Both the position numbers and the translations under genes were made by a program. The notes beneath the pieces are model-generated. The model had not been told where the DNA came from. It saw only the letters and a list, made by a program, of their open reading frames with translations, and made no database searches. From Blastocladiella emersonii ATCC 22665 (lineage: Eukaryota; Fungi; Blastocladiomycota), in the NCBI GenBank assembly GCA_025594325.1, contig JANHCV010000007.1, positions 1,674,001-1,738,000 on the forward strand: 64,000 bases of DNA, in the 5' to 3' direction. Position 1 is the stretch's first letter; every line of letters starts with the position of its first letter. Shown here in pieces: positions 1-64,000 of the stretch.

Positions 1-788
1 CGTCCGGGTCCGCTGCCGCTGCGGCGGCAGCTGCCGCGCAGGCGTCGTCGACGTCGGGCGTCGCCAAGACGCGCCTCGCGACCGCCGGGTCCGCGAGCAA
101 CACCCTGACGGGCGCGCGCTTCCTGCCCAACCTGCTCGCGTGCATCGGCGTGCTCGCGTCCACGGCGCCGCGGTCCGTCATGGATACGGTCGTCACGCGG
201 TCGCTCCCCGTCTACCTGCAGATCCTCGAGTCGGGCGTGATCGGCGCCGAGACCAAGATCCTCGCCGCCGAGAACCTCGCCATCTTCGTCGAGTGCGGCG
301 CGCTCGCCAGCGATGCGCCCGAGCTCGAGCCCGCGACCGCGCTCCTGCAGGCGCTTACGGGGAACGGCGGTTCCGCCTCGGGGGCGGGTCTCGACGTGGC
401 CAGCGTTAAGTCGGTCGCGCAGCGCGACCGCAAGGCGCAGCGGGCCGCGTTCCGCGACGTGCTCGCGTTCCTCGACGCGGGCGACGCGCCGCACCTCAAG
501 CTCAAGTTCCGCAAGGAGAACGTGGTCCTGCAGACGTGGGCCCACCTCCGCCAGCTGTACCTGATCCGCGCCTCGCTCGGCGCCGCAGTCCACGTCCACT
601 TCCTGCGCAACCCGCTGCTCCGGGATATCTTCGGGTTCTCGCTTGCGGAAGACGCGGGGCTGTCGCGCGCCGAGCGCCGCGCGCTCTACTCCCAGTCCGG
701 CGAGATTGCGCGGTCACGCACGCAGCACCTCCAGAAGCAGCGGTCCATCCGCGCGAACAAGATTGGAGGGTACTTTGGCGACGATTGA
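1..788 (+). CDS. IFRD: Interferon-related developmental regulator (IFRD) family protein, 3' part; 5' end lies outside the window
   Basis: RDRKAQRAAFRDVL...QTWAHLRQL...HVHFLRNPLLRDIFG matches the IFRD C-terminal region; the frame is open from the window edge. Confidence 0.8.
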   Translation, partial: SGSAAAAAAAAAQASSTSGVAKTRLATAGSASNTLTGARFLPNLLACIGVLASTAPRSVMDTVVTRSLPVYLQILESGVIGAETKILAAENLAIFVECGALASDAPELEPATALLQALTGNGGSASGAGLDVASVKSVAQRDRKAQRAAFRDVLAFLDAGDAPHLKLKFRKENVVLQTWAHLRQLYLIRASLGAAVHVHFLRNPLLRDIFGFSLAEDAGLSRAERRALYSQSGEIARSRTQHLQKQRSIRANKIGGYFGDD

Positions 789-1090
789 GCGGGTGGGCGA
801 GTGTTATCAGCATTATGTATTCTGTTTCTTAGCACCTCCTAGCGCGATGGACTTGGCGAGGGAGCGGTGGTGACGCCCGAGGCGTGCACGTGCGGATGAG
901 GCCCGCGTGGGCATCCTGGCGGCGCCGACTTGCGCCACCCGGAACTTTGCGCGCTCGGTTGTCCGCCGCCGCCACACTGCGAACCAACGCACAGTAAGCG
1001 CCGCCTGCACGCCCCGCACCGGCGAGTATAAAGCGGCCGCGCTCCCTGCGTCCCGATCCGCGCTCCCTCGACCACCCCTCACTTATTGCA

Positions 1091-1975
1091 ATGACTGTAC
1101 CCGACGACGCACTCACGCTCTCTCTCGGCTCCTCGGTTATGACCATTCCGGTCGGCTCGGAATTCACCCTGCTCGGCGTCAGCGGCAACAAGCTCACCTT
1201 CACGGCGGAGCGGCCCGAGGGCCCCGTCACGCTCAAGGTCAAGCTGATCAGCGTTGAGCCGGGCGACGACAGCGGCGACGAGGATGAAGAGGACGAGTAC
1301 GATGTCGCTCTGCTGGACGGCAAGGAGGGCAAGGCCATGCCGTCGTCGTCCTCGTCGACCATGTGCCAGATTAGCGGCTCGTCCGCGCGCTACGGTTCGC
1401 GCGATGTTGCCGAGGCGACCAAGATTGCGCCGTCGCCGTCCTCGTCGACCATGGGCCAGATCAACGGCTCTTCCGCGCGTTACGGGTCGCGCGAGGCCGT
1501 GCCCGCCGCTTTTGCGCCGCTTCCTGATGCCGCCTCGGCCTCCACCACGTCGGTCTCTGCTGTCTCGTCGTCCTCCTCGGACCCGTCAACGCACTCGACT
1601 CTTTTCGCTGGCTCGAGCACCGCGCCGTCTGCCCACGCCACGCCCGCGACGGCCAGCACTGGCGGCGACCGCCACGCCGAGATCCTGGCCAAGGCTATGC
1701 AGCGCGCCTTGGACTGCAAGTTCAAGGAGTCGTCGGATTTGGGTGGGACGGTGTACCCGATCGGCTACCTTGCCCGGATCCATGGCGACTTTAAGGACCA
1801 GACCGCGGCCAACGACTGGGGGGCTCGGACGGTCCGAAGCCTCAAGGGCAACACTGGCCTTGACTTCGACTCGCGCTTCACAAAGCAGTACTTCAGCGGC
1901 GCGTGGGCCTGTACCATCGAGACGTTTGACGAGTATCTTGCAGACAAGGCGCGGGCGTTCAAGCACCGCAAGTAA
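1091..1975 (+). CDS. Unknown protein, tandem paralog 1: beta-rich N-domain, low-complexity linker, conserved C-terminal 'AANDWG' domain
   Basis: 294-aa ORF with biased codons and an upstream TATAAA. N- and C-termini align with ORF 2511-3404 (RPEG...K.K; DRHA.ILAK...GYL.RIH...ANDWG...AWACT..TF..YLA.K). Confidence 0.8.
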   Translation: MTVPDDALTLSLGSSVMTIPVGSEFTLLGVSGNKLTFTAERPEGPVTLKVKLISVEPGDDSGDEDEEDEYDVALLDGKEGKAMPSSSSSTMCQISGSSARYGSRDVAEATKIAPSPSSSTMGQINGSSARYGSREAVPAAFAPLPDAASASTTSVSAVSSSSSDPSTHSTLFAGSSTAPSAHATPATASTGGDRHAEILAKAMQRALDCKFKESSDLGGTVYPIGYLARIHGDFKDQTAANDWGARTVRSLKGNTGLDFDSRFTKQYFSGAWACTIETFDEYLADKARAFKHRK

Positions 1976-2510
1976 GAGCGGCTGTTGGTGTTGTTGATGA
2001 TGGCTGAGCTGATGCGGCAGAGCTGGTTGTTCGAACATGAATCATGCGTTCCTGCACTCAAACGAGCGCCTTCACTGAATGATCCCCGGGAGTATGCCTT
2101 GCAGATCGTTGGTTTCGAGCGACGCGCGATAGAAGCCTCGCGGCAATCGTTGTACACGCTGGCGGGCAGTTGAGCGACGGCGACGACTAAACGCGTGGAT
2201 AGACGGTCGACCATCATCTTTGCCATCACCCTTATTTACGCGGCATCTGGACTCTGAGCACCTCGATCGCGTGGTGACAGCGCGATTGAGTTCGGAGTGC
2301 ACGCACGTGCAGATGAGGCCCGCGTGGGCAGCCCGTTGGCGCCGACGTGCGCCGCTCCAAACTGTCCGCCCCCGACTGTCCACCCCTGCGGCCGCCACAC
2401 CGCGACTGCGTTTGCTTCATGCGCCTGCTGGGACACGGCTCAGCCGAGTGTAAAGTAGCCACGCTCCCCGCGCCCCGACCCGCGCTCTTCCCTCAAACCC
2501 TCAAGCAACC

Positions 2511-3404
2511 ATGGTCGTCCGCACCAACATCTCAATCCCGATCGGCGGCGCCTGCGCCGTCGTCAAGCCCGGTGACTCGCTGACCGTTCTGAGCGTCGAG
2601 AACGGCAAGCTCGAGTTCCAGATCGACCGCCCCGAGGGGTCCGCCATCGTCAAGGCCAAGATCGTCGGCATCGAGATCAAGCTGCTCGAGGATGATGGAG
2701 ATGAGCACAGCGATGCCGAGACCACGGTCGCTTCGGCCCCCGCCCCCGCGGCGACGCGCCAGATGCCCGGCTCGCGCGCGGCGGCGGCAGCGCGCCAGCA
2801 CTCGCAGCAGTCGACCGCTGGCCCGTCCTCCGCCATGGCACAGCAGGCCGGCGAGACGTCGTCCTCGTACCCGCCCACCCCGGCGTCGTACCCTCCAACC
2901 ACGCCGTCGCACTCGTCCATGCCCATGCCGATGCCGTCGTACCCGCCCGTCAGCAGCCAGTCGGCCGGCACCAACGTGGTCCAGATCGCCTCGCCGCCGC
3001 ACACCCCGCATCACCACGCGCCGCCTGCGGCTCCGGCTCCCGGCGCCGCCGCCGCGACGCCCAGCGGCCACGGCGCTCCTGCCGCTCCACCCGCGGCCAA
3101 CAGTGACCGCCACGCGCAGATCCTGGCCAAGTTCGCGGCGCACGGCCTCGAGCCCCGCAGCGTGACCGACCCGCAGCTCGGCACGCTGTACCAGGTCGGT
3201 TACCTCGTGCGCATCCACAGCAAGTTTGCGACGCAGCGCGAGGCCAACGACTGGGGCAGCGAGAACGTGCGGCGGATCCGCGGCACGATGCCCAGCGCCG
3301 AGTTTGATCGGCTGTTCATGAAGGGGTTCTTCCCGTGGAACGCGTGGGCGTGTACGCTCGCGACGTTCGAGAAGTACCTCGCGGGCAAGCTGAGCCAGCA
3401 GTGA
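2511..3404 (+). CDS. Unknown protein, tandem paralog 2 of the 'AANDWG' family
   Basis: 297-aa ORF with the same two conserved domains as 1091-1975, separated by a Pro/Ser/Ala linker. Confidence 0.8.
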   Translation: MVVRTNISIPIGGACAVVKPGDSLTVLSVENGKLEFQIDRPEGSAIVKAKIVGIEIKLLEDDGDEHSDAETTVASAPAPAATRQMPGSRAAAAARQHSQQSTAGPSSAMAQQAGETSSSYPPTPASYPPTTPSHSSMPMPMPSYPPVSSQSAGTNVVQIASPPHTPHHHAPPAAPAPGAAAATPSGHGAPAAPPAANSDRHAQILAKFAAHGLEPRSVTDPQLGTLYQVGYLVRIHSKFATQREANDWGSENVRRIRGTMPSAEFDRLFMKGFFPWNAWACTLATFEKYLAGKLSQQ

Positions 3405-3669
3405 TGTGTGATGGGCCAGTGTGATGTGATCAGTCCTAACAAAGAGTGTTGTGTGTTCTTGTCAGTTCTTCAGCAACCGTCTCTTTGAGTATCGTGGGAT
3501 CCAGTAACGTATGAATTTCAGCCTGCTCTCATCGGTTGTGCAGTTACTTGAGAGGGCGGCGATGCTGGTGCGAGTCGCGGGGTCGAGGCGTAGTGAAGTG
3601 TGGCGCGTCGCGGTCACACGCGCGGCGACTTGTGCGAGATGAAAAAGTCCAGCGCTCCCAGCACGCACG

Positions 3670-6600
3670 ATGAATCGCATGAAAATAAATGATAACCTCA
3701 TGCAACGCTTACCATTCGAGCTCTTCGAGGATATCCTCGCGTGGGCCGTCCGCGTCGACCCGATCGGCACCGACCCGCTTCCGCTGCTCCACGTCGCTCC
3801 TGGGCTTCGGCGCCTCCGCCGCACCGTGCTGTCCTGGTCACTGCACGTTCGCGTCTACCGCGCGCTAAAACCGGACAAGAAAGTCTTCCGCAAGCTGCTC
3901 ATTCAGCACAGCAGCAACTTGACGCTCTCTGACGTGTCCAACTGGAACCCGATCCGGTTCTACGTTACGCTGCTGAGCGCCGACGGCCAAGTCGACCTGC
4001 TCGACCAGTGGTCCGCGTCCGACCGTGTGATCCCGCACTCGCCCGACTACGTCGACTACGCGTCGGCCAACGGCCAGGTCAAGGTGCTCGACTGGTTTGC
4101 CAACAGAGGCGAGCACATGGGATACTCGGAGCGGGCCGTTGACGACGCTGTACGCCTGCGCAAGCTCGATTCGCTGACCTGGTGGGCCGAAAGTGACTTT
4201 AGAATCCTGATCTCGCCCGGCGTTTACGCCAGGGCGATCGAGCGAGACGACACGGAGGTCGTTCGGCTGCTTGGTTTGTGCGATCTTGAATCAACAGACG
4301 ATCATGGAAATCCGATATCGGTACTGGACCTCGCCATCGTGGCAGGCAGTTTCCGAGTCATCCGGCAATCCCTCAATGGCGACCTGCCCTTGCATTCATC
4401 GCCATCCCAGCCAGCCCCTCGATCTCGCAGCAGTTGGGAAAGCTGGAAAAGTGGCTGGAGTTCGGCCGAGAATGAACAAGCTAGGGCTGAGACGTCATCG
4501 AATTTTCGTTAGCTCGCTCAAGCTTGAGGCTGGTGCGGTCCAAGGTGAGGCTGAGCTTGAGCTGACTTCACCCTCACTGGGTCCGAGTTCGAGCAAACTA
4601 GGCCGAGCATGCGGCCGGGAATCTGAGTTGCTTGAAGCTTAGGGGAAGCCAAGTCAAACTTCCTCCTAATCGCCGTAGGTTGCGCTCCAGGCAACGAATC
4701 GTGAACAAGCTTCAGCAAGTTGGTAGCGTGGGACCCTTAGTCCATCTGAGTTTGCACCAAGTCGCTGCTCATTAAATATATCGATATCCGTCAAGGAAGA
4801 GTTGCTGGCGGCCCACGCTGGGATGCGCGACGCGTCGCGCGTGCTCACATGATTGGTCGCGTCGACGCGTTTCAGTTGCTGGACTGCCTCGCAACGCGTC
4901 TCTCCGAAGCAGCAACGAGTGCAAGACGTTGGAGCGAATTGGTCTAAGTTGATGAACTGAGTAAATCACACGGGGTTGGTCAGCCCGTGTGAGTTAGAAC
5001 GCGTGAAACGCCTGGGCTCGCGAGGCTCCGTGCGGCCGTCCGCACTGACTCGCGAGTTTTGATAGCCGTTACTCTCCCTAAGACACCTCGAATGTGCTAC
5101 CGAGCTGCGTGTATTCAAGCCGGCCTCAACGATGGGCCCGCTATTCCCCTCTCTTCATCACGGCCCGACGTCTGATTTGAACGGTGACACGAAAAATGCG
5201 CGCCGGGAGCCCTATCCGCCATCCGTCTGCTTGACGGCGACAATCCGCCATGTGTCGGCCACCTCTCTTGTCGCGCCGTCGCACCGTTGCCCCGTGGTGC
5301 CGGCCGCGTCGCTACCACCTCGCTGACCGCCCTACAAAATCGCTCGGCGTGTGTACTCTACATGAAGGACGTCCGTGCTGTCCCTGTTCGCGCTGACAGC
5401 TGGTCTCTGACGGCCATTCCCGCGCGAACGTCGTCTGGCGGTTACTGCCGTTCGTCGCGCTGCAGCTCCCCACGTTTCTGCTTGGGGATGTGACCGTGCG
5501 CCTCGAGGACCTCACCGACTCGCACCACTTCGTCGACCGCATGCCAGCGGCCGCCGTTGTCCGGTGCCTGTTGCCCGTCGCAGCGGCTGCGATCTCGGGC
5601 TCCGACACCACGGATCCCGCGACGCTCGCCAACGACCTCGATTCTCGCGCTGTTCGCTTGTCCGCGACGACGTCCTCGACGTCTGCATGTGGATCGCCGC
5701 CGCGTTCAACGACTCCGTGACCGTCCACACGCTTGCAGCTGCGACGTCCATCGGCGCGTCTTGCTTTTCTCGTCCACCAGTTCTTCATCTCCTTACGTCG
5801 CTTAGAATGCGCGCGAGTGTCCGTGAATCATGTCAACATTGAGGACGACTGCCACGCGCCGTTCTGCGTCGCGCCGTTCCCCAATTCTGAGGACGAGTGC
5901 TGTCACCGCGGCGAAGCGCAGTACCCGTCCAATATGCGCCTGACTCATCGTCAGTACGATCGCGATCGCGCTCCTGCACGATTCAAGCGCTCCAGGTGGA
6001 GCGGGCCTTGACCTTCGATTTTGAAAAAACCGTGAGCGAAGCGTTTGTGGACCAAGTATAATTAATTTGCATGAGGTTGGATCGGTTTTATAGCCGGCAG
6101 CAAGAAAAAGCGCTTTCGAGAGCCCGACGCGTGACGCGCCGAAGGCACGTGGCGGGCGCGAGACAGGCTGCGAGACATCGGTTGAAGGCGCCACAAGCCC
6201 TCAGGTGATGCTTCGGCACCAGCCACGGCGTCGGCAGTCCTCGACGCCTTGTCCTCCCGGCCCGCCGCTCTCTTCGGACGTCGCCCTGTTCACTACGAGC
6301 GTAGGCCCATCATGAAGCATTCCATTCCTTGACTTGGTGCAGTTGGTGCGACATACTTGAAAGCGTCCCCTCCTCGTGCTCCCCGCTCTTGCCATCGCAA
6401 GGCTCTTCCTTCCTTCAACTCAGCATGCCTTCCTCGAGCCGCTCCTCTCTACCCACTTCATCTGCTCCTCGTGTCGTGGCGTGACGCAAGTCAAAGGCCC
6501 CGACAGAGACTCAGGCCGCGGCGACAGCTGTCGGTCCGCGTTGCCCTCAGCGTTGGTCCATGGCATGCGACTTACACCCACCTTCGCGGCTCACGTTCTC

Positions 6601-7776
6601 TAGGCACTTGCCAACTTCTACCTGTCTTCGTGTCTTCGTGTGGGTCGGTATCTAGAACTACGGTATGGATTTGTGGGCAGCTCGAGAAGCTATATGACTT
6701 GGTACGTCCGCTTGTTTCCTCACGCGTGCGCAACGGTATTGCTCACTTCGCCCTCACGCACGATTATCACATAGGCGGTAATGCTCGCTGCCAAGAAGCT
6801 GATTGGCAAGTCGGTGACGCGCGAAGCCGCCGCCAGCTGGGTCACCAAGGTGTACTAGAACATGCTCGCGTCAAGTCGCTGGCCCGTGTCCAAGGAATCC
6901 GCGCTAACGCCATCAGGATGAGCCGGAGTTCGAGTTTGACACGCTCGAGGAGCTGGCGAACAAGGCGACGTGATCGATGGAGCGTGTATCGAAGATTATA
7001 CACTCTGTTTCCATTCTCATCCAAACTTGAAGCCTTTCTGTGAGTTTATGCAAGATGCGCGAAACTTTGCCTCCATGTCGCGCAACTTGAGCAAGCTCTC
7101 GGCCATGTATCACAAACTAGATCAAACTTGATTCCCTGAATGATGGAACTTGGGTAAGCTTGAGCAGGTTTGAATATGCCAATTTCAAGCTCAGAAATCT
7201 TGGAGGGACATAGCCGATCTTGGCGAGTTTGGTGAGCTTGCCCGAGCTCAGCCAAACTCAGCCGATTTGGGGGGTCGGTTGGGATGGCGATGTTCCGACT
7301 GGACTTGGATCTTGCCTCGCGTCCTCGACAACGAAAAAGTCGACGTTCTCGACTGGATCTATCGTGAAATCAAGCTTCCGTTGTACCTTGATCTCGACTA
7401 CCTCTATGGTTCCTTCTACGCAGACGTTTCTGAGTCGTTCGGGTCCTCGAGCGACAGTGACGCGTCGGCTCGCCGCGTTCGTTCCTTTTGGCGCTCGCTG
7501 ATCGTCTATGCCAACCAAAAGTCCAAGGTCCGCGCCCTCAGCTGGATTCACGAGGCGCTCCCGCGCGACCAGTTCCACGTCCCAGGCGAATGGCTCCGCT
7601 TCGCCGCGAACGATGACGAAGGCGCGGTTCTTGCGCGGCTTGAGTGGTGGAAGAGCTCAGGCGTGGAGCTTCCTTGTGCTGCCGCTAGCGATGCCGCCCG
7701 CGCCGCGGCCGAGTTTGGATTCGACAGGATCGCCGCGTGGTGGAGCGAGTCTGATGTTGTTCCCGATGTTGAATAA
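3670..7776 (+). pseudogene. F-box/ankyrin-like repeat gene interrupted by a DNA transposon
   Basis: N-half 3670-4396 (MQRLPFELFEDIL F-box-like; YASANGQVKVLDWF repeats) and C-half 7295-7776 (DWTWIL...EWWKSSG). Removing 4397-7294 rejoins them in frame as LPLHS-DWTWIL, collinear with the paralog at 7925-9109. Confidence 0.85.
4397..7292. mobile_element. Non-autonomous TIR DNA transposon, 2896 bp, 2-bp TSD (TT), possibly CMC/EnSpm-like
   Basis: Left end CATCGCCATCCCAGCCAGCCCCTC versus reverse complement of the right end CATCGCCATCCCAACCGACCCCCC. TT on both flanks (4395-4396, 7293-7294). Excision restores the host ORF. No intact transposase ORF. Confidence 0.85.
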
Positions 7777-7924
7777 TTAGCGCATTTGTGTGAAAACTCG
7801 CTCATACACAGCTCGCGTTGCTCATTGAGCCCATCAGATGACCATGCGTTTCAGAGGTCGCCGGGGTGACCGACCTGCACCGACGTGATCAACAGCTCCC
7901 GGCTGTCTCTGTCCGCCGACAACC

Positions 7925-9109
7925 ATGAAACTACATGAAATGAGCCATGGTAACAAGATGCAACGCTTGCCTTATGAGCTCATAGAGCATATCCTCTTGC
8001 TGGCCTTCCATACCGACCCAGTTTACACCGACCCGTTGCCGCTCCTGCTTGTCGCGCCTGGCCTCCTGCAGCTTCGCCGTGCAGCTCTCCGCTGAAGCCT
8101 TCACGACCGCTTCCACCGTGCACTGGAGCGCGGCGAGGATACTCTCCGCGAGCTGATCATCCAACATCGCAGCACCGCTCCCTTGCTCGGCGCGAAGCAA
8201 ACTATTTCCTATCTCGAATTACTTTGCATCGACGGTCGCGCCGACCTCCTCGACCAGTGGGTCGCCGCAGGTCGTAGTATTCCGGATTCGTACAGCTACA
8301 TGGACCTCGCCTCAGCCTTTGGGCAAACGAATATTCTCTCTTGGTTTGCCAATCGCGACGACCGCCCACTCTATACAGAGAACGCAATCAAGGAGGCGGC
8401 GCGCTTCCGCGAACTGGATTCTCTCGCGTGGTGGTCCGAGTCTGGCCTCCGCATCCACGTTCCCCGCCAAGTCCTTAAGGGCGCGTTAAAGCGCGACAAT
8501 CTCGAGGTCATCAACCTGTTTGTGTTGTGTGAAATCGAGCCGGTCGGCTTCTACGATCGCCCGAGTCAGCCCTTGCTTGACATGGCCATCATCGCGGGTA
8601 GCTTCAAGTTTATCAAGAGTCGAGCGTACAGCGACTGGGAACTCAACACCAGCCCCGACTGGGACTGGATCATCTCTTGTATCATCGACGAGGAAAACGT
8701 AAAAGCTTTCGCGTGGATTCACAAACACATCGACCCGCACTATCTTCGTCACGTCAAGTTCCCTGGCGGCGACAAGTGGAGTTTCGCAACCACGTCGGTT
8801 TCCGCTGGCAGTGGCAACTCCTTTTGGCGCGCGCTGGTTCCTTACGCCCATGACAAGTACAAGCTGCGTCTCCTGGAATGGCTCATCCAGACTCTCCCGC
8901 GCGAGGATGTGGGCCGCGCGGCTGACTTTCTCCGCCGCTATACGGCGCACGATGACCAAGACAAGGTCATCCAGCGACTCGAGTTTTGGATGAACCACGT
9001 TGGCGCGGACGTCCCGCTTCTCCAGGCGCAGCTGGCGGCACGCTACGCGAAGAATTTCGGGTTCGATCGCGTGCTTGCGTGGTTCCAAGGCAAAGGAATT
9101 GATCCTTGA
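7925..9109 (+). pseudogene. F-box/ankyrin-like paralog with a premature stop
   Basis: MQRLPYELIEHILL at 7958 is in frame with ORF 8183-9109. In-frame TGA at 8093-8095 sits where the paralog has Trp (LSWSLH vs LR*SLH). Confidence 0.8.
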
Positions 9110-10419
9110 TGAGATCTCACGGCAATCTCAACGACCAGACTGCCGCAAACGACTGGGGCAGCCGCAATGCCTGCAAACCTCACGTTTCCGCTATACGAGC
9201 CCGAATTGATCACTCGTTCATACAATTCTTTTTCCAGTACAACGTGGCAGAGTGCCTGGCCGACGTCGACGATCCCGAGGAGGCCGCGTTCCGCGCGCAG
9301 GTGCGCGTCGAGGTCGAGAACCTGCTCTCGCTTCTCCCCGACGAGCTGCGCGAGTGCATCTACGCCCAGTTCCCGGGCGACCCGATCAACGAGCTCGACG
9401 AGATCTCGCTCGACCTCGGCATGCCGCCGCGCCTCCGCTACCTCGACTTGGCCGCGCTCTCGAATGGCGACGGCGAGGGTGTGGTCCCCGACGGCGTCAT
9501 GGACCTCGACGACTTTGGTCCCGTCACGCGCGAGATGATTGATGCCATCCACGCCTCGCGCACCTTCTCGTCGGACCGCCGCGGCGGCATCGACGGCCAG
9601 CTGCACCGCATCTCGTGGATCGCGGGCCGCGACAACGTGACGCCCGTCGGCCTCACGCTGCGCATCGGGCGCGCCGCGCCGCCACACTCGGGTCTCGCGA
9701 CGACGCTCCTGTGCGACCTCCTCGTGCGCGGCGAGTCGATCCTGGTCGTCGGGCGCCCCGGGACCGGCAAGACACACACGCTGCGCGACATCTGCGCGCG
9801 GCTCAGCGAGCGCGACACGGGCCGGCGCCGCCGCAACGTCATGATCGTCGACACGTCGGGCGAGGTCGGCGGGCCGGGCGACGTCGCGCACTCGTCGCTG
9901 CGCCGGTGCCGCCGCATGCACGTGCCCGCGCGGTCGCGCCAGCACGAGTCGATGCTCGAGGCGGTCCAGAACCACACGCCCGACGTCGTGGCGGTCGACG
10001 AGATCAGCAACTCGCTCGAGGCGCACGCGGCGCGGTCCGTGTCGACGCGCGTGCACGCCATCGTCGCCACGGTGCACGGTCCGCTGGCCTCGGTGCTGCG
10101 CAACCGCGAGCTGCGCGACCTGTTTGGCGGGATCACGTCGTCGACGGTCGGCGACGAGCGCGCCGAGAAGGAGCTCGGCGGGCGCAAGGAGCTGGTCCAC
10201 CGCGCGGGCGACGCCGTGTTCACCGTGGCCGTCGAGCTCGTCAGCCGCACCGAGGTGCGCATCGTGCACGACGTGAACGCGTTCGTCGACGACCTGCTCG
10301 ACTTCGACGCCAAGGCGTGGATCGAGCGCCGCCGCCTCGTGCCGACTGCGGGCAAGGCCGTGTTTGAGAGCACGGTCGAGGTCTACGAGGACGTGCGCTC
10401 TGGCGAAATCGTCGCGTGA
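9109..10419 (+). CDS. Ycf45/SpoIIIAA-like AAA+ ATPase with an N-terminal partial 'AANDWG' domain
   Basis: Walker A GRPGTGKT, MIVDTSGEVGG, EAVQNHTPDVVAVDEI (Walker B), GIDGQLHRIS and VGLTLRIGR are typical Ycf45-family motifs. The true start is uncertain (a possible acceptor ends at 9237). Confidence 0.85.
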   Translation: MRSHGNLNDQTAANDWGSRNACKPHVSAIRARIDHSFIQFFFQYNVAECLADVDDPEEAAFRAQVRVEVENLLSLLPDELRECIYAQFPGDPINELDEISLDLGMPPRLRYLDLAALSNGDGEGVVPDGVMDLDDFGPVTREMIDAIHASRTFSSDRRGGIDGQLHRISWIAGRDNVTPVGLTLRIGRAAPPHSGLATTLLCDLLVRGESILVVGRPGTGKTHTLRDICARLSERDTGRRRRNVMIVDTSGEVGGPGDVAHSSLRRCRRMHVPARSRQHESMLEAVQNHTPDVVAVDEISNSLEAHAARSVSTRVHAIVATVHGPLASVLRNRELRDLFGGITSSTVGDERAEKELGGRKELVHRAGDAVFTVAVELVSRTEVRIVHDVNAFVDDLLDFDAKAWIERRRLVPTAGKAVFESTVEVYEDVRSGEIVA

Positions 10420-11831
10420 GCGGGAGTGTCTGTGTTGAGGTTGAGCCGCCGGGTGCCGTCGTTTTTGTCTCTTCATAAGCTGCAAGCTTCATTCGTATAC
10501 TTACTCTCCACTCTGAGACAATCTCGATGCGATCCCGCTCGAGTTTTGGAAAATGATCCCTGATGACGCGCTTGATGACGCGCTTGATGACGCTCGTGAT
10601 GCGGAATGAATCCGCGAGGCCGAACGTCTCGTATCGGAAAAACCTTGGTGAAAAGCGAGCCGTGTCTCGCACGCGGCGCGTGACACGGTCACGCCATTTC
10701 GCGACGCGTCTCACGTCCGCGACCGCGACCATTTCTCCCACCTTTGTGCAAGCACACACTAAAACTCCGAGGTAAAGCCGAAAAAGGGCAACTAATGTCG
10801 GATTCAAAAGGAAGGAAGGGGTATTCTCATCACAGGTTCTAGAGACGGGGCGGGTTGGGTGGTCGCGGAAGTCGGAAGGAGGGGTGACCGCGACATCATG
10901 GCTGATGGATGTGTTAGTTATCAACCTCGAACGCATGGTTCGAACTGATGTCGCCAGTTCCTCGCTCGCGTGGCCCAGAATCCACTTGAACCCAACTATC
11001 CACTTGCACCGCTGCCCCCACATCTTACAACCAACTGATCCCGGCAAAGTCCCTGGGCACGCTGGCGAGTTTGACGTGACGCTTGGGGTAGACAGTCCTT
11101 CCAGCAGCAAATTGAGGCGTACATGGAGCGGGCTGCCAAATACGCAAGCACCGCATGCTCACGCGCGCGAGCGCCCACCTTGGCTTGATTACTTTTAGCC
11201 AAGGGCTAAGGACCTCTCTTTTCTCTTTTCTCTTCTTGGGGCGTGTTCGCGGATTGGTTGGGGGCTGGAAGTGGGGGTGAGCGTGTCTCCCGTAGCGTCA
11301 TATGTCCTGATCCAGAACGCGTCCAAGCGCGTCGTTTGTCGTGATCGCTGTGGCGCAACGCGTCGGACCCGCGCACGTGTTCGGCTTCGGCAGAACCCGC
11401 GGGATCCAAAGCTTGAGGCCACTTACCACAGTCAAGGTAGTCGAAATCGCGCCAGACTCATGCGAATGATCGCGGATTGGGCGATAGCGAACTTTCATGG
11501 CGCAAGCACTCGGTTTTCCGCAACTGAAAATCAAACGCGAAGCGTTGCAGTGGCTCAAGACAGTGATGATGAGATCTGCGGAGCCCATCCAGACCCCATG
11601 CTCATGTCGGCGAGCGTTCCCCACTTGATGTACCGACGTGGTCTCATGCTGTGGCGCAGCGCGTCGTCGTCGCTGTCGTGTCGTTCGTCGCGAAACCCGA
11701 CGACCAAACCGGCGTCAATGGTTTGATCCTTGATTCGACCGTTTGAGATGGACGGTATGGCCGTAATCAAGCAAGAACTTTCAAGTGTATGGTGGTGTTA
11801 GTGGCACGGATCACGAGCTCGGCTACTTCCC

Positions 11832-14043
11832 CTACTTCGACTTTCCCTTCTTCGGCTCTCCCTCCGACATCCCCTTCGACTTCTTCTTCTTGTTGTTCGA
11901 GCCCATCGAGGGAGTCGACGAGGACGAGGACGAAGCCGGGTCCAACGAGTGCTGCTGCTGCCCCAGGAGCTTCGCTGCGTCCGCTTGACCTTGCGTGTCG
12001 AGAACGAGCGCGAGCAGCGTCTTGTACCGGTTCACGCAGTTGTTGGGCTCGCGCGAGTGGAACCGGAGGAACTCGGTCAGGCCCGCCGTCGCCACCCTCC
12101 ACTTGAGGACCTTCTGCATAGGCATGGACTCCTTCTTGCTGTCCTCGGCCGTGTCGAGGAGCGAGGAGATGAGCTTGAACAGCTGCCGCGCGTCACTTAC
12201 ACCCTCGAACGTGTCGCGCGTCGGTGCGCGCGCCTTGAAGTGCCGCAGGCACACCTTGATGATCCCGGCGAGGTAGTCCGGCGATGCGAGCAGCTCGCAC
12301 TCGGCGGCAGTGTGTTCCCGCGGGTTGTGCAGCCCGGCGTTCGGCTCCTCGCGGGCGATGGCCGGACAAAGGTGGCAGTCGGTCTCGCGGCCGCCCGTGC
12401 GACGTGGCCGTGGTGGGCCTGGAACCGGAGCTGTGCGCGGCGGCGGCGGCGGAGATGCTGCCGGCGGACCGCCGCGGCTGGCGCGCAGGCGGGCGTGGTG
12501 CGGCGAAGACGGCGAGCGCGACGAGGCTGTCGCCGTAGCGTGCGTGACGTTGGATGCGCGACGACCCGAGGCGCTTGACGGTGGCGACAGCGATATGGGC
12601 GGCGGCCGCGAGGATGAAGAGGCCGAATTGGTAGACGTGGGAGCAGCAGCACGAGCATGGCGACGAGGCGACACGACTTGACGCGTAGGGAGAAGGGCAG
12701 GGGCGGCAGGGGCGGCAGCTGGAGCAGGAGCAAGGCCGGCGGGCGACGCGGATCTCGATGGCGCAGACGACGGCGGCCGCAGCAGGTCGCACACCTCCTC
12801 CAGCAGGTACGCGATGCGGAGCGCGGGCTTGTCGCTGTCCGGCAGCTGCGCGAGGGTCTGGAGCGCGAGCAGCACCGGCGTGTACTTGGCGTCCTGCTCG
12901 GCCAGTTTGCCGATGTGGCGCATGATCTGGTCCACACGGTTGAAGAGCACGACCTTGTCGATCTCGGACGTGGACACTGTCCCGGTCGTGGTCGCACGGT
13001 CGGCGGGATGGCGGGTTGTCACCAGCGCGATGCGGTCGATCCCGGCGACGTGTTCTAGCCCGCGCCCGAGCATCTCGGCGAGGTCCTTGAGGCCATCGCG
13101 GCGCTTGACCAGCGGGCACTGGTGCGCCACGTGCGACTCGACGCACGGCCGCTTCGAGTCGAGCGGGTCCATGGCGTTGCAGATGCAGCAGTCGCGCTTG
13201 GTGGGCGAGGCCGAGGCCGAGGTCGATGCGTACACGGTGGCGGGCTCAGCGGGACACGTGTGCCCCGAAGATAGCGAGGAAGGAGAAGAGACGGCCGACG
13301 CCGCCGCTCCCGATCCAGTCCCCGCAGCCGCCGCCGCGGCGGCCGACGCCGAGCCACTACTGCCCATCGGACTGGTGAGCTGCGGGCCCGACTTGGGCGT
13401 CGACGCGCCCGACACGATGGGCGAGACCTCCGAGCTCTCCGAGTCTGAGCCGATCACGGTGGGCCTTGTGCGCTTCGTGGGGCTGTAGGCGTCCGGGCTG
13501 CGGGTGAGGCTGCGGGTGAGGCTGAGGGTGAAGCTGCTGATTGGGGAGGGGGTGGGTCACGGCGGAAGCGTCAGTCTATGTACTCGGCGGCGGGCGGCGA
13601 TAAATGCAGAAGCTTGCGTACCTTAACTCGATCGCGAGCGCCTTGTTGACCGCGTCCACGACCGTCGTGGGCGCCGACTTGGTGCGCGCGTGCTTCAGGG
13701 GGTACTGCGACTCGGCGTGAAGGGCCAGCGCAGCGCCCGCCGTGCCCGCGTTGGCGGCGGCGAACGACGGCGACGACTCGTACGGCGCGATCTCGGCCGC
13801 AATCTTGCTCTCCCATTCCTTGAGGTCGTCGTAGTCGCTCCGTTCCGGAAAACGCTGCGACATCACGTCCGTGATGCGCAGGGAATACCCGAGCTGCACC
13901 ATCAGCCACCCATGGCGCGAGGCGGGCTTTTTGGTGTTGCTCTTGTACGCCCGGAACGCGTTAACCGCCGCAACTTGCACGGGTGACGGGGGCAGCGGAA
14001 GCTGCGGCAGCGGCGCGGGGGCGCCGATCTCAGCGCGATGCAT
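11832..14043 (-). CDS. Unknown protein with two CX2CX15-17HX4C putative zinc fingers; two exons
   Basis: ORF 13576-14043 joins ORF 11832-13457 in frame through an 85-nt GTACGC...CTGAC...CAG intron (13621-13537). Basic C-terminal tail. Confidence 0.7.
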
Positions 14044-14591
14044 GGTGTGCTACGTGTGCAATGGGCTCCGGTCTCGCCCCTCAGGAGTTGGACTGGGACC
14101 GTTGGCGCGCGCGCGACGACCACCATCGCGACGCGCGGGGTCGGTGGGACGCCAGGGGTCGGTGGGAAGCGCGCGCACGCGATTCTGCGGCGCCCGATTC
14201 AGGGGAAGCGACGCGATCACGTGAATGGCGCGACGCGTCGGAAATTGTCTCGCAGGCGCGGTCACGTCGCCGATAAGCTCGCGTATGACGGCCCCGCGAT
14301 GATGCCCGATAAGGTTGCTTACGATGGTCTCGCAGTCTCGAGGGAACATGGAGGGGTTTTCGCATAATGAGCTCAATCGTGTATAGTGTGCAGCGATGAC
14401 ATGGGCGAGTACACGCGGTACTCGCCGGCGAGGAGACGGTCAGAGTCGTCCGGAATGTCGCTCGTGGTGTGCCCCTCGGCACGCGTGGCGCTCGAAGCCC
14501 TTCGGTTCGCAGCCGCCGCTGGCGATCACGCCCGCGTCTTGGTCCCGCGAGTCGCAGGAGTGGTGCGAGTTTCCGCCGGTCTTGCGCGCGC

Positions 14592-15630
14592 TCAGAGCCA
14601 GGGTGTCCAGCCCTTGAACACGCACGCGAGCCGGCCCTCGTCCATGGCCTGGTCAATGAGCCGCAAAACCTACACGTTCGCGCCATCGAGTTAGTCTTCA
14701 TCCATTGGCATCGCTTCCCTCGAATCAGTCGAAACGTACCCGATTGACGACACTGGACTTGACACCCGGACCCTCGTCCGCGGACCCCTCGAGCTTGGCG
14801 TACAGGCTGCGCAGGACCCTCACCCCGCGGTCGCACGGCGTGTTGGCGGCGAGGGCCTTGTTCTCGCTCGGCGGGTCAGCGACGCCCGACAAAGTCGGCT
14901 GCGTGAGTCGGTCCATGTCGTCCTCGCCCTCGGCATCGCCCGCCTCGGTACCAACCATGGGCGGATCCTCGTCGTTGGCTCCGCCACCGGGCACCGCCGC
15001 ACTGGACCCGGCGCCCTTGAGCATCTCCCAGTCGATGCTCGGGTCGCGGACGAGCGACTCGAGCAGCCGCGCAAAACCCCGCGGTATTTGGCGAGCAGAC
15101 CCAGCACCACCTCGGCGGCCTGCGCAAACGGGCCGCGCACGCCGAGCGCCGCGCCGCCCATGGCCTCGACATAGCTGCGTGTGAGCCGGAACGGGACCAC
15201 CTCGGGCACGTACAGCGCCGCGCCGCGGTCAAAGCAGATGTTGTAGTCAATGTGCACGACGTGCCCCGTGGCCGGGTCGACCAGCACGTTGTCGAGGTGC
15301 CGGTCGCCGAGTCCCCAAAACGTACCCGACGACCGCCATGGCCGCCGACGAGTGCGCGAACCGGCGCGCGGCTGCGTAGGCGCCTGCCGCGGGCGTGGCC
15401 TCCAGTAGGTGCGCGTTGCGCAGCCAGTCGGCGTGAGACCCGGCGACGAGCCGCGCGTGCACCTCGCGGAGCTGGCCGGGGGTACACACGCGGCGGACCG
15501 ACCGCTGCGTCGGCGCCGTTTGGGCGGAGGGCCGCCCGAGGACCGGGTGCGCGGCCGCATCGAAGGCGACAACGGGTTTTGGTGGGTGCTCACCGCCCCC
15601 GATGTTGATGATGGCCACGATGCTATCTGT
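14592..15630 (-). pseudogene. SMG1: 5'-truncated, frameshifted PIKK kinase fragment (SMG1-like C-lobe plus FATC)
   Basis: [46 protein letters not shown]...[10 protein letters not shown]. After a short intron comes the FATC-like LIDQAMDEGRLACVFKGWTPWL*. Two frameshifts are present. Confidence 0.8.
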
Positions 15631-15671
15631 TATTCAACAAACCAAATTTTATGCTCTCTACGCTGCATCTC

Positions 15672-17258
15672 TCACCGTAGCAACTCGCAGGACGGGTAGC
15701 GAGTCTCGAAACGCGCTACGCCAGGATCCTCAGCGCGGATCCCGCAAAGACTGACCTGCACGCACTCGAGCGAGTCTAGCTCAAGCTCGGCCAGCCGCGC
15801 GAGAGTCAAACCTGTTATGTTGGTCAAACTGAGGTTGAGACGCCGAATCCGCCGCGAAAGCCGTGCTAGGATCGGAATGACTGTTACATCGTTGATCCGC
15901 GCGTTGATGATAGACAGGACCTCGAGAGCTGCCGGAAGATGCTGTGCCAGACCTGCGAGCCCTTCGTCAACGACATCAAGTGCTTCCAGGCGCAGAACCC
16001 GAAGCGAGGGCGGAAAGTGCTGAGCGAAAAACGTGACATCGTCCGCACTCAGTTGATCGAGGAACAGGTGCAGCTCGCGCAGCGTCGCGGGAAGAACCGG
16101 CGCGAGCTCGCTTGCTCCGCGCCAGCCAAGTTGGATGGTGTTGAGGTCGAGTCGTTCGAGATTCGGCGGCATCGCCTTGGCAAGTGCCGAAATGGCACGT
16201 GGACAAAGCTCAGCTTCGGCCAGGTCAAGCTCGATCAGCGATGGCGGTAGGGCAGAAACGAGCGCCGTGTCAATGTCCTCGCCCAGCGGCTCGCCACCGA
16301 GCGAGAGCGAACGTAAGGTGGGCGGGTAGGCCAAGGCTAATGACTCGGCAGCATCAATGGACCATTGCGCGCCAGAGAGATCGAGGAGCTCGAGCCGTGG
16401 CGGCATCGCAAACGCGAGGTTCGTAATCCCAGCAGGAGGCAAGCGGTGGTCCTCGTGCGAGCCGATCTTGAGCGTTTTGAGCATTGAGGGGAGGTGCTGC
16501 AGAAAACGCACCGCGCCCGATTTGTTTACAACGCCGTTGGACAAGTCGAGGTGCTCGATGCCCTCGGGCAACCACGGGCCGCGGACCTCGTTTGCGCGGT
16601 TGACGAGGCAGTGGCCGCTGAGATTGAGGGAGCGAACGGACTCCGGGAGCTGCATTCGCGCAACAATTGGGAAGTACAAGGCTGATCCAGCAAACGAAAT
16701 ACTCGAGACAGCCTGCTTGGGGCTCGCAAACGCTGTGCGGAGCAAGTCAGCACCGCGCTCCGTGATTCGCATGTTCTCGATTTTGACGGAGGACAGCTCG
16801 CCAGAGGCAATCATGGGTGCCAGTCGAGCCGCCTCCAAATCGCCGGGTGGTTCGCTGCAGCGCTCTTGTTCCGGGGTGAGATCGAGGAGCACCCTCAGCG
16901 GCTTCGGGACACCACCAATGTACTTGATGTTGAGAGGGAAACCCGAGTCGCGCCACCACTCAATCACGGGGAACCGGTGTCCGTGGAACGCATCGCATAG
17001 AATGGAGAAGACGAAGTTCGGAGGCTGACGGCCAGACGCCTTCCAAAGGTTCAAAATGCTGACAAGCCCAGCCTCGCTCGCGTCCTCCATGGAGAGGTTT
17101 GACGTGGCATGGTGGAGGATGGAGAGGAACACGCGAGGAGCGGTCGACCGCGGAAAGACGCGCGAGTACTGCACGAGGGAGCAGACGTCTCGGGCATCCG
17201 TGGCATAGACGGCTTTGACAAGCACGGCCTCGATGAGAAACGCGTCGGAGATGCTCAT
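15672..17258 (-). CDS. RNI-like leucine-rich repeat protein with an ankyrin-like N-terminal segment
   Basis: Repeated LxxLxL units (LERLDLNTI, LRELHL, LRRLNLSLT); DASEAGLVSILNLWK and IEWWRDSG near the N-terminus. Confidence 0.8.
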   Translation of the reverse strand: MSISDAFLIEAVLVKAVYATDARDVCSLVQYSRVFPRSTAPRVFLSILHHATSNLSMEDASEAGLVSILNLWKASGRQPPNFVFSILCDAFHGHRFPVIEWWRDSGFPLNIKYIGGVPKPLRVLLDLTPEQERCSEPPGDLEAARLAPMIASGELSSVKIENMRITERGADLLRTAFASPKQAVSSISFAGSALYFPIVARMQLPESVRSLNLSGHCLVNRANEVRGPWLPEGIEHLDLSNGVVNKSGAVRFLQHLPSMLKTLKIGSHEDHRLPPAGITNLAFAMPPRLELLDLSGAQWSIDAAESLALAYPPTLRSLSLGGEPLGEDIDTALVSALPPSLIELDLAEAELCPRAISALAKAMPPNLERLDLNTIQLGWRGASELAPVLPATLRELHLFLDQLSADDVTFFAQHFPPSLRVLRLEALDVVDEGLAGLAQHLPAALEVLSIINARINDVTVIPILARLSRRIRRLNLSLTNITGLTLARLAELELDSLECVQVSLCGIRAEDPGVARFETRYPSCELLR

Positions 17259-17662
17259 TGCGTTACGAGTAAATAATTGCAGCAAGTGTGGTCAGCCCGT
17301 TTGCATTAGCTTCAGTGTGGACATTTCGGCGAGGGAGAGCAGTTGTTCGAGGGCAGGCTGCTTCGAGAGAGAGTGGCGCACTCAAGCCCCCCGAGAGAGC
17401 ATCACATGATAGTTTGACGCGTCTCCGCTGTCTCGCGCGAGACGCTCGGGGACTGTTCGCGCTGCATGTGCCCGTTGGAGCTGTGATTTTAATCGTGGCG
17501 GGATTTGGTTTCCCAGATATCATGCCTTGCGCGCGCGGGACGCAGTCAACTGAACCAGCAACCCACGGTCTCGGACTGCTCTTCGTGCCATTCAGTATGC
17601 TCCTCACTGATTCCCGCACCACTCAATCTCCACCATACCCCTCGCCATCGGTATCGGAGGCA

Positions 17663-18596
17663 ATGTCGGCACCAACAACGCCCTTACTGGTACGTCGTCC
17701 GCATGGCGTGCGGCACACGGTGTGCTTCCCAGACCTCGCCCGCGCGTTTCTCCCCTCTCGAGGCTGCGCCACAGACGCCCACAACATGGCCACGGTGGCC
17801 CAATTCACGAGCATTGAGGAGATCACCACCCTGAACAACACAACATGTGCGCGTTCGTCACGCACAACGCGATCTTGGGCGCGATTCACGGCACGGTCAC
17901 CAACGTGCAGCCGCGCAACGACCTGTTCTTTTCGTTCGCGGGCTCAGGCGCCACGGACAACAGTAACTTCATCCAGGCGCCGGACCGACCCGTGGCCAAG
18001 GCCGCCGTCTGCAACATCCTATTGCTCCTGCTTGAGGGCGTCAAGCGGATCATGACCGTCGACTGCAGTGTGTCGCCCGTGCCCGCCGAGATCGATCGAC
18101 CCGTCGTACGTCGAAGACCTGACAGCGTCGTCTGAATCGCGTCGTGTGCATCGTGTCGGGCGCCACAGGCCAGCCCACGTCGGCCGAGATGAGCAGCACT
18201 TTCACAGCCACGATCATCCTGGTGCTCGGCGAGACCACGCCGCTGCGCTCGCCAACCCGTCGTGCTGCGCGACCGTCGATGCGACGCAGCAGAGGCGTAT
18301 CTACGATCCCGCCTTTTCGTCGGACGCCGGGGCCCCCTGCGGCGAGGTCGCGGAAAAGGATGGCTGCGCCCTGTCGTCGTTCCTGGATACCCGCAGCCCG
18401 ACGGCGGCAATGGGGCCCCGTCGTCATGCTGGACCGTCCTGCGCCTGCCCCCGAGCCGACTCCCGTGGTTGACTGGCCCAACGCCCGCTCCACGCGAGCT
18501 GAGGGTCTAGCCACTGACCGCAACACGACGACGGTCACGCCGATCAATTGTACCCTTTATGGCGTCGCCGATGGCTGCCAGACGCGCAAGGCGTGA
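17663..18596 (+). pseudogene. Degenerate metacaspase-like (C14) paralog
   Basis: Segments in successive frames align in order with 23894-25057: RGCATDAHNM, HNAILGAI..VQPRNDLFFSFAGSG, VDCS, VVCIVSG...STFT, IYDPAF. At least three frameshifts. Confidence 0.7.
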
Positions 18597-19245
18597 CGAT
18601 GATTGAGATGGTAATCGAAGGCAACGAGTCGGCAATGTACCGCGTGTTGCGTGTCGTTCATGTGGCCACGACCGCGGTGATCAATCATCTGATCTCGCGT
18701 GAGCCGCCCGCAATCCCTCGCTCCCGCGCCGCCGCACCCCGCTGCGGCGCGCCCTGCTTTGTTATCCATTCTCCCCTCTCCCCGTCTTGGGTTCGGGGCC
18801 GAAGGGAGGAATAGACATCCCTGACTACTTGTCTCCCGCCTCCTTCTGTCGGCATCAACACCGCGGGAACACGATCATCGAGTCGCGCTCCGATTGCAGC
18901 AACGAAGGCGAGATGGAGTACCGCCAGGCCATCGACGCGTACGGGCACAACACGTTTTTTACCGACGTGGACAACCAACGCACATGATAATCTAGCAGGG
19001 CGATTGCGGGGGAAGCGACTAGCGGGAAACCCTTCCACGCGCTCGAGCCGCCCGTTTCTCTCAACTTGCGCTCGCGGCGGCTCGGAAAGCAGGCACGTCG
19101 CAGAGTGGGTGCGATGATGGTGAGGTGAGGTGATGAACGCGTTGGCGGTCACGCTTTGCGAAAAAGTGTGGCGCTCGCTGCTCGTTGTCGATCGCGCTCG
19201 CCTCGCGCGATCTCTCTCTCCCGACGCACTGCCGCCACCGACGCC

Positions 19246-21144
19246 ATGAAACACATGCAAAACATGGAACCCGATGCAATGATACCCTTTGGACCTCCAG
19301 GGCACAACCTGCCCACTGAACTGTGGGAGCTCGTCATCGATTATTTGCTGGACCGTGCGACGGACAAGCCCGACGACCCGTGGCGCTGGGAGCTGTTCCG
19401 CCTTAGTAATCTGTGCCGTGCGACCTATGCCCTCACTCGGCCGCAACTCTTCAGCCACCTTTTCCTCAGGATTCGCAGCGACTTGACCGAGCCTCTCTTG
19501 CCCGCATGGGATCCGACCGCGGACGCTCTGCCGTTCCCGAACCTGCGCGTCGTCGCCGATCCAAACACAACTCTTCGCCAAAGGGTTCAAGACCTCTCCG
19601 AGGTTCCAGAAATGTACCCGCTCGTTGTCCGTCACAGCCGACTCTTCTTGGCGTCGCTCGCTAGCGAGCACGACTCGCTTCAGCGCGTCCAAACCGGCAT
19701 CACGTCGCTATGGTCTCAGTTTCTTGACCACAAAACCCGTGCGGACTTGAGCTCCGCGTGCGAAATCGCCGGCGGGCTCGTTCTCGTCCCGTATCCGCTG
19801 CACTTTGTATCCGAGCTCACCATCATCGACAAGTCCGGCTTGCAACACCAACTTGCGACCATTGTTGGCGGACGTAAATGGAGTCGACTGCCCTTTCTTC
19901 TCGACCTTGATCCGGACTCGGTCGTCAGGCTCGAGGTGCAGTCCGAGTCGCTCAGCGCCCTGTCCCTCGCCTCTGCTCTCGCTCGACGCTTCCCCATGGT
20001 AGAGACCTATCGTCTCAACAACAATCGACACGGCGCAGACGGCGATTATGGCGTTTGGAACGGCTATGTCCCGCTCGGCGTCCGCGACTTTGATTTCGAA
20101 CGCGATCGACTTAGCCGCAACATCGGAGCTCCGGTCAACTCGCTTCTGTTGACCAAGCGCCAAATCGAGCAGATGCGCGAACACGGGCTTGACCACCTCA
20201 TCGGCTTGCCCCTCCGGCAAATGTCACGACTGGAGCGCGACAGCGACGACAGCGAGGCAGAGCTGGTCGGGAGCGACAGCGATGACGACGACGAGGCCTC
20301 GCAACTCTTGCGGCAGAAACGCCGCGGCTTGGTCCCGCGGTACCGCACCTGCCGCCGGACTCGGTCGCTCATCCTGCGCGGTGAAGTCCGTTTTAGTTTG
20401 AAGTTTATCTTCACGCACCCGCACCTCGAACACTTTGCACTGATTGGTCTAGTCGAAACGCCGCATGTTGGGAAAGGAAACCCAGTCCTTGCTCGGATGC
20501 CGAGATTGCGGACTTTGGAGCTCTCACACTCCTGTATCCTCGGCCTTGATGACCCCGTTGATCACCCCGAGCAGATTATCATCGACGAGATGTCTTTCCC
20601 GAACCTCGAAACTCTGGTCGTTTACCCGGATAACTTGTTTGACTGGCTCGATCCGCCACCCGAGGACAGCTTCATCCCGAACCCCAATGAGGTGCCCGGG
20701 ACTTTTTACTTGGCTGCCATCGTGTGGCCATCGTTCCCCTCCGTTCGCGAGCTACGCATTGTGCCAGAGTACCGCGGTCGGCGCTCTCGCGCCCTCATGG
20801 AACAGTCGGAGCTTCTGGGCTTCAGCCGCCACATGCCGAAACTCGAGCGACTTGTCCTGCCCACGGTGCAGTGGCGTCGAGAGCCGCTGAAGCAGGTTGA
20901 CTTCCACTTGCCGCAACTCCAGGAACTGGACATCACCGCTTCCGTTTGCCGCGGGATCAGCGGGGTCGCGCTCCCGAAACTGCGTAAGGTTACCATTCGA
21001 GGCGATCCCGATTCGATTCCAACGGACAGGTGGCCGAACCTCGAGATCCTCAACATCGAGGCAGAGAGCGTGAGCGACGACCTGCGCGCGAGTGTCGCGG
21101 CGTTTCCGCGACTTGAATCGTTCACAGTCGCGGCCTCGCTCTAA
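19246..21144 (+). CDS. F-box/LRR-like protein
   Basis: NLPTELWELVIDYLL F-box-like motif and C-terminal LRR-like units (LRTLELSH, LERLVLP, LQELDI). Confidence 0.8.
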   Translation: MKHMQNMEPDAMIPFGPPGHNLPTELWELVIDYLLDRATDKPDDPWRWELFRLSNLCRATYALTRPQLFSHLFLRIRSDLTEPLLPAWDPTADALPFPNLRVVADPNTTLRQRVQDLSEVPEMYPLVVRHSRLFLASLASEHDSLQRVQTGITSLWSQFLDHKTRADLSSACEIAGGLVLVPYPLHFVSELTIIDKSGLQHQLATIVGGRKWSRLPFLLDLDPDSVVRLEVQSESLSALSLASALARRFPMVETYRLNNNRHGADGDYGVWNGYVPLGVRDFDFERDRLSRNIGAPVNSLLLTKRQIEQMREHGLDHLIGLPLRQMSRLERDSDDSEAELVGSDSDDDDEASQLLRQKRRGLVPRYRTCRRTRSLILRGEVRFSLKFIFTHPHLEHFALIGLVETPHVGKGNPVLARMPRLRTLELSHSCILGLDDPVDHPEQIIIDEMSFPNLETLVVYPDNLFDWLDPPPEDSFIPNPNEVPGTFYLAAIVWPSFPSVRELRIVPEYRGRRSRALMEQSELLGFSRHMPKLERLVLPTVQWRREPLKQVDFHLPQLQELDITASVCRGISGVALPKLRKVTIRGDPDSIPTDRWPNLEILNIEAESVSDDLRASVAAFPRLESFTVAASL

Positions 21145-21504
21145 GTTTGTGTTCTTTTATACGTTTAATCATGTATTTTTCTCCTTCTTAATTCCTTTGT
21201 GTGAGTCCCGTGGCGCGCAAAGAATACCCAGTAAAGGTGCGTGTTCCTCAGATGCGCTTGGGAGAAACCGTGAGCCGCTGCCCTAGTCTTGGCTCCTTGC
21301 GACCCTGCATTCTAATGCTTGCACAAATCCTCTTCTCGTCGCTCCACTCGATGCACGCGGACTTGAGCGCGGCGCCCAGCTCGAAGCGGAGACGAGAGAC
21401 GCGACGAACAAACACGTGAGCGGAGACAGCTTGCCGACGCCACAAATTCTCACCGGCGCGTCGAGTTCGGGCTCGCGCTCTCCCCGATCCGCCATGCAAA
21501 CACC

Positions 21505-23358
21505 ATGAACGAATCCATCGTGCTATTTAACTTGCCGCACGAGCTTCAGGACCTCGTCGCCCAGCACCTCGTCGTCGAGGACGCCCTCGCACTGCGCGCG
21601 ACCTGCCGCTTGGCGCTCGGATCCTCGGCCCTGTGGGCTGTTGAAAACTGGCTTCCGGCGGTATTCCCACTTGCCTCTGGCCAACTGGACGATTTTCGCC
21701 GACTTGCCCCGCGCTGCTGTCTCGGCTGCGACGACGTAAACGCTCACAACGGCCACCTCTCACACTTCCTCGCCACATTTTTCCCTTTGGCTCGAGCGTT
21801 GGTGTGCGAGGATGCTGACGGCACTGATCCCCGCTGGTTCGCGCTCCTCGAATGGGCCGGCGATTTGTGGCCGCTGACACCAGCGAGTTACATCGAACTG
21901 CAGATCGTTGCTTGCCAGAAACGCGCAACCATGGCCCTTGCATTTTTGCTCGCCTCAAGGAACGAAATCGTTTTTGTTCCAGACGATGCGGGCGAGCGAA
22001 GCGCAAAGTCCAAACTGAACAAGCTGCTCACGACCCGATCGACCGAGCTCGACGTCTTTGACCACCCGCATCGGTCGGCGGCCGAAACCCAGGCACTCAT
22101 TCTCAATCTCGCTGGTCCCTTTTACACGACACGTTTCTGGGATGTTCTGGTGCGTGGCGTGGTTCGCCAAAGCCGCGCGTTTATCCTCAAGTTTATACTG
22201 CACATGGTGCAGCTTCGACCGGAGCCCGAACGCGACCCTGCTCCCGTCCTCGAGCGTGTCCTCAACGACCTCCGCCGCGAATCGTTTGGACTTCCCGGCG
22301 CCCGCCGACCGTGTGTCGCCATGGATCTAATGTTCCTCGCACGCGAATTTCCGTTGAGCAAGGCCCACGGCTCTGGTCCCAACCCAATCACGATCAACGT
22401 TGACGAGGACGAGGACGAGGACCTCGATTTGGTCCGCAGGCGCATCGACGTGCTACTTCCGCGCAAGCCTGACGAAGCGCACGGTGTACGACAGCAACTC
22501 GAAGAGATTTTCGGCCTTCTCAATACGGGCAAAGTGCGGACAGGTAGCATCGACCAAGTGATCCAGCCCTTGCACCAAAATTACTGTGTTCAGACCCTTG
22601 ACGAGCTCAATGCACTTCTCCGCGACCTCAGCTGGATCGATCTCACGGAGTTGGTCGCCATCGCATGCCAAGGCTTCTTCCTTCAGCTCAAAGATCCTGA
22701 GCTAACCCTGGCCGCGATGCAGCGGCTCCCGTGGTGCCCGATCATTTTGCGCGAACACTTCCCGGCCTACAGTCCGTGGACATGGCGCATGACCCCAAAT
22801 GGCCCCGCTGAGTGGGCCAAACTCTACCACTCGACCACGAATATCGCGCGCGAGAAAGGGCCCGATTGCCATTACCGCAGCCTGTACCGCATCCCAAGAA
22901 CCTGGCGCGGGATCCTGAAAAATGCGACAATTGATCAGATCCAGCAGCTCCTTGATGTTGTTACGCCCGCGTCCGACTTGAATATGTCTGACGGCGGTCG
23001 GCGCGATGCCCACCAGTACGGCGTCAACGGCCACTGGCTCACCATGGCGCTTGTTCTTGAGTCGGTGGCCATGGACGGCGGCGAGGCCAGGATTGACGAA
23101 TTCGCGCGCAAGGTCACGAAGCTTCGCGGCAAGCGGTGGGTCATGTCCGTCAAGCTTGCGAAAAAGTTCTTTCTGAATGTCTATGAAACGCCAGGGCGCC
23201 AGGTCAAGCTGATTAGCGCCTTGTGGAACAGCCCTGTCCTCGGCGACCAGAGGATCCGTGAAATTCTCATCAATACCGCTGGCAACAGTCGTGTGCCAGA
23301 GTTTCGACGGTGGGCGTTGAATGTCTCAACGCGAACTGTTGTTGTTGAAGTTGAGTAG
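21505..23358 (+). CDS. F-box-like protein of unknown function
   Basis: 617-aa ORF starting LFNLPHELQDLVAQHL...ALRATCR; the rest is not recognised. Confidence 0.7.
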   Translation: MNESIVLFNLPHELQDLVAQHLVVEDALALRATCRLALGSSALWAVENWLPAVFPLASGQLDDFRRLAPRCCLGCDDVNAHNGHLSHFLATFFPLARALVCEDADGTDPRWFALLEWAGDLWPLTPASYIELQIVACQKRATMALAFLLASRNEIVFVPDDAGERSAKSKLNKLLTTRSTELDVFDHPHRSAAETQALILNLAGPFYTTRFWDVLVRGVVRQSRAFILKFILHMVQLRPEPERDPAPVLERVLNDLRRESFGLPGARRPCVAMDLMFLAREFPLSKAHGSGPNPITINVDEDEDEDLDLVRRRIDVLLPRKPDEAHGVRQQLEEIFGLLNTGKVRTGSIDQVIQPLHQNYCVQTLDELNALLRDLSWIDLTELVAIACQGFFLQLKDPELTLAAMQRLPWCPIILREHFPAYSPWTWRMTPNGPAEWAKLYHSTTNIAREKGPDCHYRSLYRIPRTWRGILKNATIDQIQQLLDVVTPASDLNMSDGGRRDAHQYGVNGHWLTMALVLESVAMDGGEARIDEFARKVTKLRGKRWVMSVKLAKKFFLNVYETPGRQVKLISALWNSPVLGDQRIREILINTAGNSRVPEFRRWALNVSTRTVVVEVE

Positions 23359-23893
23359 AATGCGCTCCATAATGATTGCTTGAGTTGCGCTTCCAACAAA
23401 TAAAGGATTTTGCGCTTTGATGTCTCGTACGCTTGTCGCTATCATAGACAAGAGGTCGTCCGCGAAGCGTGGACAGAGTGGACCTCCATTCACGAGAGCG
23501 AGCGCAAAGTTGAGCTCCGCGGTACCATACTTGCGCGCCGCGCCGCCCACCGTGTGCGCAACGTCGCGCGAATTGGCGCATTGGAGGCAAGTACGTGAAG
23601 CTAACTGTACGATTCGGCGATTGCTTCGTCCGTGTCAAGATGAGAACGCGGTCAAACTGGATCAGCCATGTCGATCTTGACCAAGCAGCAATCCGCGACT
23701 CCAATCACTCTCTGGCATTCCTTGCAAGCTCACTCGCTCGAGCAACGAGGGGCTGCGAGACGCGTCGATCAAACACGTGACGCGCGAGACATCTTTTTTC
23801 GTGCCTCAAATCATCGCCACATCGAAAGGGTTTTCATCTGCAGGCTTATAGAGTCTGTGAGAAAACTGCGTCGGGGCAAACTCACTCAAGAGT

Positions 23894-25057
23894 CTAGAAC
23901 TCCGCGGAAGGGAGCTCAACCCCCGTCGCGCCGATCCCCTCCATCGCCATGGCTGCCATATCGAACCCCGCCAGGAGATCCACACTCCCATCACCATTCA
24001 CATCCGCCTCCGCATTCACAATCCCATCGCCATCCTCGCTGAGCTCCTGCACGAAGTTCCCGTCGCGGTCAAACACGCCGACGGCTACAACGCTCCCGTC
24101 GAGGTCCGCGTGCAGCTGCGTCTCGAAGAACCCGTCGCCGTCCGCATCGTACGCCGCCATAGTGAGCTTACCGTCGCCGCTAAACTGCGCGAGCGCGTCG
24201 AGCGTCCCGTCGCCGTTCACGTCTTGGTCGAGCACCGTCGAGCCGTCGGGCAGCGAGTACGCGACGGCATTTGGGTTGCCGTCGCGGTCCGTGTCGACGG
24301 AGCGGACCACGAAGCCGCCTTCGCGCTGCTCGACGCGCACGTCGTGTCCGTTCACAGTCTCGACAGCGTCGACGGCGCCCGAGTCGTCGCGGGCCACGTC
24401 CTCGACGGGCGCGAACGCGGGCTCGTACAGCAGCTCGGCGCGGTTCACCGAGACGCTGGCCGTCTGCGCGCCGGCGCCGTCGATGAGGGCCGCGGCGTCC
24501 GCCCAGGTGACGCCCGGGTGGGTGGTGATCACGTCGGCGAGCGCGTTGGTGAACGGCGACCCGTCGTCAGCCGCGTGCCCCACACTTTCGCCCGTGGTGC
24601 ACGACGAGAGAACCACGACGTTCCCCGCGATGTATGTGTCGCTGACATCGAGGTCCGCCATGGACCGCGAGCTCGACGACGCGTCAAGGCACAGCGTGCA
24701 GGTGACGCCCGCGGGCAGGTCGGCGAGGACGGCGCGGATCTCGTCGTTGGTGATCTGCCCGTCCCTTGCGAGGATGACCGAGTCGTACGGTTCCGCGTCG
24801 CTGATGATCTGGGACCCGTGGCCGGCGAACGAGAAGAGCAGCGAGTCGCCGGGCTGCGCCTGGTCGATCATGCTGCGCAGGCCGGCGAGGATCTGGTCGC
24901 GCGTGACGGGTGCGTCGACGTCCGTGACGGTCTGCACGTTCTCGGTGCCCATGCTGCACGCTACACTCGTCATGGTCTCGGCGTCCACGGCGCAGCCGGG
25001 TAGCGGCGAGCGCGAGTCGGCGTATGTCAGGCCGTAGCAGGTGGCCGACGAGGGCAT
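23894..25057 (-). CDS. Metacaspase-like (peptidase C14) protein, catalytic Cys replaced by Ser, with C-terminal DxDxDG repeats
   Basis: LPGCAVDAETM, TRDQILAGL..AQPGDSLLFSFAGHG, LDASSS (canonical DSCHS/DACHS), SPFTNAL. The tail contains DTDRDG, DVNGDG (twice) and DADGDG. Confidence 0.85.
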   Translation of the reverse strand: MPSSATCYGLTYADSRSPLPGCAVDAETMTSVACSMGTENVQTVTDVDAPVTRDQILAGLRSMIDQAQPGDSLLFSFAGHGSQIISDAEPYDSVILARDGQITNDEIRAVLADLPAGVTCTLCLDASSSSRSMADLDVSDTYIAGNVVVLSSCTTGESVGHAADDGSPFTNALADVITTHPGVTWADAAALIDGAGAQTASVSVNRAELLYEPAFAPVEDVARDDSGAVDAVETVNGHDVRVEQREGGFVVRSVDTDRDGNPNAVAYSLPDGSTVLDQDVNGDGTLDALAQFSGDGKLTMAAYDADGDGFFETQLHADLDGSVVAVGVFDRDGNFVQELSEDGDGIVNAEADVNGDGSVDLLAGFDMAAMAMEGIGATGVELPSAEF

Positions 25058-25339
25058 TGCTTGTGGGGAGGTTGATTACGTTGCAAAGGTGGTGAGCGGT
25101 TGGAGGGAGAGAAAGGAAGGGTTGCGGGTTCTCGCCGCCGTTTTGTGCGCGGTCCGCGGCCACGCACCGCAGGCCGCCGTTCGTTCCTTCGGCAGAAAAG
25201 GGCGACCCAGGGAACAGTACCCGACGGTCCTCGCTTTCAAGAACAGTGCGGGCCCCGGCCCTCCTTTGCGCTTCGATGAAAGAAGCCGTGACGCGCCGCG
25301 CCACACCACGTGCCATCAAACCTGATATATCATTTCTCC

Positions 25340-26534
25340 TCACGGCAACGCGATCTCCGCCTCGACGACATACCGCGGTCCGTCCGGCCCGACCTCGCGC
25401 TCGCGGCGACACAGCTGGACGCCGCCGATCCGCACCTTATCCGCGACGACCGCACCCCCACACGCCTCGAGCATACGCGTCGCGTCCCACACGGGTCTCG
25501 GCTGGCCGGGCACCTCCTCCCCAACGGGCTTGCACCGGACAACGGTCGCGTGGAGCGCGGGCATCACTGCCTCCTCCCCCTCCAGAATCCCAGCGTTGAC
25601 AAACGCGTCAAGCAGGACCCGCGTGAGCGCGTTGACACGTCCGTCGCGGTCCTCGACGCGCGCGTGGGCCGAGGCCGCGCGGCGCGGGTCGCCGAACACG
25701 GCGGCGCCGGCGAGTTTCACGAGCACGGTCTGGGTCTTGACGGCGTCGTAGATGGCGGGGGACGCGGCGCGGAGGACGGAGGCCGCGCGCGCGACATGCT
25801 CGGGCGTTGGCAGGCGGAGCATCGCGAGCGTCAGGTGGGTCTCGGACGGGGGCAGCGCGAGGAGGCGCGAGGGAGAGTCGGCGGGGAGGGCCGAGGTGTG
25901 GATGATGCGCTGGCTGAAGGCAGAGAGCGACTTGTACAGCACTGGGTCCTGCGCAGACGACGGCATCGGGAGGGAGAGGAAGTGCGTGAAGGGCTGCTTG
26001 CGGAGGTCGGCCTACACGATGACTGTCAGTCCCGCACAGCGCACGTACATGACGACGCAGGGCGTACCGTCTTGAAAATCGCCTCGATCTTGGCGGCCGC
26101 CGCGCTGACCTGCTCCTGCGTCCCGCGGATCGCTACACGTCGCGCGTCAGCCCAGCCCTCCAACACCACCAACACCGATCTAACGTACTGATCGCCTCCT
26201 CGGCACTCTTGGGCCCGGGGACCCAGACCTCGGCGCCCGTGTCCTCGCGCAGCGCGCGCACGGTGCGGCCGCCGGCGCCGATGATGAGGCGGAACTGGTC
26301 GCGCGGGCACGCGAGCTTGCGCGAGACCTTTCCGCTGCCCCCATCACCGCCAGCAGTAGGAGCCGAGCGGGTGGGCGATGCCGTGCGCCGCGCTGCTGCT
26401 GCCGTCGTGGATGCCATCCCGCGGGTGCCGCCGGGACCGAGCGACGCAGCGCAGACGCGGAACCGCTGGCCGGCGACCTGGACAAACTCGAACTGCGCGG
26501 CCGACTGCAGGATGTGTTGGCTGGAGCTGTTCAT
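25340..26534 (-). CDS. ASCC1: KH domain plus 2H phosphoesterase, ASCC1-like; three exons
   Basis: KH motif LIIGAGGRTVRAL, PFTHFLSLP, 2H motifs HLTL and HATV; GTACG...TAG introns join the frames. Confidence 0.8.
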
Positions 26535-26678
26535 GGCGGACTGAGATGCATGGAAGTGGTTGATTGAGCGTCGTCGGCGTCGTCGCCTGCGGTTGTTGTT
26601 GAAGCGCCCCGCTCCTCGTCCTCACGTCGAAGAAACGCGGCAACGAAGCAAAACTCCCCGCAACGCAACGAAAGCCCC

Positions 26679-27589
26679 ATGACCATGGACGCCTACCCGC
26701 CGGCGGAGCGGATGCTGCGGTCCTGGGTGGCCGCCGAGCTCGAGACGCTGGGGCTGCAGGAGGAGGTCCGCCCCCCACCGCCCTCCCATCACTCACCCCC
26801 GCCTCGGTCTCACCAGCGACAGCTGCGTGTGTGTGTAGGGCATGGAGGACTACATTGTCGGGATCCTAGTCGAGGACGAGGAGATGATCCCGCGCGACGA
26901 CAAGATCGAGGGCGTCGTCGGGTACCTGACCATGACCTTCGAGTCGCTGGCGCCCGAGGCCGCCACGGCGTTTGTCGAGCAGGCGCTCGACAAGCACGCC
27001 GAGTTTGCGGCGGTTGCTGAGGCCGAGGCCGCGCTGGCTGAGGTCAAGCTCGACGACGCCGCCACCGCGGGCAGCGGGTCGGGCTCCGACTCGGACTCGG
27101 ACTCGGAGGAGCACTACGAGGACGCGAGCGGGGCCAAGTCGGCGACGCCCGGCCCGGGCAAGAAGCTGATCACCAAGGAGGAGGCGCGGCGGCGGCGCGC
27201 GATCCTGGCCCAGTACAAGTACGAGGACGACGGCGAGGCCGAGCTCATGACGCCCAAGGCCGCGGCGGTTGTCTCGGGCGAGATCCCCGTGCGGAGGAAG
27301 AACCGCAAGAACCTCGGCCTGACCTATGGTACGTACGCCCTGTCCTCACTCGTCCACTGCGAAACAGGACCCTGACCCGCCGCGGCCGTGTGTAGAGGAC
27401 ATCATCGGCATGCCCAACGACAACTCCAAGAAGGTGTCGGACGCCGAGGCCGCCAAGCGCGCGGCGATGCAGGCCGAGCACGCGCAGAAAAAGTCGGTCG
27501 ACAAGGCGAACCTGGCCAAGCAGCGCGCGCAGCAGGCCGCCGACAAGGAAAAGAAGAAGTCGGTCAAGCAGGAGCGCCGCCGCATGTAA
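26679..27589 (+). CDS. CCDC43: Coiled-coil domain protein CCDC43-like; spliced
   Basis: SWVAAELETLG...YIVGIL...RRRAILAQY...basic coiled coil ending KQERRRM. Confidence 0.7.
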
Positions 27590-27634
27590 CCGTACCCTGC
27601 TCTCACACAAGTGTAATTGTATTCGACTCGCGCT

Positions 27635-30337
27635 TCATTGCATCCCAAACTCGTTCGGCGGCCCCGCCGTCGCCTCGCGGACTGCGCGCCGCATGAACGC
27701 GGCCGCGTGCACGCCGACGTTACATACGGCCCACGCCCCGTCGGCCCGCTCCTCGTACCGCATCACGAGGCCCATGTCGGCGAGGATACTCCTCCGCTTC
27801 GCCCCCGCCTTACCCGCCACCCCCTCAGACTCGGGCGCGACCGTGGCGCGCATAAACTCGCGCTGGAACCCGTCGAACACGAGCGGCTCGCCGGCCGTGA
27901 GCGGGAGCGTCATCCACGCGGCGGACCGGACGCCGGCGCTGTGCGCGATGACGTCGCACGCGATCGACGACACGTACGAGTACGCGCCGTACCGGGCGAC
28001 GATGCGGGCGAGGCGCGCCGTCGCTGCCTGGTCGGGCATCCCCGGCCCGGGGTTTCCCGGTCCCGCGGCCATGAACGGTGGCGCGAGAGCGAAGCTGAAG
28101 TGGTGTAGGCACGGCATCCCGGCGAGGCCGCGGAGCGCGTCGAGTTCGGGCCCGATGACGAGCGGTGGGAGCGTGAGCGTGCGGACCCTGGGCGCGGCGT
28201 GGGCGAGGACGGCGGCTAAGGTCGCGTCCCACGCGGCGCCGCCGGGGACGCGCGCGAACAGGGCGGCGGCGGGGGCGTCGGTGCCGCGCAGGGCGAGCGC
28301 GGGCGGGAACCCGCCGCGGTTGGCGCGCGGGTGCTGCGAGTACAGCGACAGGTCGAGCCACGTCACGGACGCGGCGAGCGCGGCGAGGAGCGGCGCCGCG
28401 TGCGCCATGAGCGTGTCGTGCTGCGGCGGGAGCCATAGGGTCAGCCGATCGATCTTGGGCGGCGCGGGGAGGGCGTCGACGGACGCGTAGTACGACCGGA
28501 AGTACCGCGTGATCGAGTACTCGGACAGCGGGATCAGCTCGACCGCGCGGTACGTCGCGGGGGAAAACGACGCGAGGAACGTCCACAGCCAGTGCGCCAC
28601 GTCGTGGTTCGGGCTCCGCGCGTCGTCCGACGGCGTGACGTGCAGACGGCGCAGCCGCGGCAGCCAGTGCCCGGCGGACGCGAGCGGCGCGAGGTCCGCG
28701 GCGCGCGCCGAGTTGAGGAACGTGAGCGACAGGGATCGGAGGTCGGGCAGGTGCCGCAAAATCTCGGCGAGAAACTCCATGCCCCGCACGCCCGTGACGT
28801 GGAACGTGAGCGCGAGGTGCTGCAGGCGGTGCAGGTGCGAGTCTGGGTCGTTGCGCAGCGTCGCGGCCATGGGCTCGAGCACAACCTCGGCGCCCAGCAC
28901 GTCGAGCCGGGTGACGTGCGGGAACTCGGTGGTCAGGATCGTCCAGAACGCCGGGATGTACCGGCGCCGGTACTTTTCGGCCGTCACGTCGGCCACGAGC
29001 CCGGTCACGCGCACGGGGTCGCCGTGCACGCCCGGCGGGCGCTCGGCGTTCGGGTCGTGGCTCTGCGCGAGCGGGACCACTACGCGGGAGAAGATGCGGT
29101 TGGTCGTGACCTCGAGCCCGAAGTGCACCGTGAGCCCGCGGCCCGCGTCCTCGTCGCGCGTCGCGGCGGCGGTTCCCGCGCGCATCACCCACCCGCTGCC
29201 GAGCGCCGTCGACGGGATCGTGTGCACCATGCGCGCATAGTCGCGCGCAGGCGGCGGTACCTCGCCCTCTCCCCCCGCCTCGAGCTCGGGCGGCGGGACG
29301 GGCGTGAGATAACTCGTAATCTTCTCGTCGAACGCGACCGTGTGCGCGCGGATCCCCGCGTCGGCCGGGTACGCGAGCATGTCCCACGGGTCAGCCCAGA
29401 GAACGGGGGCGACGTGGGCAAAGACGGTGCGCGAGGTCCGCGCGAGCGCCGCGAGCCACGACGGGCGCGGGAGGTAGTGCGCGATGCGGCGGTGCAGGGC
29501 CAGGGACAGGCGCTCGAACGGCGAGCCGGGCGAGTGCGGCGGCGGCGAGTCCCAGTCGGCGTGCGCGTCGATGGCGAAGCCCAGGTCGCTGCTTGAGAAG
29601 ACCTCGGAGACGACCGAGTCGGACCGCGGGTCCGGGCGCATTGGCGAGGAGGAGGTCGCGCGTGGTGGTGGGCGCGGCGCGACGGTGGAGGCGGCGGGGA
29701 CGGGCGGCGCGATGGCCGAGTCGGACGACGGGTCAGCGGGCGGCGACGAGGCATCCGAGGAAGATGCAGCAGCAGCAGCCTCGGCAGCGGCGGCAGCAGC
29801 CGCTTCTCGCTTGGCCGCGGCCGCGGCGACGGCAGCGACGGCCGTGCGAATCCTCCGGCGCTTATGGCCCGGCGAGATGAACTCGCGCGTCGTCGGCGGC
29901 GCCGTCTCGAGCGGGCGGAGCGGTGCCGGATCGAGCGAGCCATGGCTGCGCTTCGCCGGCCGCTGGTTCGGGGGCGCCTCGGAGGCAGCCGACGAGGCGA
30001 GCACCGAATCCAGCGCGTTTTCCGCGTCGGCAGCCCACTCGGCGACAAGATCGCCATTGCGCGGCGGGCGGTGGTGCGTCGGGCTCTCCTCAAGCTCGAG
30101 CTCGACCGACTTGGTCCGCGACAGACGCGTGCGGGTGCGCGGCGGCGGGTCCTTGCTCAGGATGGCGTTCGTTGGCGGCGGATCGAGGGGCGCCTCGATG
30201 GCCGCCTTGGCCGCGGCGGACGGCGAGGTCGGCGCGGGCGAGGGTAAGGTGAGGGTCGCGGATGGCGGGCGCGGCGACGGTTTCGCTGCCGAGGACGGGA
30301 GCGGGCCCGACGACGAGGGCTGCGGGGAGAGGACCAT
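27635..30337 (-). CDS. F-box/LRR protein with a long disordered N-terminus
   Basis: FERLSLALHRRIAHYL...LARTSR...PVLWADP F-box-like segment followed by LRR-like units. Start placed at MVLSPQ. Confidence 0.75.
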   Translation of the reverse strand: MVLSPQPSSSGPLPSSAAKPSPRPPSATLTLPSPAPTSPSAAAKAAIEAPLDPPPTNAILSKDPPPRTRTRLSRTKSVELELEESPTHHRPPRNGDLVAEWAADAENALDSVLASSAASEAPPNQRPAKRSHGSLDPAPLRPLETAPPTTREFISPGHKRRRIRTAVAAVAAAAAKREAAAAAAAEAAAAASSSDASSPPADPSSDSAIAPPVPAASTVAPRPPPRATSSSPMRPDPRSDSVVSEVFSSSDLGFAIDAHADWDSPPPHSPGSPFERLSLALHRRIAHYLPRPSWLAALARTSRTVFAHVAPVLWADPWDMLAYPADAGIRAHTVAFDEKITSYLTPVPPPELEAGGEGEVPPPARDYARMVHTIPSTALGSGWVMRAGTAAATRDEDAGRGLTVHFGLEVTTNRIFSRVVVPLAQSHDPNAERPPGVHGDPVRVTGLVADVTAEKYRRRYIPAFWTILTTEFPHVTRLDVLGAEVVLEPMAATLRNDPDSHLHRLQHLALTFHVTGVRGMEFLAEILRHLPDLRSLSLTFLNSARAADLAPLASAGHWLPRLRRLHVTPSDDARSPNHDVAHWLWTFLASFSPATYRAVELIPLSEYSITRYFRSYYASVDALPAPPKIDRLTLWLPPQHDTLMAHAAPLLAALAASVTWLDLSLYSQHPRANRGGFPPALALRGTDAPAAALFARVPGGAAWDATLAAVLAHAAPRVRTLTLPPLVIGPELDALRGLAGMPCLHHFSFALAPPFMAAGPGNPGPGMPDQAATARLARIVARYGAYSYVSSIACDVIAHSAGVRSAAWMTLPLTAGEPLVFDGFQREFMRATVAPESEGVAGKAGAKRRSILADMGLVMRYEERADGAWAVCNVGVHAAAFMRRAVREATAGPPNEFGMQ

Positions 30338-30624
30338 GATGGGGAGGGCTAGCGAGGGGCAGCGTCGTGTGAGCCGGCTGGTCTGGCGGTGGCCATGGAC
30401 GGACGGACGGCCGCGGCCATGGACGGACGGCGCCGAGCGACGATGGCGGCAGCGGGGGCGGACATGCATACGTGGATCACGTCAAGTGGTCGGTCGGCGG
30501 GTTCATGGACAGCGATACATGGGTTGCAGCGGGCAACGGTTGCAAGTGCGACTTGGCACGAACGGCAGCGGACGGGCAGCAGGGAGGGGAGCGGAGGGGA
30601 GACGCATGCACGGAGGTGGGAAAC

Positions 30625-30685
30625 CGCGAAAACCCGCCGTGATCGCGCACACGTGACTGATACACGCGCCGGGTTTTCGCGCGCC
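30625..30685. promoter_or_regulatory. Divergent promoter with inverted GCGAAAACC/GGTTTTCGCG sites flanking a CACGTGAC E-box
   Basis: CGCGAAAACCC 30625-30635, CACGTGAC 30650-30657, GGTTTTCGCGCGCC 30672-30685. The same motif pair recurs at 45038-45058. Confidence 0.45.
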
Positions 30686-30786
30686 GGACCGCGCCACCAC
30701 TCGCGCCGATCGGCCCGCCGTCGCATCTCCTCCGTGTCCGGCCCCCGCTCCCCCAACAACTTGACAGGGCGACCCGCCTAGACTCG

Positions 30787-31810
30787 ATGCATCCTCTCCG
30801 ACCTACCGCCATGATGAAGCCAATGAACATGACAACCGCCTTCCTCCGCGTCGCGCGCCGCGGGCTCGCTTCCGCCGCATCACCCTCGGCTCCGGCCGGC
30901 ACCTGCACGCTGTCCGCCGACTCGCCGCTGCTGCAGGGCCGGACACTTGCCTTCAAGTACCTCGGCGCCCGCGTGCCGTACCAGCGCGCGCTCGCCATCC
31001 AGCACGCGACCGTCGCCGCGCTGCAGGACCAGGGCGCCGACGGCGGACCGCGCGTGCCCAACGTCGTGTACCTCGTGCAGCACCCGTCCGTCTACACGGC
31101 AGGGCGGCGGATCCGCGGGACTGAGGCCACCGAGGGGGAGAGGTTGCGCGCGCTCGGTGCAGAGTACTACGAGGTGCGTGCTGGCGCTGTGCTTAGTTGC
31201 GGACGAGCGCGAAGCTGACCACGATGTTGTGAAAACGTAGACCCAGCGGGGTGGCGAGACCACGTACCACGGGCCAGGCCAGCTCGTCGGGTACCCGATC
31301 CTGCACCTCAAGAACCTTGACGTACGCCTTACACCACCTCCACCACCCGTCTTGTCCGCTAAACACCACACCTCGCTCCAGATTTCGGTCCGGTGCTACG
31401 TCAGCCTACTCGAAAAGGGCCTGATCCGGACCTGCCGCGACCACTTTGACCTCGACGCGGGCACCTGCGAGCACACGGGCGTATGGGTCGGTGAAAACAA
31501 GATTGCCGCGCTCGGCGTGCACGTCTCGCGCTACGTGACGCTGCATGGATTCGCCCTCAACGTGAACCCGGACTTGCGCTTCTTCAACCACATTGTGCCG
31601 TGCGGGATCACCGACCGCGGCGTCACCTCGGTCGCGCGCGAGCTCGCGTCGCGCGGTGTCGACCCGGCGACGATTCCGACGGCTGAGGCTGCGATCCCGC
31701 GCGTGCTCACGGGGCTCGCCGACTCGTGGGGCGTCAAGTGGACGCGGCTCGAGGAGAGCCATCCTGAGTGGAACGCCGAGGTCGAGGCGATGCTGGTTCG
31801 CGAAAATTAG
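30787..31810 (+). CDS. LIP2: Mitochondrial lipoyl(octanoyl)transferase LipB; three exons
   Basis: QHPSVYTAGRR, RGGETTYHGPGQLVGYPI, GVWVGENKIAALGV, HGFALNV, IVPCGI. Confidence 0.95.
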
Positions 31811-32810
31811 AGCGATACAGTGTATATACAGCGAATCAATTAAAATCTGGCCAGGGAGACGGTGCAGGCGACGAGGTCGAGGAATCCCTTGACCTAAGTG
31901 AGGTGCGCCACACCCTGCTCGTCGAAGTCGTTCAAGGTGTGCTCGACCGTCTGAGAGCTCCTTCCGGATGCGCGCGATCGCGCTGTCAGCCATGGACTAC
32001 ATCGGTTGCCCCTTGGCCGCCTTGGCGCTGCGGTCGTAATCGGCCTACGAGACGAAACATGCGACGCCGAGGGTGCGACCTTGCACTCAAACACTTTGAC
32101 TGTATCGCGGAGATGACTCGTGGCGCAGTCGAGTCGACGCGAGACGATGCGGTGACAACAGCAAGACACCTGTTCGCAAGAGCCGAGAAGAGGCCGGTAG
32201 TGCAAATGCATCAAGTGCGGAGGGTTCTGAGCAAGCGATTCATTAGATACATGAGCGGAGGGGTTGAAGATCGAGCTGACGCGAGACGCGTCGCTTTGAA
32301 ACGTTTGGGATCACATCACGTGTTCCGTTTGAGACAGTTTTCGAGTCACTCGTCTCGCCCTTCTCGCTGTCCTCCATCCGTCTCGCGGCACTGCTGGACT
32401 CCCATGCGACTACATGCAATGTAAACCGCGCCGAGTGCTCTATAGACGGCGTGAGAGCCCGCGTGGGTCGCTCGGGCTGCTGGGCCCATGCTCGCCGGAC
32501 CAGTCGTCGCGGGCCCGTCTCGTGTCGACCGAGAGCAATGTTGCCTGGAGCGACGCTTTGAGGGGCTGTGCAGCACGTCGCCTTGGAAGCCCTCACAATC
32601 CCGCTCCCCGGCGTTCGCGCGCGCGTTGCGGGCAGCGGAAATGCGGCTCCCCCTAGTCTCGTTGCCAGACCGTATTGTCGCGGGGAGCGGCGGGATTCCT
32701 GCAGTGGGCCGAGGCGACCCTACCCAGCGCCTGCTGACCCGCGACGTACGGTCTGGATCCAGCTCATCCCGCCCCGACCAAAATCTCACAAACCGCCCCT
32801 CCACCCCGCT

Positions 32811-32984
32811 CCGACACTTATCCCCTTAGTTCTGGACTCCCACTTTATTAACACCTCATAAATTACACGGGGACCCCCCATGGATTTGCATCGCATTGAC
32901 CACAAAAATGCGTTTGAGGCGAAAACTCGCGGGGGTGAGGCGGGAGCGAGGGGAGTGGAAATGCGGGGGTCCCGCCGCGGTCCG
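32811..32984. repeat. Left arm of the 174-bp inverted repeat
   Basis: Reverse complement of 34273-34446 with about 3 mismatches. Confidence 0.95.
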
Positions 32985-34272
32985 GCGCCGCCCTGCTCCC
33001 TCTCCCGCGCCCGAGTTCTCGTCCCCCACCGCCTCCCGCACGACGCGACCGGGTGAGACGGAGAGCCCGCGTCGCAGGCTTCCTCCTGGTACCAATGAAG
33101 CCCGGCCGCTCGGCGGTTCGGGTCGGCCGTCGTTGAGAGGAGCCTCCGGGCCCGGTTGCTCCCGCGGGACGGGTCCGAACTGGGTGCAACTAGTTTGAGG
33201 TGATAGGGCGCCTCGAGAACTGCAGGAAACCGGTTCTTTCCTCGAGAGGTCGTGGGGGTGCTGACGAGCGAGCGGGGTTGAAAGAGAGTTGGGCGCGCCG
33301 GTCGAGCGGCCCACCTTCGGGGCCCTCGCTCGCGACGCTCGCCCTAACAACTTCCCCCCAAAACTGCTCGCATCGTAAGGTACGATGCTCGGGCTATCCA
33401 TTCATATCGGTGGTCCCGCCCGGTGAGACCTCGCGAGTGAGCGCGCCGAGTCCAAACTGCCGCTGGCCCGGGCCGGGCGGCACGGACGTGGAATCGTTTT
33501 ATTCCACCCCGATGATGTAGAGGAGCAACCAAAGAACTACTAGACACAATTTCAGCTTCATGCGATGCCAGGGGAGTAAGGAATTCCACGATGGCCGTCG
33601 CCAGAATCGGGGTGCTTCACGAACATCGCGGTGATGGCGCGCCACGCGCGCTGGCCGCCGACTTTGCGAGCAGATTGTCAACCCCACAGAGCTTGACTGG
33701 CTGCAGAAACCTGGGAGAGGGTATGGCAGCTCATTACGAGCAGCATCGGTCGAAAATGCGAGGGTCTCACGTGCGTGATTGCGCACACGGACCGCGCGAG
33801 CGTCGGCGATGGCGTTCTCACCCGTGGCGGGTCGCCGTCGTGTGTGCTGGGCATGAATGGATAGCCCGCGTCGAGATCAGTAGGAAACCATCGTTTTTCG
33901 TGTGAGCGGCTCGCCGGGGGTGGACGCGCATAGAACCCCGGGGAGCGCCGCGGGGAGGAGGGGCCTGGCCGCCTTCGCGGGCCCCGCGAGTGACCCCTTC
34001 GCTGCGTCTCTCCATGCAACGGGCAGCGCGGCGTAGCGCGAGCGCCGGGCTACACGCCTGGCCCTTTGGGAGCGTCATCCGAGAATGTTCAAGCGACAGA
34101 GAGCCCCGCGCGCACGGTACGCGCTCTCGCGAGCCGGGACGGGGCGCGCGGCCCTGACCCACCACTACTGCCATGAAGCCCTTGTCAATGGCTCTCCGTC
34201 TCACCCGGTCGCGTCTCGCGGGAAGCCGTTGGGATGGAGAACCGAGGGGTAGTGTCCGAGCGGTGGTCACAG

Positions 34273-34446
34273 CGGACCGCGCTGGGACCCCCGCATTTCC
34301 ACTCCCCTCGCTCCCGCCTCACCCCCGCGAGTTTTCGCCTCAAACGCATTTTTGTGGTCAATGCGATGCAAATCCATGGGGGGTCCCCGTGTAATTTATG
34401 AGGTGTTAATAAAGTGGGAGTCCAGAACTAAGGGGATGAGTGTCGG
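34273..34446. repeat. Right arm of the 174-bp inverted repeat
   Basis: Reverse complement of 32811-32984. Confidence 0.95.
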
Positions 34447-35577
34447 CGGGGCTGGGTTTGCGACGGCGACAAGGGAAAAGTTTATCCGAGGGCGAGCTGG
34501 TTCCAGACTCTACCCACGGTCGGCCGGCCGAGGTCATTTCTCCGAATGCCCGAGGCCACCCACGCCGACCATGTGGCCGTAGAGTCTGGCACCGAGACTA
34601 GGCTCCCCCTGGACCCGCGACGTATCTCAACGGCAGCGGCGGCAGCGCGTCTGCGGCGACCTCGTTCTTCTTGAATCGCAGTTTCTCGCACTGTGACCCA
34701 CGGCGCGCTTGATGGCCGTGGTCCACCTCGGCAGGCTTTCGTGCTGGCGCGCGTCGCGGCCCAGGAACAGGGCCGCCACTTTGGCCGCGCACGCAGGCCG
34801 GCCATCGAAAGAACCCGATCGCGGGCGCTTGCTGAGGGTTGCGCCGAGACATCTTCCAGAACACGCGCGCGCGTGCGAGAGGGCGCCGTGCCGCGCGGAC
34901 ATCAAACGCGGCGGTGGGCGCGCGCCGCTGGCCCACGTTGGGCGCGGATTTCACCCGATGGCCGATGTGGCGAGCGAGCGAGCGAGCGAAGTCGGCCAAC
35001 GACGTCGCTGACATCCCTGCCCATGATCCCTGAGCCCCGACGTCGTCGTCGTCGCTGGCGTTCGCTGGCCAGCTGACGTCGAGCCCACTCACGGCCGCCG
35101 AGCGGGCCGGCGCGCGGCCGAGCGGTCCCTCGCGCCGTCAAAATCGGCGGGGCTGAACATGAAACGGGGCAGGCTTCAGCCGGAGATCACCTCTCTCTCG
35201 GTCCCTGGGCGTCGCCGTCGCCATCTCCCTCTCTCTTGCTTCACCACCCAGCGACTTGGATACCGGCCGCAGCAGCAACCGCAGCAGCAGCAACAGCGCA
35301 TCTCACTCCGTGCACTTGGTCGAGTGGACCCGAATAGACGCATAGACGCAGGAGCGAACGAACGCCTCCCCATCAACCCGACCTGCGAGCCGCGCCGCCG
35401 TTTGCTTGTTCCTCTCGCACCACGAGTCTCCCACCGCGACCGCCGACCGCGCCCTGCCTGTTCTCGAACGACGACGGCAGCTGACGAGGCCGATCTCTCA
35501 ACGCCACCCGCGAACGACTTTGCACTCTCTCTCGCAGCGCGTGCGCTTCGCCCAACAACAACTCTTAGAAACCCATC

Positions 35578-36508
35578 ATGATCGGCACGACCAAGCCGCT
35601 GACTCTTGGTATAGCGACCTCGCCGGCGTCGTCCACCCTCGGCCCACCGTCCGCTAACGCCTCTATGCGTGCGTGTAGTGGCCCTGGCGGCCCTCGTCGT
35701 CCTTCTCCTCGCCACGACCACCTCCACCTCCGCGCAAGCCGTGCGCCGGGCGCGTCAGTGCGGCCCAGGCGACAACGTGTGCGTGTTCCTGATCGACCGC
35801 AACGCGACGCACATGCAGGTGATCGTCGAGGGGTCCGCGGACCTGAAATGGCTGGGCATGGCGTTCGGCACGTCCATGGCGCAGGGCGACGCGTACCTCG
35901 GGTACGCGAACCCGCGCGGCGGCGCGCCCGTCGTCGCGCGCCGCAAGCTCGTGGGCGCCATGAACCCGGAGACCGAGGCCGTCCAGTGGGCCGCCGTGTC
36001 GCCGCCGTTCGGCGTGTTTGCGCCGACCAAGAAGTTCGTCGTCCAGTTCACCCGCCCGAAGACGGGCGTCGACCTCGCTAAGCCCGTCAACGTCCTGTTC
36101 GCCGGGTCTACGACCCCGCCCCAGGGCGACGGCGCGCGCGCCGTGATCCCGGTCCACTCGGTCCGCGGGAAGCTCGTGCTCGACCCGAACAGCCCCGCGC
36201 AGCAGAAGGCGCTCGACGACGCGCTCAAGGCGACCGGCGAGAAGGCCCGCGCGTTCTCGGCCAACCCGACGCCTACGCCAACGCCCGCGGCCGCTGCGCC
36301 CGGCGACGCGGGGGCCGCTGGCGGCAGCGGGATGGTGATCGGCGAGGGCGCCGGCGCACCGGCTCCCGCGACTACGGCTGCGCCGGCACCGCCGGCTGCG
36401 GGTACCGGCATCACGCAGGCCGGCGGGACCTCGGCCGCTGCGTCGTCGTCGGGCCGGTCTGTCGCGCTCGCGGCGGCTGCCGCCGCGGTTGTTGCCGCCA
36501 TGTGGTAG
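35578..36508 (+). CDS. Secreted DOMON-domain protein with a probable GPI-type tail
   Basis: Signal peptide formed across an intron (about 35609-35678), WLGMAFGTSMAQGDAYLGY DOMON motif, Pro/Ala/Thr stalk and hydrophobic C-terminus. Confidence 0.75.
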
Positions 36509-36953
36509 CAGAGAAGACTGCGATCCACTCCATTCATGTTCCATACACGTCAAGAGACACCCTTTTGTGATGATCATCTGCACCGCTATGCAGGGAGAAA
36601 CCGGGACGCGGGAGCGAGCGTCGGGCCGGGCCGTAGGCAGAGTTCCGATCGGCGGCTGACCCCGTCCTCTCCCTCTCTCCTCCTTCGCCACCATGCCCAT
36701 GTATCACTAGTCTATGCAACCTGCCGCTCCTTGACGTCGACGACCATCGCCATCCGCTCTCTTGCTCATTTGCACTCCAAGCCTCCGCCACGCATCACGC
36801 ATCAGCAGGTTCCCCCCTCGCTGCGCCACATCGCCCTCTCCGTCAAGCACACACACTCCTCCTCGCTCCTCCCTCCCTCCCTCATCAACCATCATTCAGC
36901 ACCAGTCCTACCCGCTCGAGCCCGTGGCCTTCCTCTGCACCTACACCAACGCC

Positions 36954-37965
36954 ATGCCCGTCCAGCACCAGCGCCAGCTCCGCCTCCAGGCAACGGCTGA
37001 CGGTGCAGATGACCTGCCGACGCTCCTGGAGACGGTGGTTTCGCCCAAGGCCGAGGACCACGACCTCGCCGGCGCTGCGAGCGATTACGAGACCGACGAC
37101 GAAGAAGACGAGGCCCTCGTCTCCCCCACCTTTGCCCCAGCGGCCGAGGGCGGCGACCTGTCCGCGAAGCGCGATGCATCGCCGCGGCACCGGAAACGGC
37201 GGCGGTGCGCTGCGCCCGGCGCCGCGCCGGCGTCGTCGCTCGCGGTGCCCGCGTTCGATGCCGCGGGCGTCAAGCCGTACAGCCTGCGCGACAGCGTGGC
37301 GGAGCGTTTGGCGAACGCGCGGTTCCGAGCACCGTCGGCCCGCGGCACGCTGCACGTCGGCGCCGAGTTTGAGGGGTTCCAGCAGTCCAACGATTGTCAG
37401 TACAAGGTCAAGGTGACGGTTCAGGTACGCTTGCTGTCGTCTCGGTGGGCGGACACGGCTGACTTCCCGCGCGCTGGAACAGAACGTGGACCTGCACACG
37501 TCGCACATGTCGGGCTTCCTCGAGATCCACGGCCTGACGGACGCGCAGCCGGAGATCACGACGTACTTTGACGGCGAGCTGATCGGCCCACGGTACTCGT
37601 TCCTGACGCGGGCGTGGGACGCGGACGAGGCCACGGACCGCGCGCACTGGGACAAGTTCCCGGAGTTTGCGGCGTTTGCCGAGCGGTTCAACGCGGACGG
37701 GTTCGCGCTGCCGAACCCGGGCTCGAGCGAGGCGCGCGAGAGCGGCGACGTGGTCTTCATGCGGTGGAAGGAGCGGTTCCTGGTGCCCGACCACCGGCAG
37801 ACGACGGTCGAGGGCGCCTCGTTCAGCGGGTTCTACTATGTCGCCATGAACGTGCGCACGGGGACGCTGACGGGGTACTACTTCCACGTCATGTCGGCGT
37901 GGTTCCAGCGGCTCGACCTCGAGTACACGGGCGTGCTCGGGTTCCCGAGCTTTGAGATGCGGTAG
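36954..37965 (+). CDS. GID4: GID/CTLH complex substrate receptor Gid4/Vid24
   Basis: FEGFQQS..YKVKVT, GFLEIHGLT..PEITTYFDGELIG, VFMRWKERFLVP, GASFSGFYY; one intron. Confidence 0.95.
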
Positions 37966-38078
37966 CCGTCGCGTCGCGTCAGTTTTTGTCCCACCACCAA
38001 CCGTAGTTGCACCTCCATCTGTAATGTAAATGAACTGTATTGCATCCACCCGAGACCCGCAAAACTCGAGAGGAAGGG

Positions 38079-38901
38079 TTACGCAACGTTGTCGAGGTAG
38101 TCCTTGATCTGGTGCGGCAACAGCTTGCGGAAGCGCATGCCGTCCGAGTCAGCGTGCGGGTGGGTCTCGACGCCGGCGCCCACCGCGTGGTCGGTGGTGA
38201 TGATGCCGATCTCGAGGGCCGAGGCGTCGAGCTGGCCCTCGATGCCCTCCTTGAGGGTCTGGATGGCCGTGTGGATAGCGTCGTCGAGCTCGAGCGACTC
38301 GGCGTAGCGCTTCTCGAGGAAGGTCTTGGCGTTGAGCATGTTCTTGCCGATAGCGGTAGCCTTCCAGCCGAAGTAGGTGCCCGAGGGGTCGACCTGGTAC
38401 AGCGAGTGGCCGCGGTGCGCGTCCCACCCGGCGACGAGCAGGGAGACGCCGAACGGGCGCACGCCGCCCGACTGCGTGTACTCCTGCATGACGGCGGCAA
38501 TCTCCTGCACCATGATGGCCACGGGCGGGTCCTCCATGTACACGCGCTTGTACGCCTGCGCGGCCTTGCGCGCCTTGGCGATCAGCAGCCGCGCGTCCGG
38601 ACCCATGCCAGAGTACACGACGCCGATGGTCGCGCAGATCGGCGCCACCTTCTCCAGCGTCGAGTCGTCGACGAGGACCGACGGCGTCTTCTTCTCGGTC
38701 GCGATGACGATGCCGTTGGTGGCTACGCGTAGTGGGTGCGAGCGTCAGCAGCGGGTGACGCGGGCAGACACAAGAAAGCAGCATACACTTGATGCCAATG
38801 GACGTGATGCCCTGCGACACGGCGTTGAGCGCGTACTCGATCTGCACCAGCTTGCCGGATGGCGAGAAGGTGGTCAGCGAGAACGAGTAGCGGTCGCCCA
38901 T
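38079..38901 (-). CDS. PRE8: 20S proteasome subunit alpha-2
   Basis: [42 protein letters not shown]; one intron. Confidence 0.97.
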
Positions 38902-39220
38902 GGTGGTGATGCGGTGGGTGGTTGATGCGTAGCGGATCCGTTGCAGTGGCTGTCGGTGGCCGTTGAGGAGGGAGGGGAACGCGACGCGAAGTCGGGGGGC
39001 GATCTCCCCTCGGCTGACTTGCGTCACGTCCAGACGAGCGGCGCGCGCCCGCCGACAGCCGTGGCAGGCGCCGGCAATGCTCACGGGCACGTGGGCGGGA
39101 TGGGCGGCTGTCGCGTCCCTCTCTCGCGTGCCTCCGCCTCTCTCTCTTGCGATGTCCGCTGCCGACGCACTCCATGAAGCTTTTCTGATCCCAAACTCGG
39201 CGCAACGACAACCTCTCAAC

Positions 39221-41965
39221 ATGCCCATCCGCGCCCTCGACGGTACGCCGCCGCGTCCCACCGCCCCTCCCGCACTCCAACTAACGCCCGCACAGCCTAC
39301 ATCAAGGAAAAGTACCTCCTCAACAAAGAGTTCGTGTCCTCGCTCGCGGGCACGCGGCTCGGGATCGACGCCAACTACTGGCTGCGCAACCTGACGCGCG
39401 CCAAGCACGAGGTGCGGCTCGCGCCGCTGGGCGCCACCCTGCCCGCGACGCTGCGGCGTCTCATCGAGACGGACGTGGCGTGGATGCGGGCCAAGGGGAT
39501 CACACCGCTGGTGGTCTTCACGGGGATCAAGATCCCGCGCGACGCGCCGTTCAAGGGCGAGCACGCGCGCATCGACTCGCGCTCTGCCGCCTGGGACATG
39601 TACGCGGCGGGCCGCCACGGGTCCGCGGGGAGCAACTGGGCCGCGACGGGCGCGCCCTTCTACGACATGTTCCCGTTCGTCATGCACGTGCTTTCGGAGC
39701 TTGGCGTCGAGTTCCTGCGTGCGCCCTACAGCGCGTGGGCGCAGCTCGCGTACCTCGCCAACCACCCGGCCCAGCCCGTCCACGCCGTGTACGCGGGCAC
39801 CGACGTGTTCATGTTCGGCGTCGACCGCGTCGTGACCGAGCTCGACTCGGCTAATACGACTGCGGGCGCCACGTTCACGTGGGTCGACCGCGCCGCGGTC
39901 CTCGCGTCGCTCGGCCTGTCGCGCTCGCAGTTCCTCGACGCGTGCATCCTGGCCGGGTTCGACTGGATCGAGACCTACACGCCGCTCGTCTCGGACCCGA
40001 ACTGGCAGTTCACGTGGCCGACGCTCGCCAGCCTGTTCCAGACGCTCGGCCTCGGCCTCGCCATCATCCAGAACATCCACGACGACGCCTCGCGCTTCAC
40101 GTACCCGGACAAGTTCGCCCGCGTCCGGTGCGCCGTCAAGCACCACCTGGTCCTGACCACGAGCGGCACGATCGCCCCGCTCGAGCCCGCGTCCGCGCCC
40201 GCCGACCTGCACGAGGTGTTCGGCCCGCGCCCGCCCGCCCACGCCGTGCGCGCGCTCGTCCACGGCGGCGTTGGGCCGAGCCTCATCAACTCGGCCGCCT
40301 TCGCCGCGCTGTACGAGATGGCGCCCATGTGCAACGGCGAGACCCCCGAGTTCCACGCCTGGGTCCGCCGCTGGGCCCAGTCGCTCGTCGACGCCGCGAA
40401 CGCCATGGTCGGCGCGTGGGACCCGCGGTGGGCCGCGAATACCCGCAGCGTCGCCCTGCGCCCGTGGTTCCTCGTGCCGCCCCCGCCCAACCCGCACCCG
40501 CCGCAGCACGTCGATGTCGCGCCCGCGTTCAATCTGTCGCCGTGGAGTGTCGGCAAGGCGTGGATCGAGAAGTATGTCGGTGGTGCGAGTGAGGTGTCGC
40601 TCGCCAAGTGCGTCCTCGCGCTCGCCGCATCCGACGAGGCGGCTGCGGAGACGGTCGGGAGCCCCGTCGCCGAGGTCCGTTTGCCCCGTGGTGTTTGGTG
40701 GTTTGTGTACTCACTTTTCGCGGGTTGTAGGCCGACCAGGCGCGCGACCAGCTCCTCGCGCTGACCATCTTCAAGCTACTCGAGCTGCGCGGGTATGCTC
40801 AATTCACTCGGATCCTCGCACGAACCCGTAACTCACTCCTCTCACTAGCTTCGTCGACTCGACCACGCACCGGCTGACGCCATGGGGCCGCGTCCTCGCC
40901 ACTTCCCTCGCCCCCACGGACCCTGCGCCCCTCGCCGAATCCCTCCTCATCCAATGCGAGCTCCTGCGCGACAACCTGCTCCACGGGCACGCGCACAGCA
41001 AGACGTACGCCGGCACCGGCCCGCTCGCCGGCGCCGAATCCTCCCTGGACCCCACGACGCGCGCGCACATCACGCTCCTGACGCGCGCCGCGTGCGCGCT
41101 CGAACCCGTGCCCGCGATCCCCGCCGTCGCGTGGGACGGGCCCGTCGACCGCAACCTCCTGACGCACGCGTCGTTCGTCAAGCACGCGGCGCGCGCGCTG
41201 CACGACGCCGCCGACGCGATGCTCGTGCACTCGCTCTTCCCCTCCGCGGCGGTGAAGATCGGGGTGGCCGAGTTCCCGCAGATCGCCGCGCGGGTCCCGT
41301 TCGCGGGGCTCCCGGGCGCGGCCGGGGATAAGTCGGCTACGATGGGCGTCGTCTTGCGCGAGTTCCTCGTCGGCGGCGACGCCGAGCTCACCCGGCTCGC
41401 CGCGTTTCTCGCGGACCCGAAGGCGGATGTCGACCGTGTCCGCACGCTCGTTGACGGGAAGCTCGTGCCCCTCGCCGCGAACGCGGCGAGCGCTGGGCTC
41501 GTGGACCCGAAGGTCGCGGACGCGATCCGCGACGCCGCCGCGTGGTGGGCCAAGCGCGAGGGTCGTGCGGCGCCCGTGCCCGTCGTCGCGGTCAAGGAGG
41601 CGGCGCGCAGCGGGAACAGCAACGGCGGGCGTACCCGCAACGGTGGGAGCGCGGGTGGCCGGCCGCGGAAGGCGAGCGAGCACTCGAGCGGCGCGAACAC
41701 CAACGGGGGCGGGCATCCCGTCGGAGCCGCGGCGCCGTGGGACGAGGAGCTGACGGCCGCGGAGATCGAGGCGTTTGCCAAGCGCGAGGCCGCCGCCGCG
41801 GCCGCGCCTGTCGTTGTGGAGAAGCCGACTCCGCAGCAGCAGGGGCAGCAGGGCAAGGATGGCGGCCACGGCCACGGCCACGGCCACGGCCACAAGCAGG
41901 GCGGCGGCGGCAGTGGTGGTCGCGGTGGCCGCGGGGGCAAGGGCGGCAAGAAGCACCGCAAGTGA
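39221..41965 (+). CDS. MKT1: Mkt1 XPG-like post-transcriptional regulator; multi-exon
   Basis: MPIRALD..., [37 protein letters not shown] and an MKT1_C-like region; Gly/Lys-rich tail. Confidence 0.85.
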
Positions 41966-42028
41966 GCGAGCGAGATTGAGACAAAAACACTATATACTGT
42001 GCAAACAACACGGTTTCTCCTTCCCCTC

Positions 42029-43552
42029 TTACGCCTCCTTGACCTCGTTCCCGTCCGCGTCGACGCGGATCCCGACGCCGACATTGAGCCAGTCGCGCGG
42101 GCGACGGAGGATATCGAGGGTACGCTCGGCGGGCGACCCGGGGGTCGGCGCGTGGCAGTACTCCCAGCGCGCCGAGAGCGGGAGCGAGACGAGGATCGAC
42201 TCGATGCGCGCGCCGGGCGTGAGCAGGCCGAACTTGGTGCCGCGGTCGAGCACCAGGTTGAACTCGACGTACCGGCCACGGCGCACCTGCTGCCACTCCT
42301 TGTCGGCGTGCGTGTAGGGAGCGGCCATGGACTTGGCGACGAGCGGGGCGTACGCGGGGACAAATGCGCGGCCGGCGTCGCGGACAAACGCGAAGATCGA
42401 TTCGCGGTCCAGGCCGCGCGTGTGCGGCGACGCCGAGTCAAAGTCGTCGAAGAAGATGCCGCCGACGCCGCGCGTCTCGCCGCGGTGCGGCAGGTAAAAG
42501 TACTCGTCGCACCAGTTCTTGAGCGCCGGGTACCCGTCCTCCGACAAATGGCGGTCGCACGCGGCCTTGAGCTCGGCGTGGAAGTGGCGCGCGTCGACCG
42601 GGTCGACGACTGTCGGCGTCAGGTCGGCGCCGCCGCCGAACCACCACGCGACCGCCTCGCCCGTGTGCGGGTGGCGCACTTCAAAGTACCGGTAGTTCAT
42701 GTGCGCGGTGGGCGCGTTCGGGTTGTGCGGGTGGATGACGATCGAGATGCCCGCGGCGAAGAAGGGCACACGCTCGGTGCCGGGGGGCAGGTTAAACTTA
42801 CGCCCCTGCGCGCGCATCTGGGCGGCGCCCGCCTCGGACAGCTTGCCCTCCATGGCCGTCACCATGACGCCGGCCTTCTCGAACACGCGGCCGTCCTGCA
42901 GCACGCACGACTGGCCGCCGCCGTGCCCGTCGGGCCGCGTCCACGCGTCGCGCAGGAAGGGGGTCGCGCTCTTGTTCCCCGCGGCGCGCTCCAGCGCTTC
43001 CAGGGAGGACACGATCTCGCCCTGCAGCTCGCGCGTGAACGCCGCCATCCGCTGGCTCATGGGCGCCGACGCGTCCGTGATCGTCGCGTCCTTCCACCCG
43101 CCGGCGCCGCGGTGGCGGAAGTCGATGGCGTGCGGGCACATGTCGACCGACGGCTCCGCGGGCGAGGGGGACGCGGGCTTGCACTCGGTCGCGGACGTGG
43201 TCGAGGAGGTCCACGCGAGACCGGCGGCAGCGGCGGCGACGGCGAGCGTCGTCGTCGCGAACTTGGTCCCGGGGCTCGCGGTGCGCGCGGCGGCGGCGAA
43301 CCCGCGGGCGGCGGGCGACGCGCTACATCCACAGTGCGTCAGGATCGCGTCCGCGTGGTCGCGCGTAGATCGATGTGCCTTACCGAGCGGCAGTGGCGGC
43401 GGCGAGGCGGCGAAGCGAGGTTCGTGTAGCGTGCATGGTTTACGTTTGCTTGGGCGTAAGGGAGCGAGGGACCGGTTGGCGGGATGCCCGGCTGCTTTAT
43501 TCGGCGCTGACAAGCTTTTTCTTGAGTGGGGGTGCCGACCGCGATGCATCAT
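42029..43552 (-). CDS. HEM13: Oxygen-dependent coproporphyrinogen III oxidase
   Basis: VFEKAGV, GISIVIHPHNPNAPTAHMNYRYFE, WFGGGADLTP, RGVGGIFFDD, RRGRYVEFNLVLDRGTKFGL. The start codon is uncertain. Confidence 0.95.
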   Translation of the reverse strand: MMHRGRHPHSRKSLSAPNKAAGHPANRSLAPLRPSKRKPCTLHEPRFAASPPPLPLGKAHRSTRDHADAILTHCGCSASPAARGFAAAARTASPGTKFATTTLAVAAAAAGLAWTSSTTSATECKPASPSPAEPSVDMCPHAIDFRHRGAGGWKDATITDASAPMSQRMAAFTRELQGEIVSSLEALERAAGNKSATPFLRDAWTRPDGHGGGQSCVLQDGRVFEKAGVMVTAMEGKLSEAGAAQMRAQGRKFNLPPGTERVPFFAAGISIVIHPHNPNAPTAHMNYRYFEVRHPHTGEAVAWWFGGGADLTPTVVDPVDARHFHAELKAACDRHLSEDGYPALKNWCDEYFYLPHRGETRGVGGIFFDDFDSASPHTRGLDRESIFAFVRDAGRAFVPAYAPLVAKSMAAPYTHADKEWQQVRRGRYVEFNLVLDRGTKFGLLTPGARIESILVSLPLSARWEYCHAPTPGSPAERTLDILRRPRDWLNVGVGIRVDADGNEVKEA

Positions 43553-45037
43553 GACGCGGCGGCCACGCGCGCTGACCCACGCTGACGCCCGCTCAGCGAC
43601 GCGTCACGCCGTATCGGGTGACACCCACAGCAAATCCTTCCCGCTCGTGCCGCCGACCGACCTCGCCCAACCCAAGTCTGCCGCCTCACAGCGCCACTAC
43701 GCCAGACCTCGACCGCCGACCACCATGTCGTCACGCACACCCTTACGGCTTGCTATTCTCTGCGCCAGCCTCTAACACTCTCTCACGCGCCTCGCCCCGT
43801 GGCGCGTTAGAATTTTTCACGAGGCGAGACCGAACCCCACAGCGGTTGACCGCGGGATGGCCAACTACCGTCCCGCGACTAGGTGGAGCGTCGGCGAGCT
43901 ACCGCTCCGTGCCGCCGTCCCTTCACACCCCTCCGCACACTCGCGATTGATGCACTTGGTGCGCTGCGTTGCTACTCTATGTCCGCCGATCTCGTCGGGG
44001 ATCCGCTCACGGCTCCCGGCGCGTTCGCAACCGACGAGCGAGTCCTCGCATGCGGTCCTTCCCGATGTGCGTCACCTCGCCGACGCGGTCCTGCGCGCCC
44101 GCCTGTGCGCGCTCTCTCGCCCGCCGCCAGGACGCGATCCGCTGGCCGTACATCATGATCTTCCGCACTTGCTGACAGCATCACCGGCGACGAGTAGACG
44201 TCGTGCGAACGGCGCCGTCCGCCGCGTCAGTCCTCGTCAGCGGTTCTAAGGCACCCCTTTTGCTCGCGGCTCATCGTTCTGCGGCACGCGTGCTGAACGA
44301 GCTGTGCGCTCGCTTGCTCGGGCGACCGACCGCGACGTGAAGGAACCGCGCAACATCAGCGAAGTAGAGCTGAGATTCTCGCGTCCCTCAGTTCGAGAGC
44401 CGACCGCTTGTACACTCGAGAACGGCAATGGATTAGAGTCGGCCAGCGGTGAAGGAAGCCGGCTGCCACCGTCAGTACTCATCGGCGCACTTTCGCGTAT
44501 TCGCGCCTCGCTCCCGTGGAGCGTGCGTGTCGGGCGAGCGAATCCGCGCTCGGCGACCAGTCGCGGCGCGCCTGGCCGTGCTGCGCGAACTTACTGAAGA
44601 GAATTCGATGAGGATGGGCACAGTCCGCGCGCTCGAGCACGCTCTGCCCTGCGAGCGACCCGCCGCGAGAGCCTCGGGAAGCGGCGATCACGAAGCGGCC
44701 TCGCGCGCGACAGGATCGCCCAGCATCGCAGTGACCACGGTACCAGCCATACTCTCGTACGCGCCCCGACGTATGCATCCCTGGCAATCCATGAGTTGTG
44801 TGTCTCGAGCGCCCCGCCCGCGGCCCGGACCGCGGCGCTGCATCGCACACGACGGGATCGCACGGCGGCGGCGCGGCGTGTGCGCCGAGTCCTCGCCATC
44901 GCTTCATGGGCTGCGTCGGTGCGAGAGGCCGATGCGTTGAGGGGGATCGAAGCGCATCGAACGCGGCGCGCCACACGGCTGACAAGCGGGCGCGGCCGCG
45001 GCCGCGGAAGCGATCGGAAACCGGGCGCTGCGTGGGG

Positions 45038-45058
45038 CACGTGACGCGGGTTTTCGCG
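45038..45058 (+). promoter_or_regulatory. CACGTGAC plus GGTTTTCGCG motif pair upstream of mtHSP70
   Basis: CACGTGACGCGGGTTTTCGCG about 140 bp upstream of the ATG; same pair as at 30650-30685. Confidence 0.45.
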
Positions 45059-45196
45059 ACTTGTTGTTGTCGGCTCTCTGAGGGGAGAAGGCCGCCGAAA
45101 GCGCGCGCAGCCATAAACCGGGCCGCTCCCCTGCCCCCACCATCCTCGCTCTCCAGCGTCCACGACGACCCCCGCAACCCAACAACGCACCCCACC

Positions 45197-45700
45197 ATGC
45201 TGTCGCTGACCCGCAGCGCCGCCGTGCGCAAGTCCCTGCTCCAGGCCCGCTATGCGTCGACCAAGCCGACGGGCGCCGTGATCGGCATCGACCTCGGCAC
45301 CACCAACTCGTGCGTGGCCGTCATGGAGGGCAAGGAGCCGCGCGTCATCGAGAACGCCGAGGGCACGCGCACCACGCCCTCGGTCGTGGCCTTTGCCAAG
45401 GACGGCGAGCTGCTCGTCGGCAACGCGGCCAAGCGCCAGGCCGTCGTCAACCCCGCCAACACGCTGTTCGCCATCAAGCGCCTCATCGGCCGCAAGTACA
45501 CGGACAAGATCGTGCAGGACGACGCCAAGCACGTGCCCTACAAGATCGTGGCCCACAAGAACGGCGACGCCTGGGTCGAGGCCCGCGGCAAGCAGTACTC
45601 GCCGTCGCAGATCGGCGCCTTCGTGCTCATGAAGATGAAGGAGACGGCCGAGGCCTACCTCGGCAAGTCGGTCAAGGACGCCGTGGTCACGGTCCCCGCC

Positions 45701-45742
<42 letters not shown>

Positions 45743-47231
45743 TCGATCGCCGGCCTCACGGTCCACCGCGTCATCAACGAGCCCACGGCCGCCGCCCTCG
45801 CCTACGGCATGGACAAGAACGCCGACGACAAGGTGATCGCCGTGTACGATCTCGGCGGCGGTACCTTCGATATCTCGATCCTCGAGATGCAGAAGGGCGT
45901 GTTCGAGGTCAAGTCGACCAACGGCGACACGCACCTCGGCGGCGAGGACTTCGACAACTACCTCATCAAGTGGGTCGTCGAGGAGTTCAAGAAGGAGGAG
46001 GGCGTCGACATCTCGGGCGACCGCATGGCCATCCAGCGCGTGCGCGAGGCGTGCGAGAAGGCCAAGATCGAGCTGTCGTCGACCATGCAGACCGACATCA
46101 ACCTGCCCTTCATCACGGCCGACGCGACCGGCCCCAAGCACATCAACTACAAGCTCACCCGCTCCAAGTTCGAGCAGCTCACCAAGGACCTGATCGACCG
46201 CACCGTCGAGCCGTGCAAGAAGGCCCTGCGCGACGCCCAGGTGTCGACCAAGCAGATCGACGAGGTGATCCTCGTCGGCGGCATGTCGCGCATGCCCAAG
46301 GTCCAGACCATGGTCAAGGAACTCTTCGGCCGCGACCCCTCCAAGGGCGTCAACCCCGACGAGGCCGTCGCCATCGGCGCCTCGATCCAGGGCGGTGTCC
46401 TCGCCGGTGACGTGACGGACCTGCTCCTCCTCGACGTGACCCCGCTGTCGCTCGGTATCGAGACCCTCGGCGGCGTCTTCACCCGCCTCATCAACCGCAA
46501 CACCACCATCCCGACCAAGAAGTCGCAGGTCTTCTCCACCGCCGCCGACGGCCAGACCCAGGTCGAGATCCGCGTGTTCCAGGGCGAGCGCGAGCTCGTG
46601 CGCGACAACAAGCTGCTCGGCAACTTCCAGCTCGGCGGCCTCCCGCCCGCGCCCAAGGGTGTGCCCCAGATCGAGGGTACGTCTGCTTTCGCTTCGGTGT
46701 CGCCCGCGTCCATGAGCACCCGACTAACGTTCCCATCATCGCGTAGTCACCTTCGACATTGACGCCGACGGTATCGTCAACGTGTCGGCGTCGGACAAGG
46801 CCACCAACAAGGACACGTCCATCACCATTGCCGGTCAGTCGGGTCTGTCCAAGGACGAGATCGAGTCCATGGTCGCCGACGCCGAGCAGCACAAGGAGTC
46901 GGACGCTGCGCGCCGCGAGTCGATCGAGGAGCGCAACCGCGCCGAGTCGATCATTGCCGATACCGAGAAGTCCATGGACGAGTACAAGGACCACATCAAC
47001 AAGGAGGAGGCCGAGAAGATCAAGACCCAGATCACGGCGCTGCGCGAGACCATGGGCAAGGACGGCATCACGGCCGACCAGATCCGCCAGGCGTACCACG
47101 ACGTGCAGCAGGCGTCGCTCAAGCTGTTCGAGGCCGCCTACAAGGCCCGCGCCTCCAACTCGTCGTCGTCGTCCGACTCGTCGTCGTCCACGTCCGAGGC
47201 CGAGTTCAAGGATGCCGACAAGAAGAACTAA
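45197..47231 (+). CDS. SSC1: Mitochondrial Hsp70 (DnaK-type)
   Basis: Presequence [12 protein letters not shown], then [26 protein letters not shown] and [14 protein letters not shown]; one intron near 46678-46746. Confidence 0.97.
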
Positions 47232-47619
47232 GGTGGTTGGGAGCGCGTTAGGTAGCTGTTAATTGTATGATTCTCTCTCTCTCTTTTTGGGCTCGCGCTG
47301 TCCCTTCGCGGTAGCGACTATATATATATTAATTCCGATCCTACCCTCCTTGCCTCGTCTCCGTCTCCTCTGTCTCGCCGTCGTCCTCGTAGTCAGGGTT
47401 CGTGACGAACGCGTCGCGCGCGCGGCGTAGTTGTCGCGATCAGCACCGGTCACGCGGTCCGTCGCTACGCCTCGGAGCGCGCTGCTGCCGCGTGCAGCCG
47501 GTCCCTCCCTCGACTCGTCCCACACCTCGTTCACGACGTATCCTTGCCACGCCGCACCCTGCAACGTAATCAAACAACCGCACCCCGTGCAACGCATCAA
47601 CGCATCGACCACCGTAACC

Positions 47620-48399
47620 ATGTCTGAGATCGAGGTCACCACCGCGCCCGCCGCTGTCGCTGCTCCCGAGACCGCGGAGGCGGCGGCGGCGGCCCCGTCG
47701 GGCGAGTGCCACCCGCTCCACTGCCGCTGGACCGTGTCGTACAACGGGCCGTCCAAGAACAAGACCAACTGGGAGGAGAACGTCAAGACGGTCATGCACC
47801 TCGAGACGGTCGAGGATTTCTGGGGGTCCGTTGTTCACTCCTCGAGATGAGCGAGCACACGCGTGCGCGACGTGGCTCTCGTCGACGAGAGGAGAGACGC
47901 GCGCGCGCGCTCGTACGCGTCCATGAGGCCGCGGAAACGCTGACCCGCCCGCGCGCGCGCCCGACGTAGGCTGTTCAACAACATCCCGAGGGTCGACGAG
48001 CTAGCGCCGTCGTCCGACTACAACCTGTTCCGCGAGGGGATTTTCCCTGGTTGGGAGGACGCGGCGAACCGCGAGGGCGGCAAGTGGCTCGTGGCCGTGG
48101 GCGGGAACGATCTGTCGACGCTGTCGCGCATGTGGATGGACTCGTGCATGTTCGCGATCGGCGAGCAGTTTGTCGACACGCAGGAGATCTGCGGCATCGT
48201 GGTCTCGGTGCGCGCCCGCGGCAACAAGCTGTGCCTGTGGACGCGGACAGCGGTCGACGAGGAGAAGACCAAGGCGCTCGGCCGGAAATGGAAGGCCGCC
48301 CTCGGGCTCAAGGCCGACCAGGCGATCAAGTACCAGTTCCACTCCGAGTCGCTCCAGACGCAGCGGTCATTCCCCAAGGGCGACGCGTACACGGTCTAG
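47620..48399 (+). CDS. eIF4E: Translation initiation factor 4E family protein
   Basis: HPLHCRWT, TVEDFWG/LFNNI, DYNLFREGIFPGWED.N.EGGKW, ICGIVVSVR, LWT; one intron. Confidence 0.93.
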
Positions 48400-48745
48400 G
48401 TCGCCGTGAGGGTCGCGCCGGATCGCGTCGTGTGTGTACAGATCTGTCCACGAGCTCGAGGGCGGGGGTCTCCCCCTCGCCGAATGTCGTATACTACTCC
48501 ATAATCATCATCCCCATCATTTCATTCCATTCGCTGGCCATGCGAGTATTTTTCCATCATCCGCGAGGGTCGAGCGAGCGAGCTGCCACTCCCATCACGG
48601 GTCAGATGCCCGCCTTGTTTTGCGCTCCGCCTCTCGCTCCGCCGTCGCCGTGCCGGCCGCGACCGATCCTTGACCGCGACGATACCGACGTTAGTGCACC
48701 CGTACCACGCCGCCACGCATCGTGACCCCCTGCATTACCTCTACC

Positions 48746-49066
48746 ATGGCTTCGTTCCTCGGCTACAAGCTCTACCCGACCGCCATGGTCAAGCCCTTCC
48801 GCATGTTCGCCATCGGCGGCGTCGTCACCTGGGGTCTCCTCTACAAGGCGCGCGAGGGCATGATGGCCGCTGCTGCCAGTACGTTGGGATGACGAGTAGT
48901 GTGGGATGGATGGACTCGTGCTGACGGCCGTGATCGCCCGCTCGTTGCTCGTGCTACTCGTCCAGGCGCTCCCGCTGGTACGCTCGCTCGCCTTGCGCTC
49001 GACCGCGCCCGCATACCTGGTCCCTGACGTGCGCCCACTTGTCATGTAGCCCCCAAGCACCACTAA
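48746..49066 (+). CDS. ATP18: ATP synthase subunit i/j-like small membrane protein
   Basis: MASFLGYKLYPTAMVKPFRMFAIGGVVTWGLLYKAREGMM resembles fungal subunit j. Predicted exons 48746-48878, 48966-48977 and 49050-49066. Confidence 0.6.
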
Positions 49067-50144
49067 GTCGCTCGGGACCGACCGGCTCGCGCCGCGCGCT
49101 GCTGACCTCGCCGCGGTCGGATCCTGACTCGTCGCCACGAGGTACGTGGACCTCTTCCGTGCGTCACTCCCGCGTCCACGCCGCTGACGCGCTCCCTGCC
49201 GCGTGTGTGAGTAGCCGGACCGACGCCCGAGTGCTGCTGCGCGCGCGTCGTGTGTCGCCAGTTTCGCTGTTTATTTCACCTCCCCCCCTCGTCCTCTTCT
49301 ACCCCAAATACTCGTTGTCTACCCCCACCACCTATCGCTCGCTCTCGTGGATAATCCGCACGCACGTTTTGAATGTCGGATTCCCGCTGCGGCACGCGAT
49401 TGTTTCCTCCACCGCTCGGTTCGGCTCGCCGAGTCGTGGTACCTCGGCGACGCGAGAGAAGGTCACGGTTCAGGATCAGGGTGGCCATGGTCGCGTCGCT
49501 CGTTCGCGAGCGGCTCTTGGAGAAACTGGTCGAGGCGATCAGCTTCGCTCGCGACGTGGCCATGGTCGGTGGTCGCCGCCTCTGCAGCCGTCTTTCGTGA
49601 GCATTCCATCCCTGAGCGACGCGTTGTTCGAGTCTCGCGTCAGTGTCGGTGCTGGCCATGGCCCTCGTTAGCAGCTGCTTGTGGTTAGTGAACAAAGTGA
49701 GCCTTGACGAGAGCGCGGTCGCGCATGTCCTCGACGGCCGCGGCCACCGTGGCCATGGCCACTGTCTCCCGCCTCCTCGTGTCCGCGGCCGTGACCATGG
49801 CCACCGCTGCCAGGGCCATCGCGACCGACGCGTGGAAGGCCGACGTGGCTGGCCGAAGCGGGTGCGAAAACCGCTCAGTGCGCGATTTCTCGTGGCGCTG
49901 CGCCGTTGAGGGGTTTTCGCCCGCGCGCCGTGCGCGATTTGTTCCTCTCTCCCACACCCTCGCCCAACGTTGAGGCACTTTTTCTCATGGATCGCGACCC
50001 GTGGTGAGCGGTTTGTCGGCCGGCCGCGCGTACAAAAGGCGGGCGGGCCCCGCGCCCTCTCCCTCTCGCTCAACACCATCATCAACCCAACCTGATCCAC
50101 GCAACGCAACGCAACGCAACAACCACCAACCACCACCAACCACC

Positions 50145-50981
50145 ATGTCGTCGCCCGCCACCTCCCCGTTCCCGTGCACCTGCACCCAGTGCGACTGCAA
50201 GGGCGTCAAGTCGGCGGCGTGCACCTGCAACAACTGCACGTGCTGCGCCAAGGCCGAGGCGTGCACCTGCGACAAGTGCGCGTGCGCCGGGACCGGCAAG
50301 AAGACCGACGCGTGCACCTGCACCGAGTGCACCTGCTGCGCCGGCAAGTCGGCTGCCGCCGCGCCGTCCGCGTCCTGCTGCTCGACCAAGTCGGCCGATT
50401 GCACCTGCGCGTCGTGCAGCTGCGACGGGACCAAGGGCGCGTCGTGCACCTGCACCACCTGCACCTGTGGCTCGACCAAGGCCAAGACGGCGACCTGCAC
50501 GTGCGACAAGTGCGACTGCAAGGGCACCAAGTCGGCGTCGTGCACCTGCACCGAGTGCACTTGCTGCGCCGGCAAGCAGACGGCCGCGTCGGCATCGTCG
50601 TCGTCGGCGTGCTGCTCGACCAAGTCGGCCGACTGCACCTGCGCGTCGTGCAGCTGCGACGGCACCAAGAGCGCGTCGTGCATCTGCTCGTCGTGCTCGT
50701 GCGGTTCCTCCAAGGCCAAGGCGTGCTGCTCGACCAAGGCCGCCGATTGCACCTGCACCGAGTGCAACTGCGACGGTACCAAGGGCGAGTCCTGCACCTG
50801 CACCACCTGCACCTGCGGCTCGTCCAAGACCAAGGCCGAGACCTGCACGTGCGACAAGTGCGACTGCAAGGGCGTCAAGTCGGCGTCGTGCACCTGCACC
50901 GAGTGCACGTGCTGCGCCGGCAAGCAGGCCGAGCCCGCGGCGGCGGCGTCGTGCTGCGCGACCAAGGCCGGCTGCTGCTAA
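50145..50981 (+). CDS. Very long metallothionein-like protein, 278 aa, 70 Cys
   Basis: CACC-ATG start, intronless, 14 CxCxxCxC modules and 5 CC pairs, no His, one aromatic residue, codons almost all C/G-ending. Confidence 0.9.
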   Translation: MSSPATSPFPCTCTQCDCKGVKSAACTCNNCTCCAKAEACTCDKCACAGTGKKTDACTCTECTCCAGKSAAAAPSASCCSTKSADCTCASCSCDGTKGASCTCTTCTCGSTKAKTATCTCDKCDCKGTKSASCTCTECTCCAGKQTAASASSSSACCSTKSADCTCASCSCDGTKSASCICSSCSCGSSKAKACCSTKAADCTCTECNCDGTKGESCTCTTCTCGSSKTKAETCTCDKCDCKGVKSASCTCTECTCCAGKQAEPAAAASCCATKAGCC

Positions 50982-51516
50982 GCTCGCCGACTGTGCGCCC
51001 TGATGATGGGCGCGGATTGGAGTGTGAAGTCTGTCGAAATATATATGATCCAACTGAACATGATCTCGATGCCTGCCTGAACGAGTGACCGGGTGAGTGA
51101 CCAACTTGCTCGACTGTGCGAGCGGTGGGCGTGGTGTGAACGTCCTCCTTGAGATTGAGCTGATGCCGACGTAAACCTTCGCCACGCACGACTTGACTTG
51201 ACGTTGAGAGTCCGGGTTTGACACGGCCCAAGGGCGGGCGACAGGACAGCGGTGCGCGATGGTGATCTTGCTCCGCGAGGTCGAGTCCACGCTGACGTGG
51301 GCCGCTTCCACTCACTCACGTCGAACATTGAGCGTGACACGACCGAAGCGCGAGCTCGTCAACCGCGAGCTCGTGGTCGGTGAAGGGCGAGGCTGCGGCG
51401 ATGCCCTCAGAGTAGTGATCAGACAGAGAGACGACGGAAGGACGGGTTCGGCAACAGGAGCGTAGTTTGTATATCAATCACAGCAAGGGAACAACAGCGC
51501 AACACTCCGTGACACC

Positions 51517-52434
51517 TTACAGCCGCGCGCGCAGACCGCCGACCGCGGGCGCCGTGGCGGCCTCGACGTAGGTGCGCCAGCACGCGCCGCCGAGGTCGAC
51601 GGGGAAGTGGACGCGGTCGGCGAGCTCGTAGAGCGGCGACTCGAGCACGGCGCGCGTCGTGATGCTGTCCGAGTCGTCGGCCTTCTGCCGCCGATTATAC
51701 GTCAGCACGAGCTGCTGGACCGCGGCCGCCGGCACGCCCAGCGCCGTCGCCATGGCCGCGGCCGTGGCCACCCCACCCGTCGCGCAGACCACGGGCGTCG
51801 CGGACCCCTCGATGTTGGGCGCGGTCCCGTTGTACGCGACGTGCGTCAGGACCAGGTTCGCGACCACGTCCGCGGGCAGCGACGTCGCCGTCACCTTGGC
51901 GCTCGCGGCCGGCGCACCAGCGGGCGTCCACCCGAGGTACGGCGTGCGCAGCGCCGGGCCGACGGTGTCGGGGACCTTGACGATGAGGTCGGCGGCCGTG
52001 GCGGACGTCTTGGCGGTCTCGGTCTCGGCGAGCGGCGCGACAATGGCGGTGAAGCGGCGCGGGGCGACGGTGGCGGCGACGGACTCGGCGGCGACGGTCG
52101 AGTGGCACAGGGCAATGTCGATGGGTTCGCCGGCGGCGGCCGCGGCGGCAGCCAGGTCGTGCACGACGCACAGGCGGCGGTCCTGGGTGACGGCGGGCGA
52201 CAGCGCGGTGCCGGTGCGGTGCACGTAGTAGACGGCGAGCAGCGGCAGGCGCAGCAGCGCGCGGATCAGCGACTCGTCGAGCGCCAGCGACGCGCTCGCC
52301 GTCACGAGCACCCGCGAACCGACGAACGTGCGCGCGATGCGGCCCTCGTCCACGGCGCGCGGCGAGCAGTCGACGTTGGCCCACCGGCGCAGCGCCGACG
52401 TCGGCGTCGAGGAGTGCATGGCGGTCGGGATCAT
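51517..52434 (-). CDS. Degenerate fatty acyl-CoA reductase / extended SDR-like protein
   Basis: RVLVTASASL (Rossmann strand lacking its glycines), LPADVVANLVL and FPVDLGGACWRTYV resemble FAR NAD_binding_4 and Sterile-domain motifs. Confidence 0.5.
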   Translation of the reverse strand: MIPTAMHSSTPTSALRRWANVDCSPRAVDEGRIARTFVGSRVLVTASASLALDESLIRALLRLPLLAVYYVHRTGTALSPAVTQDRRLCVVHDLAAAAAAAGEPIDIALCHSTVAAESVAATVAPRRFTAIVAPLAETETAKTSATAADLIVKVPDTVGPALRTPYLGWTPAGAPAASAKVTATSLPADVVANLVLTHVAYNGTAPNIEGSATPVVCATGGVATAAAMATALGVPAAAVQQLVLTYNRRQKADDSDSITTRAVLESPLYELADRVHFPVDLGGACWRTYVEAATAPAVGGLRARL

Positions 52435-52895
52435 GGTGTTGAGGTTGGTTGTTGATTCGTGGAATGATGGAGCTGGGTGTGAGCGTGAAGGAGGGAGAGG
52501 GAGGCGGGCGATCGGTGCATCTTAAGTAGTCGCTGCGCTCGCTGCTCCCGTCGCAAGTGTTGTTGTTGTTGTTCTCGGTGGTGGTCGGCGCCAAGCGATG
52601 GATCCAAGTTCCCAAGTGAGGCCGCGGGCTTGGGCGCTGACGGACGGGAACCAAGCAAGTCGACGCGAAACGCGGTGCGCGGCGCGGAGTCATCACCGCT
52701 GACGCGGCCCCAGGAAACGGCAGCGGGTGCCAGCCGGCTTTTTGGAGCCAAGCCGCGCTACTGCGGACGGGGCCACTCACCGTGCACGGATAAGCTGCCT
52801 CTATCGCTGAGGGGCACGAGCTGCAGAGTCATCCCATCGCTCGCTCGTGCTGATGGCCAGCGAACGTGTTAAGCACGGTTCTCGCTCCTTCAGCA

Positions 52896-53032
52896 TGGTG
52901 AGGATCACGCAGCGCATGGACTCCCGGCCGTGAGGACCTGAAAGAGCTAGGCTGTCGCAGCCGCTCGCGGCGCGAGAGACACGGCCGGCAGGCGTCCGCG
53001 AGACTGAGTGGTGAGGATCACGCAACGCATGG
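52896..53032 (+). repeat. 24-bp direct repeat pair in a divergent intergenic region
   Basis: TGGTGAGGATCACGCA(G/A)CGCATGG at 52896-52919 and 53009-53032. Confidence 0.85.
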
Positions 53033-53466
53033 GCTGCCTGCGCTGCGGCCCTGAGGAGCGAGGCCATGACCGCTGCTGAGTGTTCGCGGTGCGGGACACG
53101 CACGGCCTCCAGGCGCCCGCGGCCGCCAGCCTGGAGCACCGGCAGCGGGTGCCGGGTCAACGTGCCGGCCGACGTGTGCGCCTCAGCGTCGCGCTGCGGA
53201 ACGATGCAGAAGGTTCAGCCCGCGTTTGTCAGCGCGGCGTGGGAGCGGCGACGTGGCAAGCGACGATCGGTCAGCATGAGAACTCGGCGCACGGGGTTTT
53301 GGGCTGAGCAGATCAACACGCTTGCGAGACGCGTTTCCGCCGGACCGCCGCTCGCCCGTGCACAAAACCTTGGCCTCCCCCGCGCTCCCCTCCTTCTCTC
53401 GCTCAAGAAACCGGCACACGGAACACCACCGTCTGCAACGTATCTGTCAACCAAGAAGCAACCACC

Positions 53467-53996
53467 ATGTCGACCGCCATCACCCTCCCCGCCGACTACG
53501 GCTATGTGATCCTGGCCCTCGCCGGTACTTGAGCTCTCCCCTGTTCCCCGAGGAGCTCTTGCAGTCGAAACATGACTGACGCAGGTTCCTGTGGTCGGTA
53601 GCCATCGCGTTCCACTACCAGTTCGCGTCGCGCTACATCCCGGGCCTCCGCAAGGAGCTCAAGATCGAGTACCCCGACATGGGCTGCGGCATCTACGCCA
53701 AGAAGCTCTCCGACAAGGACTGGGTGCGCTTTGGGAATGCGCAGCGAGTCCACCAGAACTACCTCGAGCAGCTGCCCAACACGCTGCTGTTCACGGCCTT
53801 CTCGGGCCTGTTCCAGCCCAAGGTCACGGCTGGCCTCGCCGTGTCGTACATCATCGGCCGCGAGATCTATACCCAGGGCTACTTCAAGAGCGGCCCTCGC
53901 TCCCGCCTGTACGGCGCCCCGTTCATCTACACGGGGTACCTCGGCATGTTCGGAATCATGGTTTGGGGCGCCGCCAAGTCGGTCGGCCTCTTCTGA
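53467..53996 (+). CDS. MAPEG family protein (microsomal GST3-like)
   Basis: LPADYGYV, IEYPDMG, FGNAQRVHQNYLEQLP, GREIYTQGY; one intron. Confidence 0.9.
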
Positions 53997-55859
53997 GCGC
54001 GCCGTCGCCGACTCGCGCGTGTCGCGCGGTTCTGCGATTGTGAGCGAGCGGCTGCGGCTGCGAGTTTTGTCGATTGACCATTGATATAACCGAATGCTAG
54101 TCAACTTCGCACGCGCTGAGTATGAACATCGCTGACGCTGATTGCCCGCGAAGGTGCCCAGAGACCAGCTCGCCGTGGCTTCGACCACATCCTCGCCCAG
54201 AAGCCGTCTCGAGTGCACCGTCGAAAGGTAACGGCTTCGTGTCGTTCGCAGCTCCTCTCACGGTGCAGGTGTTCGACGCGAGAAGAGTCCACGTTTGTCA
54301 GCTAACGTGGTGCTCGCCACGGCGAGACGGCTCGTTCGACACAACTCGAACCGCACACGGCGCACGCGTCGTCGACAGCGTGCGACCGGAAGCGGCCAGA
54401 TGTCTCGCGCACTCTGCGAGACAGCGACGCGTCTATCACGTGGGACGCGTCGACACCCCCGAGTTGGGACCCCGTCGCAGCTCATCAGGCGCTCTTACGC
54501 AAGTTTTCTGCGGTCGCAACTTGACCGTTTGCACGATGGATGGCCGCGTGCCGCGCTTCAACACTTGACCGTCTGTCGTTCGCGACGCGATGACGCGATG
54601 GGTAGTGCCATGGTTACGGTCTCGCTCGGCATCGCATGGAGCACCGCTTACGTCAAGAAAGACAAGGGTTGCCGAGACGAGCGAGAGTAGGATATCGTTT
54701 GCTTGTGTTGTTCGAGCTTCTGGTGCAGCAGCGCAGGGGCGACGACACATCACATTCATGATCAAACCAGTCGAGTCGGCGTGGCCATGGTCGCCGCCCG
54801 ACCGCAGCTCACTTCTCGGATGCATTCTCGGATGTTCAGCGCGAGTCATACGCGGGAACGAACGCTCCCCCGCACCATGGTTCCGCAGAGCGCGGCCGCG
54901 GGCACCGCCACAAACGGGCCGAGCCGGCCGACGCGGATCTTATGAAGTGACGAAGCAGGAGGCTTGGCAAGCTCGAAGCACCAGAACGTGGCTTTTTCCG
55001 CGGCCAGCGAGCGCCGACACCCGCGAGGGCGCCGCGGGCGCGCGTTGCTGCCGGCCATCCAGCACCGCGGCGTGCAGCCGGCCGTGGTGGCCGCCGTGGC
55101 CGCCGTGACCCGGCCGGCGCCATTGTTCGCCGTGGGCCGCGCTTTATTAGACTATCGTCGAGGCCCGCTTGGGCCGAAGTCCGCGGAGATCAAAAGGACA
55201 GCAGATCCGCGCATCCCGCGACTGGGGCCTCGTCGCCGACTCCCGCTCTCTTCCTCTGCTTGGTCGCTCTGTTCCTCGCCAGCGTGGTCCCACGCAGTCT
55301 CGGTCGGTCGCCATCACCGTCTTCATCAAGCTCGCGCGCGCACACGGCCATCGCTGTGCTCCCTGATCCCCGCTCTACCTGCCTGCCCGCGTCGCCCTCG
55401 ATCCGGCATCCGCGTCCGCGCCTGGATCAGACCTCTGTTCGTCGCGACCATTTCTCCGCTGTGAGGCGCGGCCTGCCTGCCCTCGTCCGCCCCACCGCCG
55501 CCCGCGTCCGCCGCTCGAGCGGAGGCCCGCCGTTGCCCATTAGAGCGGACCGCGTCGATCCGCCGTCGCGCCCCGCCCTCGTCTGTGGCGCCCTCCGCTT
55601 CCCCGCATTCCACCGCTCATCGAGTCCTCGGCCTGGTGCCGTGCCCCTGGCTCATCTCGTACGTGTCTGCCTGTCCCTCTTTGACGCGTCGCGCGACGCG
55701 TCGCATCGCGGTGCCGATGGCCGTCATCGGCGGCCGGCCGGCGGGCGCCGCAGCAGCAGCAGCGCGCGTCAGCGGCCCACGGCGCGCGGCCGTTTCCCCT
55801 CTCCCCGAAATGAAGATGCTGACGCCTGTCCGGCTCGATGCAGCGCCCCAGTCCGTGCA

Positions 55860-58800
55860 ATGGATCATCCATCTTATGCAGACCATTTCGGCCACGGCTT
55901 CGCGGACCGCTACCAACAAGTCCATGACCCCGCCAGCATGCTGGCCCCCGCGGCTGCGCCGACGACCGCCGCACCACCACCACCTTCGGACCAACCCGCC
56001 AGCGCCGGTGACTCGGAGCACTCGCCCGAGGCCGGCGCCGAGCCCGACACGGCGTCGTCGAGCCCGGCCGCGATCCGCAAGACGCGCACGTCGCAGGCGT
56101 GCGAGGGGTGTCGCCGCCGCAAGGTTCGTTTCCGCTTGCTTCCCGGATCTTTTCCCGGATCACTCACATCCCCGCAAATCTAGGTCCGCTGCGACGGCTC
56201 GCTGCCCTGCAGCCACTGCAAGTCGTTCAACCTCGAGTGCACCTTCGCGCGCCTCACCAAGCGCAAGGCCAAGGCCGCGGCGCGCGCCGAGGGCGCCAAG
56301 GCCGCCGCGCTCGCCAACGACCCGGCCGCCCTGATCCTCGACGTGCACCAGCCCGAGTCGCGCCGCCAGCAGCAGCAGCAGCAGCAGCAGCACGCGCTGC
56401 TCGGCAGCCCGCAGAGCTCGGACGGGCTCCCGACGCCGCCGCTTTCGTCCTCGTTCAACAACGGCGGCGGCGTCGCTGCGGCGGCCGCGTCGTCCCCGCC
56501 GCCCGTCGGCCGGCCGCCGACCAACCTCGACATCGAGGATATCGCGACCAACACGATGCTGCTGGTGCGCATCGACGACACGGGCCACGCGCGGTCGTAC
56601 CTGAACCTCGGCGCGAGCAACGGGCTGCACGTCCTCAAGAAGCTGTCGAGCTCGCTGTCGGACGGCCTGGTCCACTACGTGTCCGGCAGCAGCCCGCGGG
56701 CGCCGACGCGCGAGCTGGTGCGCGAGCAGTCGCTGTTCCCGCCGCGCGCCTTCGCCACGGCCATGCTGCGCGTCTACTTTGACCTGGTCCACCCGTGGCA
56801 GCCGTTCCTCGACCCGGCCGTCGTCTGGGCCCAGCTCGACAAACCCGTCCCCGACTACTTCTCCCTGTACGCGGTGCTCGCGTGCGGCACGCTGCGCTAC
56901 GAGCTCGCCAACAAGATCACCGCGGCGTCTGCGCCGTCGGGCATCCTCGTGTCGCGCGTGTTCGCCGAGCGCGCGCGTGCGCGCATCTTCCGCCGCCACC
57001 GCGGGACGTCGGACCTGCACACCATCGACGGCGTCCAGGCGGTCGCGCTGCTCGCGATCCACGCGCTCCACCTCCCGGGCACCGACGAGTGGGGGCTCGT
57101 CGGCCAGGCGTGCCGGATGGCCGTGTCGATGGGGATGCACACGGACGTGGCCGCGCTCCCGCTCGCGAGGGCGGGTGCCCTGTGCCTGCCGACGTGGTCC
57201 AAGACGTGGACCACGCTCGTCGCGCTCGACCGCCACGTCGCGCTGCAGTTTGGCCGCCCGCTCATGGTCCTCGACGAGGACTCGTTCCTCAACGCGAGCT
57301 CGTTCCTGCGGTCCCCCGAAAACCTCGCCGCGTACCGCGCCAACCTCCTCATTGACCCGAACGGCTACGTCGCGTGGTCGTGCCGCCTCGTTGATATCCA
57401 GGCCAAGGTCGTCCGCGTCCTCAACTCGATCGAGCACCGCCGTAAGCTGCCGTTCACTATGCCCGAGCTGCACCTCCTCCTGTCGCAGTTCCGGTCCGAG
57501 CTCCCCGCGCAGCTCCAGTTCGACGACACTGCGGCTGCGGCGGCGAACGGGTCGTACGAGGACACGGTGCGCCGCGTGCAGTCGGCGGCGCTCAACATGC
57601 GGTACTACGTGGTGGTCGTGTCGCTGTACCGGCCGCTCGTCATGGCCAAGTCGGCCGTGCTGCAGTCGCCCGTCAAGCAGCAGTACCTGGCGCTGCTTGA
57701 GGGGTCGCTCATCGCGATGCTGACCATCAGCGAGCGCATCGCCGACGACCTCGCCATGTACCCGACGACTCCGCTGCACGACCTGCTGACCATGCTCTCC
57801 ATCTGCACCCTCCTCATCGTACACGACCACAGCAAGGACAAGCAGACGACGCGCACCGTCGTCGGCCTGCTCGACCGCATCCACGCCCTCGCGCTCCGCG
57901 CCGCCGAGATCTGGCCGTTCGTCATCCGCATGGCCCGCCTCGCCGTCGAGGTCCGCGCCGCCGCGAATGGCGAGGAACCCGATTTCGCGCACGTCGACGC
58001 GCACGTTCTGCGGAATATGACCCTCATCGACGACGAGCACGAGAACCTCACCGAGTTCCTGGACCTCGGGATCGCCGAGCAAAAGGACGGGCTCGAGCGC
58101 ATGATCCGCGAATACGTTGCCCGCGGCGCCGCGACCGTCGCGAACCAAGGCGATGGGCCACGACCTGAGCCGTGGATCGCGCACGTCTTCAACATGCCCG
58201 CGCGACCGCCGCCGACGAGCCAGTTTGTGCCCGTCACGCCGCCCGTCAACGTGAACGCCGCCGGGTACCAGCAGCAGCAGCAGCAGTTCCAGCAGCAGCC
58301 CGCGGTGGTGCCGTTGCACAGCTACGCGGACGCGTACGCGACGCCGTCGGTCCAGCAGCAGCAGCGGTACCCTCAGCAACCGTCGATGCACGCGCAGCAG
58401 TCGTCGTCGTCGTCGTCGTCGGGCGTCCAGCAGCAGCACTACCTGCACCACCCGCCGTCGGCCCAGACCCACCACCACCACCAGCAGCAGCAGCAGCTCA
58501 TGGCGGCGCTCCCAGCCAACTCGTTCATGACGACGGCCTCCTCGTCATCCTCCGCTTCGCTCTCGTCGTCGGCCTTCCTGCAGCAGTCCACCACCGCCTC
58601 GGCCGCCTCGTCCATGTCTTCGTCGTCGTTCACCGGGTTCCACGCGATGCACCAGCACGGGTCGCAGCAGGGCGCGGTATCGCCGCCGCTCCCCGTCCCG
58701 TCATACGCGCAACCGCAAGCAGCTCGAGGCCACCACTACCAGCAGTACGGTCACCAGTCGCCGCCGACGCAAGTCGTCGCCGCCGCCAGCAGCGGCACCA

Positions 58801-59111
58801 GCGGCGCGCTCCCGGTCCTGACCACGACGACCACGGGGTTCAGCTACGTCCCGCTGCCCGAGTTCTCGGGCCCGCTCGCAACCAACGACCTCGCCGCGGT
58901 CTTTGGCTGGCCATCGACCGCGGGCGCGGCGACGGGTGGTGGGGTGAGCGACCAGGGGTACGCGTCGCCCGACTCGTACGCCGGGTCGCCGACGGTGCCC
59001 ATCGGCGGCTCCGCGGCGGCGGCGGGACCGCCCACGTTCTCGATGATGGCCAACGGCGGCGCAGGCGGCTGGGCGCACGCGCCGCCAGAGTTTTCGCCTC
59101 GCTCCTCGTAA
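55860..59111 (+). CDS. Zn(II)2Cys6 fungal transcription factor with middle homology region and polyQ tail
   Basis: ACEGCRRRK / VRCDGSLPCSHCKSFNLEC across an intron (about 56124-56184); YFDLVHPWQPFLD, GQACRMAVSMGMH, WTTLVALDR. Confidence 0.93.
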
Positions 59112-59492
59112 CGTAACGTAACACGTGAATCAATACCATCGTTTTTTGAACTTCGAACCACGCGAGTTTGGTGATACTTGCTCACGCACGCGTTGCGCCG
59201 CACACGTTTCAGGCGCGCGAGCGGGCGCGCGGAACTCGGGCAAGGCGCCGTTGCAGCAGCGCCGACCCCGTGGCGCCCAAGGACGGCCGATAGCCGAGAT
59301 CCGCGGTCGCGCGCGTGTGGCGGTGGGGCGTTCATGAACCCGTCATGAACAGTGCGTGATGCGACCGGTGATGCAGCTCGCCCTGATGACCGACCACGGA
59401 TATCCCCAGCATGAAAGCAGACGCGCGCGGCGAGTATATAGCGCCCGCGTCCCCGGCTTGAATGGACAGCAAAGCAAAGACTAGACACCACC

Positions 59493-60692
59493 ATGGCCCG
59501 CACCTCGCTCCTGCCCCTCCTCCTTCTCCTCGCCGCGGCCGCGGTCGCGCTCACCGAGGCCGCCGCGGGCACGCTGAGCCCGCTCGTCAAGGGCCGGCCG
59601 ACGGGGTTCGCCAAGGACACGATCGGCGGCGGCAACGTGGCGCCGAGCTACCCCAAGGACATTCACGAGCTGACGGCGCTGCTCAAGGACCCGGCGCCGC
59701 GCGTCATCGTCATCAACAAGGTGTTCGACTTCCGCGGGTCCGAGGGCCGCAAGACCGAGCTCGGGTGCCGCCCGAAGCCCGAGTGCGGCGTCGACAAGGG
59801 CGGCCAGGACGCCATCAACCCGAGCTTCGGGTGGTGCTCGAGCGCGTACCCGAAGGTGCAGGTCACCTACGACGTCGCCGGGACCCGCGGGCTCACCGTC
59901 GCCGGCAGCAAGACGATCGTCGGGCAGGGCAACGCGGCCGAGATCCGCGGCAAGGGCCTGCGCATCCTGGGCACCAACGTGATCGTCCAGAACATCAAGA
60001 TCCGCGACCTCAACCCGCAGTACATCTGGGGCGGCGACGCCCTCGCCATCGCGCGCGGCGACCTCGTCTGGATCGACCACAACACCATCTCCGAGATCGG
60101 CCGCCAGTTCATCGTCACCGGCTACGACCCCGCCGGCCGCGTCACCATCTCCAACAACGAGCTCGATGGCCGGACCAAGTGGTCGGCGACCTGCAACGGC
60201 CGCCACTACTGGACCATGCTCCTCCTCGGCGGCAAGGACCGCATTACGCTCCAGGGCAACTACATCCACCACACGTCAGGCCGCGGGCCCAAGGTCGGCG
60301 GCACCGAGTCGACGATCGACGTGGTCGTGCACGCCGTCAACAACGTGTGGTCGGACGTCGACGGCGAGGCGTTCGGCGTCCACGGCAAGTCGGTCGTCCT
60401 CGCCGAGGGCAACTACCTCCAGAACGTCAAGCGCCCGCGCACCTCCGACACCGAGGGCACCCTGCTCGTCGCCGAGACCAACGCCGCTCAGTGCAAGGCC
60501 GGCGGCATCGACCGTGTGTGCCAGGCCAACAAGCTCGTCGGGTCTGGCGCTCTCACGCCCGCAGGGCCCAAGAAGCTCACCACGGCGACCATCAACGGAT
60601 CGTTCCCCGCGAGCTACGACGCGCCGTTCGCGTACTCGGCCGACGCCGCGTTCCGTGGCGTGATCTGCAACGCGGGTGCGGGCAAGCTCTGA
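59493..60692 (+). CDS. Secreted PL1 pectin lyase
   Basis: Signal peptide, GFAKDTIGGG, IWGGDAL, WIDHNTIS, ATCNGRHYW, TSGRGPKV. Confidence 0.92.
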   Translation: MARTSLLPLLLLLAAAAVALTEAAAGTLSPLVKGRPTGFAKDTIGGGNVAPSYPKDIHELTALLKDPAPRVIVINKVFDFRGSEGRKTELGCRPKPECGVDKGGQDAINPSFGWCSSAYPKVQVTYDVAGTRGLTVAGSKTIVGQGNAAEIRGKGLRILGTNVIVQNIKIRDLNPQYIWGGDALAIARGDLVWIDHNTISEIGRQFIVTGYDPAGRVTISNNELDGRTKWSATCNGRHYWTMLLLGGKDRITLQGNYIHHTSGRGPKVGGTESTIDVVVHAVNNVWSDVDGEAFGVHGKSVVLAEGNYLQNVKRPRTSDTEGTLLVAETNAAQCKAGGIDRVCQANKLVGSGALTPAGPKKLTTATINGSFPASYDAPFAYSADAAFRGVICNAGAGKL

Positions 60693-60852
60693 ACGTGATG
60701 GTGGTGGATTGTGACGCGTTGCTAGAAAGTGATAGATTCCCGTTTGCTGATGCACTACAGTAGCTTTCAGAGAGTCTGATTCATTCCGTCGCGAGCCGCG
60801 AGAGAAGCAAAAGCGGGAACGCAACGGGTTGGAGACGCGACGCGACGCGATG

Positions 60853-61136
60853 TCACGATTTGTCTCTACTGTGGCGCGGCGCGTGTGAGAAGTTGTAAGT
60901 TGCGGCCATGGGGAAGCGCAGAGCGATTCCGTTGGCGAGAGCGGTTGCGTTCTTGGACTTGGAGCGCATTCCGATTTCGAGGACGGCGCGAACATCGAGG
61001 CCGAGTCGTTTGGCGCTGCGCGGCCGCGTTCCACGACGTGTTGAGCGACGAGCTCCCACACTTCCACGGGTACGTGGCGATGTTCGGCCTCCAAGGGCGA
61101 CATTGCATCAAGTTTCATGTGCTCGAGTTGATCCAT
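60853..61136 (-). pseudogene. Internally deleted relic of the 19246-21144 F-box family
   Basis: MKLDAMSP...VPVEVWELVAQHVVER matches MEPDAMIP...LPTELWELVIDYLLDR. The next frame LANGIALRFPMAATY matches LASALARRFPMVETY. Confidence 0.7.
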
Positions 61137-61543
61137 GGTGGCGTGGTGACGGAGGACGAGTCGAAAGGGAACGCGTCACTTGTCTCGTCTTGAAACGCGA
61201 CGCGTCGGCCACCGCGAAGCTGCCTGCGAAGCGCACGAAGCTAACTCACATCTGGTCACTAAGAAACCTGCCAATGATACACTGAAATGGGTACGGAGAG
61301 TCGTACTTTTGGCGTACGACCGTTCGTGGGACGAACCGGGGAACTTGGTCGCGCTGCTCCCGTGCGTGTGATCGGCGCGTCTCGCACGGCACCGAAATGA
61401 CCGACTGTCCCGCACCGGTTGCCCCGCACCCACGGCAGTCGCCATCGGGCCAACGAATCGTAGAGCGGCCATCCCTGCCGTCAGACCGCCTTCCGCTCCT
61501 TTCTCCCTTTTACTCCAAGTCAAAGACGACCTCGCATCAATTC

Positions 61544-62812
61544 ATGGATCAATCCGACCCCCCTCCGTCACAGCCGGCGTCCGAGTTGAACAAACCGCCG
61601 CCCCTCGAGATGGGCACACCGTTGCCAGCGCCAACATTGACAACGCTCCCCTTGGACATCATCTGGCTCCTGCACCTGTACCTCCTCCCAGGCGACGCGG
61701 CCGCACTTCGCCGCACCTGCCGCGCGCTATCCGAGTTCCCGATGGCCGCGTACCTCGACCTGCGCGTGGCGCGGTACGCCGCGCAGTGGCCAGACCCGGT
61801 CAAGGCGGACCTCGCCGAGTCTCTCATCGAGCGCGTCTTCCTCGCCGCGCGCCGCTTCGACCCGGCGTGGGAGCGGCACTGGGTCCCGCAAGTCATCGCG
61901 GGCCGCGGGTACGCCTCGGCGCTGCGCACCCTGCTCTCGCTCCGCGGGCCGCCGTGGCCGGGCCTTCTCACGCACGCGACCGCGGCGTACCTCGCACGCC
62001 GCCCGGCCCCCGCCACCGACCTCGCGTGGGTTGCGACGTGGGACGCGGGCGACGCCGACACCTGGCGCGCGTGTTTTACGATTCTCGCGACAGACCCGCG
62101 CACGTCGCCGGGCGCAGGGCTCGCGCTCGACCTGGCGATTGTGGGCGGGCACCTCGGCCTGGTGCACCTACTCCTGCGCACGCCGGGCGCAATCCCACCC
62201 GCGCGCCGCGGCCGCGCGCTGCGTGTCGCCGCACAGACGGGCCGGTGGCCGGTCGTGTGTGCGCTGCTGCGCGAGCACGCGGCGGACATGGACCCGCGGG
62301 CCGACGGGTACGCGGCGGTGCACGTCGCCCTCACACGGGGCCACGCGGCGGCGGCGGTCGCGCTGCTGAGCGACGCGCGCGTGGACCGGTCCGCGGGCGA
62401 CGGCGCGTTCCTGCGAGCGGCGGCGCGCGGCGGGATGGTTGAGGTTGTGCGGGTCCTGGTCGACGATCCGCGCGTCGACCCGGGCGCGGACGACTGCGCG
62501 GCGCTGCAGGAGGCGGCGGACGCGGGGCACGCCGAGATTGTGCGGGTGCTCCTTGCGACGGGCCGCGTGGATCCGACGGCCAATGCACAGTTCGCGCTGC
62601 AGCTCGCGTGTCTCCACGGGCACGAGGAGGTGGTCCGCGAGCTGCTGGCGCACCCAAAGGTCGACCCGTCGGCGGACGGGAACGCGGCGGCGGTCATGGC
62701 GGTGCGCCACGGGCACACGGAGATGGTCAAGGTGCTCATGGAGAGCCCGCGGTTTCGCATCGAGGTGCCGCGCGAGGCGCGGCCGGGGACGGGGTCGCGG
62801 ATGCAGCAGTAG
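61544..62812 (+). CDS. F-box plus ankyrin repeat protein
   Basis: LTTLPLDIIWLL...ALRRTCRAL F-box; repeats of type VDPSADGNAAAVMAVRHGHTEMVKVL. Confidence 0.88.
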   Translation: MDQSDPPPSQPASELNKPPPLEMGTPLPAPTLTTLPLDIIWLLHLYLLPGDAAALRRTCRALSEFPMAAYLDLRVARYAAQWPDPVKADLAESLIERVFLAARRFDPAWERHWVPQVIAGRGYASALRTLLSLRGPPWPGLLTHATAAYLARRPAPATDLAWVATWDAGDADTWRACFTILATDPRTSPGAGLALDLAIVGGHLGLVHLLLRTPGAIPPARRGRALRVAAQTGRWPVVCALLREHAADMDPRADGYAAVHVALTRGHAAAAVALLSDARVDRSAGDGAFLRAAARGGMVEVVRVLVDDPRVDPGADDCAALQEAADAGHAEIVRVLLATGRVDPTANAQFALQLACLHGHEEVVRELLAHPKVDPSADGNAAAVMAVRHGHTEMVKVLMESPRFRIEVPREARPGTGSRMQQ

Positions 62813-62838
62813 CGCGGGGAAGGATATACATTGCACGT

Positions 62839-63946
62839 TCAGTACCACCAGAAATAGTAGGCGCCCGCGGCGACGGCCGTGAGCAGACTCGAGGCAAAGT
62901 TGACGGCCTCGTTGTTGAGTAGCGCGTGGCCCGAGACCAGCTTGGTCTTGGGACCCGGCCGCTTCGCGATGCACTTGCGCTCCTCATCGTAGTAGGTCGC
63001 CTGCACCATGGCGCCGAGCAGCGAGTCGAGCTACACGGAGACTTGTTAGCGTTGCGTCCGTTCGCCCATAGCATCGCGATCGCGTACCATGGATCCAGCG
63101 AACCCAAACACGCCGCCGAGCGCGACGAGCTGCCACGCGGGGGTCGCGGTGAACCATGCGGCCGAACCCGCGCACGCCTCAGCGGGCCACATCCATGCGA
63201 CGCCCGCGGCGGTGAGCCCCATGAGCGCGCCGCCCGCCACACTGGCGAGGGTGCCGATGGGCGTCAGGCCGCCGTTGGTGCCGTGCGGAACCTAAACAAC
63301 GCAGGAGGTGAGTTCTGAGCACACGAAAGGGCAAGCTCGTCCCGCACGTACACGTTGACCCGTCGTGATGAGCACGGGCAGCTTGGTCGACGGGAACGCG
63401 GTGCCGATCTCGCTCGCGAACGTGTCGCCGGCGCAGCACGCGTAGTGGCTAGACGTTTCGCCGCACCGAACGAGTCAGTCGACAGCCGCGCGCGACCTCG
63501 TCGCGGACGCAACGTACGCGAGGTACGCGGCCGCGAGCGCGCGGTCCCACGCCGCACACGCGTCGCCAGCCGCGGCCGCGAGGTAGGAGTGCGCAACAGT
63601 GATCGCAGTACCCGTTGCAGCCGTGCACAGCACCTGCCAGACGTCACGGTTGCCCTCTACAGGCGTGGCCGACTCAGTTCCCACTGCTGCAGCGCATCGT
63701 CACGCCCAGCGTACCCGAATGGTATCCCTCCTCGATCTTCGCCTTGTGCGCCTTACCGATCTTGGTCACCCGCGAGCCAGAGAGGTAGAAGGCGAGGAGG
63801 ACGGCGCCGAAGACGGGGTCGGCGCGGGAGAAGGTGGCGAGGCCGACGGCGACGCCCGCCGCGGCACCCGAGGGCGCGAGCGAGCGCTTTCGCAATCCGT
63901 GGGCGCCGAGGGCGAGGGAGAGGCCAGTTGCGGCGACGAGATGCAT
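62839..63946 (-). CDS. TMEM19: TMEM19/DUF92 integral membrane protein; multi-exon
   Basis: RKRSLAPSGA, GNRDVWQVL, AGDTFASEIG, VPHGTNGGLTPIGTLAS, DSLLGAMVQ, LLNNEAVN. Confidence 0.92.
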
Positions 63947-64000
63947 GGCAGTCTGCGGTGGTTGAGGGAGCGAGGACCGTGCGTGGCGTCGCTCGCCTTC

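Follow-up and report, generated by a model that had tools for sequence, protein, structure and literature searches.

A single-exon gene of the freshwater fungus Blastocladiella emersonii ATCC 22665 probably encodes a cytosolic, multi-modular metallothionein (MT), and its 278-residue product, a quarter of which is cysteine, appears most likely to be an MT of very high capacity. A protein of this kind is in itself expected; what would be new is the occurrence in this lineage of a giant MT that was amplified internally and whose cysteine framework resembles that of ciliates. Giant modular MTs serve as models for growth by domain repetition and for the relation of capacity to repeat number, and the known cases come from Cryptococcus, Tremella, Tetrahymena, Oikopleura and snails. 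Confirmation of the present case would add the Blastocladiomycota, a lineage for which the literature we searched holds no metallothionein report, and would surpass the fungal record in both length and Cys count. It would also suggest one way in which a fungus with a long history as a stress-response model may handle cadmium and copper. The ciliate Cys framework would then have two independent occurrences, and the structural logic behind it could be put to the test.

Genomic context and annotation of the gene

The window analysed here is a 64,000-nucleotide stretch of contig JANHCV010000007.1 of assembly GCA_025594325.1, a genome of 66% GC, and all positions below refer to it. The coding sequence lies on the plus strand; it starts with an ATG at 50145, ends with a TAA whose last base is 50981, and comprises 837 nt (278 codons plus TAA) in one exon. 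The assembly was built from PacBio HiFi reads, and since such reads are ~10 kb in length, collapse or expansion of a 0.8-kb repeat is unlikely. The original prediction had placed the gene among those that are often missed or misannotated; this does not hold, as the public annotation of GCA_025594325.1, whose gene models were made ab initio with funannotate, already calls it as an unnamed 278-aa single-exon product without a Pfam match.

The neighbours of the MT-like gene are genes for Hsp70 and eIF4E, a gene for a 305-aa protein and a MAPEG gene, with a coproporphyrinogen oxidase gene also nearby. MAPEG proteins are a membrane glutathione-transferase family, and the Hsp70 gene (44798–46762), the MT-like gene and the MAPEG gene (from ~53467 onward) thus put three genes of stress or detoxification type inside 9 kb, a proximity that may be coincidence. 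The adjoining 305-aa open reading frame (51517–52434, minus strand) has no Pfam match, is the sole member of its cluster in the protein collection and is apparently another lineage-restricted gene.

Coding potential and selection

Five of the six reading frames are open over the repeat region, and 66% GC makes long open reading frames cheap, but the codon bias of the host is found only in the frame that encodes the cysteines. GC3 in this frame is 0.968, against 0.955 for the Hsp70 gene and 0.938 for the coproporphyrinogen oxidase gene, while the other five frames range from 0.33 to 0.78 apart from one antisense frame that mirrors the Cys frame. A CAI-like index trained on the same two neighbouring genes gives 0.81 for the Cys frame and 0.08–0.57 for the other five. 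In-frame GC3 upstream of the ATG is only 0.54, which places the start of coding at 50145.

The repeats within the gene provide a second line of evidence. Their copies share 80–91% DNA identity with dS values of 0.18–0.64, from which it follows that they are not recent, and across this divergence of 9–20% there is no stop codon, no frameshift and no loss of a cysteine. The 19 Cys columns are all constant between repeats, whereas 40 of the 61 other columns vary (Fisher p = 2e-7). Most pairs of units give dN/dS ratios of 0.2–0.5; ratios near or above 1 are found for the first A unit (A1, below) against the other A units, where very few sites are available. That the Cys columns stay invariant among diverged repeats points, from within the gene itself, to selection on the framework and to translation of this frame, and the framework has been under purifying selection since the internal duplications. 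On sequence grounds the gene is thereby confirmed as real, intact and codon-adapted, its combined repeat and coding signature lying far beyond chance.

Composition of the predicted protein

Translation reproduces every figure of the original prediction: 70 cysteines in 278 residues (25.18%; 69 of the 70 are encoded by TGC), exactly 14 matches to the regular expression C.C..C.C, and a terminal CC. This last pair is one of nine, which start at residues 33, 64, 78, 140, 156, 194, 256, 270 and 277, and 56 of the 70 cysteines sit in CxC motifs. The other residues include 45 Thr, 43 Ala, 38 Ser, 28 Lys, 17 Gly, 13 Asp, 8 Glu and 5 Pro, of which all but the Pro make up nearly the whole remainder. Arg, His, Tyr, Trp and Leu are entirely absent, Phe occurs once, and only five residues in the whole protein belong to the set L/I/V/M/F/W/Y. 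The 28 Lys thus stand against no Arg, although the genome has 66% GC and the neighbouring proteins use Arg freely. Its predicted mass is 27.0 kDa. In agreement with the original prediction, the N-terminus, MSSPATSPFPCTC, contains no hydrophobic segment and shows no signal peptide.

An AlphaFold model from the single sequence shows no confident fold (mean pLDDT 55, pTM 0.31), although it renders each CxCxxCxC as a short strand, and at such low confidence a fold search was not justified. The lack of a confident fold in the model is what would be expected of an apo-thionein, but it discriminates only weakly.

Repeat architecture

The 14 motifs pair up as seven double modules of eight cysteines, CTCxxCxC-xGxKxxx-CxCxxCxC, with the consensus CTCxxCxC-xGTKSAS-CTCTxCTC, in which the eight Cys and a single position each of Thr, Gly and Lys are invariant. 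Flanking CC pairs contribute one or two further cysteines to each double module, giving units of 9–10 Cys that are connected by short linkers, small and polar in character, of Lys, Ser, Thr and Ala. The units come in two flavours. Flavour A, with nine cysteines and four copies, has the form CTCDKCDC-KGxKSAS-CTCTECTCC-AGK plus an Ala/Ser linker; flavour B, with ten cysteines and three copies, has the form CC-STKSAD-CTCASCSC-DGTKGAS-CTCTTCTC-GSSKxK. Their order along the chain is A1 A2 B1 A3 B2 B3 A4, followed by the tail CCATKAGCC.

All units are read on the plus strand. Unit A1 (residues 11–39; 50175–50261; 9 Cys) reads CTCTQCDC-KGVKSAA-CTCNNCTCC-AKAEA, and A2 (residues 40–77; 50262–50375; 9 Cys) reads CTCDKCAC-AGTGKKTDA-CTCTECTCC plus an Ala/Ser linker. 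Unit B1 (residues 78–117; 50376–50495; 10 Cys), which has the framework C2X6CXCXXCXC, reads CC-STKSAD-CTCASCSC-DGTKGAS-CTCTTCTC-GSTKAKTAT. It is followed by A3 (residues 118–155; 50496–50609; 9 Cys), B2 (residues 156–193; 50610–50723; 10 Cys), B3 (residues 194–233; 50724–50843; 10 Cys) and A4 (residues 234–269; 50844–50951; 9 Cys), with A3 and A4 sharing 90.7% DNA identity. The C-terminal tail (50952–50978) holds four cysteines and resembles the truncated start of a B unit.

The tandem four-module block that the original prediction described is borne out by comparison of the units at the DNA level. B1+A3 (residues 78–155) and B3+A4 (residues 194–269) are 88.6% identical, A2+B1 and A3+B2 are 83.3% identical, and Tandem Repeats Finder (TRF) detects periodicities of 45 nt and 114 nt over the repeat region. 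These two matches identify the amplified unit as a four-module (A+B) block, and as far as the history can be read from the repeats they show that the protein grew by repeated internal duplication of this two-unit block.

Searches for relatives

Searches for homologues returned no relative in any of the collections covered. Pfam yielded no family, and the PDB no chain, even at E = 10. A word-indexed search of 5.8 billion proteins found no relative with the whole protein, with one 76-aa block or with an alignment of the seven units, and neither did an exhaustive phmmer search of 1.84 billion representatives. At this library size, E values of 1e-12 to 1e-16 are still reached by a copy of the protein in which every residue other than Cys is randomised, and 5e-9 by a single 38-aa unit, so compositional bias is not the cause of the blank phmmer result. 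At the DNA level, a 31-base degenerate pattern for the double module found nothing in JGI metagenomes or in GTDB genomes, and back-translated peptides found nothing in the former; these two collections define the scope of the DNA searches, whereas unannotated MT genes would sit in eukaryotic genome DNA.

The blank searches are weakened by one observation on the databases themselves: the exact 278-aa protein is missing from a collection of 15 billion proteins in which the adjacent 305-aa product of the same NCBI annotation is present, which indicates that Cys-rich, low-complexity proteins may be under-represented there.

A looser Cys-framework pattern gave more than 120 matches in GTDB genomes. 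Eight loci on bacterial contigs, picked mainly for multiple tandem matches to the codon-level DNA pattern for CxCxxCxC-x7-CxCxxCxC, were translated and rejected as relatives: all eight proved to be simple-sequence tandem repeats, whose frames made no sense and contained stops or runs of CCCC, and not Cys-framework proteins.

A literature search found no paper that ties Blastocladiella to a metallothionein, and no mention of metallothionein was found in the literature on heat and cadmium stress in B. emersonii, including the EST paper on cadmium and heat shock (PMC2773782).

The upstream region

The ATG stands in the context CCACCATGTC and is preceded by 157 nt without another ATG. Directly adjoining it is a CA-rich leader (50099–50144, plus strand) containing (ACGCA)4 and (CAACCACCAC)3, which is probably the 5' UTR. 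Further upstream, at -280 to -205 (49858–49940), is a set of proximal promoter repeats whose putative link to the MT-like gene is uncertain: an inverted pair of GGTTTTCGC at 49864 (minus strand) and 49912 (plus strand) is interleaved with a direct duplicate of GTGCGCGATTT, an element that the window contains only at 49878 and 49930.

Between 340 and 660 bp upstream of the ATG (49481–49804), in non-coding DNA that shows no coding signal, the 14-bp palindrome GTGGCCATGGCCAC, a candidate cis-regulatory element, occurs five times in a cluster. The copy at 49749 is perfect and those at 49481, 49556, 49653 and 49791 are near-perfect, and further near-matches are found at 51746, 51758 and 54781. Allowing at most two mismatches there are 8 matches in the window as compared with 0.37 expected, and the clustering is far above chance. 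Yeast-type motifs for Cu (Ace1/Cup2, CuRE), Zn (ZRE), AP-1, heat shock (HSE) and Cbf1 are absent from the 1 kb upstream of the ATG, and cores of the animal MRE are below background in the same interval. The gene might be controlled via the array of palindromes rather than by a known metal-response element.

Probable assignment as a metallothionein and alternative explanations

MTs are recognised by a Cys content of ~15–35 mol%, by conserved CxC, CC and CxxC clusters, by few or no aromatic residues and His, and by a mass under ~10 kDa. In its residues and their arrangement the Blastocladiella protein agrees with these traits throughout: it has 25.2% Cys; its clusters comprise 14 CxCxxCxC and nine CC with all 19 Cys columns invariant; and it contains one Phe and no His, Tyr or Trp. 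At 27.0 kDa it lies above the usual mass, as do the accepted giants TmMT of Tremella mesenterica and OdiMT2 of Oikopleura dioica. An extreme asymmetry of Lys over Arg and a scarcity of bulky residues are likewise traits of MTs (PMC1808422). The classification of MTs recognises 15 families, of which six are fungal, and the curated family profiles (Pfam MT models) give no significant match. The 7-Cys block of Neurospora, Cryptococcus and Tremella, CXCX3CSCPPGXCXCAXCP, is absent: the protein has no PPG and only five Pro, and is built instead on the unit CxCxxCxC-x7-CxCxxCxC. The Cys spacing of ciliate family-7 MTs is present, with C2X6CXCXXCXC occurring three times and CXCXXCXCC four times, although the conserved Lys positions and CCC of that family are absent. 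The product would resemble a ciliate family-7 MT in its working, a candidate likeness that does not imply membership of the family.

Three other explanations were weighed against this assignment. The likeliest of them, which we nevertheless consider unlikely, is an intracellular Cys-rich protein whose metal binding is incidental and whose main job is something other than metal sequestration, such as buffering thiols or redox state, storing cysteine (sulfur), or acting as a Zn-dependent scaffold for interactions at one stage (sporulation, zoospore). The promoter, where known metal-responsive elements were not found, is compatible with such a role, as are the redox and other functions with which MTs are generally credited (PMC1808422) and the apparently constitutive behaviour of TmMT itself. 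The clustered spacing of the cysteines, however, is strictly conserved and coincides exactly with the spacing in modules proven to bind metal, and with neither a hydrophobic core nor other domains in the protein, thiolate–metal clusters are the only obvious route by which it could fold.

There is also a small chance, in our estimation, that the cysteines form disulfides instead of ligating metal, in a secreted or structural protein such as a component of the wall, cyst or sporangium, or a Thr/Cys beta-solenoid like the antifreeze proteins of insects. The short strands that AlphaFold draws at each CxCxxCxC and the richness of the protein in Thr and Cys are in keeping with this explanation, but the model is of low confidence (pLDDT 55) and no sequence in the PDB matches even at E = 10. 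Secretion would further require a signal peptide that the current gene model lacks, and while an ab initio model could have missed a 5' exon, the leader is CA-rich without coding signal (GC3 0.54), the ATG context is strong, and there is neither a hydrophobic N-terminal segment nor more than five L/I/V/M/F/W/Y residues in the entire protein. Moreover, CxC and CC spacing, flanking Lys and the lack of aromatics other than the single Phe are typical of thionein clusters and not of disulfide knots. That the locus is non-functional, either a gene that has recently died or a GC-rich minisatellite with one frame open by chance, is very improbable, since the long open reading frames in five of six frames and the failure to find homologues elsewhere are outweighed by codon bias confined to the Cys frame, by repeats diverged by 9–20% with zero stops, frameshifts or Cys losses, and by a start context and leader that look like those of an expressed gene.

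Under the metallothionein assignment a mechanism can be proposed. The apo-protein would be largely unstructured, and each unit of 9–10 Cys would wrap one metal–thiolate cluster, in the manner of the 9-Cys beta domain of vertebrate MTs or the Cu4Cys8-9 cluster of Yarrowia; with one cluster per unit, about seven would be strung along a flexible chain. Extrapolation from long MTs already characterised suggests a capacity of ~21–25 divalent ions (Zn/Cd) or ~28–55 Cu(I). The divalent estimate derives from the Oikopleura repeat, at about 7 M(II) per 19–20 Cys; the lower Cu(I) estimate, of about 28 for seven units, from the Cu4Cys8-9 cluster of the Y. lipolytica MT; and the upper, of about 50–55 Cu(I) for 70 Cys, from TmMT, which binds Cu40-45 with 57 Cys. 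In the cytosol of a freshwater fungus such a protein could serve to buffer or detoxify Cu, Cd or Zn.

Neither the metal preference nor the inducibility of the protein can be read from its sequence. In ciliates the CC-containing 7a type responds to Cd and the CxC-only 7b type to Cu (PMC1808422), and the Blastocladiella protein combines CC (7a-like) with CxC (7b-like) features. The fungal precedents for long MTs are Cu-thioneins.

Comparison with known metallothioneins

The closest fungal counterparts in size are TmMT (257 aa, 57 Cys, 25.4 kDa, 10 exons, apparently constitutive) and the Cryptococcus neoformans proteins CnMT1 (122 aa) and CnMT2 (183–186 aa), all of which are assembled from the 7-Cys Neurospora-like block with its conserved prolines. 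The lengths of CnMT2 and TmMT and the 7-Cys block were given in the original prediction, and published papers confirm them. Like the Blastocladiella protein, these are very long fungal proteins dominated by CxC, of ~23% Cys with small residues and Lys in between, that grew as a Cys block was amplified in tandem. They differ in the block itself, which in Blastocladiella consists of two CxCxxCxC (8 Cys) flanked by CC, in gene structure (10 exons in TmMT, one in the Blastocladiella gene) and in phylum (Basidiomycota and Blastocladiomycota). High Cu(I) capacity is proven for TmMT and the CnMTs. With 278 against 257 residues and 70 against 57 cysteines it exceeds TmMT, and it would be the longest fungal MT, exceeding all those characterised.

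Beyond the fungi, both TmMT and the Blastocladiella protein are surpassed in length by OdiMT2 of Oikopleura dioica, with 399 aa, 123 Cys and about 7 M(II) bound per repeat of 19–20 Cys, so the longest known MT is not the Blastocladiella one. OdiMT2 and the multi-domain MTs of molluscs, which are also large, offer a parallel in that a two-domain repeat has been amplified in tandem and capacity scales with the number of repeats, but they are animal proteins made of unrelated domains of 12 or of 7–9 Cys.

At the other extreme are the fungi-IV MT of Yarrowia lipolytica and the 8-Cys MT of Heliscus lugdunensis, whose 8–9 Cys come near to the count of one double module and which are set beside it here by description only. 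The Heliscus MT starts with CxCxxCxC. Both are single-unit proteins, in contrast to the seven units without a Pfam match found here. The Y. lipolytica MT forms a Cu4Cys8-9 cluster, which could by analogy be a model for a single double module.

In its Cys framework the protein resembles the metal-induced family-7 MTs of Tetrahymena. Díaz et al. viewed these as built up hierarchically from the motifs C2X6 and CXCXXCXCC(K), the 7a proteins (MTT1/MTT3) containing the submodule C2X6CXCXXCXCCK and the 7b proteins (MTT2/MTT4) the repeat CKCXXCKC (PMC1808422). The claim that the Blastocladiella module is a distinct one must therefore be withdrawn with regard to its elementary frameworks, as C2X6 and CXCXXCXC(C) are common to both: the three B units begin C2X6CXCXXCXC and the four A units end CXCXXCXCC. 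Hierarchical internal duplication, unusual length, a bias of Lys over Arg and few bulky residues are likewise shared. The two nevertheless lack significant sequence similarity by phmmer, and they differ in length (278 aa in the fungus, 162 aa in the ciliate proteins) and in what stands between the cysteines. The x of CxC is Thr in 19 of 28 cases in Blastocladiella and Lys in Tetrahymena, and unlike the Tetrahymena MTs the fungal protein has no CCC clusters, its CC pairs being followed by Ala or Ser and never by Lys. Given no detectable homology and differing inter-Cys residues, the simplest reading is that the ciliate-like Cys framework is convergent. We put forward more tentatively the idea that the protein represents an orphan family confined to Blastocladiella, which would be the first MT of a zoosporic (early-diverging) fungus and the largest MT of any fungus, having gained the ciliate-type blocks and their hierarchical amplification independently. 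Were this the case, Tetrahymena and Blastocladiella would together present a clean natural convergence of modular, high-capacity metal sinks in freshwater unicellular eukaryotes.
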